DNA from: an uncultured Candidatus Saccharibacteria bacterium
GTDB lineage: Bacteria > Patescibacteriota > Minisyncoccia > Minisyncoccales > UBA10102
Direction of reading: 5' to 3'
Length of the DNA stretch: 28,420 nt
Assembly (NCBI GenBank): GCA_964485065.1
Contig: CAZAHG010000001.1
Location: 1 to 28,420 of the forward strand
In this document: piece after piece, positions 1 to 28,420 of the stretch
Layout of the letters: each line of letters starts with the position of its first letter
Position numbering within the stretch: position 1 is the stretch's first letter
The notes under the pieces: generated by a model
What the model was told of the DNA's origin: nothing
Database searches by the model: none
The model's input: only the letters and a program-made list of their open reading frames with translations
Program-made: the position numbers and the translations under genes

Positions 1-956
<956 letters not shown>

Positions 957-957
<1 letters not shown>

Positions 958-2219
958 CACCGCTTCTTTTTCTTGATACCAGGCGCAACGAACACCGTCG
1001 TGTTGTCCGGCACGTTCTCCATCACATGGGTGCCGGGCCCCACAATGGCGCCAGAACCCACCAGTATACCCGGCATGGTACCGGCATGAATGCCGAATCT
1101 TGCGTCAGGGCCCGCGACAAAACCAAACGCCGAGAGTTCTGTATCCAGTTTCTTACCTTTTACCTCGCACTCAATGGTTCCGCGATCAATCCGCTTGTTT
1201 GCGGAAATAAATCCAACTCCAAAACGGCAGTTGCTCCCTAGTATGGAGTTTCCAAAATATCCTGAATGCGTGTGCATCCCTTCCTGGAAAATAGAATGCT
1301 TAATTTCGCAGAAAGCTCCTGTCTTCACGTTCTGCTCAATATTGACGGGCCCTCTCAACACGTTACCGTACCCGATTTCGCATCCTTCACCAATATACGC
1401 AGGACCTTCAATGACGGTGTTCGCCTTGATGATAACGTTCTCTCCGATGCAGACAAGGCCTTCCATAATCACATTCGTCCCAATGCGGGCCGAAGAAGCT
1501 ATTCCCGGCTTGAAATACGGAGATTCAAAAAGCGTCTGCAGCACGGAGAACAGCTCCCAGGGATATTTCATCGCCGGCACATCTCCTTTGAGCATGACCA
1601 GAGAACCCGTCTTTTCTTTCAGGTACCAGTTGATCGCATCAATGAAATCTGCTTCATGATGGCGGGAAAGACCTGCGTAGTATGAGAAAAAATCCTGCTT
1701 GAAGAAATACGCTCCCAGGGTTTTTATGTTCGAAGGCTCTTTGCCCCGGACTGGGTTCTCCACAATCTCTTTTACTTTGCCTGCATCCAGCCTGGCTATG
1801 CCATAATCCCAGGGGGTTTTTGTTTCGGTTCCCACCATGACCATATCGGCTCCCTCTTGCTGCTGTTTCAAAAGCATCTCTTCCACCATGGCTTTTGTAT
1901 TCACCTTACTCGGCCAGACGACAAGAAATGAACCTCTAATAAGATCTCGAGTCTGCCAAAGAGCGTTGCCGGTACCTAAGGACTGCTCCTGGGAAACATA
2001 GAATATGGTGCAGCCCAAATCTTTTCCGTCGCCCAACTCCTGAGGAAGGGTACTGGCTGCTCCGTGCACCACAACGATGTCCGTAATGTTGTTTTCGACA
2101 AGTCCTTTGATGGTCCAGAAAATGACGGGCTTTCCCAAAAGCTTAATCTGTGACTTATGACCCTGATTCAAGGGCCAGAAACGGCTGGATTCTCCTGCTG
2201 CGATGATCACCGCTTGCAT
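957..2219 (-). CDS. glmU: Bifunctional sugar-1-phosphate nucleotidylyltransferase/acetyltransferase (GlmU-like, archaeal-type architecture)
   Basis: N-terminal AVIIAAGESSRFWPL..KSQIKLLGKP nucleotidyltransferase motif, QEQSLGTGNAL, C-terminal hexapeptide (left-handed beta-helix) repeats; glmS in the same operon. Confidence 0.85.
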
Positions 2220-2222
2220 AAT

Positions 2223-3215
2223 TTATAAAAGTGAAAGCAATGCCTGCGCCAACTTCTCCGAATCGTGGCGAATGAGGCCTTGTTTTCGCAACACGTCTTT
2301 TTTTATCACCTTGAACTCAGAACCCTTGAAGTCTTCCTCGTGAAGCTCCACGAATGCCGCCTTCTCTTTTTCGTACTTTGTGATGCGGGAAGCCAAGGGT
2401 TTTCTGGTGTTCAGTAAGACATAGTCAAGGACTCCCTTGCCGAGGTACTTCTCGATCGCGGAAACAAAGTCTCTGGCATCAAATCCCGTGGTTTCTCCAA
2501 ACTTCGTCATAATATTGCATATATATATCTTCGTTGCGCTGCTCGTTTTCAAAGCTTCCTTCATGCCTTTCGCCAGTATATTCGGCAGAATGCTGGAATA
2601 CAGATCTCCCGGGCCAATGACAATGAGGTCGGCTTCCTTGATTTCTTGCAGGGCCCTGGGGTTTGCCTTTGCGGCAGGTTCCGTCCATATTGTTCGTATC
2701 TTCAAGTTACCATTGTGGCGCGGCACATCAATGTTCGTTTCTCCTTCAATGACCGTGCCGTTTTCCAGCTCCGCAAACAGATGGCAATCCTGGAGCGTGG
2801 AAGGAATTACTTTTCCTTTAATATCCAAGATGTTCCCGGCCGCCTCGATCGCCTTCTCAAAGCTTCCGAGTTGCTTTGTTAAAGCAGTGAGGAGCAGATT
2901 CCCGAAATTGTGGCCGTTCAACCCTGTTCCATTTTCGAAGCGAAAGTTGAACAAGTCGGATAAGGCCTGCTCGGCATTGGAAAGAGCAACTATTGCGGGC
3001 CGCACGGAGCCTGGCGGCAATATGCCGAACTCTTCCCGAAGAATTTTCGTGGAACCTCCGTTGTCTGCCATGGAAACAATGGCCGTGAGATACACGGGAT
3101 ATTTCTTCAGTCCGGTCAGCACGGTATAGGTACCCGTGCCTCCGCCCATCACCACGATGCGCTTTCTGTCTGTCTGCGCAGGCAGGTTATTCCTCTTGTT
3201 GGACTTCGGTTTCAT
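2223..3215 (-). CDS. yvcK: YvcK/GlmR (UPF0052, CofD-like) family protein
   Basis: IVVMGGGTG, AIVSMADNGGSTKILREEFGILPPG, GHNFGNL, IGPGDLYSSILPN, YICNIMTKFGET motifs. Start uncertain; ATG 3215 overlaps the upstream gene. Confidence 0.92.
   Translation of the reverse strand: MKPKSNKRNNLPAQTDRKRIVVMGGGTGTYTVLTGLKKYPVYLTAIVSMADNGGSTKILREEFGILPPGSVRPAIVALSNAEQALSDLFNFRFENGTGLNGHNFGNLLLTALTKQLGSFEKAIEAAGNILDIKGKVIPSTLQDCHLFAELENGTVIEGETNIDVPRHNGNLKIRTIWTEPAAKANPRALQEIKEADLIVIGPGDLYSSILPNILAKGMKEALKTSSATKIYICNIMTKFGETTGFDARDFVSAIEKYLGKGVLDYVLLNTRKPLASRITKYEKEKAAFVELHEEDFKGSEFKVIKKDVLRKQGLIRHDSEKLAQALLSLL
3169..3186. repeat. Short GC-rich palindrome (CTGTCTGCGCAGGCAGG) at the lyase stop / yvcK 5' end
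   Basis: Near-perfect self-complementary sequence immediately after the lyase TAA; reads LPAQTD in the yvcK frame. Confidence 0.55.
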
Positions 3216-3903
3216 CAAGACGGTAGTACGAATTTTCCTGTTCCATCTCTTCTTTCACGTGCGAGGCCATTGCAACGATCCTTGCGATAAGAAAGAATGC
3301 CTTGCCCAGACGCGCGTCAAACCCAAGTTCCAGCATGACGGCTGCGATGGCTCCGTCGATGTTGAAAGGAAGTTTCTTTCCTTTTTTCTTCTCAAGCTCC
3401 TTTTCAATTGCAAAACCAAAATCAAAAAAACGGCAAGGGAATCCCAGGGCTTTTGCTTTTTCGTATAATGCCCGGGTCCTCGGATCTCCTTCCTTGTATA
3501 TCTTATGCCCAAACCCGGGAATCACATCCTTGATGTGCTCTTCAATCACGGCTTCCGCCTTCTCCTCCTTATGATCATAAAGAAACTTAGCTGCTTTTTC
3601 TGCGGCTCCCCCATGCTTGCTTCCGATAGCAAGCATGCCCGCAGCCAGTGCGACATGCATATCGTTTCCGGATGCTGCCACTACGCGGGGAACATACAGA
3701 GAAGGAGCCTCTAAGCCGTTCTCAACAGAAGCCACGAGCATGGCTTCCAATAATGCCTTTTCTTTTTCGTTTGGAAAACTGCCTCTCAGCAACAAAAACA
3801 TCACATCTGTGAACGAGTGTTTTTCAATAAGTTCCAGAAGGTTCTTGCCGCGAATAAAATGCGCGCCGCCCTCTGTTTTGCTGATTTTTGTTCTGAATTT
3901 CAT
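3187..3903 (-). CDS. Citryl-CoA lyase / citrate synthase-fold protein (ATP-citrate lyase C-terminal module)
   Basis: 238 aa; HFIRGKNLLELI, AAGMLAIGSKHGGA, IPGFGHKIYKEGDPR, PFNIDGAIAA, FLIAR motifs, matching the citrate synthase homology domain with catalytic His/Asp. Confidence 0.88.
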   Translation of the reverse strand: MKFRTKISKTEGGAHFIRGKNLLELIEKHSFTDVMFLLLRGSFPNEKEKALLEAMLVASVENGLEAPSLYVPRVVAASGNDMHVALAAGMLAIGSKHGGAAEKAAKFLYDHKEEKAEAVIEEHIKDVIPGFGHKIYKEGDPRTRALYEKAKALGFPCRFFDFGFAIEKELEKKKGKKLPFNIDGAIAAVMLELGFDARLGKAFFLIARIVAMASHVKEEMEQENSYYRLDETEVQQEE

Positions 3904-3927
3904 ATTTTTAACTGAGAGAGTGCTCTC

Positions 3928-4827
3928 TCAAAGAATGGTACGCAAAAGCGTAGGGATGTCTTCCGGAGTATTGGCGATAAGAGCGCCTGCTTTCTTGAGG
4001 GCCGCTATCTTGGAAGCGGCCGATCCCCTGCCTTTGCTCACAATGGCTCCTGCATGGCCCAAGACCGTATCTTGGGGGAGCTTTTCTGAAAATTGCCCTG
4101 CAATGAGCGCTACCACGGGCTTGGTTATGGTACCTGATTCCATTGCTGCTGCCAACTGTTCCTCATAGGTGCCTCCGACTTCCCCGAAGATGACGACGGC
4201 TTTTGTGTCCTCGTCTTTCTCAAACAATCTCGCAATATCCAAGAAGTCGGCTCCGATGAGAAGGTCTCCCCCGATGCCGACAACCGTACTCTGGCCAAGG
4301 CTGGCCTCGCTGAGAATACGGGATATTTCTGCCGTCATGCCTCCTGATTTTGAGATGACTCCAATGGAGCCCGGAGTGAAAATGGCGTGCACCATCTCAG
4401 AACTTCCGATGCTTCCGATCTTTGCCCTGCCGGGAGAAATGATGCCCACAGAGCTCGGACCCACGAGCGTCACCCTCTTTGCCTTTGCGGCGGCTATCAT
4501 TTTTGCGACAGCGGCTACGGGTACTTTTTCTGTCAGAATATCGATGAGCGGTATCTCAGCCTCTATTGATTCTGTGGCCGCCGCCAAGACAAAAGGAGCC
4601 GGAACCACCACCAGCGCGGTATTAACTTCGGGAAACTGGCTGAGCGCTTCGGCCACTGAATTGAACACGGGAACCCCGTCTTCCGTTGTTTGTCCGCCTT
4701 TTCCCGGTGTGACGCCGGCAAGAACCTTTGTCCCGTACGCAATCATCTCCCGCGCCGCCCGAGATCCTTCTTTCCCGGTAATCCCCTGAATCAACACCTT
4801 TGTGTTTATATCTACGAGAATACTCAT
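3928..4827 (-). CDS. CoA-binding/phospho-His subunit, SucD-like (citryl-CoA synthetase / ATP-citrate lyase alpha-type)
   Basis: True start MSILVDINTKVLIQGITGKEG at 4827 (ATGA overlap). GPSSVGII, ISKSGGMT, GIGGD, GEVGGTYE and GHAGA (phospho-His) motifs. Confidence 0.88.
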   Translation of the reverse strand: MSILVDINTKVLIQGITGKEGSRAAREMIAYGTKVLAGVTPGKGGQTTEDGVPVFNSVAEALSQFPEVNTALVVVPAPFVLAAATESIEAEIPLIDILTEKVPVAAVAKMIAAAKAKRVTLVGPSSVGIISPGRAKIGSIGSSEMVHAIFTPGSIGVISKSGGMTAEISRILSEASLGQSTVVGIGGDLLIGADFLDIARLFEKDEDTKAVVIFGEVGGTYEEQLAAAMESGTITKPVVALIAGQFSEKLPQDTVLGHAGAIVSKGRGSAASKIAALKKAGALIANTPEDIPTLLRTIL

Positions 4828-5885
4828 GATGAATATGCCAACCGAACCATGATGCGGGCGGATTCTGACATGGCAGTTTCCGGGCCGTACAGGTGAAAGT
4901 TGTACCCTTCTTTTTCGGCTACCTCTTTTAGCATGGCGAACGCTTCTTTCTGACGGGGGCCGTCGCGGCGTATGACAATGGGATATGTGGGCTTTGGACT
5001 GACCTTGCGCAATCCCTGCACAAACCCCAGCAAGGTTTCGTAAATATCGGTGAAGTTCGCGGTACCGCCAACAACCCAGCATCCCTTCAGGCCCGGCCTT
5101 GAAAGCACCTTTACCGTGAGCTCTTCCACTACCGAAGCCGGAGGATTGCCCGAGTATTCCACATAGTTCGCGGGATTTCCCCCATGGTGCATAAGAATAT
5201 CCAGATTCAGCAATGAGGCTCCCCCTCCCGAAGCCAAAATCGCAATGTCTCCTTGCAGATCCAGATACGGACGATCGCTTGGATTCACCACGTTGTCGTC
5301 GAGAATTACCTTTGCATCTCCTGCGATAAAACTTCCATCTTGCCCGCCTGCCGGCGAGGCAGGCAATTCAAAAAGCGGATTGATTTCTGCGAGCAGGGCG
5401 TTCTCCTGCAAGAATAAATCCAGAAGCGCTTGCGCGACTTTCAGCAACCGAGGCGAACCTTGAAGCTGTGGCAGTTCCCAATGATCTCCTTTCCAATAAA
5501 GCTCAAAGACGCGCGCCGAATCAATTCCGGTGCCGCCCACTGGCGAAACCGCGACAACCGGAGCACGGCAATCTGTATCGTAGCTCAGGCTGAGATACCA
5601 TTCTTTTATGGAATCGATTTTTTCTTCAACCAAAACTTTTTCCGGAAGAAATCCGTCGATATTCTTTTGAAAAATATTGCTGAGAGAATCCAAAAGGTCT
5701 TTTTTTTCTTTTACTATAACAATACCTCCTTTTTTTCTTCGTTCTCCCGATGGCACCTGGGATTTAAGCACAACGGGAAACTTCAAATCAAGTTCCTGCG
5801 CAGGGTTATCTACCAACACTCTTGTTGGCACGGGAATTCCATATTTCTCAAACAATTCTTTTCCCTGATATTCCAAAAGTTTCAT
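4824..5885 (-). CDS. ATP-grasp subunit, SucC-like, with ATP-citrate-lyase-type citrate-binding domain
   Basis: MKLLEYQGKELF, VVLKSQVPSGERRKKGGI, AEINPL, DAKVILDDN; C-terminal ANYVEYSGNP, GGTANFTDI and IRRDGP resemble ACL citrate-binding loops rather than SucC. Confidence 0.85.
   Translation of the reverse strand: MKLLEYQGKELFEKYGIPVPTRVLVDNPAQELDLKFPVVLKSQVPSGERRKKGGIVIVKEKKDLLDSLSNIFQKNIDGFLPEKVLVEEKIDSIKEWYLSLSYDTDCRAPVVAVSPVGGTGIDSARVFELYWKGDHWELPQLQGSPRLLKVAQALLDLFLQENALLAEINPLFELPASPAGGQDGSFIAGDAKVILDDNVVNPSDRPYLDLQGDIAILASGGGASLLNLDILMHHGGNPANYVEYSGNPPASVVEELTVKVLSRPGLKGCWVVGGTANFTDIYETLLGFVQGLRKVSPKPTYPIVIRRDGPRQKEAFAMLKEVAEKEGYNFHLYGPETAMSESARIMVRLAYSS
5343..5363. repeat. 21-nt in-frame palindromic insertion encoding PASPAGG
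   Basis: CCCGCCTGCCGGCGAGGCAGG sits between the conserved EINPLFEL and QDGSFIAGDAK segments. Confidence 0.7.
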
Positions 5886-5906
5886 GCTTGTAGTGAGTTT
5901 GTCGAA

Positions 5907-7730
5907 CTATTCTACGGTCACCGATTTTGCCAGGTTCCGAGGAGTGTCAACGTCACGCCCTCTCAATACCGCGCTGTAGTATGCAAATAGTTGCAAAGAG
6001 ATGATGGATAAGATCGGGGTGAGCATTTCAAGAGTCTTTGGGATATACAGCACGTCGTCTGCGATGTTCTTGATGTCTTCGTTCCCTTCGGTGGCAACCG
6101 CGATCACCTTTCCGTTTCTCGCCTTGATTTCCTGAATGTTAGAAACCATTTTCTCATAGACGGAGTCTGAAGGACAAATAGCAACCGTAGGAAAGCTTTC
6201 GTCAATCAAGGCGATTGCTCCGTGTTTCAATTCTCCTCCTGCGATCCCTTCTGCGTGAATATAAGAACATTCCTTGAGCTTCAATGCTCCCTCCAAGGCT
6301 ACGGGATAGCTGTATTTCCTTCCCGCAAACCAGAAGTTTGAATACCGTTTATATTTTTCTGCGATTGCGGCTATTTCATCTGCACGGGAAAGGATTGACT
6401 GCGCAAGATCTGGAATACGGGATAATTCTTCTGCGATGCGCTTTCCCATGACCAGAGAAAGCTGGCGCTGTCTTCCAAGAAACAGTGCGAGCAGGGCAAG
6501 AGTTGTCACCTGCCCGGTGGAAGCCTTAGTGGAAGCTACTGCGATCTCGGGGCCTGCGTGCACATATATTCCCATATCAACCTCTCTTGCCAAAGTAGAT
6601 CCTACCGCATTCACCACTCCCAAAGTTAATCCGCCCTTTCTCTTCACTTCATGGAGGGCGGCCAAGGTATCTGCGGTTTCCCCTGACTGGGAAATAAATA
6701 CGGAAAGCGTGTTCGCATCCAATATGGATTTCTTGTAGCGGAATTCAGAACCAATGTCAGCTTTCGCGGGAATGCCGGCATATTCCTCCATCATGTACTC
6801 TCCAATCTTTCCCATAAAAGAAGCTGTTCCGCAGGCCACGATCTGCACCTGCTTTATCTGCGAAAGCCGTTCTTGAAACTTTTCCAATCCTCCGAGTTTT
6901 GCCGTGCCTTCATTTAAAACCAAGCGTCCCCGCAAAGCGTTCACAATAGACTCTGGCTGCTCCATGATTTCCTTAAGCATGAAGTGCGCATATCCTCCTT
7001 TCTGCGCTTCCTCAACCGACCACTCAAGCTCTATTGCGGCTTTTGATTTGGAAACGTTGGAAAGATCAGACACCTGAAAACCGCCTTCCGTAATCACGGC
7101 TATTTCGCCGTCATCCAAAAACACCATTTTGTTGGAGTGGGCAATAAGGGCCGCGGGATCTGACGCGACAAATCCGCCGGAGTCGTTTATGGAAAGTACG
7201 AGGGGGCTTGAGAGCCGAGCTGCCACAAGTTTTCCGGGATCTTGCTTCGCAATCACCGCCAATCCATATGTACCCCGCACAACCCTGAGCGCTTTCCTAA
7301 CCGCATCTTCCAAATTCCCGGCGAAAAACTTTTCAATGAGATGGGCCAATGTTTCGGTGTCTGTTTCTGAAGAAAAGACGTGTCCGTGTTTCTCTAATTC
7401 CTCTTTAATCTGCCGATAGTTCTCAATGATGCCGTTATGCACCACAAAAATATTGCCTTTGCAGTCGGAGTGCGGATGCGCGTTTTTCTCGGTCACCTCC
7501 CCATGGGTTGCCCATCGATTATGCCCTAAACCGATTCCGCCTTCTACATGCATAGACCCGAGCTTCTCTTCCAGTGCCTCAAGCTTGCCCACGGCCTTCA
7601 CGATCTGCACGTCCTTGCCAAAAACCACAACGCCGGAAGAATCGTATCCCCGGTAGCTCTCCCGCCTCAGCCCTTCCATGAGAATGGGAAGGGCGTTTTC
7701 TTTTCCGACGTATCCGATAATTCCGCACAT
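5907..7730 (-). CDS. glmS: Glutamine--fructose-6-phosphate transaminase (isomerizing)
   Basis: True start MCGIIG (catalytic Cys1) at 7730; YRGYDSSG, GHNRWATHG, HNGIIENY, SQSGETADT, PRNLAKSVTVE C-terminus. Confidence 0.98.
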   Translation of the reverse strand: MCGIIGYVGKENALPILMEGLRRESYRGYDSSGVVVFGKDVQIVKAVGKLEALEEKLGSMHVEGGIGLGHNRWATHGEVTEKNAHPHSDCKGNIFVVHNGIIENYRQIKEELEKHGHVFSSETDTETLAHLIEKFFAGNLEDAVRKALRVVRGTYGLAVIAKQDPGKLVAARLSSPLVLSINDSGGFVASDPAALIAHSNKMVFLDDGEIAVITEGGFQVSDLSNVSKSKAAIELEWSVEEAQKGGYAHFMLKEIMEQPESIVNALRGRLVLNEGTAKLGGLEKFQERLSQIKQVQIVACGTASFMGKIGEYMMEEYAGIPAKADIGSEFRYKKSILDANTLSVFISQSGETADTLAALHEVKRKGGLTLGVVNAVGSTLAREVDMGIYVHAGPEIAVASTKASTGQVTTLALLALFLGRQRQLSLVMGKRIAEELSRIPDLAQSILSRADEIAAIAEKYKRYSNFWFAGRKYSYPVALEGALKLKECSYIHAEGIAGGELKHGAIALIDESFPTVAICPSDSVYEKMVSNIQEIKARNGKVIAVATEGNEDIKNIADDVLYIPKTLEMLTPILSIISLQLFAYYSAVLRGRDVDTPRNLAKSVTVE

Positions 7731-7731
7731 A

Positions 7732-10047
7732 TTATTCGGTGACGATATTGACCAGGCGCCCCGGCACGACAATGATACGCTTTGGGTCTTTTCCTTGAAT
7801 CCTGGCTTGAATCTTCTTGCTTTCCAATGCAAGACGTTTCGCTTCCTGCTCTGAGATGTCGGGTGCAACTTCAATGGTTTCTCGGACCTTGCCATTTACC
7901 TGAATCACAAGATGCACTGATTCCGCCCGCGTCACCGCAGAATCAAAAGATGGCCACGGCTGTTCATGGCAGCTCGCCTTGTTGCCAATCAAGCTCCAGA
8001 GTTCTTCTGTAAGATGGGGGGCGAAGGGCGCAAGAATTTTTATAAACGACTCTACTTGGGGGCGCGTCGCATTGTTCCCCGCCACTTTTGCCGCCCTCAT
8101 CTCGTTCAAGCAGATCATTAATGCCGAAATTGCCGTATTGAATCTGAACGCTTCAATATCTTTTCCCACCTTTTGTATGGTCTGATGGATGCGGCGTTTA
8201 AGAGTCAAATTCTCTGCGCTATTCTCCTGCCACGATTCAATAAACGTCCATACTTTGTCCAAAAACCTCCGGATCCCGGCAATATTCTTCGTGTTCCAGG
8301 GCTTCATGTCTTCCAGGGGGCCCAGGAACATCTCGTACATACGCACCGCATCGGCCCCATGCTTTGCTATTTCGCTGTCTGGATTAATGATATTTCCCAG
8401 AGACTTTGACATCTTTTTTCCGTCTTCTGCAATGATGGTTCCCTGATGGCGAAGCTTGGAAAACGGTTCTTTGAATGCCAGAAATCCGAATTTGTGAAGC
8501 GCCTTCGTAAAAAATCTCGCATAGAGCAAGTGCAGCACCGTGTGCTCGGCTCCTCCGACATACAGATCCACGGGAAGCCATTTCTTGAGCTGCTTCTTGG
8601 AAGCGAATTCCTTTGCATTGTTTGGATCTGCAAAACGAAAGAAATACCAGCTGGAACACACAAAGGTATCCATGGTGTCTATCTCGGGCTTCCAGCCTTT
8701 GCCAAAAATCTTTTCCGTGCGCTCAAGCAGTTCTTTGGATTCGCTTAAAGGAGAGGTGCCGGTAGGCCTGAACTCGACATCGGTGGGCAAAACCCAGGGA
8801 AGGTGTTCTTCTGGAATCGGGTGGGGCTTTCCTTCAGGGTCGTACACGATAGGAATGGGAGCTCCCCAATAGCGCTGTCGCGAAATGAGCCAGTCGCGAA
8901 GATGATAATTCGTCTTCTTTTTTCCTCCGCCCCTTTTAATTCCTTCGTCGAAAGACACAAGCGGTGCATCGCTGACCTTGAGCTCAAATTTTTGGGCAAA
9001 CTCCATATCTCTTTCGTCGTGGCTGGGAACTGCCATGATGGCTCCCGTTCCATAGGAGGCCAACACATAATCTGCGATAAACACTGGGATTTCTTCTTTA
9101 TTCGCGGGATTTTGCGCCATCACTCCCTTGAGTTGTACTCCCGTCTTCTCTTTTGCGAGTTCGGTGCGCTCCAATTCCGTTTTCTTGCTTGTATTTTCAA
9201 TATAGCGTTCAACCTCCTCCAGGTTTGAGATTTGATCCGCCAATTGGCGGATGAACGGGTGTTCTGGAGCCAGCACCATATAGGTAGCTCCAAACAGCGT
9301 GTCTGGCCTTGTGGTAAACACCTCAATTGAAAATTGAGAATTGAAAATTGGAAATTGAAGGAGCGCTCCTTCTGATTTTCCAATCCAGTTCAACTGATTC
9401 AATTTGGTAGATTCCGGCCAATCAAGCTGCTGAATGTCTTTAATGAGATCTTCTACAAACTCCGTAATCTTAAAAAACCATTGTTCCAGTTCACGCTGAA
9501 CAACTTCGTTTTTGCAGCGTTCGCATTTGCCGTCAATCACCTGCTCGTTGGCAAGCACGGTTTTGCAAGAATCGCACCAGTTCACGCTTGCCTTTGCCTT
9601 ATAGGCAAGGTTGTTCTTATACAAAAGCAAGAATAGCCATTGCGTCCACTTATAGTATTCTGGCGTGTGCGTGCCGATTTCTCTGCCCCAGTCGTACGAA
9701 AGCCCGAGCTCTTGAATCTGCCGCTTAAAGGTAGAAATTGCTTTGTCCGTGGTTTCTTTCGGATGAACGCCGGCCTTGATTGCGTAATTCTCTGCTGGCA
9801 GCCCAAAAGCGTCCCACCCCATTGGATGAAGAACGTTGAATCCCTGCATGCGCTTGAATCTGGAGTAAATATCGGTGGCCGTGTATCCTTCCACGTGCCC
9901 CACATGGAGCCCGTCTCCCGACGGATACGGAAACATGTCCAAAACGTACAGTTTGGGCTTTGAGGAATCCTCTGCCGCTCTGTACATTCCCTTATCCTCC
10001 CAGTATTTCTGCCATTTTTTCTCAATTATTGAGGAATCGTATCGCAT
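7732..10047 (-). CDS. leuS: Leucine--tRNA ligase
   Basis: MFPYPSGDGLHVGH, GWDAFGLPAENYA, editing-domain TTRPDT and GTGAIMAVPSHDERD, DWLISRQRYWG, KMSKS. Confidence 0.98.
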   Translation of the reverse strand: MRYDSSIIEKKWQKYWEDKGMYRAAEDSSKPKLYVLDMFPYPSGDGLHVGHVEGYTATDIYSRFKRMQGFNVLHPMGWDAFGLPAENYAIKAGVHPKETTDKAISTFKRQIQELGLSYDWGREIGTHTPEYYKWTQWLFLLLYKNNLAYKAKASVNWCDSCKTVLANEQVIDGKCERCKNEVVQRELEQWFFKITEFVEDLIKDIQQLDWPESTKLNQLNWIGKSEGALLQFPIFNSQFSIEVFTTRPDTLFGATYMVLAPEHPFIRQLADQISNLEEVERYIENTSKKTELERTELAKEKTGVQLKGVMAQNPANKEEIPVFIADYVLASYGTGAIMAVPSHDERDMEFAQKFELKVSDAPLVSFDEGIKRGGGKKKTNYHLRDWLISRQRYWGAPIPIVYDPEGKPHPIPEEHLPWVLPTDVEFRPTGTSPLSESKELLERTEKIFGKGWKPEIDTMDTFVCSSWYFFRFADPNNAKEFASKKQLKKWLPVDLYVGGAEHTVLHLLYARFFTKALHKFGFLAFKEPFSKLRHQGTIIAEDGKKMSKSLGNIINPDSEIAKHGADAVRMYEMFLGPLEDMKPWNTKNIAGIRRFLDKVWTFIESWQENSAENLTLKRRIHQTIQKVGKDIEAFRFNTAISALMICLNEMRAAKVAGNNATRPQVESFIKILAPFAPHLTEELWSLIGNKASCHEQPWPSFDSAVTRAESVHLVIQVNGKVRETIEVAPDISEQEAKRLALESKKIQARIQGKDPKRIIVVPGRLVNIVTE
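9325..9359. repeat. Tandem heptamer (AATTGRR)x5 in leuS
   Basis: aattgaa aattgag aattgaa aattgga aattgaa; encodes LQFPIFNSQFSIE just before TTRPDT. Confidence 0.85.
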
Positions 10048-10061
10048 AGAGAATATTGTTC

Positions 10062-10076
10062 ATTGTAGGGTATAAT
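10062..10076. promoter_or_regulatory. Back-to-back -10 hexamers for leuS (TACAAT, minus, 10062-10067) and the mutY-like gene (TATAAT, plus, 10071-10076)
   Basis: Both hexamers lie in the 36-nt divergent gap, close to the respective start codons. Confidence 0.6.
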
Positions 10077-10083
10077 ACGAGAG

Positions 10084-10920
10084 ATGACAATCCTGAAATT
10101 CCAGAAAAAAATCCTTTCCTGGCGCACAAAAAACAGGCGAAACATGCCCTGGCGAAAGACCTCTGATCCTTACAAGATTCTCGTGTCTGAAGTCATGCTT
10201 CAACAGACACAGGTATCGCGGGTGGTGCCGAAATATAGAGAGTTTCTCAAAGAATTCCCGACCCTTAAGGCGGTGGCCGAAACATCAAATGCGAACCTTC
10301 TGCGCGTATGGCGGGGACTCGGATACTGGAGGCGAGCTCGTTTCCTCAAGGCAACGGCTCAAACAATTCTCAAGAAATACAAAGGGGTATTTCCGAAAGA
10401 ACCCGAAGTATTGGAGAGACTTCCTGGCATTGGCCGTTACACGGCAAGGGCTCTTGCCTGCTTTGCGTTCAATAATCCAGAGACCTTCATTGATACAAAT
10501 ATCCGAAGAGTATATCTCCACTTCTTCTTCCCAAACAGAAAAAATGTTTCAGATAAAGAGATTCTGAAAATTGCGCAGAAGTGCCTATACTCTATTTCTC
10601 ACGGTCGTAGAAAAGAGAGTATAACTGCTCGTGAGTGGCACTATGCCCTTTTTGACTACGGGGCAATGGCGTTAAAAGATAAAGCGATAAATAAAAGAAG
10701 TCGTCACTACGCCAAACAGAGCAGGTTTGAAGGATCCTTCCGATCGTTCCGCACCAGCATCATGCGATTTCTGCTGGACCAGCCGAAACAAAAAGCAACC
10801 ACAAATAAAATCAAAAGAATGCTCAGAAAAGGAGGCTCTCCTTACCCATCAGAAAAACTCCTTGTGTCTTTAGAGAAAGACGATCTCATAAAAAAACAAG
10901 GGGTGTCGTACTCCCTCTAA
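10084..10920 (+). CDS. mutY: MutY-like HhH-GPD DNA glycosylase lacking the Fe-S cluster motif
   Basis: WRKTSDPYKILVSEVMLQQTQVSRV, WRGLGYWRRARFL, LPGIGRYTA, DTNIRRV; no CX6CX2CX5C and no C-terminal NUDIX-like domain. Confidence 0.8.
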   Translation: MTILKFQKKILSWRTKNRRNMPWRKTSDPYKILVSEVMLQQTQVSRVVPKYREFLKEFPTLKAVAETSNANLLRVWRGLGYWRRARFLKATAQTILKKYKGVFPKEPEVLERLPGIGRYTARALACFAFNNPETFIDTNIRRVYLHFFFPNRKNVSDKEILKIAQKCLYSISHGRRKESITAREWHYALFDYGAMALKDKAINKRSRHYAKQSRFEGSFRSFRTSIMRFLLDQPKQKATTNKIKRMLRKGGSPYPSEKLLVSLEKDDLIKKQGVSYSL

Positions 10921-10930
10921 CCTTTTCCTA

Positions 10931-10959
10931 TTGACAAAATTATACTATTATGATACTCT
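10931..10959 (+). promoter_or_regulatory. Sigma70 promoter, TTGACA-17-TACTCT with extended TG
   Basis: TTGACA 10931-10936, TG at 10951-10952, TACTCT 10954-10959. Confidence 0.65.
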
Positions 10960-11056
10960 ATTTTTGAGTAGGCTCGGCCTACGAGCTCATTTAGCGGGCG
11001 GAACTCGGCTTCGGCCAATCCGCATACAGTCCCAAGCGAACAAAAGGAGACTCAAA

Positions 11057-11426
11057 GTGCAGGAAGAGTTCGCGATCCTCATGAACACCCTGGGCGCGAT
11101 CTTCGTCATCCTCTACTTCGCCGGCATCCTCGGGCTCGCCTTCAATGGGATCCGGCACATCCGCGGCCTCGGCTACAAGGCATACACGTGGAGCGGGCGC
11201 CTCTTCGGCCTCGTCATGCTCATCGGCGCGGCGACTGCGACGGACGCTGCGGTCGGCCGCCACGAATGGCTCACTCTCTTCGGCAGTCGTGGTCGCGATT
11301 CTCGGCATCTTCGTGAACAACCACGAGGACTCTGAGGCGACGCGCAAGCGCGTGCGCGAGGTCGAGCCTGATGAGTCTCACGCGGATGAGTGGGGAATCC
11401 CGGTTCGTCACACTCGCATCGGCTAG
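11057..11426 (+). pseudogene. Frameshifted gene for a small 3-TM membrane protein (about 122 aa if repaired)
   Basis: AAGGAG RBS 11044-11049, GTG 11057. G/C-ending codons run in the first frame to about 11278, then continue in the +1 frame (SAVVVAILGIFVNN...RIG*). Removing one T in CTCTTCGG fuses the two. Confidence 0.65.
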
Positions 11427-11444
11427 CCTCGGTTCGCTCAAGTT

Positions 11445-11481
11445 GGTGAGTTCCTCCGTTTACGTAACGGAGGAACTCACC
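11445..11481. repeat. Perfect 16-bp inverted repeat GGTGAGTTCCTCCGTT-tacgt-AACGGAGGAACTCACC
   Basis: Arms are exact reverse complements; no U-tract on either side. Confidence 0.85.
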
Positions 11482-11507
11482 TCACTATCTACGAATTCTA
11501 GTCAATA

Positions 11508-11539
11508 GCTTCGCAACACTTGCTGCGGAGTTTTTAGTT
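11508..11539 (+). terminator. Probable intrinsic terminator
   Basis: GCTTCGCA/TGCGGAGT stem (with G-U pairs) followed by TTTTTAGTT, between convergent genes. Confidence 0.5.
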
Positions 11540-11550
11540 GTAATCCAAAA

Positions 11551-12414
11551 TTATATGCCAAAGAGGGTTTTTGCGTTTTGGGTTGTGGCGCGAGCCACTT
11601 CTTCTAAGGAGATTTTTTTGATTCTTGCGATCTCTTCTGCAACATAATGAACGTTTATGGGTTCATTGCGTTCTTCTTTTGCTTGCGGCGGGGCCAAATA
11701 CGGAGAATCGGTTTCTAATACGATTCTTTCAAGCGGAATTGACGCTATCACTTCTTCTGGACTTGGAAGCGCTGGCACATGTTTGAATATCAGACCGTTG
11801 AAACCGACATATAATCCCATTTCCAGGAATCGCTTTGCTTGGATAGCATTTCCCGTATAGCAATGCACCACTCCGCGTATCGGTTCTTTCTGATTTTCGA
11901 TAAGGGCGATGAGGTCTTCATGAGCCTTACGGCAGTGTAAAATGACCGGGAGATTGCATTCTTTTGCAAGAATCATTTGCTCTTGCAGTACCCGCACCTG
12001 TTTCTCGCGCAGAGCCCTGCGTCTCTCTTTACTCTTGGGTTCATAATAGTAATCGAGGCCGGCCTCTCCTATCGCAACCACCTTTTTATTCTTCGCCAGT
12101 TCTTTATATGCGTGGTAATCGAATTTTTCTCCTTTTGTTTGAAAGGTCATCCATGGTTCTTCGTCGGTCTCTACTGACTGCACTTCTTGAACATCAACTC
12201 TGCGCTTCTCTCCTATATGAATAGGGTGAAGACCCACGGCGGCATAGAATCCTTCGGGGTGTTGTTCTGCTATTTCAACCGCGCGCCTCGAAGTCGTGTA
12301 CTGGGTGCCTGGCATAATGACGTGAATACCGGCAGCCAATGTGCGCCGTAACACTGTGGGAAGATCGTTTCTGAACGCGTTGAAATTCAGATGTCCGTGC
12401 GTGTCTATGAGCAT
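11551..12414 (-). CDS. tatD: TatD family metal-dependent hydrolase/DNase
   Basis: LIDTHGHL, AAVGLHP, VAIGEAGLDYY, ILHCR, GVVHCY, LETDSPYLAP, NEP motifs. Confidence 0.95.
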   Translation of the reverse strand: MLIDTHGHLNFNAFRNDLPTVLRRTLAAGIHVIMPGTQYTTSRRAVEIAEQHPEGFYAAVGLHPIHIGEKRRVDVQEVQSVETDEEPWMTFQTKGEKFDYHAYKELAKNKKVVAIGEAGLDYYYEPKSKERRRALREKQVRVLQEQMILAKECNLPVILHCRKAHEDLIALIENQKEPIRGVVHCYTGNAIQAKRFLEMGLYVGFNGLIFKHVPALPSPEEVIASIPLERIVLETDSPYLAPPQAKEERNEPINVHYVAEEIARIKKISLEEVARATTQNAKTLFGI

Positions 12415-12427
12415 ATGTTTCCATTGT

Positions 12428-12464
12428 AAAGAAAAAAGGGCTTTCTGAACATCAGAAAGCCCTT
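12428..12464 (-). terminator. Intrinsic terminator after the 100-aa orphan
   Basis: Perfect 12-bp stem AAGGGCTTTCTG/CAGAAAGCCCTT followed on the minus strand by a T-rich tract. Confidence 0.8.
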
Positions 12465-12483
12465 ACGCAGAAGAGTGCTTCTC

Positions 12484-12786
12484 CTAGCCTGCCGTCACCG
12501 GCATCTCCGCGCACCGTCGCAGGGATTTGATCGCCTGCTCTGTCTTCTCGAGACGTACTCGAGCCCTCGTCTTCTCTTCGCGAGAAACCTGGGGACTGTT
12601 GATCCGCCTGCGAATGGCCTGAGCCTTGATGCTGAGACGCTCCAAGTCGGTCTTCTGGGGATAATTGAAGACTAGGTCCACGACGGCTTCCTCCTGCTTT
12701 GTGTGCTCAATCGGTTTGGCACACCCCTGCCCGTCCTCTATGGACAGGCGGGGCTGGGCCAAACATGGTTCGACTTTGCTCACCAT
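12484..12786 (-). CDS. Hypothetical 100-aa protein, basic helical C-terminus
   Basis: ATG 12786 directly follows the attenuator U-tract; flanked by its own promoter and terminator. No family recognised. Confidence 0.6.
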   Translation of the reverse strand: MVSKVEPCLAQPRLSIEDGQGCAKPIEHTKQEEAVVDLVFNYPQKTDLERLSIKAQAIRRRINSPQVSREEKTRARVRLEKTEQAIKSLRRCAEMPVTAG

Positions 12787-12925
12787 AAAAAGAAACCCCC
12801 GACTGGGAGGTTTCGTGAGTGCGACTTGAATAAACGCGTTTCTTGAAATCTCCCAGCTACAATAAGGGGACAATAATCAACAAGCCCGCAAGCAATTTCT
12901 GTACCTTGATTGTCTGGGAAATCAT
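12787..12925 (-). promoter_or_regulatory. Leader-peptide attenuator-like element (1:2, 2:3 antiterminator, 3:4 terminator)
   Basis: Terminator GAAACCTCC/GGGGGTTTC plus TTTTT (12787-12814); CTGGGAGATTTC (12845-12856) complements GAAACCTCCCAG with one mismatch; ATTTCCCAGACAAT (12909-12922) complements segment 2. Confidence 0.7.
12857..12925 (-). CDS. Putative leader peptide MISQTIKVQKLLAGLLIIVPLL (22 aa, Leu/Ile/Val-rich)
   Basis: Manual translation; 12 of 22 residues are branched-chain; the TAG abuts antiterminator segment 2. An in-frame ATG also sits at 12931. Confidence 0.6.
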   Translation of the reverse strand: MISQTIKVQKLLAGLLIIVPLL

Positions 12926-12944
12926 ATTCATATACACGATATTT

Positions 12945-12973
12945 AGTATAAGAGAACCAAGAACCCTTGTCAA
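12945..12973 (-). promoter_or_regulatory. Near-consensus sigma70 promoter TTGACA-17-TATACT
   Basis: -35 at 12968-12973, -10 at 12945-12950, spacer exactly 17 nt. Confidence 0.85.
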
Positions 12974-12975
12974 GG

Positions 12976-13010
12976 AAAAAAGGGCTTGCAACATTAAGCT
13001 GCAAGCCCTT
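12976..13010 (-). terminator. Intrinsic terminator of the ATP-grasp gene
   Basis: Perfect 11-bp stem AAGGGCTTGCA/TGCAAGCCCTT plus T-run, 12 nt after the stop codon. Confidence 0.8.
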
Positions 13011-13022
13011 GATGAGCCGCCG

Positions 13023-14291
13023 TTAGACGACGATCGAACCTAACTGGAGACAGTCGAGCGCGCCGTGCACTCTCTTGTCTTGCCGCGCGGTAACAACGAT
13101 GTCAGCCACGCGACGCATCGAGTAGTGCACGGTAATCCGCATGAACCACTCGCCTTGCTGAAGGGAACCTCCGTCCGCGAAGTACTGAAAGCTCCGCGAG
13201 CGGTTGGTCACTTCTTCCTGCAAGATGAAGCGATAGTACGAGTCGCACGCGCGCTTCATGGTCGCGTTCCAGTGCGGGTCATCCATGAACACGGTTCCCT
13301 TCATGCCACTTGAGATTGATTCTTTGAGTACGAACCGCTTGCCGTTGCACCTGTCGCGCCAGTACTCCTCCTTCGCTCGCTTCACGAGATAAGTTTCGGG
13401 GATGTACTTTCGCAGAAGCGCAAGCGATGCGGAGCGGATTTGCGACTTGAGAATCGCTTCGAGCTCCTCGTTGCCGATGTCGTTTCGAAGCAGGGCGAGG
13501 ATTGCCTTTGAACCCAGAAACGGCTTCGGCGGGATAAGGAAGTCAATCTCTCCGGCGCGATAGCGCGCGGCGAGCAGGGCGTTCAGCGTTCGGTTGTGGT
13601 AAAGAAACGGCAGGTCAACAAAGAGTTTGTAGTCCTTACCGTCCGTGCCCACGATCGCCTTTTCGCCCTCGACGCGCACATCGCTTTCCGCGACCACGAC
13701 GACTTCGACTCCGTGGGTGGCGAGTTCAGATTGCAAGATACGAAACTCCGGCAAGTAGAACCTCTCTTGGTCCGCGTAGAGAAGCACGATTGTGCTCTCT
13801 CCGCGACGAGCGGCCTCTTTCGCGAGAGTTGACACAATGCCTGGGAAAGCCTGGACTTCTGGCATGACGGCTCTGCGGATTCTCGCGGCGAGCGTTGAGT
13901 AGCCAAGGCCGTGCTTATTGTGACCGTCAATCTCCGCGATGCGGAAGTTGCCGTCTTGCGACTCCATGATGTCTACCTTGCAGATGCTTGGCACCCTGCT
14001 CGGATTGAGCAACATGATGTCGTGATAGATTGCCGGAACTCCAGTGTGCATGGCTTTCGTGATCATGCCCCATGTCAGACTGTGGCAGAGCTTGGGGTTG
14101 AATGCGATAGCCGCGATTCTGCCGAGTCCGGCGAGGCAGTCCTGGAGAGCCGCGCCGAGCGCTTCAAGTTCTTCTCGCTTTTCTGGCGAGACCTCGTACA
14201 CGCTCGGAGAGAGAATGAAGCCATATCTCGATGTTCCCCCGTTGTTCCAGAGACCCGAATCTAGGACGACCTGCCTGACTTGTTCGTACAT
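13023..14291 (-). CDS. Circularly permuted ATP-grasp ligase (glutathione/glutathionylspermidine synthetase-like fold), substrate unknown
   Basis: KVDIM...FRIAEID metal/ATP motif, FVLKESISSGMKGTVF Lys plus Gly-loop, FILQEEV; AGAGGAG RBS 8 nt before ATG 14291. GC-richer than neighbours. Confidence 0.7.
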   Translation of the reverse strand: MYEQVRQVVLDSGLWNNGGTSRYGFILSPSVYEVSPEKREELEALGAALQDCLAGLGRIAAIAFNPKLCHSLTWGMITKAMHTGVPAIYHDIMLLNPSRVPSICKVDIMESQDGNFRIAEIDGHNKHGLGYSTLAARIRRAVMPEVQAFPGIVSTLAKEAARRGESTIVLLYADQERFYLPEFRILQSELATHGVEVVVVAESDVRVEGEKAIVGTDGKDYKLFVDLPFLYHNRTLNALLAARYRAGEIDFLIPPKPFLGSKAILALLRNDIGNEELEAILKSQIRSASLALLRKYIPETYLVKRAKEEYWRDRCNGKRFVLKESISSGMKGTVFMDDPHWNATMKRACDSYYRFILQEEVTNRSRSFQYFADGGSLQQGEWFMRITVHYSMRRVADIVVTARQDKRVHGALDCLQLGSIVV

Positions 14292-14337
14292 GACGCCATC
14301 TCCTCTTTCTTTAGTTGTCAACGAACTATGTTGCTGC

Positions 14338-14387
14338 TTAGTGGCAGGATTGCTATCCCGCTAAGCGGGACAGCAGACTGCCACCAA
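14338..14387. repeat. Long intergenic hairpin (10-bp plus 11-bp stems, small internal loop)
   Basis: Minus strand TTGGTGGCAG-tc-TGCTGTCCCGC-tta-GCGGGATAGCA-atc-CTGCCACTAA; no U-tract. Confidence 0.7.
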
Positions 14388-14394
14388 ATCGCAA

Positions 14395-14835
14395 TCAATG
14401 AACTATGGACAAAATGTCTCGCAAAGAACTTACTATGTATGTCGGCCATTCACTTTTTGCTCTCGGTTTTTCGTCGGCGAATTTTCCTGACCTCAACCAA
14501 ATCGTCTGCAAGCCAAGCGAATTACCGATGCGAATTTCTTTCCGAACGCGATCGCCGACGACGAAACTTAACCCCCGGTTTATCGCCGTCGGCGCGGCTA
14601 TCTGTTCAAAATCCTTTTTGCTTTTTTCTTTCGCGATTATGACGCGAGAAAAGTATTCGCTAATGCCGAGATTCTTAATAAATTCCTTTCTTAATTTCCC
14701 GGCGCGGCTGATAAGGTAGAGAGAAAAACCTCTGCGAAACAGAGTTCGCAAAACAAATCTCGCATCCCTCATAAGGCATTTGGAATCGGGGTCATACATG
14801 GTTCTATTGAAGTCAAAAATAATAATTTTTTTCAT
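14395..14835 (-). CDS. HAD-superfamily hydrolase (minimal, DFNRT motif I variant)
   Basis: IIIFDFNRTMYD motif I, LYLISR motif II, FVVGDRVRKEIRIGNSLGLQTIW motif IV region. Confidence 0.8.
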   Translation of the reverse strand: MKKIIIFDFNRTMYDPDSKCLMRDARFVLRTLFRRGFSLYLISRAGKLRKEFIKNLGISEYFSRVIIAKEKSKKDFEQIAAPTAINRGLSFVVGDRVRKEIRIGNSLGLQTIWLRSGKFADEKPRAKSEWPTYIVSSLRDILSIVH

Positions 14836-14847
14836 AGTTTTGGATAT

Positions 14848-15029
14848 AAAACAAAACCAGCTTCCCGTCTCCGGAAAGCTGGCTCGATTGTCGCTGTTAC
14901 ACTAATTCATTACAACACACAAGATTTGCTGAAATTAGTAAACGCAAACACCAACTTTCCGGCGGAAAGCTCATAATGCCAATAGCCGTGATAGCTGTTT
15001 AGGCGACTTTTATCAGGAAAGTTGATCAT
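14848..15029 (-). promoter_or_regulatory. Second leader-peptide attenuator-like element
   Basis: Terminator CCAGCTTTCC/GGGAAGCTGG plus TTTTGTTTT (14848-14882); GGAAAGTTGG (14951-14960) can pair with the terminator 5' arm, with GAGCTTTCC (14964-14972) or with CAACTTTCC (15016-15024). Confidence 0.65.
14910..15029 (-). CDS. Putative leader peptide MINFPDKSRLNSYHGYWHYELSAGKLVFAFTNFSKSCVL (39 aa)
   Basis: Manual translation; the YHGYWHY cluster lies immediately 5' of segment 1. Confidence 0.5.
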   Translation of the reverse strand: MINFPDKSRLNSYHGYWHYELSAGKLVFAFTNFSKSCVL

Positions 15030-15047
15030 AAATTTTCTCTGTTTCAT

Positions 15048-15076
15048 ATACTAACAGATACTAAATTAGTAGTCAA
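15048..15076 (-). promoter_or_regulatory. Sigma70 promoter TTGACT-17-TAGTAT with extended TG
   Basis: -35 at 15071-15076, -10 at 15048-15053, directly after the metG stop. Confidence 0.75.
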
Positions 15077-15085
15077 TAGGACATA

Positions 15086-16546
15086 TTATTTCCGGGGGAA
15101 CAGAGATTCTCCCAGGCCTGTTTTGAGCTGCTGAGCCAGTTTTTCTGATGTTTCAGGAAGAAACGGGTCCAGCATTTCTCCAAGGGTGGCGAGCACCACA
15201 AGAAGGGTTTTGATCGTCTCTTTCTGCTTTTCTTGATCCCGAGCAGGGTCGAGGGACCAGGGCCGCTCTTGCTCAATCAACCTGTCGCAAGCATGAATCA
15301 CCTTCCAGATACTTTCCAACGCCGCGTTAAACCTAAAATCACTCAGGGCTTCTTGAACTTCCTTCTGAGTTTTGTCAATCAGATCTTTCATGCCCGCGTG
15401 CTTCATCTCCTTTGAATTCGAGCTTGCCTTGACGCCTACATTGTGCGCCATTGTTAACACCCGGGCCGCAAGATTACCCAGCCCTGCCGCCAAATCGGCA
15501 TTATATCTTACTCGAAACTTCTCTTCGGTAAAATCTCCATCTTCCGCCGAGGGTATCTCTCGCAGAAAGAAGTAGCGGACAGCATCAGCCCCGTACTTTT
15601 CGACGAGCGCGAAGGGATCTACGACATTACCCAAACTCTTTGACATCTTTTGCCCGTCTATGGTGATATAGCCATGCACAAAGACGGTCTTGGGCAGCAA
15701 CAGACCGGCAGACAGCAGAAAGGCCGGCCAGTATACGGCGTGGAAACGCATGATGCCCTTTCCTATGACGTGCACATCGGCCGGCCACCACTTGCTATAC
15801 TGCCCTTCGTCAAAACCAAAACCAACGCCTGACTGGTAAATATTCAAAGCGTCAAACCAAACATACAATCTCTGACTGTCGTCTCCGGGAACGGGAACTC
15901 CCCAGTTTTTTGCTCGTTCGTTGGAACGGGAAATACTGATATCGCGCAGGGGATTTTTCAAAAACGCCAACACTTCCTTTTTTCTGGTTGCGGGAACGAT
16001 GCGCAACTCATCGTGCTCTATAATTTTGATGAGCCGCTCCTGATGGCGCGAAAGTTTAAAAAAATAGTTTTCCTCAGATACTCTTTCAAGCTTCCGGCCC
16101 GGGTGTTCAAAACATTCCAGGTTATCATCCAATTCGTCTTTGGTATAAAAGGCCTCGCATCCAACGCAATACAGGCCTTCGTAAAGGGCCTTGTAGATAT
16201 CGCCCGCCTTCTTGCAAAGCTCCCACAACTTCTGGCTTGATGCGTGATGCTGCTTGCCGCTCCCCCGCCAAAACACGTCGAGCTGCACGCCCAACGCCTT
16301 CGACAGCTCAAAAAAGAGCCTGCTGTTTTCTTCGATAAACTGCCCCACGGGCATCCCGGCCTGCTCAGCTGCCTGCACGTTTTTTAAGGCGTTGTCATCG
16401 CTTCCGGATAAGAGCCGCACGTCTTGACCCTTCTGACGATGGAAACGGGCAATGACGTCCGCCTGAATAAATTCCAGGGCATGGCCGAGATGCGGCCGAG
16501 CGTTCACGTACGGAATTGCGGTTGTGACGTAGAACTTCCTTTCCAT
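15086..16546 (-). CDS. metG: Methionine--tRNA ligase (short form)
   Basis: FYVTTAIPYVNARPHLGH, CVGCEAFY knuckle, YVWFDAL, HVIGKGIMRFH, KMSKSLGN; no C-terminal tRNA-binding domain. Confidence 0.97.
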   Translation of the reverse strand: MERKFYVTTAIPYVNARPHLGHALEFIQADVIARFHRQKGQDVRLLSGSDDNALKNVQAAEQAGMPVGQFIEENSRLFFELSKALGVQLDVFWRGSGKQHHASSQKLWELCKKAGDIYKALYEGLYCVGCEAFYTKDELDDNLECFEHPGRKLERVSEENYFFKLSRHQERLIKIIEHDELRIVPATRKKEVLAFLKNPLRDISISRSNERAKNWGVPVPGDDSQRLYVWFDALNIYQSGVGFGFDEGQYSKWWPADVHVIGKGIMRFHAVYWPAFLLSAGLLLPKTVFVHGYITIDGQKMSKSLGNVVDPFALVEKYGADAVRYFFLREIPSAEDGDFTEEKFRVRYNADLAAGLGNLAARVLTMAHNVGVKASSNSKEMKHAGMKDLIDKTQKEVQEALSDFRFNAALESIWKVIHACDRLIEQERPWSLDPARDQEKQKETIKTLLVVLATLGEMLDPFLPETSEKLAQQLKTGLGESLFPRK

Positions 16547-16561
16547 CAGGAGTTTCCTTTG

Positions 16562-17593
16562 TCAATCATCTGCATCCGCTTCCACCTTCTTTTTTCTTTC
16601 TGCGAAGTCGTGAAGAAACTCGAAGAGAATGCCAGACAGAGGAACTGCGAGAAAGGCTCCCATGATGCCCCACAGCTTGCCTCCTATCGCGAGAGAGATG
16701 AGAACGAGAACCGGATGAAGCCCTACGAAACGGCGGCTCAACAGAGGCGTCAGCACGTTATTCTCAATCTGTTGAATAAGGGTGAATGCTCCCACCATGA
16801 AGAGGGCGCGCAATGGCGAATCCATGGCCACCACGACCGCAATGAGAAATCCCGCAATAAGAGGACCTACAATGGGGATAAAGTTTGTGATACCTGCAAT
16901 CACGGACAACGAGACCGGGTAGCGAACGTCAAAAATCAAAAGAGTGAAATATGTCAGAAGGCCGACGAATAATGAACTGATTATGCGGGAAAGAAACCAC
17001 CCCGAGACGCGTTTTTGCGCTCTTCTCCAAAGATTGAATGCGAGCGCTTCGTGCTGTTTCGGAAAAAGAAATGAGATGGCCCGTTCCATCGTGCGTTCTT
17101 CGAGGGAAACGAACAATGCCATGCTCAATACGAAAATAGTGGAAACAATGCCTCCGAGCACCGCAAAAAGACCGTTCAGCACTCCCGAGGCGATGCTCGT
17201 AGCATTCCTGTTCAGCGTATCTACCAGGCTCTGCACGTCGGAGAATGCCACGAGTCCGAGCCCTTTGAGCGGAGGAGAAATGCTGTTGAAATACTCGGGA
17301 AAGCGCTCTGAAAAGCGCTGGAGCTCGGTGCTGAAGAACGGAGCCGTGGCATAGATCATCAACGCAAGAAAGCCGAACGAGGCCAGATATGTTGCTACGG
17401 CGGCAGCTACGCGGGGAACCCTGAACTTTATGAAGAACTCAATGATGGGGTTGAACAGAATTGAAATGACTATTCCGAATATCACCCACAACAGGATGTC
17501 TTTGACGATAAAAAAAATATACAGCCCCAACACGGCAGCGAAAATCTTCGCGATGCTGCCCCAGGAAAGATCGAGGATGCGCTCTTTGTTCAT
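16562..17593 (-). CDS. AI-2E/PerM family transporter
   Basis: Multi-TM protein with NFIPIVGP, QQIENNVLTP, GLHPVLVLISLAIGGKLWGIMGAFLAVP; start MNKERILD at 17593 (ATGA overlap). Confidence 0.9.
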   Translation of the reverse strand: MNKERILDLSWGSIAKIFAAVLGLYIFFIVKDILLWVIFGIVISILFNPIIEFFIKFRVPRVAAAVATYLASFGFLALMIYATAPFFSTELQRFSERFPEYFNSISPPLKGLGLVAFSDVQSLVDTLNRNATSIASGVLNGLFAVLGGIVSTIFVLSMALFVSLEERTMERAISFLFPKQHEALAFNLWRRAQKRVSGWFLSRIISSLFVGLLTYFTLLIFDVRYPVSLSVIAGITNFIPIVGPLIAGFLIAVVVAMDSPLRALFMVGAFTLIQQIENNVLTPLLSRRFVGLHPVLVLISLAIGGKLWGIMGAFLAVPLSGILFEFLHDFAERKKKVEADADD

Positions 17594-18858
17594 GAGAATG
17601 CCGAAAGAAGCTTTGTAAGTCGTTCGTGATCGGGCGAAGGACCCACGAGCGCACAATTGAGTTTGGCTGGCTTGAATATGTCTTTTGCCAGCTGCAGCAC
17701 GTCGCCTTGCGTCACCGCGTTTATTCTATCATACACCTGCTCTACCATGCACGTTTCGCGCTCAAGAAGTTCCTGCAGGCCGTAAAAGGAAGCTTTTGCG
17801 TCTGAAGATTCGAGCGAGAGCGCAAGTTTTCCCCTCAAATTATCTTTTGCCTTTTGAAATTCTTCCGTGGGAATCTGTTCTGTGGCAATTTTCCGATATT
17901 CTTCCAAAATAACCTTCACCGCGTCTTCAACGTTTTCTTTTCTGACTCCGGCTGAGGTAATCACAAATCCCGTATCAGGATCGGCTTCGCTGTACGTTGA
18001 AACATAGTAGGCAAGGCCTCGTTTTTCCCGAACCTCTATGAACATCCGGGAGCTCATCATGCCTCCCAACACCGTAGCCAGAATCTCCTGGGCATAGCGC
18101 CGGGAATCGGAAAGCGGCAGCGCCCGCACACCCAGGCACAGGTGCACCTGGTCTGTGTTGCGATTTTCGGTTAGCAATCCGGGCTCCTTCTGTTCTTCTA
18201 TGACCGGCACCTTATGACGAAAATCTGCCGTTGGCACTGATTTGAATTTCTCCGCAACCCGTTCTTCTGCGTCTTTTGGAAGATTACCCGCAAGGCATAC
18301 AACCGTATTGGAAGCAACATACTGAGAGTTCATGTATGCAACGAGTCCCTGGCGCGTGAGCTGAGCGATGCTTTCCTTTGTTCCCACGATGTTCCAGCCG
18401 GCAGGCTGATCTCCATAGAGAAGTTGACGCCAGAGAATCTGCGCTCTGGACATGGGAGAATCGTTCCGCATGTGCAGCTCTTCTACCACTACCCCTTTCT
18501 CTTTCTCTATCTCTTCTGCGGGCAACAGAGAAGATAAAAAAATATCGGCCACCCAATCCAGGGCCAGTTCAAAATGGCGCGCATCAACCTTGGCGTAGTA
18601 TCCGGTATAGTCTTCGCCCGTAAATGCGTTGTAGGCTCCCCCAACCCGGTCCAGAACCTCCGCAACCGCAATTGGGGTGGGTCTCTTGGCCGTGCCCTTG
18701 AAAAACATGTGCTCTAAAAAGTGAGAGATGCCGTTCTGGTCTCTCGTCTCGTTCTTGGATCCCGTTCCCACAAGCACAAGCGCTGTGAGCGACTCTGAGT
18801 TTTCCTGCGGAAACGTAAGAACCCGCAATCCTGACGGGAGATTCGTTTTCTTAAGCAT
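17590..18858 (-). CDS. M16 family zinc peptidase
   Basis: GISHFLEHMFFKGT (HXXEH), YNAFT, EKGVVVEE, MSSRMFIEVREKRGLAYYV. Confidence 0.93.
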   Translation of the reverse strand: MLKKTNLPSGLRVLTFPQENSESLTALVLVGTGSKNETRDQNGISHFLEHMFFKGTAKRPTPIAVAEVLDRVGGAYNAFTGEDYTGYYAKVDARHFELALDWVADIFLSSLLPAEEIEKEKGVVVEELHMRNDSPMSRAQILWRQLLYGDQPAGWNIVGTKESIAQLTRQGLVAYMNSQYVASNTVVCLAGNLPKDAEERVAEKFKSVPTADFRHKVPVIEEQKEPGLLTENRNTDQVHLCLGVRALPLSDSRRYAQEILATVLGGMMSSRMFIEVREKRGLAYYVSTYSEADPDTGFVITSAGVRKENVEDAVKVILEEYRKIATEQIPTEEFQKAKDNLRGKLALSLESSDAKASFYGLQELLERETCMVEQVYDRINAVTQGDVLQLAKDIFKPAKLNCALVGPSPDHERLTKLLSAFS

Positions 18859-19165
18859 GGAGTTTTTTTTCAATCGTCTTTTCCACGTCCTTTATTTTTA
18901 CCCGCTCTTGCTTCATCGTATCTCTGTCGCGCAAGGTTACGTCGTCTTTCTCCAGGGTTTCAAAATCCACGGTGACGGCAAAAGGCGTGCCTATCTCGTC
19001 TTGCCTTCGGTAACGCTTTCCGATGCTTTGGGTCTCGTCGTATTCGCACACGAATTTTTCCGAAAGCTTTTCGTATAAAGGTTTGGCAACTTTTACCAAT
19101 TCTGGTTTTTTCGAAAGAGGCAGGATGGCAACCTTCACGGGAGCCAGCCACGCAGGGAATTTCAT
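18851..19165 (-). CDS. glyS: Glycine--tRNA ligase anticodon-binding domain, separate reading frame
   Basis: MKFPAWLAPVKVAILPL...YDETQSIGKRYRRQDEIGTPFAVTVDFETLE...VTLRDRDTMKQERV; ATG overlaps the upstream stop (TGATG). Confidence 0.85.
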   Translation of the reverse strand: MKFPAWLAPVKVAILPLSKKPELVKVAKPLYEKLSEKFVCEYDETQSIGKRYRRQDEIGTPFAVTVDFETLEKDDVTLRDRDTMKQERVKIKDVEKTIEKKLHA

Positions 19166-20223
19166 CACAACACGTTTGGCGCTCTCGCCTTCTTCCCGCC
19201 CTTCGGGGCGACCGCCGTGGGCGCCTGTTCTTCGTGATACGCTTCCAGCATTGCAACCAACACCGACCGGTCAACGCCCCATGTGGGTTCAATCACATGC
19301 GGCACAAATTTGTCTTTCGGATCCTCGGGGTTTGTATATGTACAATCAACTTTGCTTTCACGCATATGATTCTGCAGGTCGAAATCTCCCCGGTATGCCA
19401 AACCGTACAATTCTTCCTGCCCAAAAGGATATTCGTATTCGATATCCACGGTCCGCTTTGAGTAGTGCGCGCGTTCTCCGTCCGGGATATCGACGTAGTG
19501 AAGTTTCTTTTCCGAAACCCCAAGGTCCTTAAGCCACAGCTTCATCTCTTCCAGCCAATGTTCAAAATACTCCTCCCAATCTTTCTCGCGCACAAAATAT
19601 TCAATCTCCATCTGTTCAAATTCCCTGGTGCGGAAAATGAAGTTGCCGGGAGTAATTTCGTTGCGGAATACCTTTCCAACCTGCGCCAAACCGAAGGGCA
19701 CCCGGGGATGCATGGTATCCATGACATTCTTGAAATCCACGAACATCGCTTGCGCGGTTTCTGGACGAAAATATACCGTGCTTGCGCTATCTTCGCTTGA
19801 ACCTAAAAATGTCTTGAGCATTAGATTGAATTGAACGGCATCTGTCCACTCGCTCAAACCACAATTAGGACATGGGGGCAACGTCCATGATCCGGGTCGT
19901 TCTTCTGAAATACCGCCGATTTCATCTGGCCTGAATCGCCGATGGCACATGCGACATTCCACAAGCGGATCCTTAAAGTTCTTCAGGTGCCCTGACGCCT
20001 CCCAGACCTTGGGATTCATCAGCAAGGCGGCGTCAATGCCCATGACATCCTGGCGCTTTTGCACAAACCGTCTCCACCATTCCTGTTTAATGTTGTTCTT
20101 CAGTTCAACGCCAAGAGGGCCGTAATCCCACGTATTTGCCAGGCCTCCGTAAATCTCAGAGGAGGGAAATATAAATCCCCGGCGCTTGGCAAGAGAAACA
20201 ATATCCTGCATTGAAACTCCCAT
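19165..20223 (-). CDS. glyS: Glycine--tRNA ligase (alpha2 type), catalytic domain, frameshifted near its C-terminus
   Basis: LAKRRGFIFPSSEIYGG, WDYGPLGVELKNN, RPETAQ, FRNEITPGNFIFRTREFEQMEIEYF, VIEPTWGVDR; ends in out-of-frame residues ...KARAPNVL*. Confidence 0.9.
   Translation of the reverse strand: MGVSMQDIVSLAKRRGFIFPSSEIYGGLANTWDYGPLGVELKNNIKQEWWRRFVQKRQDVMGIDAALLMNPKVWEASGHLKNFKDPLVECRMCHRRFRPDEIGGISEERPGSWTLPPCPNCGLSEWTDAVQFNLMLKTFLGSSEDSASTVYFRPETAQAMFVDFKNVMDTMHPRVPFGLAQVGKVFRNEITPGNFIFRTREFEQMEIEYFVREKDWEEYFEHWLEEMKLWLKDLGVSEKKLHYVDIPDGERAHYSKRTVDIEYEYPFGQEELYGLAYRGDFDLQNHMRESKVDCTYTNPEDPKDKFVPHVIEPTWGVDRSVLVAMLEAYHEEQAPTAVAPKGGKKARAPNVL
19196..19212. repeat. 17-nt palindromic insertion (CGCCC-TTCG-GGGCG core) in glyS
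   Basis: Deleting it gives a continuous frame ...QAPTA-EEGESAKRVVMKFPAWL. Confidence 0.6.
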
Positions 20224-20241
20224 GACCCCACTCTACCATTT

Positions 20242-20287
20242 ATCCTTAACTCGGTTAAGCTGTGGATAACTAAACCGAGTTAAGGAT
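20242..20287. repeat. Perfect 15-bp inverted repeat with a consensus DnaA box (TGTGGATAA, 20261-20269) in the loop
   Basis: ATCCTTAACTCGGTT...AACCGAGTTAAGGAT; the loop contains the reverse complement of TTATCCACA. Confidence 0.75.
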
Positions 20288-21921
20288 TACTGGACGGGGA
20301 GATCGCTTGAAACACCGGGGGCGGTATCTGAGACCTGGCGCGAGGTGAACGCGTCCTCTCCTTCGGCTCGGGCCTCGTATATGAGCTGAGGAGCGGTTCC
20401 CCGCTGACCTAAACTGGGAATGAATTTTATCTGAAACGCGACCGATGAGACCCCGTCCTGCGTGCCAGCTCCTGCGGCAATATCGCCCACTCTCCATTCG
20501 ACTTCCCGGGTTTCTGAATTGTAGGAAAGCTGAGCCGATTGCGGCATTTGTTTTCCCGTGGGCTCCACTTCAGAGGGCAGGCTCGCTTTTACGACCACAT
20601 TTCTCGCATCGTTATACCTGCTGTCCACGCGCCAGATGACCGTATATGTGGTTGGAATGCCGACCTGAGGAGGAATGGGGCCTGTGTTTTCAAATGTTTC
20701 ATCCGCCAGCTGGCGGACAACTTTTTGCTCCAAATCCAGCTGGGTGTTCACCTTCACGTCAAACCTGTTCCTTGCGTTCTGAACGAGCACCGTATTGCGA
20801 ATAATGAAATTCTTTTCCCGCGAGTTTACCCTGCTCCATTCGTCTTTCACGTCTACAAAAAACTCTACCGTGCCTTCGTCTCCGGGCCCCAGGTATTGAA
20901 GCTGAGAAACGCCCGAATCATCCCACAGTATTGAAGCATCGCCCTGCCCAACCCGTCCCAGGGAAGCATTAATGGTAGACAGATCAAGCGCCCGGCCTTC
21001 AATGGTGGATATGAGCGAGAGGTTCTGGAGAGATTGGTCCGATAAATTGCGGAATGAAACTTCATAATGCAGCGTATCTCCCGGAGAAGCCACGTAGTCG
21101 GAAGACCCGTTCACTTTCTGAGTTACGAGCACCTGAGGGGTAGCAACCTCAATGGCCCTTGTCGATTCTTTGAGAACGAGAAAGGTTCCGTCTTTCCAGC
21201 TTCCGATAATAGCTGTAAACGTCTTTGCTTCTTTAAGATTTCCCTGCAGATGACCCCGAAGCGCAATCTTCCCTCCCTGTCCTTTATTGAGAAGGCCGAT
21301 ATTCCATTCGTTAGAACCCACGGAGGCGGGCACGGATGAAACAAATTCGAATCCCTCGGGATACTCCACCTTTAAAAGAAGATCGGAAAGCGGATAGTCC
21401 GAAGATGAATCATACGTGAGAAAAAAATCAAACTCTTTAAGGTTTTCGGCAGAACCCGGAAGGTCCCACTCCAAACGTACGGGACTTGAGGAAAGCAAGG
21501 TGACGCTGCTCGTTTGCGCCTCGTACTTTGCAGAAATGTTTCTGGGGCGGTACCAAAGCAATGCCTTCGCCTCTTTTCGCTCTCCCTGGCGCCCAAACAG
21601 CCGTCCTTTAAATTCAACTGTCTGTTCCTGGCCGGGATAGATATCTCCTAGCTCCTTGGTCACGCGCCTTTGATTTCCTTCGGCTGCCACGGACCCTGCC
21701 GGAAAATCAAACACCAGGGTGAGCTGCTCAAGGGAAAAATCGCTGTTGTTCTTGTATTTCACGACATACGTAATCTCTTCTCCCCCCGCGGCAGCATCCG
21801 GGGCAAGAATCTCCAGTTTCATGTATTCGCGGGAGTACGCATTTCTTTGCCAATACCAAGCCAATGTTCCTCCCATGAGGAGAGCCGCTATTCCCAGCAC
21901 AATAAGTACTTTCTTCGGCAT
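20287..21921 (-). CDS. Membrane-anchored surface protein with repeated beta-sandwich (DUF11/Ig-like) domains
   Basis: N-terminal MPKKVLIVLGIAALLMGGTLAWYW anchor; repeats such as GEEITYVVKYKN, GDTLHYEVSFRN, TTYTVIWRV. Confidence 0.7.
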   Translation of the reverse strand: MPKKVLIVLGIAALLMGGTLAWYWQRNAYSREYMKLEILAPDAAAGGEEITYVVKYKNNSDFSLEQLTLVFDFPAGSVAAEGNQRRVTKELGDIYPGQEQTVEFKGRLFGRQGERKEAKALLWYRPRNISAKYEAQTSSVTLLSSSPVRLEWDLPGSAENLKEFDFFLTYDSSSDYPLSDLLLKVEYPEGFEFVSSVPASVGSNEWNIGLLNKGQGGKIALRGHLQGNLKEAKTFTAIIGSWKDGTFLVLKESTRAIEVATPQVLVTQKVNGSSDYVASPGDTLHYEVSFRNLSDQSLQNLSLISTIEGRALDLSTINASLGRVGQGDASILWDDSGVSQLQYLGPGDEGTVEFFVDVKDEWSRVNSREKNFIIRNTVLVQNARNRFDVKVNTQLDLEQKVVRQLADETFENTGPIPPQVGIPTTYTVIWRVDSRYNDARNVVVKASLPSEVEPTGKQMPQSAQLSYNSETREVEWRVGDIAAGAGTQDGVSSVAFQIKFIPSLGQRGTAPQLIYEARAEGEDAFTSRQVSDTAPGVSSDLPVQ

Positions 21922-21931
21922 ATCTCTTTTA

Positions 21932-22522
21932 CTATGAAGTGAGGGCGACGGCGCGTTCAAGGTATGTGCGCGAAACCCGGGAAAGCTCTCTCTGTTCTTG
22001 CGCACCCAAGATCAGGGTTCTGATTTTCCAGAGTGGCTCTACGAGCAAAGACGTAACAAGGGGAGGGGGTACAGGAGCATACCCGCAGCGCGAAAGAAGA
22101 TTCCAGAGAAAGTGATAGTAGACGAGGAAAGATATGAGAGAGCGTTCTTCCGACACATTAAGGATATCTAATGCTTCCAGTAAATGCTTCCAAAGAACTT
22201 CGTCTTGTTCTTCGGTAAAACGGCAGCATAGAGCGGCAATCGCAAGGGCGCTTCTTAGGTTTTTTGCGTCGGAGCGAAGACTTTCATGCCGATTCTGAAG
22301 CATGACGTCTACCACTCTCCATATTTTCCCCTGCACAAACTCAATATGGGAGAACGAGAGAGGCTGAAGCGCTGCGCGGAGCTTCGATGCCGGTTTGCGA
22401 GCTCCCTTGGCGAGCAGACGCATTTTGCCGAATCGTTCCGTGAAACATACGCACCACAGGTCGTATTCTCCTCTGGCTTCTGTTTTTAGAACGACGGCTA
22501 AAGTGGAGTAGCGGCTGCTCAT
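21932..22522 (-). CDS. recO: DNA repair protein RecO (short)
   Basis: AVVLKTEARGEYDLWCVCFTERFGKMRLLAKGARKPASKLRAALQP OB-fold N-terminus; ATGA overlap with the ileS stop. Confidence 0.85.
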   Translation of the reverse strand: MSSRYSTLAVVLKTEARGEYDLWCVCFTERFGKMRLLAKGARKPASKLRAALQPLSFSHIEFVQGKIWRVVDVMLQNRHESLRSDAKNLRSALAIAALCCRFTEEQDEVLWKHLLEALDILNVSEERSLISFLVYYHFLWNLLSRCGYAPVPPPLVTSLLVEPLWKIRTLILGAQEQRELSRVSRTYLERAVALTS

Positions 22523-25500
22523 AAACGTATTCCTATCCATAATTTCCCGTCCTCCAAAACAAGTTCTTCTGCAACGGCTACTTCTTTCCGACCGGGTTTC
22601 ATCTGCCGAACGCCGGCACCTCGAGTTATCGTTGCCGCGTATTTTTCAAGGAGCGCCTGCGCACGAGAATCCCCTTCGTACCAAAGAAACACGCTTTGAG
22701 AAGGTATAAGGTTTGCCGCTTTTCGCATCTCCTGAATCCTGCGGACGATGTCCCGCACCGTGCCCTCTTCTCTAAGCTCTGGCGTGATCCTTGTATCGAG
22801 CTCAACTTCCTGCTTGAGAGTTTTCTCAAAGATCACATCTTTCACATTCACTTCCTCCTTGATGAGGTTGAGAAGCTCTGTTGAAAATTGAAAATTAGAA
22901 ATTGAAAATTTGAGCGAAGCGAGGGGTTGGCGCACTTTGATGCCGGCTTTTGCTCTCAACGCCAATGCTTTTGCCACAAGCTCGCGAAGCTGAACCATCT
23001 GGGTTTCCAGTTTGGGATCCAGGAAAGATCGGCTAGGTTCTGGCCAGAAAGCCATGTGCACGCTCTCTTTTTGCCCCAAACGCTCAAAAACAATTTCGCT
23101 CAGGAATGGAACAAACGGGGCTGCCAGGCGGCTTACGTTTTCCAGCACAAATCGAAGCACTCCGGAAGCTTTTAAAAGTTCTTTTTTAGAATGGGGAGAG
23201 AATCTCGTTCTTGATCTGCGAATATACCATTGAGAAAGATCTTCTCCTACGAAACTCTCCAGGGCGCGGCCGGCGAAGGTTATGTCGTACGCATCCATAG
23301 ATGACTTCATGTCTGCCGCAAGAAAGGATAGGCGGGAAAGAATCCATCTGTCTAAAATATGTTCTGCCTTTGGGGGTTCTGATTTGGACTTCTGCGATTT
23401 TGCTCCGTATGTCTCGTAGAACACAAGAGAGTTCCACAGGGGAAGAAGGAATTTCCTGATTGATCCTTCAATATGTTTCTTGCTGAATAATTTTGGGTCT
23501 CCCGGATGGTTTATGGTAAAGAAGTACCATCTGATTGCGTCGGCCCCGTACGCGTTTACGATCTCCCAGGGGTTTACGATGTTTCCTTTGGACTTGGACA
23601 TCTTTTCACCTTTTTCATCCAAGACATGGCCGAGAGCAATGACGTTTTTATAGGGAGCCTTAAATCCCAAAAGCGTGGCTACGGCAAGCAAGGTGTAGAA
23701 CCACCCCCGCGTCTGATCAATGCCTTCTACGATATAATCTGCCGGAAATTCCTTCGGCGGCATGAATTTTGGGTTTTGGGTTTTGGGTTTTGGGTTTTGT
23801 GCAAAGGGCATGGCTCCGGAATCAAACCATACATCCACCACTTCTTTCACCTTGACCATGTTTCCTTTCTTACATGTGTCGCAGAAAAACCAGCTGTTGT
23901 CCACGAACGGACGATGCAGATTTACTTCCATGCGATCGTCCAGAGGAAGACGAGTGAATGAAGTGGAACGCGTTTCTCCGACTCCCAGTCCTTTTTTTCT
24001 GTGCCACGCGATTGCTTCGTCACGAGTGAATCCTTTCATGGTGGCCTCCAGCATAGAAAATGGAAGTTCATGACCGATGAGAAGCATGCGCTTCCCTTTA
24101 TATTGTTTTTCAAGCCGGAGAATGAAATCGTAGGTGCGTTTCTGTACGTCACGCCAACTCTCCCCGCCTGGCATGGGATCGTCAAACCTCCTGCTGTAGT
24201 GTTCATGAGGGGTCTCTCCCGGCCTTCCCCATACCTTTCCAAGTTCGGTCACATGTCTCCCATTCAGCGCGCCAACGTTAAATTCGCGAAGCTCTGCTGC
24301 GATCTTTGGTTTTACCCCGACGATCTTCCCCACAATTTCTGCGGTCTGCCTGGTGCGCAGAAGATCTGAGGTGAAAATGAGATCAATCTTCTGTTTTTTC
24401 AGTTCTTTGGCTCTTTTTTCAACCTGCCGGCTTCCTTTCGGGGTAAGCGACATAGGGTTTTTCTCCGGCCAGCAGGACATAATGTCGGTAAGCTGGCGTT
24501 CTGAGTGGCCGTGGCGCATCAGAATGTAAGAATTGGAAGAGAATCGCTGAGAAGCCAGCTCTTTCACGGAGCCTATTACCGCGTACTTCTTGCATGCCAG
24601 GCATTCCCAGACTGGGAGCGGAGTGCCCCAATAGCGTTCCCTGGAAAACGCCCAGTCTTTTACCTCTTTAAGCCACTCTCCCATTCTTCCATTCTTTATG
24701 TGTTCGGGGATCCAATGAATTGTTCCGTTATTCTCCAAAAGACTCTTTTTCACCTTCTTCATATTCACAAACCAGCTTTCCTTTGCGTAGTACAGCAGAG
24801 GAGTGGAGCATCGCCAGCAGAATGGATACTCGTGTTCGTACTCTTCGGTTTTAAACAGGTTGCCGTTCTTTTCTAAAATTTCCAGAATCAAATCTTCGGT
24901 TTTTTTATCTTTTACGTACATGCCGTCCAGCCCCTGTCCTGCATGGGCAAACTTTCCCTGTTCATCAACGGTATGAAATTTAGGCAGACCAATTTTCGTT
25001 CCGAGATTATAGTCATCCTCTCCGTACATGACCGCGGTATGGACCACTCCCGTGCCGTCTTGGGTTGAAACAAAATCGGCATCATAAACCTTGTGTGATT
25101 TATCGGATTTTAATTCTTTAACATGAAATAGGGGTTCGTATGTAAGATTGATCAAATTCTTACCGGGGAGTATTGTTTCTGGCTTACCGCTCATCCCTAT
25201 GCTTTCTCTGCGCTCAGCCGCAATAATCAGATGTTCTCTGCCGGATTTCCACATTTCATATTCAATATCTTTTCCTACGGCAAGAGCAACATTCCCCAGA
25301 AGGGTCCACGGGGTGGTTGTCCAGGCAAGGATATAGGTATTCTCTGGAACGAGGGCTGAGCCCAATGGCTGACCGCTCTTCAGTTTGAACTTTACATATA
25401 CCGATTGTTCTCTCACTTGCTGGTAGCCCTGGGCAAGCTCATGAGAAGAAAGCGCGGTTCCGCATCGAGTGCAGTACGGCACAATCTTGAAACCTTTATA

Positions 25501-25998
25501 GAGGAGTTTTCTCTGAGAAAATTCTTTAATGATGCGCCAGAGCGTTTCAATATACTCTCTGGAATAGGTGATGTAGGGATTCTCGGTATCCAGCCAGAAT
25601 CCCACGCGCCAGGTTAACGCCTCCCAATCTTTCTTGAATTCCCAGACCGACCGCTTGCATTCTGCGTTAAACTTTGCGACGCCGTATCGTTCAATATCTT
25701 TCTTGGACTTCAGTCCGAGTTTCTTTTCAATCTGCAGTTCCACCGGCAAACCGTGCGTGTCCCATCCTGCCCTGCGCGGAACAAAAAACCCCCGCATGGT
25801 TTTGTAACGACACGTGACGTCTTTAAAAACGCGCGTGAGCACGTGGTGAAGGCCGGGTCCCGCGTTTGCCGTTGGAGGGCCTTCGTAGAAAATGAATCGG
25901 CGGGCTCCTTTTCTCAGCTTGAGAGATCGCTCAAAGGTTTTTTCTTTCTTCCATCTTTCCAATACCTGTTCTTCCAGCTTGGGAAAGTTCAAATCCAT
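22519..25998 (-). CDS. ileS: Isoleucine--tRNA ligase (type 2) with inserted histidine phosphatase domain
   Basis: True start MDLNFPKLEE at 25998; FYEGPPTANAGPGLHH, GWDTHGLPVE, WTTTPWTL, DWAFSRERYWGTP, WFDSGAMP, EGIDQTRGWFY, KMSKSKGN. Confidence 0.97.
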   Translation of the reverse strand: MDLNFPKLEEQVLERWKKEKTFERSLKLRKGARRFIFYEGPPTANAGPGLHHVLTRVFKDVTCRYKTMRGFFVPRRAGWDTHGLPVELQIEKKLGLKSKKDIERYGVAKFNAECKRSVWEFKKDWEALTWRVGFWLDTENPYITYSREYIETLWRIIKEFSQRKLLYKGFKIVPYCTRCGTALSSHELAQGYQQVREQSVYVKFKLKSGQPLGSALVPENTYILAWTTTPWTLLGNVALAVGKDIEYEMWKSGREHLIIAAERRESIGMSGKPETILPGKNLINLTYEPLFHVKELKSDKSHKVYDADFVSTQDGTGVVHTAVMYGEDDYNLGTKIGLPKFHTVDEQGKFAHAGQGLDGMYVKDKKTEDLILEILEKNGNLFKTEEYEHEYPFCWRCSTPLLYYAKESWFVNMKKVKKSLLENNGTIHWIPEHIKNGRMGEWLKEVKDWAFSRERYWGTPLPVWECLACKKYAVIGSVKELASQRFSSNSYILMRHGHSERQLTDIMSCWPEKNPMSLTPKGSRQVEKRAKELKKQKIDLIFTSDLLRTRQTAEIVGKIVGVKPKIAAELREFNVGALNGRHVTELGKVWGRPGETPHEHYSRRFDDPMPGGESWRDVQKRTYDFILRLEKQYKGKRMLLIGHELPFSMLEATMKGFTRDEAIAWHRKKGLGVGETRSTSFTRLPLDDRMEVNLHRPFVDNSWFFCDTCKKGNMVKVKEVVDVWFDSGAMPFAQNPKPKTQNPKFMPPKEFPADYIVEGIDQTRGWFYTLLAVATLLGFKAPYKNVIALGHVLDEKGEKMSKSKGNIVNPWEIVNAYGADAIRWYFFTINHPGDPKLFSKKHIEGSIRKFLLPLWNSLVFYETYGAKSQKSKSEPPKAEHILDRWILSRLSFLAADMKSSMDAYDITFAGRALESFVGEDLSQWYIRRSRTRFSPHSKKELLKASGVLRFVLENVSRLAAPFVPFLSEIVFERLGQKESVHMAFWPEPSRSFLDPKLETQMVQLRELVAKALALRAKAGIKVRQPLASLKFSISNFQFSTELLNLIKEEVNVKDVIFEKTLKQEVELDTRITPELREEGTVRDIVRRIQEMRKAANLIPSQSVFLWYEGDSRAQALLEKYAATITRGAGVRQMKPGRKEVAVAEELVLEDGKLWIGIRL
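22879..22913. repeat. Tandem heptamer (AATTGAA-like)x4-5 in ileS
   Basis: tgttgaa aattgaa aattaga aattgaa aatttga; encodes LKFSISNFQFSTE. Confidence 0.8.
23767..23801. repeat. Tandem heptamer (TTTTGGG)x4 plus TTTTGTG in ileS
   Basis: Four perfect units; encodes AQNPKPKTQNPK after WFDSGAMPF. Confidence 0.9.
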
Positions 25999-26041
25999 AT
26001 CCTGCAATCTATCATTATTTCCCCGTATTTTCAATTTAGAG

Positions 26042-27781
26042 TTACATGCGCTCGGGGGTTTTGATGCCGAGGAGAAACAAGCTGTTTTGGAGAAGCTGGG
26101 CTGCGGCTGCCGTAAGGCAGAGGCGAAATTCAACCGTCTGAGGGGTTTTAGCCTTGAGCACCGGATGGGTATTGTAGAAAAAGTTGTATTTCTGGGCGAG
26201 GCCAAGCGCAAAGTTCGCGATGGCGTTCGGGGCAAGCTTTTCTGCGGCCTCCTGCACAATCTCGGGAAACTTTTGGATGTGCCGCAAAATATCCATCTCC
26301 TCTTTCGAAACCTTGACTACGTCAAGGTTTTTGGATGAAAACTTGGTTGGACTAAGTTTGCTCAGAATGCTTTTGCAGCGAGCATAAGCATACTGAAGAT
26401 ATGGACCGCTGTCTCCATCCAGACTCAAAGACTTTTCAACATCAAAAACAATATCCTTGCCCAGGTTTCCCTTCAAAAATGAGTATTTAATGGCTCCCAG
26501 GGCTATGTTCTCTTCGGCGGCTTCTTTTTCTTGCTCTTGAATCTTGCTTCCCGGCGAGTTCACGAGTTGAGAAACCCTACCCCTTACTCCTTCTATCATC
26601 TCTTCTGCGGTTATAAGATTGCCCGTTCTGCTGGATATTTTGCCTTCGGGCAGGCGAACCATGCCGTGGGCGACGTGGCGGGTCTTTTGAGCCAGGTCGG
26701 GGTATACCTGTTCCAAAACCCTCAAAAGAACCCTGAAATACTCAATGACTTCGCTTCCGGTAACGATAACGGAGAGATCGTATTTGAAATCCTTGTATTT
26801 GGTCGGAGCCAACCCGAGCTCTTTTGCCTCATAGGTAGGAAGTCCCTGCGCATTCACGAATACTCTTGTATGCAGTCCATATTTCTCTCCGGGGAACACG
26901 ATGGCTCCCTGGCTTTTTTCAAAGATCCCTTTCTTCAATCCTTCTTCCACGATGCCGAGGCCGATCTTCCCCACCTGACTCTCAAAATAGTATGCGGAGA
27001 ACTTGGTTCCCAGTCTTTTATACATGGTCTCAAAATATTCAAGGCTCCACTTCTTTCCTTTTTCATACATCTCTCGTACGGATGCGTCCCGCGCAAAGAT
27101 TTTTGCGTTGAGGGCCTCGATGTCGCGCCTTGCTTCTTCTTGTTCTCCGTATGCCGCGCTTCCCGCCGCATACGACCGACCCAGAAACCTCACTCTTTCT
27201 GACAGTGTTTTTTTTTCCAAATCTTGCATGGAAATCCCATGCTGGCGCATGCCCCAGATTGCTTTTGCCACGTGCAGCCCTACGTCTCCCTGATAGTTCA
27301 CGCGCCGCACCCGGGCTCCCTGGGCCTCGAAAAGACGGCAGAGCGACTCCCCCACGATATTGCTGTAGAGATGGCCGACGTGAAACTCTTTGAAGGGATT
27401 CGGATCGGTAAACTCCACCATGACTCTTTTCCCTTTCCAGCTAAAGCTTTTTGCGTATGCTTCTTTCTTTTTTAATACTTCGTTGAGTTCGCCGAACAAA
27501 TATTCTTTGCTCAAAAAGAAATTAATGAATCCTGGTCCCGCAACCTCAATTTTCTCAATCGGGCCCTTTGCATCAACCTTGGAACGCATGGCGGAAACCA
27601 TGGATTCTGCCACTTCGCGAGGAGCGCGCTTGAGGAGTTGGCCGAGCGCGAGAGCGACGTTGGTGGAATAATCTCCGTGTTCTGCATACTGCGATCGCTC
27701 AAAAACAACCGCTTGAATAGGAGGTCCACCAAGGGTTTCTACCGCTTCCAATACCAGTCTTTCAAGTTCTTTTACAATCAT
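26042..27781 (-). CDS. argS: Arginine--tRNA ligase
   Basis: HGDYSTNVA, AGPGFINF, VEFTDPNPFKEFHVGHL, KISSRTG, GDSGPYLQYAYAR, FYNTHPVL, LGIKTPERM. Confidence 0.97.
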   Translation of the reverse strand: MIVKELERLVLEAVETLGGPPIQAVVFERSQYAEHGDYSTNVALALGQLLKRAPREVAESMVSAMRSKVDAKGPIEKIEVAGPGFINFFLSKEYLFGELNEVLKKKEAYAKSFSWKGKRVMVEFTDPNPFKEFHVGHLYSNIVGESLCRLFEAQGARVRRVNYQGDVGLHVAKAIWGMRQHGISMQDLEKKTLSERVRFLGRSYAAGSAAYGEQEEARRDIEALNAKIFARDASVREMYEKGKKWSLEYFETMYKRLGTKFSAYYFESQVGKIGLGIVEEGLKKGIFEKSQGAIVFPGEKYGLHTRVFVNAQGLPTYEAKELGLAPTKYKDFKYDLSVIVTGSEVIEYFRVLLRVLEQVYPDLAQKTRHVAHGMVRLPEGKISSRTGNLITAEEMIEGVRGRVSQLVNSPGSKIQEQEKEAAEENIALGAIKYSFLKGNLGKDIVFDVEKSLSLDGDSGPYLQYAYARCKSILSKLSPTKFSSKNLDVVKVSKEEMDILRHIQKFPEIVQEAAEKLAPNAIANFALGLAQKYNFFYNTHPVLKAKTPQTVEFRLCLTAAAAQLLQNSLFLLGIKTPERM

Positions 27782-27791
27782 GATTGCTTCA

Positions 27792-27816
27792 ATAGTATCG
27801 CATTTGGTCGTATAAT
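27792..27816. promoter_or_regulatory. Divergent -10 hexamers for argS (TACTAT, minus) and smpB (TATAAT, plus)
   Basis: Both in the 44-nt gap, 9-10 nt from each ATG. Confidence 0.6.
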
Positions 27817-27825
27817 GAAACCACC

Positions 27826-28263
27826 ATGAACGTGGTTGCAGAAAACCGCAGGGCGGCTTATGACTATGACATAAAAGAACGCTTTCACGCAGGGATTGTT
27901 TTGAACGGACAAGAGGTGAAATCGATAAAACTGGGGCGGGCGCAACTGGCAGGTTCCTTTGTCGTGGCCCAGCGCGGCGAACTATTCTGGGTCGGAGCTA
28001 CCATTCCGGCCTATCAGCCGACAAACGCTCCGCCAGGATACCAGGAAGAGCGGCAGCGGAAGCTCCTGCTCCAAAAACACGAGATCTCCCGCATCATAGG
28101 GAGCTATGAAAATCAGGGGTTGACTTTTTTACCGATTCGCCTGTATACTATGAAGGGCAAGATCAAGCTAGAATTCGCTCTCGCCAAAAAGCATAAGAAG
28201 GGCGACAAACGGCAGATTATTAAAAAACGAGAAGCAGAGCGAGAGATGCGAAGAAGCTTATGA
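27826..28263 (+). CDS. smpB: SsrA-binding protein
   Basis: NRRAAYDY, AGIVLNGQEVKSIK, RKLLLQKHEI, LAKKHKKGDKRQIIKKRE; followed by tmRNA. Confidence 0.97.
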   Translation: MNVVAENRRAAYDYDIKERFHAGIVLNGQEVKSIKLGRAQLAGSFVVAQRGELFWVGATIPAYQPTNAPPGYQEERQRKLLLQKHEISRIIGSYENQGLTFLPIRLYTMKGKIKLEFALAKKHKKGDKRQIIKKREAEREMRRSL

Positions 28264-28420
28264 GGGGGTGCCTGCTTTGACAGAGAAGAGAGGGATAGCG
28301 TGCAAGCCGAGCTGCCCGGGAAAAGCTCGTTAAAATCTTCCCGGGGCAACAAAAATGCCAACGTTTTTGAGCCCCAACGGGCTTACGCCTTCGCGTAATT
28401 TCGAAGGCCATCTGTCTCTT
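28264..28420 (+). ncRNA. ssrA: tmRNA (SsrA), 5' portion; tag peptide ANVFEPQRAYAFA* at 28357-28398
   Basis: GGGGGTG 5' acceptor strand, CTTTGAC D-loop-like segment, pk1-like pairings GAGC/GCTC and TGCCCGGGAA/TTCCCGGGGCA, AAAAT-GCC resume context, tag ending AFA; adjacent to smpB. Confidence 0.92.

Follow-up and report, generated by a model that had tools for sequence, protein, structure and literature searches.

The stretch of DNA analysed here (the window, 28,420 nucleotides) appears to carry a ribosome-mediated, leader-peptide type of transcription attenuator, which probably responds to leucine and isoleucine and gates an orphan gene. The element has the anatomy of such a device and is conserved in relatives, its helices covary, its short open reading frame (ORF) is frame-specific and has its stop codon at a set position, and sister leaders in other genomes match the products of the genes that they precede. 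Each of its features maps to the minus strand, and the coordinates are those of an earlier sequence-only reading of this DNA.

The genome from which the window derives (G000; 434 kb in 54 contigs, 94% complete) belongs to an ultrasmall groundwater bacterium of the candidate phyla radiation (CPR), and the leader element is present in it as a single copy. Upstream of the element, an intrinsic terminator of the preceding 432-aa gene (12980..13010, minus strand; 13-bp stem and T-tract) insulates the promoter of the leader. This promoter is of the sigma-70 type (12945..12973, minus strand), with TTGACA at 12973-12968, a spacer of 17 nt and TATACT at 12950-12945, an 11/12 match that agrees with the sequence-only reading. 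It was the sole strong match in the 4 kb scanned, for which shuffled sequences gave an expectation of 2.5. The sister species G001 has the two hexamers unchanged and a diverged spacer, and the same promoter type heads every member of the leader family described below. A search for an antisense promoter found no promoter-like site on the plus strand between positions 11000 and 15000.

With regard to the leader ORF, a 22-aa peptide (MISQTIKVQKLLAGLLIIVPLL) with 6 Leu (4 of them UUG), 4 Ile and 2 Val had been proposed. This composition was recovered, but the start had to be revised: the proposed peptide opens at codon 3 of a 24-codon ORF, MNMISQTIKVQKLLAGLLIIVPLL followed by TAG (12857..12931, minus strand), of which the ATG at 12931 is kept in G001 whereas the one at 12925 reads ACC there, so that the 24-aa peptides begin with MNMISQ... 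in G000 and MNTTSQ... in G001. The ORF lacks a Shine-Dalgarno sequence and its ATG is situated 13 nt after the -10 box, which makes it neither classically leadered nor exactly leaderless. Leu, Ile and Val together occupy 12 of the 24 positions, as opposed to 24% genome-wide (binomial P 0.005). The run of control codons, LLAGLLIIVPLL (codons 13-24; 12860..12895, minus strand), occupies the loop that separates segment 1 from segment 2.

Four segments of the leader can form three pairings. Segment 1 (GAUUUCCCAG, 12914..12923, codons 3-6 of the leader ORF) pairs with segment 2 (CUGGGAGAUUUC, 12845..12856), which is Shine-Dalgarno-like and lies directly 3' of the leader stop codon (TAG, 12859-12857). 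Segment 2 may alternatively pair with segment 3 (GAAACCUCCCAG, 12803..12814), which is both the 3' strand of the antiterminator and the 5' arm of the terminator, and segment 3 may instead form the intrinsic terminator with segment 4 (GGGGGUUUC and the U-tract, 12787..12800), all on the minus strand. The terminator, GAAACCTCC-CAGTC-GGGGGTTTC followed by TTTTT (12814-12787), consists of a GC-rich stem of 9 bp, a 5-nt loop and a T5 tract. The pairings 1:2, 2:3 and 3:4 are mutually exclusive in G000, as had been claimed together with the U-tract. A comparison of the energies of the alternative folds, which the sequence-only reading had suggested, gave a minimum-energy fold combining 1:2 and 3:4, i.e. 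the terminator state, at -42.0 kcal/mol, and a value of -33.9 kcal/mol when 2:3 was forced; the default of the G000 leader would thus be 'off'. It should be stressed that in G000 taken singly the 2:3 duplex is non-significant relative to shuffled sequences (z -1.4) and the fold of the whole leader has a z of -1.75. The significance of the predicted pairings comes from comparison across the family and not from G000 by itself.

Nothing in the window matched Rfam at gathering threshold. When matches with E values up to 10 were considered, the element's own strand gave sub-threshold matches to Phe_leader (19.6 bits, E 1.3, gathering 55) and LLnc147 (20.4 bits), and the sole match to Leu_leader (13.5 bits, gathering 50) was on the opposite strand. 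Known structured RNAs (SRP RNA, 6S RNA, T-box) were rejected on the same grounds, there being no Rfam match.

To find the element elsewhere, the locus was compared by BLAST with 61 relatives, and 36 family genomes were searched with a covariance model derived from G000 and G001; neither search found it beyond these two sister species. Between the -10 box and the terminator they share about 95-97% identity, compared to 77% for the whole matched stretch. Their leader ORFs differ by three non-synonymous and one synonymous codon changes, and the untranslated 3' part is equally conserved; on both counts the conservation within the genus reads as conservation at the RNA level, and the comparison of G000 with G001 by itself gives no proof of coding constraint. 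Segment 4 and the terminator are kept in G001 and in L006, with changes in the loop and in one arm. In G002, of the same genus, the promoter is kept and the leader is absent, a point against the attenuator reading; hhalign comparison of the 84-aa protein of this genome with the small-protein family described below did not support homology.

Homologues too diverged for BLAST or a covariance model were reached only by synteny, the order metG ... small helical protein - tatD being conserved in the family. In this way, diverged homologous leaders were found in at least nine further genera. In G003, G005, G007, G008, G018, G019, G031 and G033 a leader module precedes the pair of small protein and tatD, and looser, more distant modules precede other genes in G012, G013, G014, G017 and G023. 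The module consists of TTGACA-17-TAnAnT, an ATG 7-15 nt past the -10 box without a Shine-Dalgarno sequence, a short ORF, a segment 2 of the GGGAG type, a segment 3 of the CCUCCC type and a terminator; in every family member, an intrinsic terminator separates the leader ORF from the gene that would be controlled. In four members the ATG is only 7-8 nt past the -10 box, which suggests leaderless initiation. The class-A leader peptides are MSALQLSTTIWNLLKVLLIILPPRLGDF... (G003), MNTFGLRKLLVIISALKQVGSF... (G005), MNNFPARKFISILVLDLRKRLGDFVA (G033), MQKGLRQILVLNLITLSQGRSFHGA (G018), ...KQIVLVSKLIALRAERSF... (G007), MNTRNSQKLISLLVITPQLTGRFSHE (G019), MSYQKGIISIIEIIIPQAREAFLKHA (G008) and MQKASLAIEIISIINPTKREAFC (G031).

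The family provides the evidence for coding constraint that the sister species does not give. The ORF is present in all 15 leaders, and in each of them frame 0 is stop-free up to segment 2, whereas stops occur in the +1 frame of 13 leaders and in the +2 frame of eight. Synonymous changes are seen in the LLII-x-P core, which is encoded by TTG TTG ATT ATT GTC CCC in G000 and by TTG CTG ATT ATC CTT CCT in G003. In 14 of 14 independent leaders the first in-frame stop falls between segments 2 and 3; a dinucleotide-shuffle null gives about 0.22 for each and a product of 4.5e-10, a figure that is overstated because the leaders are related. The stop abutting segment 2, as described earlier, is peculiar to the genus of G000 and G001; outside it the ORF reads through segment 2, and in 13 leaders the stop is found 20-34 nt before segment 3 (20-23 nt in nine of them). 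In either position, a terminating ribosome would be expected to cover segment 2 and not segment 3.

These observations bear on the alternative that the leader works as a switch through RNA alone, as a riboswitch or by binding a protein or tRNA, with no part played by the ORF. The default fold, a long 1:2 hairpin plus the terminator, is what such a switch might look like, and both the missing Shine-Dalgarno sequence of the ORF and the equal conservation of non-coding parts within the genus are in line with it. However, the interval between segments 1 and 2 is conserved neither in sequence nor in length across genera, and yet one frame is always open, carries synonymous changes and ends in a positioned stop, which is the opposite of the pattern expected for an aptamer. 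Considering also that no Rfam family was matched at threshold, we regard an RNA-only switch as highly improbable.

Returning to leader-peptide attenuation, the helices were examined with an alignment-free test in which cognate and non-cognate pairings of the segments were compared across the family, with 5000 permutations per helix. Cognate segments paired more strongly than non-cognate ones for helix 1:2 (-17.1 versus -12.3 kcal/mol), helix 2:3 (-19.3 versus -15.3 kcal/mol) and helix 3:4 (-17.0 versus -13.2 kcal/mol), and for none of the helices did any of the 5000 permutations reach the observed value. Compensatory changes are directly visible in G003, G005 and G033, which have UUGGGAG / CUCCCAA where G000 has CUGGGAG / CUCCCAG, with segment 1 changing in step (U-A replacing C-G in 1:2 as well as in 2:3). 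A formal count of pairs was restricted to the 2:3 core because MAFFT aligned the 5' halves of whole leaders poorly; in this core 80% of the cells pair, three pairs have changed on both sides, and the covariation score was 0.26 versus 0.20 (5/500 shuffles). The expectation that homologous leaders would show covarying helices and retain their control codons was borne out, the orthologues having Ile or Leu runs at the same place as that of G000.

As to composition, Leu and Ile make up 29% of nine independent class-A peptides versus 17% of the proteome (P 3e-6), and the Leu/Ile(/Val) enrichment is specific to the reading frame in eight of ten leaders. The orthologous leaders are either Ile- or Leu-rich, GIISIIEIIIP (G008) and AIEIISIINP being examples of Ile runs, and the Pro that follows the run is conserved in class-A leaders (IIVP, IILPP, IIIP, IINP, VITP). 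Apart from composition, the peptide sequence is poorly conserved, and the hydrophobic run measures only 9-12 residues.

The last two properties do not fit well with the view that the element is an independent small gene, i.e. an approximately 150-nt transcript which encodes a hydrophobic micropeptide (type-I-toxin-like or membrane-located) or acts in trans as an sRNA, the orphan being expressed separately. This view draws on the strong promoter and good terminator that bracket a unit of about 150 nt, on the very high nucleotide conservation within the genus, and on some CPR leaders of the same design (MSK..IDLKRVEIL..LLI.LL.G..LGGLFR) whose hydrophobic stretch is about 20 residues long. Moreover, trans-acting attenuator RNAs and leader peptides are known, such as rnTrpL and peTrpL (PMC7298713). 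On the other hand, an independent gene would leave the conserved 2:3 alternative and the fixed spacing from stop to segment 3 without a role, no promoter for separate expression of the orphan turned up in the stretch from the terminator to that gene, and an antisense promoter was not detected on the plus strand from 11000 to 15000. We consider this explanation very unlikely, and a type I toxin-antitoxin system was rejected on account of the antisense result and the short hydrophobic run.

A ribosome-mediated attenuator of this anatomy is predicted to operate as follows. Transcription would start about 7 nt after TATACT, and by analogy with trp, ilv and leu a ribosome would load on the almost leaderless 24-codon ORF. 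With charged Leu- and Ile-tRNA (perhaps also Val-tRNA) in plentiful supply, the ribosome would reach the TAG and cover segment 2, so that 3:4 forms; if the leader is not translated at all, segment 1 would pair with segment 2 and 3:4 would likewise form. In both cases RNA polymerase would terminate at the U-tract (12787). A ribosome stalled in the Leu/Ile/Val run would instead block 1:2 and leave segment 2 free to form 2:3, which would pre-empt the terminator and allow transcription through the structured leader into the 65-aa orphan gene. Translation of the leader ORF, stalling on it, amino-acid sensing and the response to starvation are all parts of the model that we infer by analogy. Most control codons come approximately 20-50 nt downstream of segment 1 (codons 3-6), which a ribosome stalled on them would not mask directly; the model needs either steric exclusion or a queued second ribosome. 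The drift of orthologous leaders between Ile-rich and Leu-rich runs indicates that specificity would be loose.

Further leaders of the same design were found when one genome of each species was scanned for the pattern. This gave at least 118 stretches, many of them non-CPR, which were then filtered on promoter, ORF and stop position; the scan is not a census. Among the matches listed, about 30 modules share the design, mostly in CPR lineages, and each peptide follows a theme, be it Ile (NIIIISIIIE), Leu (KLLLSLLLLTLLL) or aromatic residues. Two Daviesbacteria genomes have the aromatic leaders MNNLRKFFYFFFAFRKEGGLV and MNLRSNLYFWFNFTFRKEGGLLG (FFYFFFAF, YFWFNFTF) in front of prephenate dehydratase with PDT and ACT domains (E 1e-49 to 1e-53). 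G142, which belongs to the same order as the window's genome, has a Leu-run leader (MILTNLLTNLLLLDLLLLKNEE...) before 2-isopropylmalate synthase / LeuA (NF002086, 634 bits) and an Ile-run leader (...LINIIIIIKPLSGKG) before citramalate synthase (TIGR00977, 642 bits), and the same Ile leader stands before citramalate synthase in G081, the enzymes behind Ile leaders scoring 642-645 bits. This matching of Leu leaders to leuA, Ile leaders to cimA and Phe leaders to pheA indicates that leader composition matters in the class. That the gated gene makes or charges the sensed amino acid is true only of these sister leaders (leuA, cimA, pheA) and not of the leader preceding the orphan. The orphan has no known link to Leu or Ile, which was counted against the attenuator reading.

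It is conceivable that the switch depends on the ribosome without being specific for any amino acid, so that it senses slower translation of whatever cause (global starvation, antibiotics that target the ribosome, or loss of transcription-translation coupling) and the hydrophobic run serves as a slow or arrest-prone stretch. The interchange of Ile-rich and Leu-rich runs among orthologues and the conserved Pro after the run would be understandable on this basis, as would a target that is not a Leu or Ile gene, and in another CPR genome a similar leader gates a RelA/SpoT homologue. The themed, product-matched sister leaders of the same design nevertheless speak for the identity of the amino acids, and we hold such a general sensor to be unlikely, though not negligibly so. 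The best reading of the sequences is that the window leader is a diverged Leu/Ile leader that would gate an orphan in a lineage showing no LeuA/CimA-type gene. This follows from its design and its neighbours, an I/L run followed by Pro being common to the leuA/cimA leaders and the class-A leaders. No HMGL-type (LeuA/CimA) gene was found in the G000 genome, which agrees with the earlier statement that the lineage generally lacks these biosynthetic pathways.

A close parallel in design is formed by the CPR leaders of leuA and citramalate synthase from the same order (L170, L179, L184), with which the window leader shares the promoter type, the near-leaderless ATG, the I/L run followed by Pro and the terminator. 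These leaders gate the first enzymes of Leu/Ile synthesis, whereas the window leader gates an orphan, and the similarity is too low for BLAST or a covariance model. The enterobacterial leaders of ilvGMEDA (ilvL), ilvBN (ivbL) and leu (leuL; Rfam Leu_leader RF00512) have in common with it a Leu/Ile/Val-rich leader ORF, exclusive 1:2/2:3/3:4 pairings, a U-tract terminator and a stop codon at which the ribosome covers segment 2. In contrast to them, the window leader belongs to no such family by sequence or covariance model (the 13.5-bit Leu_leader match on the opposite strand), the ORFs of its family lack a Shine-Dalgarno sequence and start 7-15 nt after the -10 box, segment 1 is placed at the start of the ORF and not at its end, and the gene it would control is a 65-aa orphan, no LeuA/CimA-type gene having been found in the genome. 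The Phe attenuators of Escherichia coli, pheL-pheA and pheM-pheST (Phe_leader RF01859), provided the best Rfam leader match on the correct strand, but 19.6 bits is far under the gathering threshold of 55 and the control amino acids differ. As pheST illustrates, attenuators can gate non-biosynthetic genes.

Outside the Proteobacteria, attenuation by branched-chain amino acids is represented by the ilvBNC attenuator of Corynebacterium glutamicum and a Leu-rich attenuator peptide of Staphylococcus aureus (PMC11857589 and PMC5794164); unlike the window leader, these control ilv/leu biosynthetic operons in prototrophs. A full-text literature search found no paper that joins leader peptide, attenuation and candidate phyla radiation / Patescibacteria. 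Seen beside its relatives, the element looks like a textbook case of amino-acid sensing by the ribosome, placed on a gene unrelated to amino-acid synthesis, and the sequence-only reading of a classical leader-peptide attenuator extends, as far as sequence features go, from G000 to its diverged homologues. To our knowledge, next to nothing has been established about regulation in CPR/Patescibacteria, in whose genomes classical regulators are few. The mechanism itself is a textbook one, and the case owes its value to the lineage, to the rewiring of the target and to a design that is nearly leaderless. If the reading is correct, a family of themed leader-peptide attenuators would point to a reliance of the CPR on ribosome-based sensing, it would open a route to the function of orphan genes, with induction by Leu/Ile starvation predicted for the 65-aa protein, and it would show how the control device of a biosynthetic pathway may persist after the pathway is gone. 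A more far-reaching proposal, which we put forward only tentatively and would not bet on, is that this auxotrophic CPR lineage, having lost Leu/Ile synthesis, retained the attenuators of the biosynthetic genes and connected them to small proteins specific to the lineage; in this way the ribosome would signal the supply of branched-chain amino acids from the host or community and switch on a dedicated starvation effector beside tatD.

The gene predicted to be regulated encodes a helical protein of 65 aa (12484..12681, minus strand) with a GTG start at 12681, situated 8 nt after AGGAGG (12695-12690). Its orphan status, claimed earlier, was confirmed: no Pfam or PDB relative and no informative Atlas match were found, and the protein is represented by only three clusters among 5.8 billion proteins. 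The sequence-only reading had pointed to an ATG directly after the U-tract. This ATG does exist at 12786, but a 24-nt deletion removes it in G001, and the small-protein family (the G000 protein and seven others, from 8 genomes in all) aligns from the GTG at 12681, which is kept together with its AGGAGG in G001 and L006. The frame is also open from 12786, giving a 100-aa form, with GGGGG 9 nt upstream, and the differences between G000 and L006 in this part are partly synonymous. The longer form is possible in this genus, since in other CPR leaders, e.g. L095, the 3' arm of the terminator doubles as Shine-Dalgarno sequence for a start just past the U-tract.

The leader that would be transcribed upon read-through contains a long hairpin, GUUUGGC...GCCAAAC (12714..12764, minus strand), in the fold of 12800-12670, which has an energy of -60 kcal/mol (z -4.9, 0/200 shuffles). 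G003, G007 and G008 also have a hairpin at the corresponding place, one that differs in sequence. The unit of leader and orphan is closed by a terminator with a 13-bp stem and a T-tract (12436..12464, minus strand). The downstream tatD is probably not under the attenuator; a -10-like box of its own, TACAAT, is located 8 nt before its ATG, and similar boxes are present in most family genomes.

The design of the main leader is seen once more in the window, on the minus strand at 14848-15076, where a promoter (TTGACT-17-TAGTAT) is followed by a leader ORF of 39 codons (MINFPDKSRLNSYHGYWHYELSAGK...) with a Tyr/His/Trp cluster and by a 14-bp terminator. A HAD-like gene lies 18 nt downstream of this terminator and is itself followed by the 432-aa gene. 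Elsewhere in the genome, two more combinations of promoter, short ORF and terminator were noted, both on the plus strand (contig C8:10777 and C7:863); the one on C8 has a 158-aa ORF beginning 12 nt downstream, whose product we take by eye to be GreA-like.

Leaders of this kind also precede other genes in CPR loci. At locus L095 (3040-4732, plus strand), a Leu/Ile/Val-rich leader peptide, MPRTQTLDLKNLGILITNLLLVLFMGAFWGGLFR, and a terminator stand directly 5' of a RelA/SpoT homologue with HD, RelA_SpoT and TGS domains, and the 3' arm of the predicted terminator constitutes the Shine-Dalgarno sequence. Prephenate dehydratase genes are preceded by leaders with Phe runs at L089 and L118 (Daviesbacteria) and at L099, and a mini-ORF, ATGGAGAAAATATG(A), located between terminator and gene start is conserved in L089 and L099. 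The MAGs behind loci L056, L060, L066, L073, L089, L095, L106, L117, L127 and L129 are titled 'uncultured Gammaproteobacteria' and derive from binchicken/SRP co-assemblies. Their leader modules closely resemble those of Daviesbacteria/Microgenomates, and the taxonomic labels look doubtful.

A promoter homologous to that of the main leader, CTTGACA...CATACTTCAAA, was found in the same-genus genome G002 (L023:3740-4200), where leader and terminator are absent and the promoter directly drives a gene that has a Shine-Dalgarno sequence of its own and encodes a protein of 84 aa. Comparison of this protein with the orphan small-protein family by hhalign gave no detectable similarity.

Structure prediction for the read-through RNA places segment 4 and its U-tract (12787-12800) in a helix with the stretch around the orphan gene's AGGAGG (12683-12696). 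The pairing could add translational control, or it could be a trivial match of U-rich with purine-rich sequence.

The leader-orphan unit is flanked on either side by terminators (12980-13010 and 12436-12464) with the arms AAGGGCTT...AAGCCCTT in common, and the one before tatD (12436-12464) is kept in the sister species G001, at L006 and in G003, a member of another genus of the family. Comparison of the tatD starts in loci L018-L050 showed a -10-like box (TACAAT, TAGAAT or similar; 12423-12428 in the window) 6-8 nt ahead of the tatD ATG in most of 29 family genomes. The pattern suggests that the tatD mRNA is leaderless and that leaderless initiation is in common use in this lineage.
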